From Moniliella sp. 'wahieum' (taxonomy: Eukaryota): a DNA stretch of 64,000 nt. Positions 1 to 64,000 of this stretch are shown piece after piece. Below the pieces are notes generated by a model, which ran no database searches, was not told where the DNA came from, and saw nothing but the letters and a program-made list of their open reading frames with translations. The stretch covers positions 806,001 to 870,000 of the forward strand of contig RSEE01000007.1 in the NCBI GenBank assembly GCA_003971905.1, written 5' to 3'. Numbering within the stretch: the first letter of the stretch is position 1; each line of letters opens with the position of its first letter. The position numbers were made by a program, and so were the translations under genes.

Positions 1-272
1 TACCCCCCAGGCCTTGTCCAACTGCACTGATTACTAGACAGCTGCATGTAGCAAGCAAAGCTCAACATGGCATAATCTTCCTCGAAGCGCTAGGCAAAAG
101 TCATTTTGAGATAACCTGTGGGAACTACCGGATGCTATCGGAGGCACACGAGCTACTATAAATGGACTGGCAGACCTGTTGTGGTGGTGCAGATGGTGTT
201 GTATCTCTCTCATCGTCACAGGCTGGGGCGTCGTGTTGACAAATGTGTGTTCAGATGAGGGGTATTATTATT

Positions 273-3200
273 TTACTTGATCAACGACAACCGCACACGC
301 GCCCGGGCGATCCCAGTGGGGGAGACAACGACGGGGGCTGGAGAGGGTGCTGAGGATGGGACTGGGGCGAATAGCGTACGCGACAGGCGGGCCCGGGGAA
401 GGGGTGGTGGGGTGGGCGGACTTGGCATGGTCAGAGGAGGGGGATCTTCCAGCGGTGGCATGTCGTCCGCGTAGTATGGGGCCGTTTGCGACTAATGTGG
501 GGCATGCAGGATGCTCGCGTGGGTGGAGTTTGCGGCTGCTGTACCAACGGGAGATACTCAGCTAACTCAAAGAGGGGGAGAAGATCCCCATACGTCAAGG
601 TGAGGTGACGCAGCCTTGTCTCCAACTTGGTGAGGGTGGGGGGTGAAAGCGCGGCCGAGTGCCCCGCCTTGGACGAAAACCAGACTTTGATCAACGGGAC
701 GAGAGCGGAAAGCACCACCACAAGCAGAAGTCTTCCCGTTGGAGGCTGGTCCAGCATGGATCCAAGCAGATCAACGCCTCGATCCACATGTCCTTGCATC
801 ACTCTCACCAGCTGAGCTGGGGTAGGGCTTCCGTCTCCGTGTCACCCTCCCAACGAAGGGGAGATGACAGGGCCAGCTCCCACGCCTTAGCTAAGGCAGT
901 GTAGGCCGATCCCAACTTGCCCCAGGCCGTTATGGCTCGAGTAGGGTGACAGAGCAGATGACCCGTTCCCGTTAGGTCTGGATCCAAGAGAAGCTGGCAC
1001 GCAGCGACAACCAAGGATGCGTGATCTTTTCGACCACAGAGGCGGGGGCCGCCGATGGCTCGTTCCGCACTTGGCGCGAGGAAGACGAGCGCGGAGCCAG
1101 CACTACTCTGCCTGGAACGACAGAGGAAGGGCGATAAGGTGAAGAGTGGCTAGGCGCGTGTTTGTCCAAAGGGCGCGAGACGACGCTAGGATGGGAAGGC
1201 CAGGCAGAGTTTTTCCAGAGGTTTTCAGGACTAAGCCGTTTGCGCTTTGCTGCGCCACACAGGGGCTCCCGGTTGGAGCTGGATGGCCTGGGGAAAGTGG
1301 ACTCTCGAGATCAGGTTCGGAGTCCGGCCCACCCGGAGAGCCCCTCCCATTGTGGGAAGGTCCTTTTCTTTCGGACGTTGGAGGGCGGGCTGGTCCAGCA
1401 AGCCAAGACTAACGCTGCTGCTGCTTTGATTCGATGCCACTGGCGGTACTTGGGGGGGCATAGGCACCGCCACAGGCGAAGGCTCGATTGTTTGATCCGC
1501 TAGCCGCAGGTTGGGATCTGGATCTAGGGCCGAGGCTAGACCGGTCTGGTACCTGGGGGTCGAACCTGGGATGGAGACGATGACATCGACTGGCCCGATC
1601 CGCGAGACATGCTCGGGTCCGCATCGTCTGGTGTGGCTTCAATTCCCGCTAAGACGGGCTGTGGTTGTACTCTGGAGCCGGAAACAGAGAGGGATGTGTC
1701 CCCATCTGGCTCCCGACTGGAGGGGTAGGCTACCAACTGAACGGGTGCGGGTGGGGACTTGGCCGGAAGGACGAACGGGGGCTCTGGCACATGCCGTGCT
1801 AGATCATACTGAACGCCAGCCGGCATCACCATGGATCCTTCCATCCCCGAAGCCGAAAGGGAAATGTTCATCACGGACACTTCAGCTGATCGAGACGGAG
1901 CGCTGGCGGAGCACCCGGGGCCTCCTTGAAGAAGCGCGCTCGGTGAATCCATAGGGTCAAGCGGATGAGAAACTGTGGCGCTCACATTCTCCTCCTCATG
2001 TGGATCCGTTGATGGCGAGGCCGGGCACCCAGATACAGGGCGTGAGGGGGAAGGAGGGGGCATGGCCGAGGGCATGGTGAGGGAGGCTGTAGGATTGGGA
2101 AGAGGGGAGGCCGTTCCCGGCGAACACGTTCCTGCGCCAACATGAAGCGGACGAAGCGTGTAGCCAAAGCAGGCGAAGGTGTCCGGAAGGGGGCCACCCC
2201 AACATCCTTCGCCCAGCCAGCATATGCGTCGCGCGCTCGACGCACATTTTCGGTGCCCATCCAGGCTTCGGCATCTGCCGCAATCCGATCCTGCCCCAGA
2301 AGGGAGAGGGTGCCGGCGAACATAGCGGGCAATGCCCAGTAGGTGAGCACATCCGCCTCCACCGATTGCTCGGCGCAAGGAGCTAGACCGGGGGTAGAAC
2401 CATCTCGCCTTGCCACCAGGGAGGGAGTTGGGCACGATCGAGTCGGGCTCGAAGAGAGAAACGAGGCTGCGCAGTTCCGGGAGGGTGCTATGCCGCCCAA
2501 GCGGAGTGTGGATCAGAGTGGGATACTGGGCACCGGGGTCCCCACGGGCAGCAGCCAAGATTTGAGTTCGGGTGAGGGAATGGTACGCAGTCCACTGGTC
2601 TGAAGACATCTCCATAGGGTGGACAAAGACCGCACGCAGCTCTGGGCCGAAGCAAAGTGTTTAACGGGGAGCCGTGCGTTGGAGGGCATGGTTGAGCACG
2701 ATCACATGCATGGATCCGCACGGTAGGGTCAAGTGTCAAGATATCAGCCAAGAACGGCTCGGCCTCAAACGCATTGACCGTGTATTGATGATAGCGATAG
2801 GAATCAAGGTGGATCTGTTCGCCAAAGTAGCGCGCAACCCCCTTGAGCAGCTCCTCGTACCCCCACGTCCAACAGTGGAGGTAGATTCCCACAGTGGGAG
2901 GGTAGAGGGCGAGCAGGTCGACCACCCCGGCCACTGCAGAGGCCTTGGGCGGGGCGCAGCGGCCCCGCGCTCCACCATCTCAGTGTCGAGGTAAATGCAT
3001 GCCAACCGCATGGACCAATCCGTCTTGGCTGCCCCTCCCACGCGGCGCGAGGAAGTACCAAACTCGTCTGACTCGGGCGCAAATTGGGACGATGCCAGTT
3101 GGGAGGAGCCCTCGCCAGAAGAGGTGTGCTGCTGGGACGAATGATACTGTGGCTGGAGGTTGTGGGGCGGTGCGTGCGAGGTCCGAGATGGTACCTTGAT

Positions 3201-4295
3201 GGCAGACGTGGCACCAACAAGGAGGGGGAGTGTAGCAAGCCTCCCTCGCCAATGGCGATCGACCATCTCTGCTCCCAACTTGTCAAGCGTCTCAGCGGCG
3301 TTCTCGGCGGTGGCCATGCCGAGAACGGCTGGGGCAGCTAGGGGCCATCCTGTTCCTGCGGGTTCGGACGATTTGTCGCGGTTGATATGTGGGTCCATTG
3401 GGGTCCAACCAATGCACCTTCTGAATCGCCATGGTCCTTGCTTTTGACATTGTCGTCTGCGCCGGTGGGGGCATGGGAATCAAAGGGGAGTCGTGGCACT
3501 TGTCCATCGGCGGGAGCCAGCGTGCGGGCCAAGGCCGAGGGGCGGATCCAGCGACTGACAAACGGGTTGGCGGCCAAAGCGGAGACCATCGAAGCTTCGG
3601 CACGCACGTCGCCTGTATGCAGATGGCGCCGCGCGGGCCGTGGATGAGGACCATGACCGCTCCCGGCATGTGGTTGGCATCCAACAGTGTCACGACCAGC
3701 TCGACACCGGGCGTGTATTGGACGCGGGTGGGAGTGTTGAGCGGAATGGGAACCAGCTGGTCTCGGGGCGAACGGGTGCGAGATGCGCTGGGGTGCGTGC
3801 GTGCGGGGGGGCGTGGGGGGCGGCGCTTAGGGCGAAGGAGGGCGTTGGTGCGAGCACGGCGGAGGTTGCGGCGAGTAGGCGGCGTAGGCGGGGGCGAGGC
3901 GGGAGAAGGGGCGGTGGGGGCGACGCGTGGGTCGGTGCGGCGGCGGAGCGGTGGCGGGCGGTCTGGTGGTCGATGAGGATGCGGCGGGTGGTGGGGGAGC
4001 AGAGGATGACGGCGGCGGGGGGGGGCAGCGGGCGAGGCCGGGACATGGTCCATGTGGGCATGGGTGAGGATGTAGAGCGCGGGCGGGGCAAAGTGGGTCT
4101 GGGCGGGGGCGAGGTCGCCGAGGTCGAGGACGGGGTGGGGGGGGTGGTGGCGGCGGAGAGGGAGGGCGCGGCGGCCAGCTGGGCAGCCCAGGCGCGGACG
4201 AGGGGCGGGAGCGGCGGGCGGCTGCTGCCAAAGTCGTCGATGCGCACCAGCGGATACTCGGCGACGAAGCCGCCCAGCGGCGTGTTGCTGGGCAT
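273..4295 (-). CDS. SNM1/Artemis-like metallo-beta-lactamase (beta-CASP) DNA repair nuclease with long low-complexity C-terminus (frameshifted)
   Basis: ATG at 4295 (MPSNTPLGGFVAEYPLVRIDDF). Motifs YILTHAHMDH (HxHxDH), LLDANHMPGAVM, LHCWTWGYEELL and RHSTLPELRSLV are spread over successive minus-strand frames. Chained minus-strand ORFs continue to a stop at 273; extent beyond ~1500 is inferred. Confidence 0.8.
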
Positions 4296-4462
4296 GGCGG
4301 GCGGATCGGCTGGTGTTGGCCAGCCCATTTAACGGGCCAGCCGCTCCGCTGCTCGGTGCAATGCGGCACGTGCCAGCCACTGCACCTGACCCAGTCTGTG
4401 CGTTCACTCGTCTTCCCCCACCGCTGGGCCTGCCCAACAACCCACAGGCGCTGCTGCCCGCC

Positions 4463-5573
4463 ATGGAGATGCTGTCGTTCAATGTCGACAACGGCTACCT
4501 CGAGGGTGTGGTGCGCGGCTACATGAACGGCCTCCTGACCGCGCCGCAGTTCCAGACGCTGACCCAGTGCGAGACGCTGGAGGATCTGCGCATGCAGCTG
4601 TCGGCGACCGACTATGGCAACTTTCTCGCCAACGAGCCCTCGCCGCTCACCACCGCTGTCGTCCTGGACCGTGCGACGAGGCGGATGGTGACGCAGTTCG
4701 AGTACCTGCGCGAGAATGCCGTGTACCGCTGAGCAAGTTCCTCGACTTTGTCACCTACGCCTACATGATCGACAATGTCATTCTCCTCATCACTGGCCCC
4801 TGCACGAACGCGACACCCACGAGCTGCTGGAGCGCTGCCACCCTCTGGGCTGGTTCGATACCCTTCCCGCCCTCAGCGTGGCCAACACAGTAGACGAACT
4901 GTACCAAACCGTCCTTGTCGAGACGCCGTTGGCACCCTATTTCCGCGACTGCCTCTCCGCCGCCGACCTGGACGACCTCAACATTGAGATTATTCGCAAC
5001 ACTCTCTACAAGGCCTACCTGGAAGACTTTTATCAATTTTCCCTCTCTCTTGGCGGCGTAACATCCGAGGCGATGCAAGACCTTCTTGCATTTGAGGCCG
5101 ATCGCCGTGTCATTTCCATCACCGTCAACAGTTTTGGTACGGGCTTAACCAAGGAGGAACGCGCACGCCTTTTCCCCTCGGTCGGGAAGCTGTACCCGGC
5201 AGGCAACAATGCCCTGGCCCGGGCAGACGATGTGGAGCAGGTCAAGGCGGTATGCGAGATGGTGCCAGAGTACAAATCCTTCTTTGATGCGCCATCTGGA
5301 CAAGAGGAGGCCCAGCTGGACCACCTGGAAGACAAGTTTTCCAAGGAAGAGGTGAGGATCAACAAAATCCTCACCATCCAACAGTTTAACTTTTCCATCT
5401 TTTACGCTTGGACCAAGCTGAAGGAACAGGAGATTCGCACTCTGGGCTGGATTGCCGAGTGTATTGCCCAAGGCGCCCGAGGTACGTCATCTCTCCTTTC
5501 CCCCTTTCTTTTCCACTATCACCTTCCTGACATTTTGTTTGCAGACCGCATTGGGGACTATATCAATGTGTAA
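4463..5573 (+). CDS. VMA6: V-type ATPase V0 subunit d, copy 1
   Basis: [19 protein letters not shown]...[11 protein letters not shown]...[14 protein letters not shown]...ERCHPLG...[19 protein letters not shown]...FEADRR...[14 protein letters not shown]. Intron 5482-5544 (GTACGT..GCAG) gives the end QGARDRIGDYINV*. Two small frameshifts near 4730 and 4800. Confidence 0.97.
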
Positions 5574-5765
5574 TGGTGTAATGGTTTGCAGTGTTGCTCG
5601 TCGGGTTATTATGCTTGGGCACATATTCCCTTTGCTAGAATGGAATGAACATATAGGTATACAATGTGATGCCAAACGTCCAGGAGAGCTCTTGCCTGGA
5701 TCGTCGAGCGGACGTCTCTTCTCTCCCACCCAGGCCAAATCGGGGCGTCCTCACACGTCTCGCCC

Positions 5766-7970
5766 TTAGTGTCTGTTATGGTTGGGGCGACTGCGTGCTT
5801 TTGGTACAAATGGCTTACAACGCTGCCGCCAGATTGTCGTGTCGCGTGATGAAGAACTTATGGTTGGCTTCGGGCTTCTGAGCAAGGATCGTCTCAATGT
5901 AGCGCTCGCGCTCATCCACCACGTCGGGATGCGGGATGTACGTGCTGGAAAGGGCATGGCGGGACCAACGCATGGCTTGATCCAGGTTGTGGACCTCTGC
6001 CTGGCTCAGATCGGTGCGAGCACAGATGAGATAGTCGAGGCCGAACTTGGACACTTCCTTGGTACTCGGCAAGGGCCCAGAAAGGAATTTGGTGTTGACC
6101 CATCGGTCAAAGCATACCTCGAACAAAACGTTGGTCCGGTCGGACCACGTGCGGGGACCGCGCAATTTGCTGTATCCCTTGCCGTAGTCAGAACCCTCCC
6201 GGGATCGCCCGCCTTTTCCTCGGCAATCTGGGAGACGATGACATCAAGTCGATCTGCTGGGGATCCAGTGTGAGTTCGAGCGTTTGACGAGGGAAGTGCG
6301 CCGTAGCAGCATTGAGGACGTCCTGAAGCACGAGGAGGATCATGCGGAAGAGGGAATCAAACAGCGCTTGGTCGCCGACAAACGTCTTCACCATCTCCTC
6401 TTGCGGCAGATACTCAAACCCAAACACCTGCGCCGTGTGTTGGTAGCAGGCAAACGTGCCGTCCAACTCACCAAGCTTGGCTTGGAATAGATAGGTGAGC
6501 ATCCGGGACCGGATCAGGTCAAACTTTCCCGCTCAAAAGAATTCAGAAGACCAGCCGAATGATGAATCTCATACCCCGATCCCTGCACCCAATCTTCCCC
6601 GTCCCGAACAGCTACCACGCCTCGTGGTTTAATGTTGAACGTCTTGCCGGGTAGGCGGGGATCCATACACGGCGTTGGGGACCGGACCAGGATGTTTCCA
6701 GCCTGGGTCACGTGGTAAGCTCCCGAGCCTTGTATCTCCAATCGAGTGTACGTTATCCCTGTGTGTGCCCTTATGATGACGCCCCTTGGCCAGTCCTCCT
6801 TCTGACGTACAGCGGCCGCTCTTCGGGAGCCTTGTGCTGTGCAGGGGCCTTGACGCTGACCAACACACATACCGCTTTCCTTCAACCCAACACGCAGCCC
6901 ATGCTCCAAATGGATTTTATCCTCCTTCCTGGGACCAAGCCAGGAAAAACGAGCCGCCCCATAAACGACGAAAAGTGGACGCTCTTCCGCCGCCCACCCC
7001 AACACATACTCCCACAGCCGCTGACGGTCGAACCAAGCTGGCAAGTGAGGTGCTGCCATCCAATGTCGAAGCACTCCTTTCGCGTGCACTGGTTCAGCTG
7101 GCCTCCAAGGCCATGTGGTCCCATCCTCTCCTCAGTGAATGCATGCATGCCTCCTGGGTGCAGCGCTCGGAAGAATCCAGTTGGGCCTTGGGCCGCCTCG
7201 CGCACCACCTTTCCGGGTGGGGAGAGGCGTGCCTTTCTCTCCACCTGTGAAGAAAACCGCATGCATTCCCCCACTCCATCCCAGGGGAGCGTAGATGCAA
7301 CTGGTAACGACGAATTGCCCCCACAGTTGCACGGGCCATTGGACCGCTTGTTTGGTCTACTGAAAGAGATGGACCGCGCGCGTGCCCATCGAGCGAGTAA
7401 AATACGTCTGCCGTGGTTATTGCAGAAGGCAGAGGATACTGATTCGGCAGCAGCGACCGGCACTGGACCTGTCGGACTTTTGTCAGGCCGAACCAAGTTC
7501 GGGCGACGAGTGGATGGACCCAAGGGGCAGTAGCTGCGGCGATTCTTTTCGTGGCTTATCGACCCACAGCTCCGAGGGAGAACTAGGGCTGGGAGCAGAT
7601 GACGCTTCACGGACCGGTTGGTTGGACGCTTGTCCGAAGCCGTCTCTGTCATCCCGTCTCTTGATCCCGAGAGCGAAGGGGTGCTCATGTCGGCATCCAG
7701 CACGTCCAAGCTGTGTTTGTCATCCGTCCTCGATCCCGACAGCGGAGGCGTGCTGATGTCTTCCTCCCCTCCCATGACAATGATGCAGGCGGGGCTCGAG
7801 TGGGAGTCGGCAGCAGTGAGTAGGAGCAGCCCTTGCTGTGCTGCATCATCAGCGGTGCCGTGGGAGGCGCGCGCGAGGGCAGGAGGTGTCAAGAGGGAAC
7901 GGAGCGGCGTGACCGATGCGGGCTGTGCGAGTGGGCCCGCGGGTGCTGATGGGAGACGGAAGGAGCATGT
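5766..7970 (-). CDS. PET127: Pet127-like mitochondrial protein, highly diverged paralog (copy 1), predicted nuclease-dead
   Basis: AYHVTQAGNILVRS..CMDPRLPGKTFNIKPRGVVAVR..GSGYEI..GLLNSFERE(K)FDLIRSRMLTYLFQAKLGELDGTFACYQHTAQVFGFEY aligns collinearly with the canonical copy at 61.3-61.75 kb. C-terminus VDERERYIETILAQKPEA..RHDNLAAA also matches copy 2. Candidate intron 6802-6872. Start (~7970) is uncertain. Confidence 0.8.
7648..7760. repeat. Two imperfect ~42-nt direct repeats, 72-nt period
   Basis: gtcatcccgtctcttgatcccgagagcgaaggggtgctcatgtc vs gtcatccgtcctcgatcccgacagcggaggcgtgctgatgtc. On the minus strand these encode DMSTPSLSGSR and DISTPPLSGSR. Confidence 0.8.
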
Positions 7971-8412
7971 GGAAGCAGGAGCAGAGGGGGGGGGTGGAGG
8001 GCTAGGCGCTGGGCTGGGGCGTATGCATATTCAGCGCAGAGAGGGCAAGGGTTGCTTACTTGGCCGCAGTGGTGCTGGTTGTACGTGCGCCACAAGCGAG
8101 AATGCGCGCGAGGATGGCCGATGGCAGTGGCACTGGGCCAGTGTTCAACCTCGTCCTGCGCCGCCGAGCCACGCCTCGACCAGCGCAAAGCTTAATCAAC
8201 ACTCCAATCACCCACGGCGTGCCACATGTCATCTGCACCGAGCTGGCTGTGTGGATTCGGATTGGCCAGTCCCCCAAGGCACGAGGGACTGCCACCATCA
8301 GCGTCTCCAACGGCTCTTTGTTCGGCGCGCGCCCAGGCCACCGAGCTCAGGCACAGGCCCCGCCGCCATCACATCGGCCGCCGTCGGCAACACTCACCAC
8401 TGCACCCACGCC

Positions 8413-10333
8413 ATGAAGCTCGCTGCCCTCTTCCACCCTTCCCCGCCCGCCTCCGCCCCGGCCTCGGCCTCAGGCCCGCCGCGTCCCCGCCTGCCCTAGC
8501 CGAGCCCGCGCGCCACCGCACACGCACAGTCTCCATCACGGGCCTCAAGCTGCGCAGGCACCTCTCGCTCCGCCCCAGTGCCGCCCGCCCCTCCGCCAAC
8601 GCGCCCCCCGTCCCGCCTGTTCCCCGCGCGCCGAGTCCCCCGCGGCGGCCGCAGCGGAACGCCCCGCCGTTCCTTGCGTCGCCGTCGGTCGACAGCCACC
8701 TGGGCTCGGTCTCGACGCGAACCACCCACCGTTCGCAGACCACGACAATCACCCCGTCAGCACCGCCGCCACCCCCGACCACTTGGGTCCCCCCGCCGCT
8801 GCCCAGCGCCACTCCTTCTACAGCATTGCCTCCACCCCCGTATCCATCTCGGCTTCCTACACTGTCCCCTCCATCGCGCCCGCCCCAGCGCCCCCACCGG
8901 CCACCATACCCGCGTCTTCCACCGAGCCCTCTCTGCCCGCCTCCGCTCCCCCTCCCAAGTCTCGGTCTCGGTCTCGGTCCCCCACCTGCACCATCCCCCT
9001 TCCCCCAAACACCGTCTGGCCACCCGCCTCACCGATCTGACGGTTGCGCATGGCGATGGCTCCTCACGCAGGACGAATACCGTTCGCTGCGTGCCGCTTT
9101 TCTCTCCGCCGCTGTCACCGCCGAAGGCACATCCTCTCCCGCCCAGGAGGAGCGGCGTGCGTCCCACGACTCTGCAGAGCAGCTGCAACTTCCCGGAACC
9201 TCCGTGGCCAGGCTACGCACCGAGTCAGTAAGCTCCTTCGAGTCGGGACAAACCAACCTCTCGCGCCTGCTCTCGTCCCGCCCCAAGGGCAGCAGGCAAC
9301 GCACCTTCCCACCCTCGGCTAGTGTCATGAGTCGTCTCGGCAAGGCCACTGCCTCTGTCGCCTCGTTGGATATCGACTCGGATGCCGAGAATGGAGGTAG
9401 TATTCTCAATGGCCCTGCGTCGTCGCTGTTGGGTCGGGGGGCAGCATCCGTACAAAACCGCGCCGATCTATGTCCGAGCCAAGGCCTGGAAGCGTCTTGT
9501 CCATGTCGACGACGGGATCGGGCAAGCCGGGTAAGCGCCTTCCCCGCAAGCTAGAAAAGGCCAGAAAACAACGAGAGTTAGTGGAGCAGATCCAGGCGAG
9601 CCGCATCGAGGCCGCCTTGGCGAAGGTCAATGGCCTCCCCCGCCAGACCATGGTCTCCTCTCGAGCGTCCCATCCTCGCCTCCCTCCTGCCACCCACAAG
9701 TCTCCCGCCGAAATCAAGGCTGAGATTGAGGTGGTAGAAGCGGAGCAGACGGCCCTCCTTGCCTCGATCGAGGAGGTGCTGGCGCAAAATAGCTTGACGG
9801 CAACCACGGTCAAACGAAACCATTCCACCCGCACGGCCCCGCGTTCTGCGTGGAACGGGAACAAGCGCGCAGGCCACTCGGTGTCTTCCTTGGTTTCCAA
9901 CGCGACCGACCGAAGCGAGGACACCAATTGGCAATCTTCCTCCTTGGCCAACTTTCCTCCCTCAGCCGCAAGAAGGAGCATCTTTGGCTCGCTTTTGGTT
10001 CGCAAGCCCTCTGTGCCCCATCGTCGAATTTCCTCTGTTCCAAATCGAGCCAAGCCAGCGGAGCCGAATCCGCCTTCCCCGGCCCCGGCCCCGGCAGGCC
10101 AAGTGCACCGCCCCACAGCCCAGGGCCACAATGCAGTGCCCTTTCCCCAAGCTCGACCTGTGTCCAATGCGCCTCCTGTGTCTTTGGGTACGCCCTCACA
10201 GCCTGCGGGGAAGACGGACCGAGATACTCTGGTGCTCATGCACGCCCGGGTAGCCGAGCGGTACGACGAGCGCTTGGCCATGCTACAGTCCTCGCTTCGT
10301 AGTGCCCAGCTGCGCGAAAAGGCGTTGCACTAG
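8413..10333 (+). CDS. Hypothetical Pro/Ser-rich protein with C-terminal coiled-coil segments (frameshifted)
   Basis: gccATG at 8413 (MKLAALFHP). Chained long plus-strand ORFs 8226-9554 and 9470-10333 contain helical segments SPAEIKAEIEVVEAEQTALL and RYDERLAMLQSSLRSAQLREKALH*. Confidence 0.65.
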
Positions 10334-10653
10334 GAGGCCGCCGTGTCTCGTTGACTGACCCACGAGGCTTGAATCCCTGGGCCGCTTAGTGCCTTCCTCC
10401 CTCCTGAGGCGCTTCTTTTCTCCTGTACCAAGATCCACCAGTGGGCTCTGCTGCCCCATGTATTTTCTTTCGTTTGCCGCTTGGTTGTCGGCGTTACGCG
10501 TCACGCTCCCTGTGTTGAGTCCCCTGCGCTGGGCAGCTAGTTCTTAGTCCTCCTAATGACCATCGTTTGGCCGCTGTGGCGGGTGACAGCATGGGAATGA
10601 CTAGCGATGGTCGAGTGGTATAGAATACAGTTAGATAACGACTATATATGCGC

Positions 10654-12136
10654 CTACTGGCATACCTTGGCCAGGACACAATCGCGGTACGCCGCGCCCA
10701 TCAAGCCCACAAACGCTTGTGCTTCCGGGGACCGAGACACGTACGTTGGGCTGGTCCAAGCGTACGGGTTGATGGACGGGCAACGTAACCGTCGTGGAGA
10801 CGTGCTGGGCGACCGCTTGGCGTAGCTGTTGTCGCGAGCGTGAGGTAGGCTGGCTTGATGGGCTGCCCCGCGGCAGATTGCAGGACGGCGTAGCGGTACA
10901 CGGCGGCTACAACACCTGCTGTACCAGCCACTTCGCCGCCCAGGTGGGGGTAGTAGTATCCTTGACGCCCTTGGGTCCGCCGACGAGGTAGCCGCGCAGC
11001 AAGCCATTGGCGGGGTCGATGGACTGGCCCGCCTGTGCACACGCGGCTAGAGAGCGAGTATGTCCTCGACCAAGGCCGTGACCGAGGTTTGTAACGGCTC
11101 GATCCAACTGGGCGAACCAGGGTACCGAGCCAAGGTAGCCAGCACACGTACCATCCCATTCAACGCCCACGTCTCGCCCGTTGTCCACAGCCCCTTGGTC
11201 TGGGACGCCGAGCCGGAAATGTGTCGCCACAACCCCTTGGCTACGGGGGCGACGTTGCCCGTGTCGCGGAAGGCCAAGTGCTTCGAGTACCCCTCCAGCT
11301 GCCGCACCGTCTCCTGCATCAAACTCTGGTTGGACGAGGCTACTGCAGCGTACGCCATAAAGGGAGGGGCCATATACTATCCAAGGAAATCCGTCCGTCA
11401 GATCTGCGCCACACAGGGGGGGGGGGGGGGGTGAACGTACAGCCCAATCGGCCCAGACGGCCAACTCTGATGAGCGCGAGCTAAGGGTCCCATCGGCGTA
11501 GGGGGGGAGAGAAGAGGTTATCAAGTTGGCGCTGGGCAGCCAGGGTATACGAGTCACTCTTCACGCCCAACAGCAAGGCGGCTACGCCCAACGAGCACGG
11601 ATCCCCGAGGAGCCTTGCCCGTCCGCCAAGTCGCCCCCATTCTTCCCTGCGTCGAGGGAGATGTGCTGCTTGGCATACGTCAAAGCGGGGGAAGAGGTGA
11701 GGGAAGGGAGGGAGCCTTGAGGGAACGCATACTTGCCGAAAACAGCATGGCCTGGGTTGTAGAGCTCAAGGAAAAGTTCAGTGGTCGTCCCGTACTCCCA
11801 GCTGTGCTGGGACATTTCTTCGGCCCGTTGGGCGACCAGAGACAAATTGAAGCCCATGTTGACGCCTTGGTTTACCGTAGCCGGTGTCAGCGGGCCCTTG
11901 GCCTTCTTGTTGGCCTTCTTTCCCTTGCCCTTCCTGACTTTGTCCTGTGCAATTGCTCCGACCAAGGCAGCGTGGAGCGTGCGCGATGCATCATTCCCTC
12001 GCCCTCGGCCAAGAGATGACTGGGCAGTTTCCCGTCGTTGTACCAAGGCGGATGGGTCAAGGCGACGCCCAACCGGAACAGACTCAACTGCCCCGGAAAG
12101 CATAGCGATCCATGCTAGACAATGAAGGACACGCAT
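10654..12136 (-). CDS. Secreted six-hairpin glycosidase, GH88/GH105-like unsaturated glycuronyl hydrolase
   Basis: Signal peptide MRVLHCLAWIAMLSGAVES. Motifs HSWEYGT..ELFLEL, GTLSSR..LAVWAD, YMAPPFMAY, GLWRHI, WTTGETWALNGMVRVLATL and SPEAQAFV. Intron near 11.39-11.44 kb; frameshifts. Confidence 0.8.
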
Positions 12137-13190
12137 CTTGAAAACGGAAGACTGGATGGGTGGTGGGGGTTGATGGGAGGAACCAAGTATGGGGAAAATA
12201 CGATGCCGCTCAGAACCAGCCTGGCGAAATGTTGGAGAGGGACAGGAGGTCTGATGCGCACGAGGTATAATTGCCGCGCCGACGATGACGGGAGAGGGAA
12301 GCACAAACTCGAAAAGAGGTGATGCCGTTGTCCTCCTAGTGATGGAAGCGGCTTGGTTTGTAGTATACGTACGTCCAGAGGACGAGGTGAGAAGGTGATT
12401 CGGGCCGGCCGAGGGAGAGGGGGGATAAGAAGGAAGGGATGGGGGACGGATGAAGGGTCAGGTCCAACCTAAAGGGAAAAGTGCACAGAGGCCAGCTCTG
12501 TGAGAAGTGACTAGTGACAAGAAGGTAGTGTGCTGGTGATGGCAAAAGTGGGCGTGATCACGGCGTTCTGAAAAAAAAGTGAGAGAGTTACCATCAGAGT
12601 CGGCACTTGATATTACAGTGTCTGGCTGTGCGTCAGTACGTACGGCGCCCGGTGCCGATCCTCTTCCACCCAACCAAACGGGCAAGAAAGACATGCGAAA
12701 AGAGCGAGGTAAGACTGACAAGCGCTGCCTTTCCTGTCTGGGCATTCCGAGCACCTATAAGACACGATGGATTTCCCCTTTGGGCGCGGCGCGTGGATTG
12801 AGACCAACTGACGTCGTCTCCACTTCCAACAATGCTTCCAACACCATGGCGTGGTCGGTGCAGTCGGGCTGCTCTTGTGGTAATTTCCACTCAACTGGGT
12901 ACCGGATTGACTAACAACCTCAGTAGCAATCCACCCCGGGCAGGGGATCGACATGCCAACCGTCCAGCCCACTGGGCCTGTCTGCGGTAGGACATCCATC
13001 CGCCCTGGGAAGTGTCCTCTAGTGCGAGACGGGACGAGTGATTCCAACCTGCCCACGATCATCGATCAATTAATCCCTCGGGATGTGCGACATGGGACGT
13101 GGGATCCGCGGGGGACGCTCGGCGTATTTTTAGCTCCTCACTTAACCTTATTTCGTTTCCAGTTGATTGCGAGGCTCCGAAAGGTCGAGA

Positions 13191-13432
13191 TGTGACTCGG
13201 TGACCCTGGTGACCCTGGCGACTTAGGGAAAAGGCTCAACGGTTGGAGTTCGGACAAGCTTTGAGGCTAATTATGGCTACCATGTTGACGTGTAACATGT
13301 AACTCCGGTAACCGGTAACATGCGGTAACATGGTAACAGGATGCATGAGCACATGAGCGCTGATCGCTGATCCTTCTGCAGATCTCCTGCATGAGGCCCC
13401 GCAGGCCTGGGCCTGAGGCCCCTGAGGCCAGG
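13191..13432. promoter_or_regulatory. Intergenic cluster of tandem short motifs (GTGAC x3, GTAAC x6, CCTGAGG x2), candidate regulatory module
   Basis: tgtgactcggtgaccctggtgacc; tgtaacatgtaactccggtaaccggtaacatgcggtaacatggtaac; gcctgaggcccctgaggcc. Function inferred only. Confidence 0.35.
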
Positions 13433-14067
13433 TCTGGCCAGGGTAATCGAGAGCTAGTCAAATGCAACCAAGTAATAAACAGGGAGACAATGTCTACTCG
13501 AAGTTCCACATAAGTGCACCAAACTATGCGTGTACTATACTACACGTCCTTCCACTGCAGTCACTGAAGTACCAGCCCTCAGACGGCCGCAGAGGTTATA
13601 TCTCTCCACGTCCAGAGGGGCTGTATGACAGTGAAGTACGTGGGAACGTTGTCGATCGCAAAACAGCAAGGTGCCGAGGGAGCTTAGCGTTTACCCTCGC
13701 ATGCCTCCTGGGGCGCATAATGGCGCATAATGCATAACATAAAGCTGAAGGCGCAATTGCGTGTTTTGACAGTGGCGGTCCCCATGTAAACGCTTGTGCA
13801 AACGCACAGGCTACGGGAAGAAGGAAGAAGCAAGCGGGGCCCACAAGGGTTGGACAATGGATTTAGGTGACACAGGGTTGGACAAGAGCGAAAATATTGG
13901 TACGACAAGGCCCTGGTAGGCGGGGAGGTGCCAGAAACGAAGGAAGGGGGGGGGAGACACACGTGCTGACCGAAGCACATGAGGACGGAGCGGGGGCGAA
14001 GTGGGGTGGGGATGAACATATCGGTGCTGGTTGCGGGGCAGAGGGCGGGGAGGAAAATGGGGTTGGG

Positions 14068-15383
14068 TCAAAGAAGAGCCGTGTCTCGCAGTGCATTCTG
14101 AACAATGGTATCCTTCACATCAATAAACACCTGTTCGATGCCCTTGGTGTCGGTTAGCCTGGGTGGGTGAGGTGGGGGTAGATGGGCAGTTTGGCCCGGT
14201 TGAGCTGGGTGAAGCGCCAGAGCACGTACCTGGCCGCCTTTTGCACATCCGGTCCCCCGGTATAGTCGGAATAAGTGTTTTCCAGCGGCACACGAGGAAT
14301 TTTTTTCCGGAACACATCCACCTTGTTGAGAAGAGAATGACGACGAACGGGCAAACCAACGCGAGTTGACCACCGACTCGAACAACACCAGGGACTCGTC
14401 CAACCGATTTTGGGTTGGATCCTCCAGCAAAACCTGATCGTACTCGGAGATGGCGACACAAAAGATGATGGAAGTCACTGCTTCGAACGAGTGGATCCAC
14501 TTCAGCCGCTCCGAACGTTGGCCTCCCACATCAAAGAGGTGGATGAGCAAATTTCCCATGGCGAACGTCGTTTCGGTGATCCCTGTGCTCTTGGAGCGGG
14601 CTCGTAGCACGTCGTCGTTGGTAGGCAGATAGTCAGGTTGGGTGATGCGTGCTGCGTTCTCGAAAAAGTAGGGAGCACTGTCCATGAGGTAAAACTTGTC
14701 CCCATACTGGTCCAGAAGTGTGCGCGTCACGTCGGAAGCCCAGAGTTGGCTGGCGTAATCACCCATATCGGGGGCAAAGGGTTGGATTCGTCTGCTGTCG
14801 GTTTTGGTGGCTCCGCATCGTTCTCGAGGGGTACGGGCGACTTGGCCAAGGGTTCTTGTCCCTCTTCGGTTTTGTTGGGGTCCGAAAGGGACGCGTCCGA
14901 CTGGGGCTCCTGCGCGGAGGTAGGTAGAAGGTTTGGTGGTGTGAAATTGAGGATGTGCTGAATTGCCTGTCGCGTGGCGGTGTCGGGCGGCTGAAGATCG
15001 TACTTGACCAGGGCCACTGCGATCGTCTGGGCGGATTCCAGCAGGTTTTTGGCGATGACGCGGCGGTAGTAAAGTAGCTCCGAGTGGTTAAATCCGTCTT
15101 TGTGGATGATCTCATCTGATCGTACTTTTTCCGCTTTCGCCGCTTCCGAGGAGAAGGAGCTTGAAAGAGCGCTTGTGACGACCGGCACCGGCGCTGGTGT
15201 TGGGCGCCGGTGTGCCATTAGAGAGCGAAGCATTGGACTTGTGGCGGGTGGGGGGGGGTGAGCGGAAGCAGGGGTCGATACGGGAGCAGTGACTGGCGTG
15301 GCTGGCGGGCGAGCTTGGGCGGGCGCAGACGCAGCCTGTGGGAGGGGGGCGCTGTCGGGCTTGCTACTGAGGCAGTTCCCCAT
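14068..15383 (-). CDS. Heterotrimeric G-protein alpha subunit, group III (cAMP-type)-like, atypical N-terminus
   Basis: MGNC myristoylation/palmitoylation start. P-loop [15 protein letters not shown] at ~15118-15162 (in a frame not shown in the ORF track), [27 protein letters not shown], ends [11 protein letters not shown]. Several frameshifts. Confidence 0.93.
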
Positions 15384-16228
15384 CGTGGTGCGCACCAGGC
15401 CTCAGCTGCCGGCCCAAGGCACGGGGAGGGGGTGGGTTGAGGAGGAGAGTGGGGGGGAGGGAGGGAGCAGCGCGGGCGGGGGGGCGGCGCAGTGCGGGTG
15501 GTGGAGCGAGGGAGGAGGTGCGCCACATGAGTGGCAACCAGGATTCAGATTTTCATTCATCGATCATTCATCCAGCCTGCCATCTGCTGGGCGGCGGCGC
15601 GGCGCAGAAAAAGGCACGGGGGCAGTCTACCCCAGTGCTGTTTTACAAGCGCGGTGTGCTGCATAGCCCGCTGGGTTGTCCCATCGGCACTCGCCTGCCC
15701 GTCTCTGCCGCCGATCCGAACCAGCGCCACCGGCGCCTCATCCGTGCCTCATCGCCTGCTCCCAGATCCCACCCCCGAACACGCAGAGCACACCTCGCAG
15801 GAAGGGAGGCCCCGCCTTGCCGCGAACCACATGTCTCTCACATGTTCCCTTCTGTCTTCTTGCTTTGATTCTGTTTACCCACACGGGACGTAGATCCAGG
15901 TCGGGCAATTACATCCGTGCACAAAGGAGCTCCACATTCCCATGCCCCTGCATGGCAGCTACCTAGCTCAGGCGGAAGAGCGGTGGGCTCATATGTCCCG
16001 TTGTGACCCACAGGTCGTCGGATCAAGACCGACGGTAGCTACTCTTTTTGAGCGCATTTTTAACACGACCTGAATTTAAACCCTAACGCATCATTGCCTA
16101 GTGCGGAACGGCAGGAGCGGTAGGGTTTCGGAATGTGCCCGCCATCTGTGCACCCCCAGCTTTGAATGCCTTGAGCGAAGCGGGCGCTGACGCTGACGTC
16201 GCTTCCCACAGCTTTCCAGGCCTCCGCC

Positions 16229-17217
16229 ATGCCACCCCGGTCGCCTATGGACGAGTTTATGCGCAGGATGCAGGACACGGCAAGGGGCGCCAGTCGTGGG
16301 CGCTTCCTGGCGGTGGGCGGGGCGCACCCAAGGGTGTGCTGCGGAACGGGTGCCATTGTGGGTCTGGTCGCGCTCGCTGTGGGCATCAATGCGTCGCTCT
16401 TCAATGTCGATGGTGGACACCGGGCGATCAAGTACAGCCGTGTGTATGGTGTGCTGCCGACCGTGTACCCAGAGGGCACTCACTTCCTTCTTCCCTGGTT
16501 TGAGCATGCCATCGATTACGACGTGCGTGCCAAGCCGCGCAGCATCGCATCCTTGACCGGCACCAAGGACCTGCAGATGGTCAACATCACCTGCCGTGTG
16601 CTCCCGCCCCGACGCACACCAGCTGCCATCCTTGTACCGTGAACTGGGCGCTGACTACGATGAGCGCGTGCTGCCATCAATCGTGAACGAGGTGCTCAAG
16701 GCAGTGGTGGCGCAGTTCAATGCGTCCCAGTTGATCACTCAGCGTGAGATGGTGTCGCGTCTGGTCCGGGATTCGCTCACCACCCGCGCCAGGCGGTTCA
16801 ATCTCGTACTGGATGATGTCTCCATCACGCATGTCGCCTTCAGTCCCGAGTTCACCGCGGCGGTTGAGGCCAAGCAAATTGCCCAGCAAACGGCCCAACG
16901 GGCGGCCTACCTGGTGGATCAGGCAGTGCAGGAGAAACAATCGATCATTGTCAAGGCACAAGGTGGGCCCGCTCGGCCGAGCTGATTGGTGAGGCGCTCA
17001 AGAAAAAGAAGGGTTTCTTGGCCTTGCGCAAGCTCGAGGCTGCCAGGGAAATCGCTTCGACTTTGCCACCAGCGGGAACAAGATTATGCTCGACGCTGAG
17101 TCACTTTTGCTCAACGTGTATGTCCCTTATTTCCCTTTCTTTTTCCCTTTTCTCATGCTTACCATTGTTTTCAACAGTGCCAGCGAGGATCCCGACAGTG
17201 CCAAGACCAAAAAGTAA
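16229..17217 (+). CDS. PHB2: Prohibitin 2 (SPFH/Band 7)
   Basis: [86 protein letters not shown]. Intron 17118-17177, stop at 17217. Confidence 0.95.
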
Positions 17218-17446
17218 TGTCTCTTCTCCATCTCATCGCCGTTGCACCGCAACTCACGCCAAAATTGATTCACTGCTCATCATCCCCAGGGTTTCCACAG
17301 GTGGTCAAGGGCGATGGTTTTAGCTCGGTGGACCAATCTCCAAATATCAATGACGTTATCAACATCAGGACCGGAGACAACATAGGATTAGATTGCAGAA
17401 CCAATGCATAACAAGTGGGGCATGTAGCGTAAAGCATCAATCCACC

Positions 17447-18725
17447 TCACGGTGCGACGATGGGACCCCCACTTCCCAGACGAGCGTGAGAAGGTACATG
17501 GGGATCTGCGGCCAAACCCGCTGGCAAGTCGACGGCAGGCTGGACGGCATGCTCGCTGCCTACCTTGGTCATAGGCTCGGCATCTCCTGCAGCTGCAGTC
17601 GACGAACTAGCTGAGCCAACTGATGAAAGAGTTGTGATCAAAGGTTGCTTTGCTACCAGGTTGGCGGCTTGGACGTTGGAGCCGTTGTCACGGAATAGGA
17701 GGGCCTTGTGGCGCCTGTCCTCTTCTGCTTGGCGAATGATCGCCTCGCCACGAGGGGTGTTCCATGGCCCGGCATTCGATAAGGAGCAGCCTTCTGAACA
17801 GCGGCACTTGCCTCCCAAATAGGCCGGAAGATTTTCGAGCGGAATCTGCTGGGCTAGCTCACGCTCGTACCCATTCCCCAGAATCTTGATCTTCTCGACC
17901 GTGACGGGATCGAGCCATGCCTTGACAACAGCCCAAACCGTGGTGAAAATGTAGGGCGCATTGATGATGTAAAACTTTCCCATCGTCTCAGGGTAGTAGT
18001 AGTACTGGCCAATCTTGGATGCCTGTTGCACGTACCCTGATACTTTCCAGAATTGCGACACACCCACGTTCTTTAGGCCATGATCGTGCAGCTCGTCTCG
18101 ATCAATTCCCCCGCTCGGACGAGCAGACGGGCAAGCGCTCGCGCTGGAACTTTTCGTACTCAACCACAAGCTTCTGCATGATCCGCTCTGGCGTGGTGAT
18201 CTTGTACAACGCCTTGAGATCGACTTTGCCCAATTGCTCGATGTAGACGGGACGGCCATCCTTGTCAGTTTTGTGGTAGAACTGGGGGTACAGCTCGTTG
18301 ACCGCCTCTTTTTCTGGGAAGGTAAACGATTGGTATAGCTCATCAACCTTGAAATCACGCCGCCACTGCTCCGCCTCGGAAAACATGGCAAAGGTAGCAT
18401 CCAGGTCCCATTTTCGCGCCCGCAGAAAGCGGCAGAGACACGCATCGTCGTGGCGGGTGGGATCGTAGAACTTGCTCTCGACCGCTTTGGCGCGAAGAGC
18501 ATCGAGCGCAATGTTTGGTGTGGTTCAGGTGACCGGGGCGGCCGGGGTGGGCATAGGGCGGCAGTCAGGTTGCTAGTGTTGGATCGGGCGGGCTCACGGG
18601 AGTGTGTGGCGGCCAAGGGGGGGAGGTGATGGTGGTGGCGTGGGCGTGCGCCTCCTGCGGCTGGGCTGTGGCGGCGGCGCCAGCGGCAGCATCAGCGTCG
18701 CGCTCCTTGTGCTTCCGGCGGACAT
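17447..18725 (-). CDS. SEC14: Sec14-family CRAL-TRIO phosphatidylinositol transfer protein
   Basis: DDACLCRFLRARKWD, YPQFYHKTDKDGRPVYIEQLG, YYPETMGKFYIINAP, WLDPVTVEKIKILG, LPAYLGGKCRC..GCSLSNAGPW. Start is approximate; frameshifts. Confidence 0.92.
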
Positions 18726-19098
18726 GAGGGTGGGGTGGGGTGCGGTGGCCGAGAGATGGCAGGAGCAGGGGTAGGCGACCGGCCGCGAAGAAGTGAGATC
18801 TCAGCTGCCCAACATTCCGCTGCGCCCAGCAAATCCTCAACCAGCCGCACGGCCAGCGATGACGTCACTCCACCTGGCCCCTCGTTCTCGTCACGCGTCA
18901 CGTGCCGATCGAGGCGACTGTTCAGCTCAGCCATCGCATCGCATCATCGGTCGATTCCCAAATCAAAGGGGTGTTGACATGTTGACAGCAAATTAGGTAA
19001 CTGCATGTTTCAAAACCTGCCCAACCCCTGCTGATGATTGGGGCCAGCCGACCCCCCTGCCACCACTCCACCCCGACCTCAGCCTCGAGCCCCTCGCG

Positions 19099-20295
19099 AT
19101 GGATGCCGCCGGTGGACAAGGGGCGCCGCAGTGCCCCGGCTCCATGGCGCGCGGACCGCCGTCGGAGCCTGCAACCTACCGCGACCTGCTGATCTTTGAG
19201 GAGCGCCTCAAACAGTCCGCTTCGCGTCTGCGCAAACGCAAGCGCCGCTGGGGCACGCTGCTTGTTGTCAGCATCACCGTCTGCCTTGCTCTGGCCTACA
19301 TCATCCAGTTCGCCCCACCCCGCAATGTCTTCTGGACCACCTTGTTACCTCCGCCTTCTTGTTCTTGTGCACCTCAATCTGTCTCTTCTTTGTCTCGGGT
19401 CTCTACTCGGACCGCATCGTAGCATCCCACAGGTATGTTGGTTCCGTGCTATTCACTCCAGGGACACGCGTACGAACTTACGAGCCCTACTACAGATACA
19501 GCCAACAGGCGAACCGCGCATTGCGCAACCTCAACATGCATCTCAACCTGCGCACCGCTCCCAGCGCGGCATTATTTCCCGCTTCTTCTTCCCATTTGCG
19601 TCCCCTACTCCTGGCGGTGAAAAAAAGCCAAAGGAAAGATCAGCCTCTACGCTGACTTTGCCCCGTTCCCCGTCGGCTTCTTCATTGGCGTCAACGGGCT
19701 CCGCTGGATCGGCCGGCGGCGCCAGCAAGCGGCATGCCTTGTCCGGCATCCCCCCCTCGACCAACCCGAGAGGAGAACTCATTTTCTCCTCGCGCGTAGT
19801 CAAGTTCAGACAAGGTTACGAGCGGTACCGGGCAGCGTTTGAGCGTCGCAGATCCGAACGGCTGGAAGCGCGCCGGTCCGCTGGCTGGCGCTTTTGGCTC
19901 TACACTGGCGCGGGTGGGGGTGGTGGCGCAAAGAGATTTGGAAACCTGCCGAGGCTGGGCCGGCACAGACTGGAAAATCGGCGGTGCCCAGAGCAAAACA
20001 TGCGACGCCTTCGGGGCATCGTAATCATTCAATACCCACACGCAACATCAACACATCCGCACCACCTCCACCACCTCCACCAAGAGCAATGGATCCCAGC
20101 GCCGCAAAGGTCACTCTTCTCGCCCCTCGCACCCTGTCCCCCCCCTCCCTTCTGCTTCTCCGCAGAGACCACCGTCACCTGCGCCCTCTGATACCAGCTA
20201 CGCTTCCTCCGATGCGTCGCCACAGTCGAAAAGCCGGGCCCTCCCAGAATTGCGATGACACCAGCCCGGAACGAAATTACGCGCCATACATTTGA
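19099..20295 (+). CDS. SPO7: Spo7-like regulatory subunit of the Nem1-Spo7 phosphatase
   Basis: TYRDLLIFEERLK, two hydrophobic segments, LFFVSGLYSDRI, ANRALRNLNMHLN, IPPSTNPRGELIFSSRV, GYERYRAAFERRR. Intron ~19433-19495; 3' end uncertain. Confidence 0.85.
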
Positions 20296-20789
20296 ACAAC
20301 ATGAGAGCAATTTTCGTTTGGCTCCGTTTCGAATCCATCCTCGTGTACTGTACTTGTGTCTGCGTGTAAGGGAGAATGGAACAGGTGTCAGGCTTTTTGA
20401 AAGAGGAAGACCAGTGATCCCTTTCCGTCCTCGCGATCGTCTTGGATATTGGCTGCAGAGCACGTTGATATGACGTGTGTTTGTATGACTGAATGGGGCG
20501 ATGGTTCCTCGCAATCTAGTGCAATCTTGAGAACGGGGTTCCGCGATCTGGACGTTGGTTTTCAGCAGCTGCTGAGGGCGCTGAGGTTGGATGGGTTTGC
20601 CTCAGCCTGTAGCACATTATGGGTGGGGTTTCCCCTGCTCACAGCTACCGGAATCGGCCGGTCCAGCCCCGGTGGGTTTACCCCAGAGTTTGCTCCACTG
20701 AAATGTTGAGCTGGCCGAGCCGCGCACTGACCCGCCTCAGGCCAGAAAGCTGAAGTACACCTCAACATCTTAGCTCCACCATCCCCGCC

Positions 20790-22604
20790 ATGCTGCTCGC
20801 CCGCACCGGCGCTCATCCACGACGATTGCCTCAGTGCATCAGATGCCTGCACACTTCCTCTCGCCTCTTGACAGTGCCCCGCCCGGTGTACGCGGGGCTT
20901 CCGTACGCGGGCCAGTTCCGCTCGGGCGAGCAAGTGGCTGTGGACCATGTCGTGGTCGGCGGTGGCGCAGTGGGCCTGGCAGTAGGTGCAGCGTTGGCTG
21001 CTCGCTTCCCCTCCAAGAGTACGTATGTCCTTGAGCGTCACGCCCACGTTGGAATGGAAACCAGCAGCCGCAACTCGGAGGTGGTGCATGCGGGGCTGTA
21101 CTACCCTCCCGCATCGTACAAGACGGCTCTGTGTCTGCGCGGGCGGGAACTGCTCTACCGATTCTGTGAGCAGCACCAGGTTCCCATCCAAAAAGTTGGC
21201 AAACTTGTGGTCGGTACCGAACCGGCATATTTTGATCGGATGCTGGCCCATGTAACTTCTTTGCCGGTAGGCTTAGACCTCTTGGTCCCGCCCTACTATG
21301 GCCCTCCAAACCCCCAAAGCAAGGCGTCTAACACATTTGTTCCCCTCGTCCCCGCACCGCTCGAGAAGTTGTCGGGAGACCAAGCGCGGGAATTGGAACC
21401 TGATCTCAGCGCCGAAATTACCGCGGCCATCCTGTCGCCCCAAACGGGGATTATCGACAGCCACACGTACATGCAAACGCTGGTGGACCAACTGGATGCG
21501 GCAGAGAACGCAGAACTCGTGCTTGGGACTCGCGTGGTGGACATTCGTGCTCACAACGACGGGAACAATGGGAATGGGTTTGCCTTGCAGACCATCACAG
21601 GAAGCGTGGAGGAAGCCGCGGCCGAAGGTGTTCCCGCTGATGTTCTCATGGCCAAGGTGGTGATCAATGCTGCGGGGCTCGATGCTCCCCTGCTGATGAA
21701 CCAGCTGCTGCGCTCGGGTACCGGACCCAACCCGACCCTTCCTGGGGAAGTGACGGCAGTGACTAAATCCGGAGCACGATTGATTCGCTTGAATGAACAA
21801 GGGCACCTGCCCGCTTGGCACTGCAAGGGAAACTATGCTTCCTATCCTCGTTCGGCAGGCGGTGTGGGTCAAGTCAAGCACTTGATCTACCCCACGCCCA
21901 ACTTTGGAGGTTCCACGGCCGAGGGAGCGGCTAAGTATTCCCACCAGTCGTTGGGCAGTAAGTCTATCCCCTGTTCCCTCTGCGCTTGCTTAACCAGACT
22001 GCTGACGCTTACTGCAGCCCACCTCACTCTCGATTTGCAAGGCAACATTCGGTTTGGCCCTGACAGCGAATGGCTTTCCCCTCCCAAGGAGGGGGACGAA
22101 GCGGCAGACTACTGGACCGACCACCTTGCTCCCCTCGCCGAAGGGAGCGACCGGCTGAAGCAGATGGGCGAAGATGTCCATCTGTATTTGCCTGCATTGG
22201 CTACCCAAGAGCTGGCACCGGCCTATGGGGGGATCCGACCTAAACTGATTGGTCCACCTTCAGCTCCTGCCCAGGGCGAGGCAGGCTTTGTCGATTTTCT
22301 TCCCTTGTTCCATGCTGCCCGAGGGCTGCAGGACCAACCCCTGTGGCAATTCACCTTGCCCACCTCCCAGCCTGGGCCTACTTCGGGCCCCGCCCCCGAT
22401 GCAGCCGCCCACAATCATGCCGGTGCAGGAGCATTGGTGAGTCTTTTGGGGATTGAGAGTCCGGGATTGACGTCAAGCCTGGCGATTGCAGAGCTGGTCA
22501 CTGCCCGCATTGCGCGCGGCGTATGGGGGGATTATAATCCTTCCTTTCGCCGCAAGGGCAAGACGGAGGACATTGGAGGTGCTGATCTGGATGCGTGGGC
22601 GTGA
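20790..22604 (+). CDS. L2HGDH: L-2-hydroxyglutarate dehydrogenase-like FAD oxidoreductase, mitochondrial
   Basis: VVVGGGAVGLA FAD motif, ETSSRNSEVVHAGLYYP, TGIIDSH, VINAAGL, KGNY, LIYP, GIRPKL, LLGIESPGLTSSLAIAE. In-frame intron 21958-22017 restores SLGTHLTLD. Confidence 0.92.
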   Translation: MLLARTGAHPRRLPQCIRCLHTSSRLLTVPRPVYAGLPYAGQFRSGEQVAVDHVVVGGGAVGLAVGAALAARFPSKSTYVLERHAHVGMETSSRNSEVVHAGLYYPPASYKTALCLRGRELLYRFCEQHQVPIQKVGKLVVGTEPAYFDRMLAHVTSLPVGLDLLVPPYYGPPNPQSKASNTFVPLVPAPLEKLSGDQARELEPDLSAEITAAILSPQTGIIDSHTYMQTLVDQLDAAENAELVLGTRVVDIRAHNDGNNGNGFALQTITGSVEEAAAEGVPADVLMAKVVINAAGLDAPLLMNQLLRSGTGPNPTLPGEVTAVTKSGARLIRLNEQGHLPAWHCKGNYASYPRSAGGVGQVKHLIYPTPNFGGSTAEGAAKYSHQSLGSKSIPCSLCACLTRLLTLTAAHLTLDLQGNIRFGPDSEWLSPPKEGDEAADYWTDHLAPLAEGSDRLKQMGEDVHLYLPALATQELAPAYGGIRPKLIGPPSAPAQGEAGFVDFLPLFHAARGLQDQPLWQFTLPTSQPGPTSGPAPDAAAHNHAGAGALVSLLGIESPGLTSSLAIAELVTARIARGVWGDYNPSFRRKGKTEDIGGADLDAWA

Positions 22605-22624
22605 AAAGGATAGAAGAGTGCCAT

Positions 22625-23743
22625 TCACACCTGTTTGGGCTTCAACAGGAGCTGCCATACATCCTGTGCTACGTGTGCAAACGCTTGCGCCGTCACGCCC
22701 GCCGTTGTAGGATGCAGAAGGTCCAACGAAGCAGGCCGACCCTGGTCGGCTGCAGGGCTGAGTTGGGGGTCAATAGGGATCCAGCCGAGCACGGGTGCAC
22801 CCAGCTGGGCAGCCAGTTCGTCAAACTTGGCCGCCGAACCAAAGATTTCACTCTTGGTGCCATCGGGCAGGACGAGGTGGGCCATGTTCAGCAGCAACCC
22901 CGGGTCAGGCACACCTGTTTTCCGGAACAGGGCCAGGCCCTTGCGCGCGTCAGCAAGAGCCACCTCTTGTGGAGTCGAAACAACAACGCTGGCGTCGATT
23001 TCGGCCAACTGCACCAGGGATAAGGCCACATCCCCGGTCCCAGGTGGCATATCGATCACCAACACGTCCACCCCTGGTGCCGAAACATCGGCGGGCAAAG
23101 AAAGCGACTCGGGTCCACGCCAGTCCACGTCAAATAACAGTTGCTGCACGGCCTTCATTACCATCATCCCTCGCCAAACCACGGGCGTGTCTTCGTTTCC
23201 TTCGCTCTGTTCACCCCCTGGTAGCGCCGAGGAGGGGGGCAGCAGGAACCCAAGCGACATGGCCTTCAGCCCGTGGCTTTTGAGTGGCACCAGTGCCCCA
23301 GCCGGTGTCAAATCCGGCTCTGGTGCGTCCTTGAGCCCCAGTAGTCTAGGTACCGAGGGACCAAACACGTCCAAGTCCAGCAGTCCGACTCGAGGCCGCT
23401 GCCCGGCAGGCGGGAGGGGGCCAAGCACTGGCCCACCGGGGGTGGAGAGGGACAAGGCCACGGCCAAGTTGGCCGCCACAGTCGACTTGCCCACGCCCCC
23501 CTTGCCAGAGGAGACAACGACGACGTAGCGGGCGTGTGGAATGCGGCGCTTCTCGGGGCCTCTTCGGCGCGGGAAGGCAGGCGGATCAGTGTTGCGAGGG
23601 AGACCGAGCGGGTTGTCATGCCCGCAGACGCGGGCGCTGGAGCCCAACATGCGACGCCCGGGCCAAAATAAGGCACTGGTCCTGAGTGTTGGTAACCTGA
23701 AGCATGTGGCAAGCGATGTTGGTGCTGCCATGACGGCGTCCAT
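22625..23743 (-). CDS. IND1: Mitochondrial Mrp/NBP35-family P-loop ATPase Ind1 (NUBPL), complex I assembly
   Basis: Presequence then HDNPLGL. SSGKGGVGKSTVAANLA, LDLDVFGPSVP, PVVWRGMMVMKAVQQLLFDVDW, IDMPPGTGD, VSTPQEVALADARKG. Uninterrupted ORF. Confidence 0.93.
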   Translation of the reverse strand: MDAVMAAPTSLATCFRLPTLRTSALFWPGRRMLGSSARVCGHDNPLGLPRNTDPPAFPRRRGPEKRRIPHARYVVVVSSGKGGVGKSTVAANLAVALSLSTPGGPVLGPLPPAGQRPRVGLLDLDVFGPSVPRLLGLKDAPEPDLTPAGALVPLKSHGLKAMSLGFLLPPSSALPGGEQSEGNEDTPVVWRGMMVMKAVQQLLFDVDWRGPESLSLPADVSAPGVDVLVIDMPPGTGDVALSLVQLAEIDASVVVSTPQEVALADARKGLALFRKTGVPDPGLLLNMAHLVLPDGTKSEIFGSAAKFDELAAQLGAPVLGWIPIDPQLSPAADQGRPASLDLLHPTTAGVTAQAFAHVAQDVWQLLLKPKQV

Positions 23744-24212
23744 GTGGGGGTTGGTGGTGGTGAGGGCCGGGGGCAGCGTTCGACAAGGTCTGTCATTGGG
23801 TCGGCCTAGGGACCCACCGGAGAGGTTGAAATCAATTCAAGCAGCCAAAAGTGGCTCTCCTCGTGTGTCTTCAAGCTGAGAGTGATGATTATCGCTCCGC
23901 GTCACTCACGCGTGCAGCGAAAGACGAAAGGGCCTATCCGTCGCTTCGTCCTCGATGTCTCCACAAATATATTGGGCACAGGGGCTAGTTAGCGCCAACA
24001 GATACATGGATGGAAGTATGGAATACTCGATTCACCCACTTCTACGGCTAACGCAACTGTCCAACCCCGTTGGAGAAGATTGTGCTTGCTTGTCTGGACC
24101 ATCAAAATGCGGACGGGTTGAGACACACGGTCCCTAATCGAATATGCGTTCACTCCTGCGACTAACTCAATATACTAGGGAAGGAAACAATTACGAAGGA
24201 ACAACCGCAGCC

Positions 24213-25066
24213 TTACTGGTGAGCGAACGGACATGCCCCGCCGGCCAGCGAGGCAGCACCCGTGTGAGGGTTGATGGCCGCCTGTGCCGCCGCCTCGCCC
24301 TGCAAAGGCTCAATCTCGACCCCGCGCTCGCCTGCCTGGCGCGCGATCTCGTGGAAGATGGCCATGGGGTCGTACCAAATGTCGATGCTCTCGAGCTGAA
24401 ACTTGTCGTTCACCTTGGCCACCACAATGCCCTCAATGCTCAGCGTGCCTCCGTGCGCCTTGACACGCACCATCTCCCCCTTGTCGTTGCGGCCGGTATA
24501 GTCGTTCTTCATCACACCCCAATGCCTCCACTTTGCCGCCACAGTGGGCGGGCCCGAGTAGACTTCCAGCACTTCCCATGCAAACGTAGGCATCATCCGC
24601 TTGAACGTCTTGTGCGACGCTTCAAAGTCGTTGTGCTCAGGGCTGTAGAACTGACTGTTACCCAGCAGAGCGTTGTACGTCCCCACCCGGAGCATGTCGT
24701 GTCCCGTTGTTCGTGGACCTCCGTTCAGACTAAACGTGTAGTTGCTCTGGTCGATCGTACGCCAGTCCTCCAGGTTGGGCTTAAAGCTAGCCTCGATTTC
24801 CCAGTTCTTGACAAGGTTGGAAACAAGATCAGGAAGCGAACCAGCTTCCCAGTTGGTGGTCTTCGCTGTGTACACAATTCAGAAGGTCAGAAAGAGAGAG
24901 CGATGGAAGAACATGCAGATGTGAATGATAGAATGCGTCGTCTCGTCAACATACTCTCGTTGGCAAACTCGCGCGTCTTCTTGTAGTTGGGTGCCATCTT
25001 GTGGCGCCAGGTAACATTGTCCTTCAGGACGGCATCCGGGTCGGTCATGTAGTCGGGAATAGACAT
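24213..25066 (-). CDS. Pathogen-related protein (SnoaL/NTF2-like fold family)
   Basis: MSIPDYMTDPDAVLKD..WRH..APNY, then intron 24866-24954, then LVSNLVKNWEIEASFK, WRTID, GTYNALL, SHKTFKRMMPTFAWEVLEVYSGPPTVAAKWRHWG. Confidence 0.88.
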
Positions 25067-26262
25067 GGCGATGAAAGTCAAGACTAAAGTGGTGGCAACG
25101 GGAAAGAAACAGTGCTGACAAACGTCAAAAGGGGAGGGCTTTAGCTCAGGGAAGGTGCGCCGCGTTCTCCTCGCTCACGCACCCACACATCCCAGCCCCC
25201 CGGCCAAGCCCTTCAACCTCCACCTCTCTTTCACCATGGTGAGGCCTGGGGCCTGGGGCCTGTGTATGTGAGCGGCCCGAGAATGCTGACATATGTGACG
25301 GGGGCATAGTAAGGTGACTGACGGTGACTGGTGACCCCCATCCCGTATATAGGCCGTGTGCAAGTGCAGGACTTCGAGATTCAAGCCTGCTAGCGTCAAA
25401 AGGCCTCTGTAGCTTCTCGTCTCAGATCTCAGAACTCATTGATCTCACTCATTGAGATAGTGAGGCCTCAGCCTGAGGCCCCAACTTCTCAAACCGAGCA
25501 CCTCTTAGTAACACTTTGCGGACGGGAAAAACTAGCAGTACAGCGTGCGGAATCTCGTACTTGACGCATAGTCTGCAGATGAACGGGATTTGTTGGCGGG
25601 GTGGGCACCGGGCGCTAGACCCACTATACAACGGCTTACATTTGAGTTTTGGAGCGGCTGAGCCACCGCTTGCCGCCCCTAAGCGCCCGCTGAGAGACTA
25701 GCCTTAGTGTCATCCATTGCATCATATACCTTCGACTCGGGTTCAGGCTTCTTAGGCGCCCATGTGCTCATACGGGTTAGATATATGCGATTGTCATAGA
25801 AATAGTTACGCGTTACGCCCGCGGACGTACGACCGGCACCGACATGCTGTCAGTTATGAGGCACTTTGTCGCAGTGAGTGACTGCCGCCGGGACGTCTGT
25901 GACATGGTGTAGTGGCGGGAATCCACATGCTCCCTAATCTAGACACCTGACGTGGTCCGCCAAGCTCCGCCCCATCCTATGCTCCAAGTGATCGATGATC
26001 CCTGTAGAGCTGTGGCAGGCCGCAGGTCGAGAACTCCTTGGTGTTACAATCAGCCTTTGCACCATGGAGCGTATGACGGGGGTGATGCAGTGATGCAATG
26101 GAGACTACTGTGACATGTGACATGTGACAAACGTGACGGGTGTGGCGCCAAACGGTGCCGCCAATGTCTCCATCGAGCCGCTCCCTGTCGTTCTCTGTCG
26201 TTCTCAAAGAGAATGTGAACGGCGTGCAAGTGTTGAATGGCCGACGGTGAAGGTGATGAACG

Positions 26263-26311
26263 TTGAAGCTTGAAGCTTGAAGCTTGAAGGCTTGAAGGCT
26301 TGAGAAGCTTG
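26263..26311. repeat. (TTGAAGC)n heptamer tandem repeat, degenerating at the 3' end
   Basis: ttgaagcttgaagcttgaagcttgaaggcttgaaggcttgagaagcttg. Confidence 0.9.
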
Positions 26312-27480
26312 GTGGTCTAACTATAAGATGGGCGAGGTGGACGTTGATGCGTGCTTTCGGTCTGGATTGATCTCATTGATCGATAATCCGGTAGTGCCAG
26401 TATAAGTGTGTGTGAAAGCGCGAGAGGATGCCTACAGGAGGAAAGCAGTCACAGTAGATGGACCACACACGTTCTGTCGAAGTGCAAGGGAACTAATGTT
26501 GAACGTCAAACGGATAAGCAAGGCCAAATTGTAGCGGAGGTTCAACAACGTCTGCGCATGTACTCACCACTGCGGCCGCGGTGACCCACACTTCTGCGGG
26601 CTGTGTGCCCGAAAGTCGTGTGGGCAGAGAGTCTATTGATGGAAAAGGGAGGACAGATACTGCTGTGGGCTCGGTTTCACTTCAGAGTGTGTACTGACGT
26701 TTTGGTACAGCCACACTTGTAAAGGGAAGATAGGGTATAGAACGGGGATAGGCGCGTAAGGTGAGCTGCGGAGAGAAGAGATAGTAGGCACAAGTCTCAA
26801 GGAAAAAGATACCAGTGTGTGGCAAAAAGGAAACGCCGAAATCAGGAAGCGCGTCCCAGAGCGGCCGGTCACACGTGAGTTGTTCTAGGGCCTGAGGCTG
26901 AAGCTCTGAAGCCTGTTAAATGATGTGTGAGTTGAGTCCCTCTTTCATAGTGACATCATACTACAAAACGGGCCCACGGTTATCGGGTACCGTTTTGCCT
27001 GTTGGTCCCTACTGCAGAGATGACCTAGCTCTATACGATCTTCCCCTTTTCCACCTTCTTTCCTCGTCAAGGATAGCCAAACCATACACTCAGCCCACTC
27101 TTTAAACCGAAGTGCCCAACCCTCGCAGTAGGAATCATCTGCAGTGGCAAGCAAACAAACTAAGTGCAGCAAGAACACATAGCCGAATGACGGGGTCATA
27201 AATACAAGCGTGGGCCACCATGACAAAACCATAGTGGGACCGGAAACAGCAAGGCATTGAAGCAACGCAACAGGGGAACGTAGAAAGGGGTATACAGCGT
27301 CCCGGCCAAACGCAACCTCAAAAGAGGCTTTGGCCGTATCGGGACACAGGCGCCACCAAACAATGGACGTACATGTGTGGCGGAGGGGAAGAGGGTAGCA
27401 TAGAACGGCGAAACAGCAGGGATAGGAAAGAGGGAGGTATCGTGACCAGACGTACTCCCACCATGGTGCGTGTTAGGTGA

Positions 27481-28891
27481 TTAGGTGTACTCTGGTGCCG
27501 TTGTTCCGCTGGATCCAGGGACCCAGCTTTCGGACGTCTCGAGTGCCGCCACGATACCCCCAGCAAGCCCCGTCCAGCGGGGCCGAGCAGCCCCAGGCTT
27601 CGGGGGTACGGGGCAGAGGCTTGAGGAATGTGGCCGTGCGGGGTTTGTTTCTTGCGCTGTTCTTTGCGTGCTGCGCGGGCAGCTTTGGCTGCCCGGTGTC
27701 GCGCCTTTCTTTCCTGCCGCCGCGCTGCTTCTTGTACATCGTCTGCCAAGCCAAATGCCATCTCAGGACTCGGCTGCTCGTCCTCGCTCGACTCGGTATC
27801 CGGCGCAGTAGAGGGATCTGATTTGTCCGCCTTGCTGGTACTCGGTTCCGTTTCTGGCGACTCCCCCTCCTCCTCGGGGTTGCTGACCATCACCGCATCA
27901 ATGGCCATGGGGATGCTGAGCGTGACACGCGCCAGTTGGAGTGTAAGACGCAGGCGTCCAAACACGTCAAAGTACGACAATTGGCGTAGCGCATGTTGCG
28001 TCTCGTAGAGGCGGATCAGTTCGAACCGGATGATGCGGAAATACTTTTGTCCAGCAAGGACAACGGCACGAATGCGTTTGAACATGCCTTCAAAGTTTTG
28101 CACCGCATCCTCCCCCAATTCCAGGCCAGGGTTGGCCTCGTTGAGCGCACTGATCATGACCCGGATCATCTCAAAGTCCCCATCCATAAACTCGGAAAAG
28201 ACATTGTACAGCACACCGTTGAGCGTCTCGTCATTGATGCCCTCGTCAAACGAGGTGGCGGCCGGGGTGGTGCTGATGTCGCTCCGACCACTTACATCGT
28301 ACATGCGCCGAGTGGTGGGCTTGGATAGTGTTTCGTACGCAAGCGAGATGCGTTGAAAGGCAAGTGTGGTAGGAGGATAATCGGGCAATTTGCTGGACAC
28401 GGGCGAGAACGGAAATGGGGTTAGGCATTAGGGGGCTACAGAAATGGACAGAGCGAGGGGCCAAACGTACTCGGGGTGGCAGACGCGGCTGCGCATGAGA
28501 AACCCGCGTCGGATCTCCTCGATCTTGGCGGTGCGACTGACACCAAGCAGCTTGTACAGATCCTCCTCCTGGAGAAGATCATCAATCATCGCCACCTTGG
28601 CGCGGCGGATGTTCTGAGCGACGCGCTCGGCCTCGGTGAGGTTGATGTCCTCGTAAGGCGGTGGCGGGGAGCCTGGCTCGGGGTCCAGGTAGGCATCGGG
28701 GGTGGCAGACGTGGCGGTGCGCGGGACCGAGTTGCGCTGGCTGCGCTTGACACGCACATTGTCGTCACGGGCGTCACGGTCATCGGGGCCGGTGGCCACG
28801 CCGCGCGCTGGGAAGGGGTCAGCAGGAGGGCGCGGAGATAGGTGGCGGGGAGGCACATACCCAGCGAGTAGAGCGTCGAGGCGACGAACAT
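27481..28891 (-). CDS. DnaJ (J-domain) protein
   Basis: ATG 28891 (MFVASTLYSL), intron ~28808-28860, DLYKLLGV..IEEIRRGFL..SRVCHP-D with the HPD completed across intron 28393-28470, then AFQRISLAYETLSKPTTRRMYD. 3' end is frameshifted. Confidence 0.88.
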
Positions 28892-29391
28892 GGGGGGGGG
28901 GGCGAGGGCGCAGACGCAGACGCAGATGGCGCGCAGAGAACAGCACAGCGGCGCCCGGGAGGAGAAGGAGGTGGTGTTGGCGAGGGGCCTGGCGCGGCAA
29001 TCAGGCATGTAGACTGGCTGGGCAGCAGCAGGTCGGGCACAGGGGCAGTGTTGCGTTTCTGCTGCCAGTTCTGCTTTCAGTTTCTGCGGCCATTCTGCCT
29101 TCATCACACTCGCCCCGCATTCACGCACGCAGCCCAACCCTAGCGCTCTCCCTCCCGCTGCTCGCCACCCCCGGCACTGCCCCCCTGCCCATCCCCTATA
29201 TATCATGCACCACGCCGCCACCCATGGATCCCCCATCGCATCCATGCTCGCCTACACGCAACTAGTACCTACCGCCAACAAAACACCCCTCCTTAGCCCA
29301 CCCGCGATGAGCAAGCCGTACCTAGCCAAGCACCATTCCATAGAGAGAGCAGGCGCGTCCAGCCCACTGGTGGCCGGGAGGACGCGTCGCC

Positions 29392-31588
29392 TCAGGCGGG
29401 GGGCCGCGCCACGGGCCGGATGCGCAGCGTCAGGCCAAAGCAGACAAGCGAGATGAGGATCTGGATGAGCCACACCGAGTTGCGCCGCAGTAGCGACGCG
29501 TCCTGTGCCGCGAATAGGCAAATAACGAAGTGCTGGCCGCCGGGCCGATGGTGCGGCTAAACGAGCCACACATGGACGAGAGGCCGTTGATGGCGCCCAA
29601 CGCGGCGCGCGAGGGCGCATGCTGGTTGATCAGCACCGTCGCTGCCACCAGCGACGTGTTGGTCAGCACTTTGAGCAGCACCATCGACCCCATGCAAAGC
29701 CAGGGCAGGAGCGGTCCCTGGTGCTTGCTTTGCGCCACTCGTGCAGCAACCTGCGCCAGCGGGAAGCAGACCCACACCAACGCTTGCAGCGGAACGGCGC
29801 GACGAATCAACCCGAGCGCACCGCGGTAGTACCGCATCAGGCTCGGCAGCAGACCCAGTTGGACCACGATGCTCAGCGCCCCCGTCGCACCCAGGATGTT
29901 ACCAATGTCAGAGCGATTGAAGCCGATGCCCCCATGCTGAACGCGAGTGTAGCAAAACAGAGGCAGCACGGCCATGTAGGAGATGTTGAGCAGGTTGAGC
30001 AGCATCTGGCATTTGCAATCCCAACCGAGCAGCAGTATCGATTAGTAGGACTCGGGCACGCAGGCAAGAGAAGTTAGACATACCTGGGAGGAGATGACAG
30101 TCAAGATATCAAAGGTCATCAAGCTGCTGAGAGGAGGAGGAGTCAAATGGGGTGGATCATGCTCAGTTTCCTCGTCGCCGTGGGCAGTGCCGGCCGAGGG
30201 CGCCGAGGGTGCGTGGGACAGGTTGCTGGAAGAACGGTGCTGGTGAAAATAATGACCGAGGCCATGCACATGCAGCGCCGGTGCCAACGCACGATCGTCC
30301 GAACCCACTTGGCGGTGGGTACCAGCGACCAAGTCCCATGCGCTGTTTCGTCTCCTTGACTGCGGAGACTGATCCGCCCGAGCCAGCGCGGCCACAGTCA
30401 AGGCCGAGCCCTCGTTTTGCTCGCCATCCTGGTACAAGCTCGAAAGGCGGCGCTCCGTACTGATCTTGCGCTGGCGGTCGGAGGGGGACGTGCGCCCCGA
30501 GGGCACGCTCCGCCTCCACTGCTGCGCCTCCACCTCGGATGCCAGACTACTTGGCATAGCTTCCAGATGCGGGTGGAGAGAAGAACGGGGGGCAGGAGGA
30601 GAAATGGTGCCGTAGCTCTGTCCTTGGCTCTGACCTGGGATTGGTTTCGTAGACGAAGGGTTGGATGGCTTGTCGGGTTGCGAGCCAGGGGGCTCGGTGC
30701 CCAGGGTCTCTGGAGGAAGAAGGTCCCCAGAAGAATGGCGGCAAGGTTAAAGAGCGAAGTGACAAAGCAAGGGAGAGCGAAAGGGTACCGGGCAAAGAAG
30801 CGAGGGTCGTGCTCGTGCCCTGGGAGGTAGTTGCCCTCCTTGTCCAACACATTGTAGGGGTCAGCTAAATTGGCCCCAAAAGGGACCAATCAACGTGCCA
30901 ATTGCATACGAGAGTGGGACAAACGCGAATGCCCGGGCTTGGTTGGTGCTAAACGCGGAACCATGTCAACATACAAAACCACTACACAGAGGAAGACGTA
31001 CGAGTCGGTAATTTCAGCAATGCTGGCCTTGAGAACACCAACGTTTCCATTGCTAAATCCAGCAATCAGTCGGGCCGCGATGAGCGATGGCAAGGAGGTG
31101 CCCATGCCAAAACAAACGACTGAGAAGAACGTGCCCGACAGACCGATGAGGAGAATGGGTTTCCGACCATACTGGTCGCTCAATCGGCCCCAGAGCAGTA
31201 CGACGCAGACCTGGGCCGCGGCAAAGGCACTTTCGATGAGGCCGGCATAGTACCCTAGCTCCTCGTGCGGAATGGTAGGGAGGACGTGCTGGAGAAACTG
31301 AGCAATGTAAGGGAAAATTTGCAGCTGGGCGATGGGCTCCGACATGCGCATCAACAGCAGGACCATCAACGCCGTCTTGGGTAACGGCGTCTCTGGTACG
31401 TCCAGATCCTCCTCTTCGGCACTGGAGATGGAGAGGGCCCGTTCCGCTGCCTCCAGGTCGCTGCTGCTCCCCGAGTCAGAGGGAGGCACCGAGGCTGGCC
31501 GGGGCGGCAGATCATCATCCGCGGACGCGATGGGCTGGTACTGCGTACTTGGTTCCCGCCGGAATGGACGAGTCAACCAGGCGAGCAT
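29392..31588 (-). CDS. Major facilitator superfamily transporter with a long central loop
   Basis: ETPLPK, IFPYIAQF, GYYAGLIES, WGRLSDQYGRKPILLIGL (MFS motif A), GNVGVLKASIAEITD, RYPFALPC, APSRAALGAINGL, RTIGPAASTSLFA. Introns and frameshifts. Confidence 0.9.
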
Positions 31589-31850
31589 GACCGGAAACAA
31601 GAGTGGGGGTGGGCAGGGGGACCCAGAATGGTGGTGGTGTGGTGGGGAAGCGAAGAGGAGAGGCAAAGCAGTGGCGTGCTACTCCAGTCGCAATCATACA
31701 CAGGTGATGTCTCGTCTTCAAACGTACTGTTATTACCCCTCTCTCTCGGCACATCGGCACGAGCATGTGCCTGGTGGCGCACTGCTCGGATCTGCTCGGA
31801 AACTCTCGGATTTAAAAACGATCCCAACCCCTCCTCCCAAACAAATGAGG

Positions 31851-31885
31851 CTTGAAGCTTGAAGCTTGAAGCTTGAAGCTTGAAG
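31851..31885. repeat. (CTTGAAG)x5 perfect heptamer repeat
   Basis: cttgaagcttgaagcttgaagcttgaagcttgaag upstream of the MFS gene. Confidence 0.95.
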
Positions 31886-32247
31886 GGGGAAATGGTGGGG
31901 ATGCTGCTGCCCCCACTCCTTCAAAAATACCTGTCGAAATAGCAACCTGTCACCTGCACTTTCAGAACCGGTGCGGGTACAGGTTCTGATACAGAACCGG
32001 GCCGGCTACTTGGTTTGTTCACGATACAGAGCAGTGAGTATCTTCCCAGGCGGAAAACACCAACGCGTCAACCAGCGGCAAGTCATGTCAAGGCGGGGAG
32101 GGAGGGGGATGAGCAATCTCCCTGTTCTGGGGGAAGCGAGGGCCAGCCAAAATCCCTCGCGTCCCCAGGAGGGCGAGTGAGACTTTGTCCAAGCAGACCT
32201 CTCTCGCCCCACTGTCCCCCCCCATGGGAAGGACAGAGAGTTCGTAT

Positions 32248-32860
32248 TTATTGCGGGATGGGCTCGCAGACAATGTTGGTCTTGCTTGGGTCTTGCGGGA
32301 GAAGACAGATGAATCCGAAGCCTTGCATGGTAGCAAACAAGTCCTTCGCCTCCACTGCCACGTCAATGCACTGCGTGGGGGCACCGGGTGCGGAACGGCA
32401 GAGCTTGGTCGTCCCCGATCCCCTCACGCCGTCAAAACTGTACTTGGCTCCACCGGGACGTTTGGATCCTTCCGCAGCGCCAACAAAGGTAGCAATCGTC
32501 TGGCGCGTCTCGGGGGTGCCAGGCGCAGGGGAGGAGCGGGGGCCCTGCGCAAGGCGGGAGAAGAGGTTAATGCGTGCTGGTCGGGTCGTGTGAGGGCCAG
32601 GTAGGGGCCCCGAAGGGGCAAAAGCAGGGCCCAAGGGTAGCACTTACATGGTACTGAACCAGTCAAACGTCGGTCAATGGGGACTCGACGAGGCGAAAAG
32701 GCAAAGGGAGCAACGGAGGTCGTGGCCAAGGTGCTTGTCGCCCGAGTCGACGATCGTGCGAAGAAGCCGCGGGTACCAGCTTAGCTGGCTGGGACGTGCG
32801 CGACCTGGGGTCTGGTTCCTGGCACAGCGTCAGTGTGAGATGTCTATGACGCCAACCCTG
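32248..32860 (-). CDS. Small hypothetical protein with a Cys-containing C-terminal domain
   Basis: Globular-looking last exon AKYSFDGVRGSG..LCRS..CIDVAVEAKDLFATMQGFGFICLLPQDPSKTNIVCEPIPQ*. GTAAGT donor near 32647 and a candidate ..GCAG acceptor near 32545. 5' end unresolved. Confidence 0.45.
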
Positions 32861-33375
32861 ATTATGACCGATGATCACGATGATCGATCCTCAGACGAAT
32901 GACCAAACCCTACGACTCTGTTTTCCCAATCCAGTCTCTACCCTTAAACGCTCCTGGGCCCCGCCTCTGGTATGGCCACCCCTGGCGGGATGAGGCCTAG
33001 TAAGGGGATCCGACCGCAAGGAAGGCAAAACTACACTGAGCCTAGTGGCGTTCTCCTGGAAAGATGGGGGGATTTGGATGCGGTTTTCGTTGGCTTGAGC
33101 CAAGCGTGGGGCCAGAAAGGAGCAGAGGCGGGAGAGGAGAGAGGAGGGGAGGAATGTTGCACGTCACGCTTTTACGCAGCTGGGAGTCCCACGAGTGCGC
33201 GCAAGGACAAGCAGATGCGACGAAGTAGTCTAAGCACTCTCGCGCCTTACACTCAGGCGAGTACCATGCGGGGGAATGAAAGGCAGGCAATGCAGGATCA
33301 GGTGTGACCTCCGGGGAAGGAGAGCCAAAATAGCGTAGCAAAGCCCGAATTCGAGGAGCAGGCCTAGGCAAACAC

Positions 33376-33879
33376 TTAGAGCTGGCAGCCAATGTCGTCC
33401 TGGACACGGGTGTTCATAATCAGGGCGACAATAAGGCCGTACAGGCCGAGCACCTCGGCGAAAATGAGGATAAGGACCATACCGATGAAAAGGCGAGGTT
33501 GTTGGCCGTGCCGCGCACACCAGCGTCACCCACTACACCAATGCAAACCCAGCAGCCAGACCAGCCAGACCCACAGAGAGACCGGCGCCAAGTTGGACAA
33601 AGCCGGCGTAGAGCGACATGGGCGACTTGATGCCGGACGAGATGAGCACCGATACGACCAGGCCGTAGATGGCCACGATACCGGCCATAATGACGGGATG
33701 ATAGACTTGATGAGCAAGTCGGGGCGCAGGACACCCATCGCACTCAGACCCACGCCGCTCTTGGCCGTGCCGTACGAGGCGCCAAAGCAGGTGAAGACAA
33801 TGGCGGCCGCGCAGCCCATGGCGCCAAAGAAGGGCGCGTAGACGGGGCAAAGCTCCGTGTTGAAGTCGGTGGCAGGCAT
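33376..33879 (-). CDS. VMA3: V-type ATPase V0 16-kDa proteolipid subunit c
   Basis: [106 protein letters not shown]. Intronless; small frameshifts. Confidence 0.95.
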
Positions 33880-34341
33880 GGTTCTGTGTGCGCAGGGGAG
33901 AAGAGTCAGCGAAGGGCGCGGCGCGGCGGGGGGTGGACGCACATCGAAGAGCTGCGCGGCGGAAGGGGCTGGGCAGGCACAGAGGCAAGGTGGTGGAGAA
34001 AGACAGGCGGCGGGAAACGGCAGGCGTTCGGCTGCAAACCAGGGGGCGGGCGGGCAGGAGCAGCCGCACACTGGCGCCATGCCCACGCTGGTCCGTGTGC
34101 GAATTGAAGTTGGCCACGCCCCAATTCCGCCTGGCGGACGAGCAGCCGGGAGGGAAGGGTGGCCACGTGACGCAACACGTGCGCCTGCCCAGCGCACGAG
34201 CACCATGAGGGGAATGCAACACTATACGAACCACCTCTGCTCCGCAGCGGCTGGGCCAGATAAGCTCCTGGATTGGGCTGCTCAGCCTACGCATTTGCGT
34301 TGCCACCCTTCCCTGGCTGCCTCGCCACCGCCCCCACCGCC

Positions 34342-36190
34342 ATGGCCGACGCCAGCATCACCGCCACCCCCGCACCGTCGCCTTCGTCCCCCCCGGCGGG
34401 CACGAATACCCCACCACTCCCGCCGAGTACACGCCCCTGTCCCAGCTGGGCGAGGGCTCGTTTGGCAAGGTATATCTGATGCAGGTCCAGCGCACCGGAG
34501 AACTGGTTGCCGTCAAGAAGGTGCCCCTTGATGACCCCAACAACTACGAGGGCCTGGAAGACGCGCTGGGAGAAATTGCGCTGCTGATGCGCCACAACAG
34601 CCCCCGCCTGGTCAAGATGCTGGCCTCCTTTGTCTCCCGCTCCAACCTGTGGATCGTGATGGAATACTTGGCAGGCAACTCATGCCTTGCTCTGCTCAAG
34701 GCCCGTGTCTTTACTGAGCCCGAAGTGGGCGCGGTGTGCAAGGCGCTGGTGGAAGCTTTGGACTATGTTCATGTCCAAGCCCAGCAGATCCACCGTGACC
34801 TCAAGGGCGCGAATGTGTTGCTCGCCGAGGACGGGCGCGTGTGTCTGGGCGACTTTGGCGTCGGCGCACAGCTCAACCACTACTTTAGTCACCGGCATAC
34901 CCAGACTGGCACCCCGTATTGGATGGCACCCGAGGTGATCACCGAGCAAGGCTATGACGCCCGAGCTGATATCTGGTCTTTGGGCATCACCGCCATTGAG
35001 CTCGCCAAGGGTGCCCCTCCGCATACTGACTTTCACCCCATGCAGATCATCCCGCTCATTCCACGCGCAGCCCCTCCCATCTTGAACAAGCCCGACGACG
35101 TATCCCGGTTTTCTCCGCTGTTTCGAGACTTTGTCGCCTGCTGCTTAACCAAGAACCCGGCCAAACGTCCGACAGCGGCACAGCTGCGAGACCACCCGTT
35201 CATCCAACAAGCTGGCGCTGACACCGACCTGCTGCCGCCTTTGATTGCTGAGTATCGCACCTGGAAAAGGGAGCAGGATGGGGACCAGCCCTCTCCCGTT
35301 CCAGAGATGACCGCAGCCACCGTCACCCTCAGCCGTTCCTCCAATTGGTCCTTCTCGACCCACACCCACATTGACACCCCCATCCCCGGCGTCACCCACC
35401 CAGCCTCGTTTGCCCCGCCTGAGCTGGACGAAGACGGTTCGTTGGACGGTGACAGTTCTTTCGAGGCAGACGAGGAGTTGAACCAGGCATTGGCCACCTT
35501 GAAGCTGGCCAACCCATCCATGGAGGTAGTAGAGGGTACCCTTCGTCCACCTCCCTTGTCCCGACCTGCGGCCGCTGCCGATGACAGTGCGTCCGGCACG
35601 CCGTGTTCCAATGCTACCGCATGCCAAGATACCAGTGCGCGTGCCCCGGACCTGGCCGGCCAGGATTTGGTCCAGATGCTTCTTCCGGTGCTGCGCAAGC
35701 ACCAGCAGATCGCCACCGATGGCACAGATGGCCAAGCCAACCCCCAAGCTTCGGAGGCGCTCTCCACCATGGCCTCGGGCATGGAGGCCCTGGTCGAAGC
35801 CGATCCAGCGGGTGCATATGACCTGGTGGTGGATATGGTGCTAACACTAAACGAGTATGTCCCCCCTTTTGCCCGCTTCCCTGGGAGTCGAGTGAGGCTG
35901 ACGAGGCTGGATGGTGGCGCAACAGGTCCGACCTGGCCCGGCGCGAAATCGCATCGGGGTTCAGCCGAACGTTGAAACAACGCATCCAACCACCAACGCC
36001 GGCGCCCGCGCCTGCGCCGCTGCGTCACCGCCACTCCCACCTCCCGCACCTGAAACACTCTAGCGAGCACTCCCGCTCTTCCGAAGACAGCGAGACCGTC
36101 CCTGATTCCAGCCCACCCGAGCCTGAACGGCATCCAACGCAAGAACTGTTGTTTGGACGGTGGCTCGATGGCTTGAAACGCTTGCTCTGA
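34342..36190 (+). CDS. STE20-group germinal-centre kinase (Sid1/Don3/MST3-like) Ser/Thr kinase
   Basis: [55 protein letters not shown]. Intron 35855-35925. C-terminal [12 protein letters not shown] motif; no CRIB domain. Confidence 0.92.
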
Positions 36191-37953
36191 TCCTTCCCGC
36201 ATTCTCCCCAGCCTCCTTTCACATACCTTTTCCCTTCCTGCTTGCTATCTACTACCCTGACTCTTCATCTGATTGTAAGCCCATGCGCCTTTTCGCGCCC
36301 AACGGACGCTGCACGTTAACCCTGGCCCTGGCCAGCCTCACCCCGGCTGCTATATATGGTGAGCGAAGCCAGATGTTCTCACTCCCCATTCGTCCTCTCT
36401 CATCTTATCATTCCGTACCTACATACCCCATCATCCTTTTCCAAATATACTCATTTTGGGCAACTACTTTTGAATCTACCTTGGGGGCACGAGATGCAAA
36501 CCTTTCTGCATGCCGTGCAGACCAGCAGTGTAGACTTCGTTCGTCCCACTCGAGAGCATTGCGTGCGGATCCTCTTCCATCGCACTGCCCCCCTCACCTC
36601 CTTCCCTCTTTCGCCCTATTATTGTCCTATACGCTCAATTCCTCTCGCGCGCCATGCGCCCCTTCCCTCCGTACAGTTCATGGGACCCCCCCCTGAGCCC
36701 GATCGCCCTGTTCCCGTGGCTCCTTGCGGGGCGGCCCTCTGCGGCGTCCGATCCACTCGCTCCCCCATCACTGCCAGACCTCTGGCTTACTACCAGTTAC
36801 CCAGGCATCCACCAGTGGCACATGCGTTTATGTCGTGCAGACAGAAGTCACTAGTCGTGGTCATAAATACCGTAAGCAGTCAGACGCAAACGGTGTCTGA
36901 TGTTGGGCTCGTGTCCCTTGTGACAACGTAGGAGGGCAACGCTCTGGAAAGGAGTCAAATCCGACCGACCTCCCATGACTCACTTAACGTGTGTGTGAGT
37001 AGGTAGATGCTCATCGCTGCAAGTGAAAGGCACAAATGTACCGTGTTACTCGTCCCACACGTTTTGCCAGGCACACAGGGGTGGGCAACCGCTGTAAGGA
37101 ACGGGCTGTTGAACGGGTATTAACATGGTAATCCATTACCTGGCAGCCACCTATTGCATGTGTCGATTGTACGAAAGGTATCGATGAAGCAGGGAGGCCT
37201 GTGGACTGCCTTGTGGGCTTGCCCCATATGGTTGGTAGAGTGACTCGGAGCGCACTGAGGCACAGTCCTCAGCCTGAGGACCGATAAGGTCTGAGGTTAC
37301 CAAGGCCAGAGAGGTGCTGGGGCCGCTGAGTGTGGCGGGGCGGTAAAAAACGGCAAGTGGTGGTGAGAGCGAGTAAGATCAACAGCGTGAGAAGAAGAGG
37401 GTGGCGGGGGGAACACGTTTTAAACGCAGAGAGCACGTTGAGTACATCCATACTAAGTACCCGAGTGGTATTGAGTAGAATAAGTACCAATGTTCCGTTG
37501 TAACCATATGGTCCTACCAGGCCAAGCACATGTCTGCAAGCATGTGCCTATTGGCCTTTCGGCGAATTAAATGTTCTACGGAAAAGTACTGGTGCTGTAG
37601 GATAGCATCGAGACGCTATGATGGTTTTCTCTTCTGCAAAAAGGCGGGGGGGATTTGAGCGTCTTGGACATGGAAATCATCGAGATGTCGATCCAGCATC
37701 ATGCAGAACATCACTGTAAACACTGTCCGCTATGTACTTTGGCAGTGGTATGGCAACGGTCCACGTATGGGGAGGCAGCTGTTGGCCGTTGGTACAGTAC
37801 ATTTTCATTGCTTTGGGGGCGGGGGGCGCTGCAAAATGATGCGGGGCACAAGCAAACGAAACCAAACAACCGACATTGGCGTGGCGGTGGCCACGGGACC
37901 GAGCCTACACCGAGCACCGCTCAGGGTGCGTTAGCGTTCGGCCGTTTCGGGTC

Positions 37954-38006
37954 GCGGGGACAGCGGGGACAGCGGGGACAGCGGGGACAGCGGGGACAGC
38001 GGGGCA
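37954..38006. repeat. (GCGGGGACA)x~6 9-bp minisatellite, G-quadruplex-capable
   Basis: Five perfect gcggggaca units plus gcggggca. Confidence 0.95.
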
Positions 38007-38711
38007 GTGGTCGCCGCAGTGGTGGCCAGTGTTTGGCTTTTTTGTGGTAGAAACGAGATGAGATTTGTGAGAGAAGTGAGCTCTGTGGAAATCGGAGACG
38101 AGGCACCGCTGCGAAACAGCGCGAATGGGGGAGGCGCCACAGCGGGGTAGGGTCTGGTAGGGTTTTCGATTATGCAATGAATCATCCATTCACTCGTACT
38201 GGTCAGGCGCCTCTACCTGGGAAAACGGTGTCAAAACCACAACGCGCAACGCCGCAATGCGGAACGCAACCGATTCGTTTAAGCTTCTAGACGCCGTACT
38301 TAGCAAAGTCTATATCTGCAGGTGCCTCCAGGTGACATCTCCGCTTTTCCTCTCCTTCCAGCGCAACACGCGAAGAGGACGCCACGTCGCAGTTGAATGC
38401 ACCAACATGCATATCGCAAGGAGAACCAACAGTGCGTTCTCAGCAAAGGAGAGAGGGATGCCAACGAGAGAGGAGTATGAATTTTGGTGTGAGGCCAATC
38501 GGGTGGTAGGAAGGCAGAGGAGGATAATGAATGTAATGCCCACAGAGGGTAGAGGAGCGTGACAGAGTACCAATGTGCTCCGGTGTGTGGGGGAGAGTGA
38601 AGACCTTTTGGTAACAAACGAGAGAGAGGGTGGTATGGCCCAGCAGCAGGAAACCGCGGCAGGCATGATCTAACAAGTCAGAATGACAGTGGGAGGAAAT
38701 AAGGAGCGAAA

Positions 38712-40116
38712 TTAAGCCACCAGAGGGAGAGGGAACGGGGGAAAGGCAAGTGTGGTTAATGGAACCGTGGAATCAAGCTGCGCCTTCGTTCGGACCGATC
38801 GGGATCCGTTGGCTCGGCGACTGATTCGGACCGTGGAAGGGTATTCTTCCGTTTGCGAAAGAGAGGAAGGTGGCAGGGCTTGCAGAAAATTTGACCCGGC
38901 GGCGAGGCGGGGGAGGGAGGGAGGGCAGCAGTGCGGCCTGTTCCGGCTGGGCCAAGGGTTTTCCAGGCGTGGCAGCGCCGGCGGCGTTGGAGGCAGGGGT
39001 AGGGGAAGCGGCAGCGCACACTGGTCTTCCAACCGATCTTATTGGCCTGTGCGACGCGATCTAGGAGCCCATTCAGATCGAGTTGAAGTGACGCCGTCAT
39101 GGGCGCATGGACATGCATCGAGGTACGACGCGACAGCCTCGGGACCGAGCGAGCGCGAGGCGCACAGTCCCCTTTCCTGCTGGCTCTTGCACTCTTCCTA
39201 CGCATTTTCGCCCATCCTGCACCCTCGCCTCTTCCTCTTCTCCCCCGTTTCTCGAGGCGCAGTGAGTGAGAAGGATAGGATGTGGGACGGGGCAGATTTA
39301 GGTACGGAGAGGGGTGAAGAGATGCACGCGCGTGGGTGGGGCGACGAAGAAAAAATGGTGCGCAGCCTGGCGTTGGACTGGCATGGCGGCTTTCCTCGCG
39401 TGACTTTCTCCGCGTCCTCGTCTCTCCGTCTAATTGGATGCGAGGACGCACATCGAGGGACGGGCGGTCTGCGGGGGCGGGGCAGAAGCGGCGAATCGGC
39501 CTGGCTGCTCGCTTCTTCCGGCAACGGGCGAAGACACAAGCTCGATTCGCGCCGTAACGTTTGCAAAGCATCCTCGAGCCGTTGCAGGGCCACTTGCGGT
39601 GATTTAGATACGGGCGTGAGTGGGGTAGGGAGCTTATGCTGATCGTCACCGAGCGAAGCCGGCGATTGGGCTGGATGGCTGGGATCGAGCGGGGGTAAGC
39701 TGATCCCCTGTTACGCCGTATCCGCGCTCGCTGTCCCCTCTGTTCCGGTTGTACTGGAGTCCCAGGAGGGAAGAGCAAGCAGGAAGACCGCTAGGCAAGG
39801 GCGGTACGGGGGGCAGAGGCAATGTCGGTGTCGGGCCCGGGGAAGAGGTGCGTCGGGCCCGAGGAGAAATCGAGGATGCGGAGGAGGGCGGGGGCACGGT
39901 GACAGTGACTGTCTCGACGGGGTCGCTTTCGTAGCCGGTGGGGTGGAACGAGCCAGACACGGATACGGCTACGGCGCGTGCGGCCGACTTGGGTGGCATT
40001 CCGAGTTGGATGTGGTGGGCAATGGCTTCCATGTCGCTGATAGCAGCGTCCCATGAGTCGGCGCTGAGGGCGCTGACGAGGCTGTCATGCCGCCGTCCTT
40101 CTCGCGGAAGCGCCAT
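38712..40116 (-). CDS. Hypothetical Pro/Ser-rich protein (frameshifted chain of ORFs)
   Basis: ATG 40116 MALPREGRRHDSLVSALSADSWDAAISDMEAIAHHI. Continues via ALQRLEDALQTLRRESS and LPLPLPPTPP to a stop at 38712. No recognisable domain. Confidence 0.45.
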
Positions 40117-43052
40117 TGGGTGTGTATGCGGGGGCGCGAAGAGTTGGTGCCAGAGAGGGAAGAAAAGGAGAAGGGTGGATGGTGGACATGCGCTGCTGGC
40201 TTGGGGGGAAACAGGGCGTAGCCTATCTGCGGCGGGGCGTTGGGCGCGATGGTGTAGTCGCAGACTGGGTGCGGGTAGGTGCTGGAGAAAACAACACCGC
40301 TACGTACCATGCGACAGTGATTTAGCTTTGGGCTTAGCGTATACAAGGCTTGAAACGGAAAGCTTAAGCTTAAATATGCCATCCCATGTCCCAGCCACAG
40401 CGCTGCCTTGCCCCACCCATCACCCATCATGCATCACCCATCACCAGCATCACCTCTTCTCCAGTGCCGATCACCGAATGCCCACTACTAGCTACTGCCC
40501 CCGAGCTTGGGTGGTGCCCGGCACTGCACACTGCCCATCTGCCCGGCAGCATCTGCTGAGATAGCGACTAGGCAGGTGCGGCATGTGTCACGTCCGAGGC
40601 TGATCTATGATCTGAGAGATGAATATGAATATTCGATCGATGAATACGCTTTGGACTGGGGAGTGTGCCATTCTAGTAGCAACCACACTTCTCCATACCA
40701 ACAGCACCGGCAGCACAATCTCCCTCGCACTTCTCGCATCTCTACCGCAATCACTCGCATCACCATCATCCTCACCGCCATCCCCGACGCCAGCACACCC
40801 ACCACCTACTCCCAGCGCCCAGCCACCCACACGTGTTAAGCTGTCCCCTACAGTACAAGCTAGAGTATAGCGTGCGTTTCAAATTGACTTCTATCCCTAG
40901 TCTGCGATGAGGTCTTAGTAAGGCTTCGGCCTCAGTGAGGTCAGGCCGGATTATTAGGTGTATCGTCCTCGGCAGCTTCCCACCCTCCCCCGTGCCAACA
41001 ACTAATCAGACCATTTCATGTGTATACATACTTTCCTCACCTCCACACACCCCACCGCCAGGCTTCAGGAACTTCAAGTGAAGCTTCAGGCCCTTCAGGC
41101 CCTAGGGGGCACTCCCGCCGTTCCCTCGGTAATTTTCTTACTCCGTTTCCCTTTGGGCTCTTTGCGCTGTCCCTAGCTTGGCCGGGGGCATCCCAGATCG
41201 TAACGCGCAATGCCTATATTTTTTTCAATTGAGACAGGAAACATTACGTTGGATAGGCGGATGTGTCGTTGAACCTTACCCTGCCTAGGTCTGTGCGCCC
41301 CATAACCGGAGGATAACCGGGAACCGGTGCCCTTCTTGAAGAACATCATCGGCATCGATCATCGAGATCATCTTACCTGCCCACCAACGTGCTTCCTAGA
41401 TCACCAATCATTCATGAATGTTCCACCCCGCTTCGCTCTGAAGGGAAGCTTATATATGTGTGCTGGGCGCTAGGCACCGACGGTGCAAACGGTTCACGTG
41501 GTCCTTGCTACGAATGGGGCCGGATCCACATGGGTTTCCAGCGAGACCCGTGAGCGCGGTAGGGTTCCCATTTTCAGGCGAGACCCCACCAGTCCCCCAC
41601 CACCCCCACCCTTTCATCGGTTTTGCACACAGAGGCATTCAGTACTCGTCGTGCACCTGGCATCATAAACCAAACATGAACCAACGACATTCAACGCAAT
41701 TTCGACCGCTGGCAAGTAGCAACCCTCCCGCTTCCCTGTTGTGCCATCGATCCTATTTCCCCTTGGAGTTTTGGTTGATCTAGCCTCTTGTCCCTCGGTC
41801 CAACAGCAGTCCGATGTACCGACGGTGGGCCACAGGGCAACACAGCTGAGCGCTTCGAGCTTACTGTGCTTACGGGGTCCCCACGGGGGACCCCGCCCCC
41901 GCCACCCACAAGTCACGGTGATTCGTGACGCGGTCGCTTCACCGCACGAGCTCCTCTCCGCTCCAAGTCCCCCGCCCTCTCTTCTTTTGTGACATGTGAC
42001 GCATGTGACTGGCCGACCCAACGGGCCCCGGTCCGGACCCGGGACGCGAAAGCGATACGATTGAGCGGATTGAGTGCACCGGCTGACCGCTCAAGGGTTG
42101 TTGGGCTGAAGGTTCAAGTTGAACGTTGAGCCCTGCTGTGAGCCACTCCGGCTCAGCGGCTGAGCCCGAATCCTGATACTCATTGGCGGGCATGCTTGTT
42201 GCTCGTTCAGGCTCAGTACTCAGTGCCATCAAGGCGGGAACGACCAAGTCGATGAGAGCAATGTTATGCAAGTTATGTGTGGGCGGGCCAGCGAGATGCA
42301 AGCCATATTGGTAGCTAGCTCTAGCTAATAGTTTTGGGGGACGTACGAGGGGCTGAGCCTGTGTCATCCAACTAGGTCTCATTAGGGTACGTGATAAGGT
42401 TGTCGTGCTAGCGCGGCAAGATAGGATCGGCAAAGGTCAGGAGGTAGGGCAAAGGCAGGAGCAATTTTGGGGGCGGCAAACAGGCTTCAAGGTTCAAGGT
42501 TCAACGTCGGAAACAAGAGGCAGGGAAAGGAAAGCAAGGGATCGGACAACGGGGACGTCACAAAAGGTCTGTAAGACTGAATGGGAAGCGTTCCAGACAT
42601 TCGGCAGTCCAAGCCGTCACGACAGAAGACCTCATTGTGCAGGATGCATGATGCAGGTGCACGCACAGGGTTAGAGATGGAGTCAAAAGATGGGCAAAGG
42701 AAAGAACAAGAGTCACGCGTGCTACAGGTTGTCAACAGCGGGAATGATGCGCATTAACCAACACTGTGCATCAATTGGTGGCCAACGGTGGACTGCAGCG
42801 AGATAGAGGAAATGATGAGGGGGAAAGGGCGAAGGGGGGGGGGGAAAGAGAAGGGGAGGGAAGAGAAGGGAAGGGGGAAGGGATGATCGACAATGTGTCA
42901 AGCGTATACCGAGAGGGGATAGGGGAGTCAAGGGTCCTGGGTCGAAGCATGATGATCAATGCAGGGCAAGCCAGGGTGACATGTGGGAGCCAACCCTTGC
43001 CTTCTATCTTATTGGGCAGCAGTCTCCATGCTAGGCCCTAGACCGGGGGCAG

Positions 43053-44719
43053 TTAGATCAGCATCGAGGGCAAGTCCTCCAGGTAGTTCTTGAGCTTGAC
43101 GAGGAAGGTGACCGCTTCACGGCCGTCGAGGAGACGGTGGTCGTACGTCAGGGCGACGACCATGATGGGGCGAATTTCCACCTTGCCATTGACCACCACG
43201 GGTTTCTCCTTGATACCGTGCATGCCCAAGATGGCCGCGCCGGGCAGGTTGAGGATGGGCGTGCCAAACAGCGACCCAAACACACCCCCGTTCGAGATGG
43301 TAAACGTGCCGCCCTGCATGTCCTCCAGGGTCAACTTGCCGTCGCGGGCCTTGGTGCCCAGCGCAGCGATCGCCGCCTCAATCTCCACCAGCGACATGGA
43401 CTCAATGTTGCGCACGACCGGGGTGACGAGACCCTTGGGCGTCGACACGGCAACGGCCAAGTCAACATAATCGTGGTACGCAATCGTGTCGCCCAGACCA
43501 GGGCCCTCGATCTGCGCGTTGGCAGCCGGGATCTCCTTGAGCGCCAGCGCCGACGCCTTGGAGAAGGCACTCATGAAGCCAAGCTTGACGCCAGTCGCCT
43601 TCAACACGGCGTCCTTGTGGCGTGCACGGAAGGCCATCAGGCCGCTCATGTCAATTTCATTGAACGTCGTCAAGCTGGCCGCCGTGTTTTGCGACTGCTT
43701 CAACCGTTCCGCAATGCGCAGACGCATCCGGTTCATCTTGACCCGGTGCACGGCACGGCTGCCAGCCACGGGCTTCTCCTCCACAGGAGCAGGCGCAGCA
43801 TCCTTCTTGGGCGCAGGGCCGCCGGTTTGGAAGGCGCAGCAGGCGCAGGCGTGGGGGCTGCGGAGGGGGCAGGAGCAGAAGGAGTAGGGGCGCTGGCCGC
43901 AGGCGCGGGAGCGGCAGCAGCGGGTGCCCCGCCAGCAGGCGCGTCCGCGGGCTGGATCTTGAACAGCGGGTGTTCCACCTCGACCGTGTCGCCCTCCTTG
44001 GCCAGGGTTTCTTGCACAAAGCCACTCACAGGTGCATTGACGCTCACATCAATCTTGTCCGTCTCGATGCTGGCCACCTCATCGCCCTCCTTGACGTACT
44101 CACCAGGTTGCTTGAGCCACTGCTTCAGCGTGCCTTCCGTGATGGACTCGGCGAGCGAGGGAACGTTGACGGTCTGCACAGGGCCCGTAGCCTTGCCCTC
44201 GCTCGCGCCCGAAGGTGCCGGGGCAGCAGGAGCAGGCGAAGCAGCGGGCGGCTCGGCAGCCTGGGGGGCAGGGGCAGCAGCGCCGCCGGAAGGAGGAGGA
44301 CCGGGCTCAATGATGGCAATTTCGTGGCCGACTTCAATGTTGTCATCGGGGTTGGCCAGCGTCTTGGTCAAAATGCCGCTGACGGGCGCATTGATGCTCA
44401 CGTCAATCTTGTCCGTCTCGACACTGGCGATCTCCTCGCCCTCCTGGACATACTCGCCGGGCTGCTTGAGCCACTGCTTGAGCGTGCCCTCGGTGATGGA
44501 CTCGGCGAGCTCGGGGACCTTGACCGAGTCGAGCGCATACGCAGACGAGTGGAGGCCACGCAGGGCCAGGGGCGTAGCGGCGGGCGGACGAGCGCACCAC
44601 GAGGCGCGGCGGCCAGGCTCAGCGCACGGGCGGCGGGGGAGGGGGGCGCGGGGGAGGATGCGGGGGCGGGCCGCAAGGACGCGGGGAGCGGAGGGGCGGA
44701 GCAGGCGAGGCGCAAGCAT
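43053..44719 (-). CDS. KGD2: Dihydrolipoamide succinyltransferase (E2 of 2-oxoglutarate dehydrogenase) with two lipoyl domains
   Basis: Presequence MLAPRLLRP. Two [20 protein letters not shown] lipoyl domains, then [45 protein letters not shown] and [15 protein letters not shown]. Confidence 0.97.
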
Positions 44720-45487
44720 GGCGGCGACGCGGAGGGGAGCAGCGGTGGTTGGCAGAGCCAGGAGGTGGAGGTGGCTGGCTGCCCAGAAGGTTGCCCAGCG
44801 CTGCACAGACCCAGCCAGCCACCGCCCACCGACGTCATCGATCGCTCATCCGCACCGCGCTGGCACCGCGCCGGTCTGTCGGGCGGCACGTGGCAGCCCT
44901 GCACCCCTGGGTGCAGTGGATGCGCACGCTGGTGCTGAGCGCTGACGCGCTGACGGCAGCGCTGCGCTTGCCTCCGCCTGACTAATTGCCCGTGACCACC
45001 CGCGGCACACTGCCTCTCCGTCGCGCTCCCGCCTATAATCTTCCGCCGCCGCACACCGCTTGCAGCCGCTCCCGGGCCCCTCCGACAGCTCGCCGCATTC
45101 CGCCCAGCCTGTTCCGCCGCCGCACGTCTCCGTGCTTACGTTTCCAGCTGCAAGGAGTGGGCGCATGCATGCCGGCCCAGTCCAGCTCATCGATCATCCG
45201 CACCGACGAGTGGGCGCCGCTGTTGCAATGTTCACGCCATGCGCGGAGAAGTGTGGGTGGCCGTGGAGAATTATCGCTGCGGAGGAAGCAACGCCGATGG
45301 GCGGACATGCGCACAGACTGCCCCTGAGCCTGTCGTCGCGTTCACGTTTCGCCGCGTAGTCAAGCGGACTTGGCTGGGCCCACACACACAGGTGCCGCCG
45401 GCAGCAGCCCCTCCCTCCCTGTCTCTCCACCACCACCAACCACTACCTTCCTCCCCTCCCTCCCCTGTTGTCTTTGTTGTTCCCGCC

Positions 45488-46679
45488 ATGTCCAAGACGT
45501 TCAGCATTGCTGTTCTTCCGGCGACGGCATCGGGCCCGAAATCGTGGCCGAGGCCAGCCGCATCCTCGAGCTCGTTGCGTCCAAGAGCGACTTTGACCTC
45601 AAGCTCACCTCCTACGACTTTGGCGGCCGCCATCGACTCGTCCGGCGACTTACCCCACCAAGACGCGCGAGGCATGCAAGGTTGCTGACGCCATTCTGCT
45701 TGGTACGCCTTTCCCCTCCTTGTTTTTCTCTCCTTTCTCCCCCTCCCTCCCCTAACAACCCACGTGAAATCCAGGTGCCGTTGGCGGGCCCAAGGGGCGT
45801 GGGCAAGGTGCGCCCGAGCAAGGCTTGCTAGCCATCCGCAAGGAACTTGACCTCTACGCCAACATTCGTCCGGCCTCCTTCATCTCGGACTCGCTTGTGG
45901 AGCACTCGCCGTTGCGCCCTGAGATTGTTCGTGGCACGGACGTGATGTGGTGCGGGAGCTGGTCAAGGGCTTGTACTTTGGCTCGCGTACCGAGGCGGAC
46001 CTGTCGAGGGTAGCAAGGGGAAGCGGTGGACCAGATGGTGTACGACCGGGCGGACGTGGAACGGATCACGCGCCTGGCTGCCTACTTGGCCCTCCAGCAC
46101 AACCCCCCGCTGCCTATTCACTCGATTGACAAGGCCAATGTGCTGGCCACCAGCCGGCTGTGGCGTAAGGTCGTCACAGACACGCTCGAGAAGGAGTTTG
46201 GGGACAAGAACATTCCCCTCGACCATCACCTGGTTGACAGTGCTGCGATGCTGATGGTGAGCAACCCTCGCAAGCTCAATGGCATTCTCCTTACCGAGAA
46301 CATGTTTGGCGACATTCTCTCGGACGAATCCAGTGTCCTGCCCGGCTCGTTGGGGCTGCTGCCTTCTGGCTCTCTGTCTGCCCTGCCCGACGGCAAGAAC
46401 CGGTGCAATGGCATCTACGAGCCCATCCATGGTTCGGCGCCCGACATTGCCGGGAAAGGGATTGCCAACCCCATTGGGACCATCTTGTCGGCCGCGCTTT
46501 TGCTCCGCTGGTCTCTTGCCCAGCCGGCCGCAGCAGAGAAGGTGGAGGCCGCGGTGCGCAAGGTGCTGGATGCTCCGGAGATTGGCGGGCGCGGCCTGCG
46601 GACACGCGACTTGGGTGGCCAAACGTCGACCAAGGAGATGGGCCAGGCGATCTACGAGGAGTTGGAGAAGCTGCTGTAA
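45488..46679 (+). CDS. LEU2: 3-isopropylmalate dehydrogenase
   Basis: [18 protein letters not shown] across intron 45703-45774, [61 protein letters not shown]. Confidence 0.97.
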
Positions 46680-47395
46680 GCGCTTGCTGCTTGCCCGGGT
46701 GAAAAAATAAGTACATGTATTGCATTTTCCAGCGCATCTTCTTTCACATTGGGGACGAGAGCCGGGCAGTTGCGGATGCATTAGGCCGTAGGGGAGAGAG
46801 CAAGTGGAGCTGCTAGCCATCTTGAGGCTGGAGTGCCAGTTGGTGCTGTGGTGGATGCAACGCTGAACATGAGTCGGTGAGATATTGCAAGAGAGTGGCT
46901 CGTGCGAGGCAGGGCACGACAAGAGACAAGGGGGGCCACGTGGGGAGTGGGATATGCATGGGGGCGCATTATTAATTGTCTAGTGGGTTCCCACGCGCAG
47001 ACGCTGGACGGGCAAGGCGGTGCTGGGAGCAGCGGGGGCCGCGCGAGGCCAGCAGAGAGCAGAGCGCGCGAGGGATGTTGGGCGGAGCAAGCGGAGCAAG
47101 CAAGCGCCGACGTGTCTTTTTGTCTTTTCAGATGCGGGCTACAAGGGCGTGATTGCCTCCACGTCGGCACGAGGCGGGACGGACGGGCGGATTGAACATT
47201 GCAAATTGAATTGTGGTTCCCAGGCCGCCGCTCCTCCTCCTCGCCCTCTGCTTCTGTCGCGTGGGGTGGGACGCTGGTGTTGCTTGCGCCCCCTCTGCTC
47301 CTCCTGGCCCGGCCCCTCTTCTCCCGCCTCGCCCTCCTCCCCGTCTCTCTCCCCACGCCGCGCCGGCCGCGGCCCCCTACTCCCTCCCGCCCCCG

Positions 47396-49624
47396 ATGGC
47401 CCCGGACGACGACGGCTTCACCGCCGTGCGCGCACAGGAGGCGCCCCAGGCACGTCTCCTGCGCCTCGCCGGTCTGTTCGACAAGTTGACCGATGCCGCG
47501 CGCGACGAGGCGTTTGCTGCCGGCCGCGCCAAGGATGCCTGGACGCGCACCGCCATCGCTGCCCAGGCCGGCACCGCTGCCCCGGCGCCTTTGCCCGGGT
47601 ACGCCCCCGCGGCCGATGGCCGTGCGGGGCCGCCGACCCATGCGCCCGACGAGGCGCGGCCCCAGTATGCGCGCGAACTTGGCCCAGTGCCAGCCCGATC
47701 CGCCGTCTTCCCATCCCAAGGGGACAGGCGACTACGGCGAGTACGGGCTGGATCGACGCTGTCGCATGCGGCGGCGATGTGGCGGCGGTACATGTACCCC
47801 CCGCATCGCCTGCTTCTGCCTCCTCCTCCCCTGCCCCCCGCCTGCCTCGCCCGCGCCCGAAGGCACCGCACACCATTACCCCCGCTCGGGCCAGAGAATG
47901 GATACCCCGGGTCGCACGTCTTTGGCCTGCTCCCACCGCCTCCGTCCCCGCCCTTGTCGACCAGCAGCGACGACCGCACCCGACAACGGCAGCTCGAGTG
48001 TGCACGCCTTCCTGCGCTATGCGGCGCTGAAGAGCGAGAGCTGTACAGCGTTTTTCGACATTTGGACCAGGACCGCGAGGCCGACTGACTGTGCGCGAGG
48101 TGGAAGCTGCCTTGGCCCGCAGACATTACCCTCTCGACACCCAGCTGCAGACTTTATTGCTCGCTCAGCAGCAGTCGCAACTGGCACGCGCACCTCACTG
48201 GGGATGCGGTGCCCCCCAGCCAGGCGAGGGCGACACCCTGGTCCGACAGCGTATGTGACCTGGCCTGAATTTCGGGACTACCTGTTACTCTTGCCGCGCA
48301 CGCCGAGTGTGCCCGAGATTGTGCGGTTCTACCAAGCGCGCAAGGTCTATGGCCTGTTCCGGCGCGAGAGTGGCATTTTCCGTGACTTGGCCTCGGGCAG
48401 CTGGGCGCACAGTTACTACCACTTTACCGCGCATGAACGCGGCGGCGCCGGTGTGACGGCCGATGGCGATTCGGATGTGACGGGCAACTTGGACGATGCG
48501 ACACGCAAGTTCAAGCCCAAACGACCCGAACCTGACTCGGACACCACCGAGACGCCCGTTGCTGAGCTGATGGATGACGAGGCGCTGGACGAAGAACAGC
48601 TGGAAGAGGAGGGAAGCATCCTCCCGGGCGGGGTGGCGATCAAGTATCTTCTCGCTGGCGGCATTGCCGGTGGCATTTCCCGTACTGCCACGGCCCCCTT
48701 TGATCGGCTCAAGGTGTACCTGATTACCCAGAGTACCGCCGTACCCAACGGTAAGAAGGCCATGCGGGACGAATGATGGAGGCGGCTCGGACGCTGTACG
48801 TCAAAGGCGGTGGCCTGCGTTCGTTTTGGGTCGGCAATGGCCTGAACGTCGTCAAGATCTTCCCCGAATCGGCAATCAAGTTCTTCTCGTACGAATCGAT
48901 CAAACGCGTCTTTGCTCAACAAGTTGATCACGTCTCGGACCCACGTGACATTTCCCCGCGCTCCCGTTTCATCTCGGGTGGTCTGGCCGGGATCACGGCC
49001 CAACTTTGTACGTCCGCCCTCTTGAGCGCCAGGGGGTTTTGCGTGCTGCGGACATGGACTGACCTGACCGATTTATTGCATTGCCTCCCTAGCCATCTAC
49101 CCCGTCGAGACCGTCAAGACGGTGATGATGAGTTCCTCCTACAATGGCCGTGGAGACGGGGGTCGACGAGCATGGCTGTTGTCCAGACCGTGCGCTCCAT
49201 CTACGCCAAAGGAGGTGTGCGGGGCTTCTATCGTGGTCTACCCGCTGGGCTGGTGGGCGTGTTCCCCTACAGTGCGATCGATATGTCGACGTTTGAAGGT
49301 GCCAAGCTGGCCTACTTGCAGGCGGCCGGCCGGAGCGACATGCCCGTGTACGCAACGCTGATGATTGGCTCCTTTAGTGGCTCGGCTGGGGCCATCACGG
49401 TCTACCCGCTCAACTTGGTCCGCACCCGTCTCCAGGCCAGTGGCACGCCCGCCCATCCTTATATCTACCATGGCTTTGTCGATGCCTTTCGCCAGACGTA
49501 TGTGCGCGAAGGGATCCGAGGCTTCTATGGCGGCCTGGGCCCAACCTTGGCCAAGGTCATTCCGGCCGTGTCGATTTCGTACACGGTGTATGAGCAGAGC
49601 AAAAAGCTGTTGGGCGTGCTCTAA
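47396..49624 (+). CDS. SAL1: Calcium-binding mitochondrial ATP-Mg/Pi carrier
   Basis: N-terminal EF-hand-like region (ELYSVFRHLDQDR, VTWPEFRDYLLLLP). Three carrier repeats: LAGGIAGGISRTATAPFDRLKV, GNGLNVVKIFPESAIKF, IYPVET (intron 49008-49092), VYPLNLVRTRLQA. Confidence 0.92.
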
Positions 49625-50336
49625 CACACCCCTCGGCTTCACCCCCTCCGTTCCTCGTTACCTAAGATCAAAGAATCCGAGTTGGCTGTTGTTTGCTTGC
49701 TTGCCTGTTTGTCTGTTTGTTTGTGTTGGCGCTGGCCACCTGGTTTGACCATCTTTCTCGACCGGGTTCGGGTTCATCGACCCATGCCTGCCCTCCTTCC
49801 ACACACCACCCGTCTACCCCTATGCACCCGCCCGTTCTTGATCCATCCCCGCATCCCATCACAACCATTGAGCTTGTTGCGCATGGGCAGACCGGTCCCT
49901 TACCACTTCAGATAGGACACAGTCCACCAGCAAGGAAGCTCGTCGACTGGGTAACCTATGGGGAGGGGGAGAGAAACTGGCTGATACGCCACAAAAAGTA
50001 AGGAGAAAGGGAACAAGTACGTTACGTGCGAAATCAACAGGCACAGAAGAAAATGGCAAGGGCAGCGGGGGAGAAATAAGGGGGCAAGAGGAGGGAGAGG
50101 GGGCTTGGACACAAGATCGAAATCAAGATAGGGTCAAAGCCTGCGCCTCAGGCCGCTGGCCATCGGTGTGGTCGTAGGATCGTGCAGCGAGGCTGCCACA
50201 GCGCACTTTGACGTGCGCCATGGCCCGGCGGGCAAAAAAAGGGATACAGTAGGAGAGGAAGAGGGACATACGGAGATGATATCGCAGGGTGAAAGGGGAG
50301 GAGAGGAGAGGAGAGGAGAGATGGGAAGCTTGGACT

Positions 50337-51017
50337 TTAGGCCGCCACTTTCTTAGGGAAGAAGACAGGAGTGTAGACCTTAAGGTAGAGCAGCTTGGCG
50401 CCCTGCGTCTGCGGCAGCTGCAGCCAGAGGAGGAAGAGAGTCTTCAAGGTATAGTAGGACGGGATCCAGTAGAGCAACACGGGGAGAAGGACTCGAGGAT
50501 GGTGAGGAAGCCGTACGAGACCCAGTACATGGTCCTACATGCCGCTGTTAGTATCGTGTCCAGAGCACCAAGGAGCGACAAAAGCATCAAGTACGTACCA
50601 CTGCTTGTCGTCGTCAGTGCCCGGCGTCTCGAGGGCACGGAGGGAGAGGTAGGTGGGCAGCGCCACGCCAACAAAGTTGGTCAGGAACGTGGCGGCAATG
50701 TTGAAGAAGATGGCGGTGGTCACAATGACAAAGAGACCGATGGTGCCCCATGCCTTGGGGACATGGGTCAGCTGCTCGGCCTTGACGAGCGCGGGGTACT
50801 GGGCCAGCTGGGACGGGAGCCGAGGTCAGAAGCAGATCGAGACAGGCACAGCGGGGACAGAGGACGAGGGAGCTGCAGCTGCAGCCCACGGCGTACGTAC
50901 CTCCTTGTCAATCTGGGCAATGTAGTAGTTGATCTTGGCGTGCACGCTCTTGACCTGGGGAGGAACATTGACGTTGCGCAGGCCCTGGAGCTGGGGGGGG
51001 AGCTGGAACGACGACAT
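50337..51017 (-). CDS. YOP1: Yop1/REEP5 (TB2/DP1/HVA22) ER-shaping protein
   Basis: YIAQIDKE | LAQYPAL..EQLTHVPKA, TNFVGVALPTYLSLRALETPGTDDDKQW | ..YWVSYGFLTILESF, WIPSYYTLKTLFLLWLQLPQTQGA. Two GTACGT introns. Confidence 0.92.
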
Positions 51018-51759
51018 GGCGAGCGCAGCGGATGGAGGAGAGGTGGTGGGGCGGTGCTGGGTCGCGCGACGAGGTGCGCTCCCGCCAGCGCCCGCTGGAC
51101 GCAGCACCGCACCTGCCCACGGCATGTGTGAGATTACACAGGGCCGCACAGGGGCAGTGCACACCCCTCAGGAGCGCCATGGCAGCGTCAATGTGGGACG
51201 CCGCTTGTGGCACGGCGCCGGTGTGGGTGAGAGGGCTGCGCGGCTGGTGCCCCGACACCGCATGGCGCCAGTCTCCTGGTCCCTGAAACGTTTCCATCGC
51301 ACGGCGGGGCCACAGGCGCCCGCCCGGTTCCAGGTGCGCTGGAAACGCCTCCTATTCCTGGACGATTGAACGGTGATTGATTATTGATTCTGCGAACCAG
51401 CCGGGTTTGGTCGGGCTCGGCGGGGGAGCTTGGTGCCGACTTGGCATAGGTTACCTAGCCACCATTAATATTCAGCTTGCCCGCTTGGATTGTGCTACAC
51501 CGGTAACCCTCTCCAATAAGCACACGTATGTCATTGCGACCCACACTACCCGTGCGGCCCTCGGAAATACCATGCACTGTGGAATTTGGCTCGCTGGCAG
51601 CGAGTCCCGTACCCATATACGTCAGTAGTCCCCCAAGGCCGACCTGGGCAAGGACGAGCGAATAAAGGCATTGCGGGTATGAAGCATGAAGCAACAGAAC
51701 ATCCGTACAAAGCGGGAAAAGCCTATCGGGGTGGCACAAGACAGATTTGTTGGGCGGGA

Positions 51760-52615
51760 CTACTTGGGGTTGCAACGCAGAACGACGGGCAGGGGCGCCG
51801 GCACGAGTTCGGGTCCATTTCCGCAGGCCAGCTCGAACTTTGGCTGAAGCACCTTGGTAAAGCAGCCTTGCGACAAAGTCAGAGCCGAAGCAGTAAGGGG
51901 GGCAGCGATGGATACATACTGTGGAAAAAGTCGTCGGCGTAGAGGGCGGTCTGGACCAGGCCGGCGATGAAGCCGTAGGTATTAAAATCAGCTGTGCCGT
52001 GGAAGATGAGAATGTAAAGCCAGTTGGGCAAGTACAGCGCCCTCTGTAGGCACCCAGTGCAAAGATGCAACGTGTGGTGATTGTCTCGGCCTCGCCCGTG
52101 CGCTGCAACAAGAAGAACTGGGGTAGGATGGCGACAGCCTCGAGGAAGATTGAGAAGGACCAAAGGATCGAAGTCGGTGTGAGTTCGGGATGGAAGATGA
52201 GACGCAGAACGGCAGAGGGTCCAATGAGATATGATAGTGGCAAGCTGTCAAGAGAAGGGTTGTGGGTTCGCCTGAGGGCCCAAAAAAAGATGGTGCCAGG
52301 TCAGAAGAGTATACACTACAGTACAGCCCAGACAGCTCACGTACCGCGGTACTTTTGACCTGAATCAGGTAGAGGATGGCAGCGGACGACCCGATAAAGA
52401 AGAGTTTCATGCACACCAGATAAATGGTGAACGTCCATCCAAAGGGCGAAGTACTGAAGAGGTCGAGGCAGCAGCGAGTGACAAAACGATAAAGTACAAC
52501 AGTTGGCTCTTGAAGCTGAGTCCACGCGTGATGTGGCGGGTGTGGATCGCGTAGAGCAGCAACGCAATGCTGGCGAAGTGGGAAAGATGGGCGGCAATTC
52601 GGAAAAGATGTTCAT
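51760..52615 (-). CDS. ERD2: ER lumen protein-retaining (HDEL/KDEL) receptor, divergent
   Basis: MNIFRIAAHLSH, GLSFKSQLLY, MKLFFIGSS, LWSFSIFLEAVAILPQ, RTGEAETITT, FALGAYRALY..NW, AGLVQTALYADDFF. Two introns; 3' end approximate. Confidence 0.9.
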
Positions 52616-53283
52616 GGCTGACAGTGCCCAGGACGACGGGCGAGGAACTGGGGCCGGCGCTTGCACACAGACGATCGTCGGCCCGCGACGGGGATGGGTT
52701 GTTTTGGAAGCGCACTTGTGGCCACATGCTCGTCCCTTCAGGTTGTGCCCACCCTCGAAAAGCTCATGATAATGGAGCGCGGCTACGCGCTAACGTCAGC
52801 TTGGCGTGGCGCTACCTAGCGCAACTCGCCCCCATCTTCACAACCAGTTGAAAGCCTCCGCCAGTTTCAACCTTTACTAGTTGTGACGAAAAAAACAGGA
52901 CGCAAGAGAGAGACCGATAACGATGAAGGTTTATTTATCGAAAGGGAGACAGGTGTCACCAGGCGGCACAGATGAGAGAGGCGTCAAGCTTCAAGAGACA
53001 AAATGAAGTGGACAGAGGGGGAAATATACTGATTGACACACGGCTAGAATCTCCAAGGGGGTGGGTTATGAGTAGAAAACGCTCTAAGCAGCCCGGGGGT
53101 ATGAGATGATGTATGTGCTGATGTGGATATAGGAGGGGAATAAACAATGCGGTTTTGAGAGTGGTGTAAGAGCCCGCAGAGAATTGTTGGCCGTGTGATG
53201 AAAATGTGAATCGTAAATGTGGGTAGGAGAAGAGTGTTTGCCTATATATGCTGCATCCGCACAGCGAGGCAAAGGACAATCAG

Positions 53284-55984
53284 TCACCCCATGAGGGGTG
53301 AGAACTTTAAGGGGTCCAAGCTGACCCCATCGCCCTCGCCTCCAAGACGATCGTCGCCATCCGATGAGAGAGGGAAGAACTTCTCAATTGGACTAAGAGG
53401 AATGCCCGCCGAGGGGACCGAAATTTCGTGCACGGGCTGCTTGATGCTCTTGAATCCAGAAGGGAGTCCCCAGGGGAGACGAGTGTCAAACAGGAGAGTG
53501 AATCATCAAAATCAGAGTTGGGTGAAGCTCTCTCTCATCGAACTCAAACTCCCTCACGCCCAGAGTATCCATAACCGGGTCAGGAGGGGGCGGCATGAGT
53601 GTTTCGTTGGTTGTGGTGGGCAAGAAAGGGGAGGGGGAAGATGCGTGCTTCTTGAGTGCCCCGGCCACATCACGGACCAGCACTGTATCGCGTCCTGTCC
53701 AGGAGGGAGCGCACATGAGCGACTGACAAGAAGGGGGCAAAAGGCGCTCCAATGAAAGAAACACGCTGGCACCCAGCGCTTTTTTGGGTGCGCGTGCAGC
53801 CGAGAATGAGAGCGGAGAACGGGGCAGAGACTTGGACTGGGTGTACAAGGTTCGGCTGGGGATGCTAGGGAAGAACCACAAGCAGCGAGTCAGGGATGCT
53901 TCTCGCGATCCCTCAGACAGCTGTAAATCAAAGAACTCATTGTTCTCAACGGTGGAAGCGGAGTGCCGTGGGGATGAAATGGCCATGTTGGTCGGCAGAT
54001 TGGAATCAGGTGGGCAGAAACTGGTGCGGTCGGAAACGTCCCCGTGGAACCCGAGGCGACGGACCAATACAACCCAGGGGATTGCATGCCAAAAGATACT
54101 TGGGAGGGCACACGCTTCTCCTTATTTGCGAGACCCAATCAAGGGATGGGTACCCCTTTGAAGCAAGAGCCAGCTCAGGCACAGTGTTGGACCTTGGCTT
54201 TGATGAACCTTTCTTCCATGGATTGGAGAAAGTGATTGGAGGTGCCAGCATCCTTGATTCCGATTCTCCACTCCTACGGAGTAGGAACGCTGCATGACAT
54301 CTGCTCGCTGAGGAGGCATAAGTAAAGTTGGCGGCATGGTATCACGGTCCCCAATCGAAGGATGCTGCGGCGCAGATGCATCAAGCATCATCATCCGTGG
54401 AGAGACGGGATTAGAGAGTGCGCCAGATAGGCACAAAGACGAAGGGAGGGGGTGGGCCTTCAAGGAAGAGGCGCGATTCGGTTTTTTCGAGTGAGCGCGC
54501 TCCACGAACGACTCCGGCGCCGGCCGCTTTAACGGGAGGGGATACAATTTTGTGGACGCAACAGAACCAACCGGCTCCTCCCCCTGCTCCTTGCAGAGAA
54601 AGCCCGGCCCATTCACATGGCCCTTCAAGAATGGAGAGGCCTGTCGCGAAGGTATAACGAGCTTGTGAAATGGTGTCATCGGGACATCCACCCCGCGCAT
54701 TTCCTCGGGAGACAGGAGTTCCATGATTTGATCTTGTTAAACTGCCGGGTCTGGTCATTGTACCGAAACTCCGCCACGTATAGCTGCTCTGTCAAGGGGT
54801 TCCACACTGTGTGGCGGGCCGTCCTCGAATAAAGCGGGTGTAAAACATAACAAAACACCGTTCCAGCACATCTTGGATTTTGTGGTCTACCACCAAACCG
54901 GTCTTGAACACCTCGTTAGGAAGAAACTGGCGCGAGGGCGGATGCACCGTTTCTTCTGGTCGGTTGTACCAGCATACTGAAACATAACATTGCCCGCTGA
55001 CTTTGGCTGGCTCCGATGAAGGAAAAGTGGTGGGGGAAGTGGTCGAATCCGACTTCAAGGATGGGGACGTTGGCGTCCCGGTTTGATCCGTCTTGCGTAG
55101 CACCTTGAAAATCTGTCCTACAATGGGTTTGGCTGGGTTAGAAGGATTAAGCACGTGGACCCAGTCACCCACGCGGTATGTCTGGCCTTTGTACTCAATT
55201 TGGCTGAGAAAGGTTTTTTCGCGACCGTGAAGACGTGAATGGGAGGAGACCAAGTCGGCGGTCGAGGTAGGGAGCAAGTCCATAGCGGCCTGGGCCAAGG
55301 CGGATGCCTCCCCGCATGAATCTAAGCCTCGGGAGAAAACGTGCTGTGCCCCCTCTCCAGGGCCAACAGGGATGGAGGTAAATGGGATGGGCTCGAGGGA
55401 AAAACGATTGGCCACAGCGCCATATGAGCCTCGATCGCCTGGGTCGAGCTTGCGGCGGGCCAGGCGACAAGCTCATGGTACGCACGCTGGATCCTCACGA
55501 CCTGCCCGTATCCAGGACTTCCAACAGGGTTGGCCAGGCGAGCGTTTGCAAAGAGACGTAGCATGTCCTTCTCGAATGCAGCTGGTGAAGGGAAGGCGTG
55601 TGCTGCAATCTTTCGTTCAATCGTGAGCAACGAAAGGGGCTCAGACACCTGGGTGTTGGGAGGATGAGAGGACAGCGTATTAGTCACACACACGTAAACA
55701 AAATGAGCGGCGCATCTGCGTACCTTGGCGAAGTGCTTAGCGTCGGAAAAGGAGTCCGGGCAGAGGTCCAGGGTATGGAGGGGAAGAAAAGGGGCGGGGT
55801 AGCGAGGGTGGCGTGCTGGGGTAAGGTGGCGGAGGTGGTCCACTACTGACGAGTAAACGGCATGGGCGTTGGCGCGTGCGGACACTTTCTCTCCGGCTGG
55901 CAAGGGTGGTAGGTGAAGCCACGAATCGCAAGCAGCAGTGGACGTGGAACGAGGGGTGGTAAGGTGAGTGGTCTTGGAGGCCAT
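53284..55984 (-). CDS. Rsc1/Rsc2-like chromatin protein: one degenerate bromodomain plus BAH domain
   Basis: EPLSLLTIERKI..FEKDMLRLFANARLANPVGS (bromodomain; intron 55649-55723). BAH: YKGQTYRVGDWVHVLNPSNPAKPIVGQIF, VCWYNRPEETVH, FLPNEVFKT, RYNDQTRQFNKIKSWNSCLP. 3' end approximate. Confidence 0.85.
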
Positions 55985-57483
55985 GTTGGGGGGGCACAAA
56001 AGAGGCAGAGTAAACGGATGTGTGTGGACGGTGGTGTGATGCACAAAAAACCGGTAAGAAGAGGGAGCACGGTTGCGGGCAGATGGAGATAATGATGGCG
56101 ATATCCTTCCTTGGAGGAGGGACAATGGAGAAAGAGATGGAGAAGAATGCGAAAGGGAGGAAGGAGCTGGGGAAACGGGGGCTATGTGTTGCGAGAGCAA
56201 AACAACGGCGCCCCACACCGTTTGGGGCTTGGAAGGCCCTGAGCGCCCTGAGCGCTGATGCATGATGCATGGTGCTGTTGGGGCAATGGGCACACGGGCG
56301 CTGTACCAGCTCGTGCCCCTTGTGGCGCAACTCGGTGCCAGCAGGGCGCCAGTGCACGGGTGACGTTGGCACATCCGCCACAGGGGCACAGTCCCCTGCT
56401 ATCTGCCGTCCAAGCCAAGACCCTGAGACACACCCCGGACCTGGGCGCCCTGAGATCCTGAGATTCTGAGAGCTTGAGGCGTCCGAGAAGGACATGAGCG
56501 CCTGGATGTGGCCTAGGCCGGAGCACCTGAGCGCTGGAACCTGCTTGAGCCCCCCAAGCCACACACCGCCGAAGATGCCCACATCCAACGGGCCACGCTC
56601 TGCCTCGCCACAGTGCTGGCATGCCTCTGTAGCCACGCCACCACCGCCACTCCAACTAAGAGCACAACACCCTACTTTGAGTCTGCTGTTGGTTTCCGGT
56701 CCCGTTTTCCGTCACGCGTCACGCGCCATTGTCCTCGACTTCATTTCATCAGTCAGCGCCCAGCCATGCAAACGTCACCGGCGTCACCGGGTCACCCCTT
56801 CAGGCGCACATGGCACGTGTAACAGTCGGGGCTAGTAGTCGAGCGAGACCAAGGGCTGTCAGAGACGGAGGGGGAAATGATGGCCAGGTCGTTATCGTGT
56901 GGTAGAAAACAGGAGGCATCGGGCGAGAGAGGGAACAGAAGCAATGGATGGGAAAGGGCTGAGCAGCTGTTCTCCAGTGGAGATGCCGTCCGACAGCCGC
57001 GGTCACGGCCTTGGTTACCCACATAGTTGAGTGGCGTATGGAACGGTGGACTATAATAGCAGTGGCAAAAATGACCCCAAACAGCTCGCCGTGGCTCAGC
57101 CGTGTTTCCTGGCGCCTGTTCTACGGGCTTCTGTTTTTTTGAATCGTCGTACCCTTGCCCTGATTCTCTCTCAGTCCATCTACCTAACTTTCCTTTCAGA
57201 CCGACTGTCTAACACGCCGGTATCATACCGCTCAAGCCAATCCTGAGTTCCACTGGCTTGCCATATTTTCGCAATGGACCCCCCTAGTATGCGGGTCCGG
57301 CACGTGGCATATGCCTTTGCTGTAGTGCGGTATGTGCTGAAGGATATGCGTCTGTGCTCCTCTATGTATTGCTCTGTGTGTCGCAATCGGGCGGAGACGC
57401 CAGAGACAGTAGATCCCCTTTCAGACCGATTGCGAGCCCTGGGAATCAAGGGGCTTCCAGCTCCCCCAGTCCTGGAACGCTTA

Positions 57484-58848
57484 CTAGGCCAACAGCCGCG
57501 TCAGCAACTCGACCAGTTGCTCATTCTCTTCCTTGGTTCCAATCGTGATGCGTAGGCACCCAGGGCATCCCAACTCCTTGGAACGGTCACGAACAACAAC
57601 GCCATATTTCTCAGCCATGACCTTGTATACCTGGCCAGCCCGTGCCGAGTCCGGTTGAGCGTTTGCGTCCGACCGGGGACGGTCCAAAACCGGGACAAGG
57701 ACAAAATTGGCATCATTGCTCCCCTTTGCTTGCCCCAAAGCTGGAATCTTGCTCAACGCATCTAGGAGCCAGGCCGGTTCGCAATGAGCGTCGTAGGTTG
57801 TTCCGCATCTTCTCCAGCCCGGCATCGCTTAGGGCCAGTGAGGCCAGACGAGCGGCAGGCACCGAGACATTGTACGGTGCTTTGGTGTTGTTCATGATCT
57901 GATCAGAGGGGGTGAAGCGTACGCCACGCCCATGCTAACAGTACGAGGGAGTAAAGGGTTAGTGGTGTCCTGGTAAAGGGAAGATAAACATACCGCACAC
58001 CCGCCAAGCCATACGCCTTGCTCAGCGTCTCCGTAACGATCACATTCGCATACTTGTTGACAAGTGGTACAGCGGACACTGGCGGTCAGCAGCGCGTTTG
58101 CCTTCACGAATCTCTTGCTCAGCAAAGTCAATATAGGCTTGATCAACAACCACCAAACCGTTCCAGCGATCAAAGTTGGCGATCGACTCGATAGCCTTCA
58201 TCGAAAGAGTGTGCCAGTCGGGTTGCCAGGAGAGCAGAGGAAGACAGCCTTAATGCTGGGGTCTTTTGCTAGGTGGATAGGATGGCCTCCGTGTCGAGAG
58301 CAAAGCGGCCATTTTCCCCCTTCACCTGTGCCCGGAGCTGGATCGACAATCAAGGGTACCTTGACCACCTCAAGTTCGTTCACTGCTGCACACACAGCGT
58401 ACATGCCATACGTGGGCGGACAGATGAGATCTTGTCTTTCCCAGGACGGCCGACGATGCGCTGAATCAGATCCAGCACCTCGTCCGAGCCGACGCCAAGC
58501 ATACGTTCTCCTCACCTCGACGCCGCGAAGAGTTGCGAGGCGTTTCTTGACGCCAAATAGGGACGGGTCAGGGTACCTGTGAAGCGGCAAGCGCAGCAGA
58601 TCCGCCTCCTCGCTTTCTACCGAGCCTGGCACTGTATCGGGGTGGTGCAGGGAGGCCATGGCCTAGGCTGTTCTCATTGGCGTCCAGCAGGACACCCTCT
58701 TGGTAGTCGTCGCGGGCACAGCGGTAGGGCTGGAGAGCGAGGATGTTGGGACGGATGAGGGTGGTGAGGTCGAAATGGGCAGGCTTGAGCGTGGCCTGAA
58801 GGTGGGCCGCCCTCTCGGCGCTGATCCGGGGATGGCGAGGGAGGACAT
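57484..58848 (-). CDS. HIS5: Histidinol-phosphate aminotransferase
   Basis: IRPNILALQPYRCARDDYQEGVLLDANENSLG, HRYPDP, CPPTYGMYAVCA, FLCSPGNPTG, VVVDQAYIDF, TLSKAYGLAGVR (PLP lysine), KAPYNVS, DANFVL, GCLRITIGT. Confidence 0.96.
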
Positions 58849-59233
58849 GGGGTGGGGGTGAGACGGTCTGGCAAAGTGGCACGGCGGACAGCGGAGATGT
58901 GAGTGTCCGTGGGCCATTTGATACCGCGCCGCGTGTGGGATTCTTCTCCGTCCTAGCAGCTGGACAATAAATCGTCACGTTACGCCGCGGCACACACCCG
59001 CCGCTTGCAACTTTCAATCGCAGCCCACTCGAAGTGAAATGTGCAGCTCCTGTGGGGGCGCTTACGGCAGCCAGTTCGACCCGCGGGCGACCAGCAGAGG
59101 CCGCGGCCGATAGCAACGGCGCCGATCATCGAATCGACACCGAGCATCATCGACATGCTTCATCCTGGCTCGGTGCTCACACCGACACCAACCCACTCGC
59201 GCCGGCCACCCGATCCACGTCTGGCTGCCCAGG

Positions 59234-60338
59234 ATGGAGATGCTCTCCTTCAATGTCGACAATGGCTACCTCGAGGGCGTGGTGCGCGGTTACATGAACG
59301 GCCTCTTGACAGCCAGCAGTTCCAAACCCTCACCCAGTGCGAGACGCTTGAGGATCTGCGCATGCAGCTCTCGGCCACCGACTATGGCAACTTCCTCGCC
59401 AACGAGCCCTCCCCCCTGACCACAAGTGTCGTCCTCGACCGTGCCACCCGCCGCATGGTGACTCAGTTCGAGTACCTGCGCGAAAACGCAGTGTACCCTC
59501 TGAGCAAGTTCCTTGACCTCGTCACCTACGCCTACATGATCGACAATGTCATCCTCCTCATCACCGGCACACTCCACGAGCGCGACACACACGAGCTCCT
59601 TGAGCGCTGCCACCCCTTGGGCTGGTTCGACACGCTCCCAGCCCTCAGTGTGGCCAACACTGTCGATGAGCTGTACAGACCGTGTTAGTTGAGACCCCAC
59701 TGGCCCCCTATTTCCGCGACTGTCTCTCGGCCGCGGACCTGGACGACCTCAACATTGAGATCATTCGCAACACTCTACAAGTCGTATCTCGAGGACTTTT
59801 ACCAGTTTTCGCTATCTCTTGGCGGGGGTGACGACCGAGGCGATGCAAGACTTACTGCCTTTGAGGCTGATCGCCGCGTCATCTCCATCACGGTCAACAG
59901 TTTGGTACCAGCCTGACCAAGGAGGAGCGAGCCCGTCTCTTCCCCTCCATTGGCAAACTCTACCCGGCCGGAAACAACGCGTTGGCTCGTGCAGACGATG
60001 TGGAGCAGGTCAAGGCCGTGTGCGACATGGTTCCAGAGTATAAGTCCTTCTTTGATGCCCCGCCAGGACAGGAAGAGGCTCAATTGGACCATCTGGAAGA
60101 CAAATTTTCCAAAGAGGAAGTGAGGATCAATAAAATCCTCACCATCCAACAGTTTAACTTCTCCATCTTTTACGCCTGGACTAAGCTCAAAGAACAGGAA
60201 ATTCGTACCCTTGGTTGGATTGCGGAGTGCATTGCTCAAGGCGCCCGAGGTTCGTATCTTATCCTCTACCGTTGCTATGTGGCGGACACTGATACTGCGT
60301 TTCTTCACAGACCGCATTGCGACTACATCAATGTATGA
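59234..60338 (+). CDS. VMA6: V-type ATPase V0 subunit d, copy 2
   Basis: Same protein as 4463-5573 with a handful of substitutions. Intron 60250-60310 at the identical position after QGAR; ends DYINV*. Several small frameshifts. Confidence 0.96.
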
Positions 60339-60583
60339 TTCTCTTCCACCTCCATCTGCCCTGTGTCCCATTGCCTCTCACATCTCAATACCAAAAATCT
60401 CATCATTTTGGCAGCCGCGTGCCTCTTAGAATACATGTTCGCCACCATTACTATGAGCCGACGGATAAGTTGTACATGCATCCAAAGCGGTAAAATGATC
60501 AAGCATTTGTGTAGCTCCATCAATCGGAGTGGAAACATGGCAATAATCAAATGAATAGGAAAGGACGGCAAGGGCACAAGAGC

Positions 60584-63433
60584 TTAGTCGTCCTGGCCGG
60601 GGAGTACCCCGACTCTGCAACGCCTCATACCTCAACAAGGGGTCCACCTCCTCCTGTTTCTTGGCGTGCACAGCACCAGCCATGGACAATCCTCGCAGCG
60701 TCCGATCTCCTTGGTGGTGTTTCGATCCATGAAACAGGGGGTTGAGTAGCCGCTTTTGCCTTTTTTCCTGGGTAACGCGATGAAGATCGCCAAGCCTTCC
60801 TTAGTGGTGGGATGGGGCTGATACAGAGGTGGCTTGGGGAAGCGGCCGCGAGACCCTGGTGTCGCTCACGAATGTAGCGCTCCAGCGCTTCGGGTTCTGC
60901 GCCAGCACCGTTCAATGTACCTCTCGCGCTCGTTGATAGCATCCACGTTGGGCAAGTACAGCCGACATCAGGGCACTGGCCTGGTTCGTGGTACGCAGCA
61001 GATGCTTGACTGCTGATTCGCTCAAGTCAGTGCGGCAAAGATGCCGTAGTCCACCTGGAACGATTGCATATCAGGCGGGACAACGAGGGGACCTTTGATA
61101 AGGTTTCCGTCCAACCAACGGTCCAAGTACACCTCAAACAATAAGTTGGACCGATATGCCCAGGTTCTGGGACCGCCGGCCTGGTCCACTCCTTGCCATA
61201 TCGAGTTCCTTCCATACGCCGTTTTAGCGAATTATCCTCCTCCTGGGCAACGTCACACCAGCTTGTCAGTGCGGGTCTCAAAATTGAGTATCAGGGACTG
61301 CTTGGGAAAGTGCTCAGTAGCCGAGATGAGGATGTTCTCCAGAACAGAGACCAGAATGCGGAACGCGCTCGAACAGATCGTCGGAACCGGTCAAAGTTTT
61401 GGCCAAATGTTCGCGGGACATATACTCAAACCCGAACACGGTTGCCGTGTTGTGGTAGCAAACAAAGATGCCGTCCATGCCTCCGATGCGGACTTGGAGG
61501 AGATACTTGAGCATCGTTGCGCGCATCATGTCAAACGTTTCCCGTTCATACGACTCGAGTAACCCTTTGGCTTGACGGATTTGGTACCCCGAGCCCTCAA
61601 GCCAGTTGGCCCTGTCCTTGCGAACTGCCACCACTGCGCGCGTCTTGAGGTCAAACGTGCGCCGGGGCAACCGAGGATCTTGGCAGTCGAGCTGGGAGCG
61701 CATCATTAACTTGCCCGCTTGGGTAAAGTGGTAGGCTTCTGCATTTTTGCGTTCTTCCTCCGACAAACGCCACGAATGCAAGCGCGAGTGTTTCTCAAAC
61801 TGTTCGGGCGTGGAGACAAGCATTGTCTCCATACTTTGCCCAGCGCTGACAAGACGTAGTTCTCCGCCGTATCACCCGTTTTGTTGTTGTCAATGCCATA
61901 TGTCTCAGTCGCACTGTCGTAGACTAACTTTACCGATGCGGGCAAGCGGGCCCCACGGTAAATCCACCAAGCTAAAAGAAGATGGGTTGTCAGTATCAGT
62001 AATCAGGACGGGGCAAAGTGCAAAATGAAAGGGAAAAGGACACACATTTTGCAACGCCTTGTAGTTGGATCCAAAGTTGGAAAAATCGGGAGGCTTCCAT
62101 CCCATGACGAGAAAGTAGATGTGGGACAGCAGCCTGTCATAGTCGAGGTCGATCCAAAGAATTTAGCCTTGTGTTTGACCGTGAGTGTTTTCAGCTGTGC
62201 GTCACGGGACGCAGTGATGTACTCGGTGCAGTGTCCGGGTCAAATAGGTCAAAATCGAGAATCTTGCGAATGCGTGGGTCGTAGTTGTAAATCTGGGTGC
62301 GAGGATCTTTTAGCCACGAGACACCCGGATTGAATAAGACACGGTCCAATCCGTGCGCAAGGCGCGGTGGCTCACTTGGTCAAGGGAGCCACCTCCTTCA
62401 ACTGTACTTCTTCGGGGACAATGGAACCCTTGCAATTCCACCGTTTAGGAGACGAAGCAGCCCTTTGTCGTTAATATTGACCTGTAAATGTTTGCCTGCA
62501 ATGGCATCGGCGCGAGTGAAAAGATGAGGCTTGGTGAGCATGGCTGGGCGTTCACGATAGACGTCGTAGAAGAGCGGCCGCTGGAGCGGACTGTTGCTCG
62601 TATAGCCCACGTCGCTGGGCGAAACAAAGCTATCGTCAAGGTTGTAGACCCCTGGGCCCGGAGAGTGTGGAAGACGCTCCAGTACGTTTCCGCACAGCGT
62701 TAATCGCGTCTTGGAGGCGCCTGTTGGCGTACGCTTCAAATTTTTGTTCGTCCTCGGGTGTATCGGAAGCGCCGGACGCTTCTTCTTCCAATCAGACGAG
62801 GAAGATGGCGATCTCGAAGTGTCTTCGGTTTCTCGGCTGCAGTCTTAGGCCGGCGGATTGAAGAGCCTGCTTCTGTACCGCCTCGAGTTGCTGTTGGGCC
62901 AACTTGATTTGGTCTTGTAGAGCTTCGACGTGTGGCAAGGGGGATGCATCCGTCCAGGATCGTGGTCGCATATCCAGTTTGGAAGCAAGGGGGCGAGAAA
63001 GCACTGGGCTCGGCTGGGAAGGGCCAGGGGCGATAGCCGCCTGAATGGCCGCATTAGATGCTTGCCTGGCACCGGAGGAAATGTTGTGAACTAATGGTCG
63101 TTTCTGGGGGGAGTGGCGATATTTAGGCGTGGGTGTGGGTGTGAGCTTGGCTTTGGGCGGGGACTTGAGATAAGGCTTGGACTTGGGCTTATCTGGAGCA
63201 TACGGGCGTGCGGTCGAGGGCGATGGGATGTCGGGGAAGGGGAAGAGGACGGGGAAGAGGAAGGGGAAGAGGCAGGAGAAGAGGAAGAAAAAAACGAATA
63301 GGAAGACGAGGACAAGGCCGCTCGACAGGCCGGCAGCGGGGCGACGCGAGCGCGTGGATGGGGGTGTCCGGAGCATGCGAAGGCCCATCTGCCTGCGGGA
63401 GCATGGCGGGCGCGCACCTCTTTGCCACAGCAT
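60584..63433 (-). CDS. PET127: Pet127 mitochondrial 5'-3' exoribonuclease, canonical copy 2
   Basis: Arg-rich presequence (MLWQRGAR..). HGLDRVLFNPGV, FFGSTSTMT, LGK(S)METML, AYHFTQAGKLMMRSQLDCQDPRLP..TFDLKTRAV, YERETFDMMRATMLKYLLQVRIGGMDGIFVCYHN..VFGFEY. Intron 61972-62045; ends approximate. Confidence 0.92.
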
Positions 63434-63707
63434 CGTGCTCACCCTCGTGTTGGTTGGACAGGCTGGAGCAGGCCAAGCGACACGCCGCTTGAGAAGGCGG
63501 ACAGCTCAGCGGCCCTGGGGCGGAAGGAAAAATGCGACTTTTATGATTCCGCCGGCCGTCTTCGCAAGCTAATTTAACTAGCCTGCTCTCTGAAATTGCA
63601 ACAAGCTGCTTCACGCTTCGGGCAAGAAAGAGCCTGCCATGGGCAAGTGACTGCCACCCGACCCCCCCCGACCCCCAAGGCCCCGAGCGCCCCCATCAGC
63701 CCCACCT

Positions 63708-64000
63708 ATGAGCGCCAGCTCGCTGGCCGAGCGCACCCGCCTGCTCACCACCGCCGACATCCTCCCCGCCCCCCTGGCGTGTCAGCGGCGACGATTGCGG
63801 CGCTTCGGATTGTGCTTTCCCTTGCCGGGCTTCCCTCCCACGACCGCCGCATCCTTGATCTTCGCCCCGTCGCCCTCTTTGCCCAAACCCACCTGTGCCA
63901 CAGCGTGAATGTACCGCAGGGGCCCGACGCGCTGGTCACCCGCTTCAGCTCTCTTCCGCCCCGCAACGTCCCGTTTGTCGTTCTGCCAGCGCCAGCACGA
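63708..64000 (+). CDS. 5' end of a hypothetical gene running off the window
   Basis: C-rich leader then ATG 63708 (MSASSLAERTRLLTTAD), divergent from PET127. No domain recognised. Confidence 0.35.

What the first reader, a model, noticed from the sequence alone, without database searches (positions are those of the whole stretch)
5766..7970. Diverged Pet127 paralog that appears to be a nuclease-dead pseudo-enzyme
Seen in sequence, compared with the canonical copy at 60.6-63.4 kb. RSQLDC becomes RSPTPC and TFDLKTR becomes TFNIKPR (~6628-6639). The ~50-aa segment carrying the LGKSME helix is missing, so VHSIGD runs almost directly into AYH. The scaffold is still collinear: GFFRALHPGG vs GLDRVLFNPG, an intron at about the same position followed by GGLAKG vs GGFTVG, and DPRLP, GSGYxI, FERE.FD, VFGFEY and ERERYIE. 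Established: Pet127 is a PD-(D/E)xK-superfamily mitochondrial 5'-3' exoribonuclease. As I recall, yeast Pet127 also binds the mitochondrial RNA polymerase Rpo41 and affects mtDNA inheritance independently of its nuclease activity. Inference: loss of three predicted metal-binding acidic positions with the fold retained points to a catalytically dead paralog. It could act as an RNA-end-binding, polymerase-modulating or dominant-negative regulator of mitochondrial RNA processing or inheritance, forming an active/dead Pet127 pair.
Basis: partly seen in the sequence, partly recalled or inferred. Interest (0 to 1): 0.75.

Follow-up and report, generated by a model that had tools for sequence, protein, structure and literature searches.

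The report
Conserved nuclease-dead Pet127 paralog
Beside a normal copy of the mitochondrial RNA-trimming enzyme Pet127, this fungus carries a second, much-changed copy that has lost the residues needed for cutting yet has stayed readable, as have three similar copies in other fungal assemblies, so it probably has a non-cutting role.

Summary
The diverged Pet127 copy is real, on the minus strand at 5815-6720. The reported active-site changes are exact: RSQLDC to RSPTPC and TFDLKTRA to TFNIKPRG. These are multi-base codon substitutions, so polishing cannot restore them. C-terminal collinearity is confirmed.

The N-terminal collinearity is not: those matches are at chance level. About 178 conserved family positions upstream of AYH are undetectable, including the helix with the catalytic Glu, not just about 50 residues.

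The canonical copy (60.6-62.4 kb) keeps E, Q-L-D and D-L-K but has at least 14 single-base frameshifts. I read these as assembly errors. The adjacent duplicated VMA6 genes (96% amino-acid identity, dN/dS 0.02, dS about 1) carry 2 and 6 such errors. The paralog's 3 frameshifts fit that local rate.

The paralog has no stop in 303 codons (neutral simulation: 0 of 2000 runs). Conserved sites are kept preferentially.

New here: three open reading frames from other public assemblies (P0008, P0040, P0121) also lack the motif II Gln and Asp. They form one clade with this copy (support 100/99). A recent duplication from the local canonical copy is rejected (AU p 6.5e-5).

Verdict: an old, probably selected pseudo-nuclease lineage. 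Expression, the N-terminus and function remain open.

The parts
5815..6720 (-). PET127-A. This is the Pet127-homologous part of the diverged paralog, from AYH to the stop codon TAA at 5817-5815. It corresponds to Pfam Pet127 positions 130-274 plus the conserved C-terminal extension.
   Evidence: Pfam hits. Family HMM positions 380-676. Frameshift-aware alignments to P0001, P0004, P0008, P0040 and P0121 give 47-52% identity to the close relatives. There are 0 in-frame stops in 303 aligned codons.
6667..6684 (-). Remnant of nuclease motif II. It reads R-S-P-T-P-C where canonical copies read R-S-Q-L-D-C, so the metal-binding Gln and Asp are both Pro.
   Evidence: The roles of the residues come from PMC9014873 (passages).
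6619..6642 (-). Remnant of nuclease motif III. It reads T-F-N-I-K-P-R-G where canonical copies read T-F-D-L-K-T-R-A. Asp is replaced by Asn and Lys is kept.
6209..6525 (-). Span holding three single-base frame breaks in PET127-A, at 6525, about 6256-6262 and 6209. Each fits one missing base.
   Evidence: Three breaks in 903 nt is not above the rate of the adjacent VMA6-A (2 in 1035 nt; Poisson P(>=3) = 0.25).
6721..7131 (-). 137 open codons in frame with AYH, with no detectable Pet127 homology. ATG codons lie at 7059 and 6870. The 24 residues after the ATG at 6870 hold 5 basic and 0 acidic residues. This may be the N-terminus, but that is not shown.
   Evidence: From local base composition, the chance of 137 open codons is about 0.005. 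The codon-usage score here is negative. A presequence-like reading is inference only.
6885..8030 (-). It has no family match, and its relation to PET127-A is unknown.
   Evidence: no Pfam hit; no family-HMM hit. There is a weak positive coding score only at about 7870-7680.
60600..62380 (-). PET127-B, the conserved part of the canonical copy. It keeps Glu (61829-61827), Q-L-D (61694-61686) and D-L-K (61652-61644). It has one 74-nt intron (62045-61972) and at least 14 single-base frameshifts in this assembly.
   Evidence: It matches P0001 at 243 of 303 aligned codons. Its terminal branch of 0.15 is like those of its orthologs.
4453..5487 (+). VMA6-A, the main exon of V-ATPase subunit d. It is convergent with PET127-A and is part of the same duplicated segment.
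   Evidence: Pfam PF01992. Alignment to VMA6-B shows 2 frame breaks, at 4726 and 4798.
59224..60255 (+). VMA6-B, the second copy, offset about 54,770 nt in the same orientation and convergent with PET127-B.
   Evidence: It shares 326 of 338 codons with VMA6-A at the amino-acid level, with dN 0.022, dS 0.84-1.21 and dN/dS 0.018-0.028. It has 6 frame breaks.

Best explanation
PET127-A (5815-6720, minus strand) is a member of an old lineage of catalytically inactive Pet127 paralogs.

Origin. A segment holding the convergent gene pair VMA6 and PET127 was duplicated long ago (VMA6 dS about 1). One PET127 copy (B) stayed a canonical 5'-3' exoribonuclease. The other lost the metal-binding Gln and Asp of motif II, evolved several times faster, and still stayed an open reading frame in this genome and in three sequences from other assemblies.

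Likely role. The protein cannot cut RNA by the known mechanism. I infer that it keeps part of the DXO/Rai1-like scaffold and acts without catalysis. It may bind RNA 5' ends or bind a partner protein in mitochondrial RNA metabolism.

Shown:
- homology
- the active-site substitutions
- the segmental duplication
- absence of stops
- clade membership

Inferred:
- that the three frameshifts are assembly errors
- that the gene is expressed
- mitochondrial location
- any binding function

In this genome the copy also lacks a detectable N-terminal half of the domain, so it may be a shortened version of the lineage.
For: 1. Active site. Q to P, D to P and D to N, with K kept and no Glu helix. Each change needs two or three base changes per codon. 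Q386A and D388A kill the T. marneffei enzyme, and D375A equals a deletion in C. albicans (PMC9014873, passages).

2. Not neutral decay.
- There are 0 stops in 303 codons.
- Neutral simulations gave 0 stops in 0 of 2000 runs at d=0.4 (the level that gives the observed 46% identity). The figure was 3 of 2000 at d=0.3 and 18 of 2000 at d=0.2.
- Identity to B by codon position is 0.59, 0.72 and 0.39 (z=3.6 for position 2 against position 1).
- Among 243 of the 303 sites where B equals P0001, A keeps 47 of 70 sites that are at least 80% conserved in the family. It keeps 69 of 147 less conserved sites (Fisher p 0.006). The 26 thinly covered columns were left out.

3. Frameshifts. A has 3 in 903 nt, against 2 in 1035 nt in the adjacent VMA6-A. 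VMA6-A has dN/dS 0.02 against its duplicate, so its breaks must be artefacts.

4. Clade.
- P0008 (467 aa), P0040 (332 aa) and P0121 (362 aa) are open frames that read P/F, P/P and T/P at the motif II Gln and Asp.
- An ML tree of 34 rows puts A and these three on one side of a branch (100/99). A is sister to P0121 (97/95).
- Forcing A with B costs 70 lnL units, AU p 6.5e-5.
- A's terminal branch (0.51) is not longer than those of P0040 (0.83) or P0121 (1.24).

5. Scaffold. Of 53 columns that are at least 90% conserved in 119 canonical-type rows, 25 are kept in all four inactive copies. Six changed columns specific to the clade carry the same new residue in at least 3 of 4.
Against: - The N-terminal 178 conserved positions are undetectable in A, including the core helix with the catalytic Glu. 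A protein starting near AYH may not fold like Pet127.
- Codon-usage scores upstream of 6720 are negative, and no start codon or promoter is established.
- 15 of 46 near-invariant sites are changed in A, so constraint is strongly relaxed. Pairwise dN of 0.48 is close to half of a saturated dS.
- The three frameshifts could be real. No reads were available to check them.
- No evidence on expression was available.
- The three related sequences come from unnamed assemblies. I cannot show that they are from three different species or that they are expressed.
- They are long branches, and long-branch attraction could inflate the clade's support. The tree model used here is the one least prone to that (text).
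- The grouping of invariant sites into 'motifs' against 'elsewhere' (7 of 12 changed against 8 of 34, p 0.04) was made after seeing the data.
Confidence: 0.6

Rival explanations
1. PET127-A is a gene relic in this genome. The inactive-paralog lineage may work in relatives, but here the copy lost its 5' half and recently stopped being maintained, so the three frameshifts are real.
For: No N-terminal homology in the whole window. Weak coding signal upstream. Three frameshifts. 15 of 46 invariant sites changed. Other readers of this genome report decayed gene copies between working genes (notes e1-7649550 and e1-7728326, unchecked).
Against: There is no stop in 303 codons, although even d=0.2 of neutral change gives one or more stops in 1982 of 2000 simulations. 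The frameshift rate is no higher than in VMA6-A, which is under dN/dS 0.02. A's branch is not longer than those of open-frame relatives. The frame stays open for 137 codons upstream of AYH (chance about 0.005).
Confidence: 0.28
2. One reading: the paralog modulates the mitochondrial RNA polymerase (Rpo41) or mtDNA inheritance, as yeast Pet127 does independently of its nuclease activity.
For: In S. cerevisiae a nuclease-dead allele (E346, D378, D391 and K393 to Ala) binds Rpo41 as the wild type does (PMC8555793, passages).
Against: Binding needs residues 48-215, which lie N-terminal to the nuclease core, and residues 213-800 do not bind. Only residues 178-208 of that region are conserved across species (PMC9014873, passage). 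Copy A has no detectable sequence from the N-terminal half.
Confidence: 0.06
3. The apparent loss of catalytic residues is an artefact of a poor assembly, and a polished sequence would restore a normal Pet127.
For: The assembly has many single-base deletions. Another reader noted the same on another piece of this genome (e1-7648320).
Against: The errors seen are indels, not substitutions. The motif changes sit in frame and need two or three base substitutions per codon. The copy differs from B at 54% of 303 residues. Three sequences from other assemblies show the same kind of motif II loss.
Confidence: 0.02
4. The paralog is still a nuclease that uses other residues.
For: Lys of motif III is kept in A and P0008, and Asp of motif III is kept in P0008, P0040 and P0121.
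Against: Both motif II metal ligands are replaced by Pro, Thr or Phe in all four copies. Single Ala substitutions at either position abolish activity in the tested enzyme.
Confidence: 0.03

Closest known systems
Canonical Pet127 (Pfam PF08634; T. marneffei, C. albicans and S. cerevisiae enzymes; PMC9014873)
   Same: Clear sequence homology over Pfam positions 130-274 and the C-terminal extension. It shares the DPRLP, GSGY, ERE-FD, VFGFEY and ERERY motifs and a common origin by duplication.
   Different: The motif II Gln and Asp and the motif III Asp are replaced, and the motif I Glu and the whole N-terminal half are not detectable. It evolves 3-10 times faster than canonical copies on the tree.
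pet127-nd, the engineered nuclease-dead yeast allele (PMC8555793)
   Same: Loss of the same catalytic positions.
   Different: The engineered allele keeps the full protein, including the Rpo41-binding N-terminal region. The natural paralog here lacks a recognisable N-terminal half and carries many other changes.
eIF3d cap-binding domain, a non-catalytic member of the DXO/Rai1 fold
   Same: A model of a canonical relative (P0003, pLDDT 90.6) matches both Rai1/DXO nucleases (E 2.6e-9) and eIF3d cap-binding domains (E about 4e-8 to 1e-7). eIF3d shows that this fold can serve as an RNA 5'-end binder (PMC5311922, passage). That eIF3d has no nuclease activity is from recall.
   Different: eIF3d is cytosolic, ancient and universal in eukaryotes. 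There is no sequence relationship to this paralog beyond the fold of its family. End binding by the paralog is only a hypothesis.
Dead-paralog regulators of active enzymes (for example the T. brucei AdoMetDC prozyme, PMC5201418; only the search-listing abstract was seen)
   Same: An active and an inactive pair created by duplication, with the inactive copy retained.
   Different: No evidence here that the two Pet127 copies interact. Binding was not tested.

Membership tests
Pet127 family (PF08634) | Significant match to the family profile | tested here: met
   49 and 62.8 bits against a cut-off of 25, in two reading-frame pieces. The family HMM gives 80.6, 106.2 and 21.3 bits.
Pet127 family (PF08634) | Full-length domain (profile positions 1-274) | tested here: not met
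   Only positions 130-274 are matched. Nothing is found for family-HMM positions 202-379 with filters off, and the shuffle control is at chance.
Active Pet127 / PD-(D/E)XK nuclease | Catalytic residues: Glu (motif I), Gln-x-Asp (motif II) and Asp-Leu-Lys (motif III) | tested here: not met
   A has P-T-P and N-I-K, with no Glu helix found. Of 115 family rows, 114 have E, 114 Q, 114 D, 115 D and 115 K. The one exception is P0008, which belongs to the inactive clade.
Active Pet127 / PD-(D/E)XK nuclease | 5'-3' exoribonuclease activity in vitro | not testable with these tools
   Needs purified protein.
DXO/Rai1-like fold | Structural match of the domain | tested here: inconclusive
   Met for the canonical relative P0003 (Rai1/DXO, E 2.6e-9). 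The model of inactive relative P0008 has the same order of strands and helices but a mean pLDDT of 68.8, and its alignment is dominated by canonical sequences. Copy A itself could not be folded because its frame is broken in the assembly.
Pseudoenzyme (retained inactive paralog) | Homolog of an active enzyme that lacks catalytic residues | tested here: met
Pseudoenzyme (retained inactive paralog) | Maintained by selection rather than decaying | tested here: inconclusive
   For: 0 stops, preferential retention of conserved sites, and a clade of open frames. Against: missing N-terminal half, three unverified frameshifts, and no codon-based test possible for the relatives because no DNA is held.
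Pseudoenzyme (retained inactive paralog) | Expressed | not testable with these tools
   No sequencing run was listed for the locus.
Mitochondrial protein | N-terminal targeting sequence and mitochondrial location | not testable with these tools
   The start codon is unknown. A basic, acid-free stretch follows the ATG at 6870, but no predictor was available.

The most novel reading that the evidence does not exclude
A lineage of smut-related fungi has kept, since an old duplication, a pseudo-nuclease derived from Pet127. It no longer cuts RNA. Instead it binds or shields the 5' ends of mitochondrial transcripts, or it partners with and tunes the active Pet127. This would be a mitochondrial parallel to eIF3d, which turned the DXO nuclease fold into a 5'-end reader. 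It would be the first natural exception to the reported strict conservation of the Pet127 active site.
Probability: 0.3. Interest if true: 0.7.

Novelty: new variant of a known kind. Interest (0 to 1): 0.55.

Why it matters
Pet127 is the only known 5'-3' exoribonuclease of fungal mitochondria. Whether its main role is enzymatic or regulatory is debated (PMC9014873 discussion passage; PMC8555793).

A natural, retained, catalytically dead paralog sitting beside an active copy would give a ready-made separation-of-function pair. It would show which parts of the protein matter without catalysis. It would also add a pseudoenzyme to the DXO/Rai1-like fold in an organelle.

I did not find Pet127 paralogs described. 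PMC9014873 holds no occurrence of 'paralog' or 'duplicat'. The 8 papers holding both 'Pet127' and 'paralog' mention Pet127 once or twice under unrelated titles; I saw the listing only.

Tried and rejected
- The whole genome is not held, so a third Pet127 copy elsewhere cannot be excluded.
- Sequencing runs: none was listed for 4400-8100, and no RNA holder was listed. The frameshifts, splicing and expression could therefore not be checked, and read laying was not used.
- A word-index search with the 114-residue piece of A found nothing. This was a failure of the index, because P0001 matches that piece.
- An exhaustive representative search with the 142-residue C-terminal piece gave only 4 hits, the best being P0002 at 45%. 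A profile of the inactive copies found no further members: 13 proteins at E <= 1e-20, of which 3 were inactive-type.
- PDB sequence search: no solved Pet127.
- The codon-usage scan discriminates poorly. Even the canonical copy ranges from -0.2 to +0.28.
- The match 'SRPLHSTRLPKSGR' vs 'SRLHSWRLSEEERK', with an 82-nt GTACGT...AG interval (6810-6729), looked like an added intron but scores at chance.
- dS between A and B is saturated. NG86 gives 1.87 and the other methods fail, so pairwise dN/dS of 0.26 is only indicative.
- I did not fold copy A, because its frame is broken. I did not run a complex prediction, so binding between the two copies is untested.
Full report
**What is there.**
- On the minus strand, open frames between 5815 and 7131 match Pfam Pet127 (PF08634). 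The scores are 49 and 62.8 bits against a cut-off of 25. They fall in two different frames and cover profile positions 130-199 and 200-274.
- A second locus at 60.6-62.4 kb matches positions 1-31 and 94-253, with 217 bits for one piece.
- The closest database proteins to that second locus are unnamed assembly proteins P0001 (87%) and P0002 (82%).
- The closest named ones are Ustilaginomycotina: Tilletiaria, Moesziomyces and Malassezia, at about 59-60%.
- I call the copy in the finding A and the other copy B.

**The active-site observation is exact.**
- Frameshift-aware alignment shows that A reads R-S-P-T-P-C where B, P0001 and P0002 read R-S-Q-L-D-C. A reads T-F-N-I-K-P-R-G where they read T-F-D-L-K-T-R-A.
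- The codons differ by two or three bases each, so these are not indel errors.
- PMC9014873 (passages read) names the key residues as E340, Q386, D388, D401, L402 and K403 in T. marneffei numbering.
- That paper shows that Q386A and D388A abolish activity in vitro. D375A in C. albicans equals a deletion. The paper states that Q and D are strictly conserved in all orthologs the authors found.
- In my alignment of 115 family members, 114 have E, Q and D at these positions and 115 have the motif III D and K.
- So A is predicted to be catalytically dead.

**The N-terminal claims do not hold.**
- A family HMM built from 115 proteins and run with filters off finds B at positions 202-543 and 595-700. 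It finds A only at 380-541 and 595-676.
- No other piece is found anywhere in the window.
- The best local score of B's N-terminal 201 residues against 6721-7400 was reached or beaten by 26 of 60 shuffles.
- N-terminal parts of four close relatives give nothing better than E 0.6.
- GFFRALHPGG and GGLAKG are therefore chance matches, and VHSIGD is in another frame than AYH.
- What is missing is the whole conserved N-terminal half, not about 50 residues.
- In a confident model of relative P0003 (pLDDT 90.6), this half holds the helix with the catalytic Glu (residues 220-234) and everything before it. The strands that carry motifs II and III (270-275 and 287-294) and all later elements have counterparts in A.

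**The 'canonical' copy and the assembly.**
- B keeps all catalytic residues and matches P0001 at 243 of 303 aligned codons.
- B nevertheless changes frame at least 14 times in about 1.6 kb with no extra sequence between frames.
- A changes frame three times, at 6525, about 6256-6262 and 6209. Each break fits one missing base.
- The neighbouring genes give a calibration. A V-ATPase subunit d gene (VMA6, PF01992) lies tail to tail with each Pet127 copy, and the two VMA6 copies align at a constant offset of about 54,770 nt.
- The two VMA6 copies share 326 of 338 amino acids, with dN 0.022, dS 0.84-1.21 and dN/dS about 0.02.
- Even so, they differ by eight frame-breaking indels in the exon. Two are breaks in copy A and six are breaks in copy B, several of them in short homopolymers.
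- Genes under such constraint cannot both be broken, so these are assembly errors.
- Notes by other readers of this genome say the same (e1-7648320 and e1-7649550).
- A's rate of 3 breaks in 903 nt is not above that of VMA6-A (P = 0.25).
- B's terminal branch (0.15) equals those of its orthologs (0.12, 0.13), so B is a working gene that is badly assembled.
- Long intact frames of 588 and 616 codons in mid-window show that the error rate is uneven.

**Relic or selected gene?**
- The duplication is old. VMA6 dS is about 1, and similarity between the two copies stops at the exon borders.
- A copy evolving neutrally since then should be unrecognisable.
- A has 0 stops in 303 aligned codons. Simulated neutral change from B gave zero stops in 0 of 2000 runs at d=0.4, the level that reproduces the observed 46% identity. 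The figure was 3 of 2000 at d=0.3 and 18 of 2000 at d=0.2.
- Identity to B is 0.59, 0.72 and 0.39 at codon positions 1, 2 and 3. No simulation gave such an excess of position 2 over position 1.
- At the 243 sites where B equals P0001, A keeps:
  - 31 of 46 sites that are at least 95% conserved in the family
  - 16 of 24 at 80-95%
  - 34 of 65 at 50-80%
  - 35 of 82 below 50%
  - 18 of 26 thinly covered ones
- Grouped at the 80% line, that is 47 of 70 against 69 of 147 (p 0.006).
- Constraint is clearly relaxed, since 15 of 46 near-invariant sites are changed. Seven of those 15 lie among the 12 invariant positions of the two catalytic motifs. This grouping was made after seeing the data (p 0.04).

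**Relatives.**
- Checking who breaks the invariant columns turned up P0008. The representative search turned up P0040 and P0121.
- All three are open reading frames from other assemblies (467, 332 and 362 residues). They have P/F, P/P and T/P at the motif II Gln and Asp.
- P0008 and P0040 have K and R in place of the motif I Glu. P0040 and P0121 have R for the motif III Lys.
- An ML tree (34 rows, 580 columns, site-heterogeneous model) gives these results:
  - A, B and the five close relatives form one group (100/100).
  - Within it, A, P0008, P0040 and P0121 sit on one side of a branch (100/99).
  - A is sister to P0121 (97/95).
- Forcing A and B together is rejected (70 lnL units, AU p 6.5e-5).
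- Of 53 columns that are at least 90% conserved in 119 canonical-type rows, 25 are kept in all four inactive copies and 10 in three.
- Six clade-specific changes carry the same new residue in at least three of four: Q to P, D to P, L to I, A to G, M to L and I to T.
- No further members were found.
- So the catalytic loss is old and shared, and the lineage has stayed open-framed on long branches (0.4-1.24, against 0.12-0.15 for canonical copies).

**Fold context and mechanism.**
- The P0003 model matches Rai1/DXO nucleases (E 2.6e-9). It also matches the eIF3d cap-binding domain. eIF3d has this fold and binds the mRNA cap (PMC5311922, passage). That it has no nuclease activity is from recall.
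- A model of P0008 shows the same order of elements at modest confidence (pLDDT 68.8). That is weak evidence, because its alignment is mostly canonical sequences.
- By inference, the inactive Pet127 lineage most likely works by binding RNA 5' ends or a protein partner, not by cutting.
Rpo41 binding in yeast needs residues 48-215, which lie N-terminal to the nuclease core (PMC8555793, passages), and A has nothing recognisable there.

**Limits.**
- No whole genome is held, and no reads or RNA were listed.
- No DNA is held for the relatives.
- Copy A could not be folded.
- Binding between the two copies was not tested.
- The start of A is unknown. The frame stays open for 137 codons above AYH (chance about 0.005), with ATGs at 7059 and 6870. 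Coding scores there are negative.

Noticed in passing
window 4453-5487 and 59224-60255 (+): Two copies of V-ATPase subunit d (VMA6) are both kept under very strong purifying selection (326 of 338 residues identical, dN/dS about 0.02, dS about 1). From recall, fungi usually have one such gene, so a retained pair is unusual.
   Followed up: partly
window 59224-62380 versus 4453-6720 and mid-window: Single-base indel errors are very uneven. There are about 6-9 per kb in the 59-62 kb region and about 2-3 per kb at 4.4-6.7 kb. None fall in the 588- and 616-codon frames at 34209-35972 and 20754-22601.
   Followed up: partly
proteins P0040 and P0121 (other assemblies): In two of the inactive Pet127 copies the motif III Lys is Arg. 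Three of the four keep the motif III Asp. The erosion of the site therefore differs from copy to copy after a shared loss of motif II.
   Followed up: partly
window 6885-8030 (-): A 382-codon open frame rich in Ser, Pro and Ala holds a near-repeat (ISTPPLSGSR / MSTPSLSGSR). It has no family match, and it is unclear whether it is a gene, an upstream exon of PET127-A or chance.
   Followed up: no
window 6810-6729 (-): An 82-nt interval starts with GTACGT and ends with AG just before AYH. It may be an intron, but the flanking similarity that suggested it is at chance level.
   Followed up: partly
window 43736-44845 (-): The direct repeat 43866-44165 / 44220-44519 (70%) coincides with two lipoyl domains of a 2-oxoacid dehydrogenase E2 gene. 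This is an ordinary domain duplication.
   Followed up: no
tree: The seven Pet127 sequences of this lineage (canonical and inactive) sit on a very long common stem (1.12 changes per column), next to Tilletiaria-like sequences. Pet127 as a whole evolved fast in this unsampled group.
   Followed up: no
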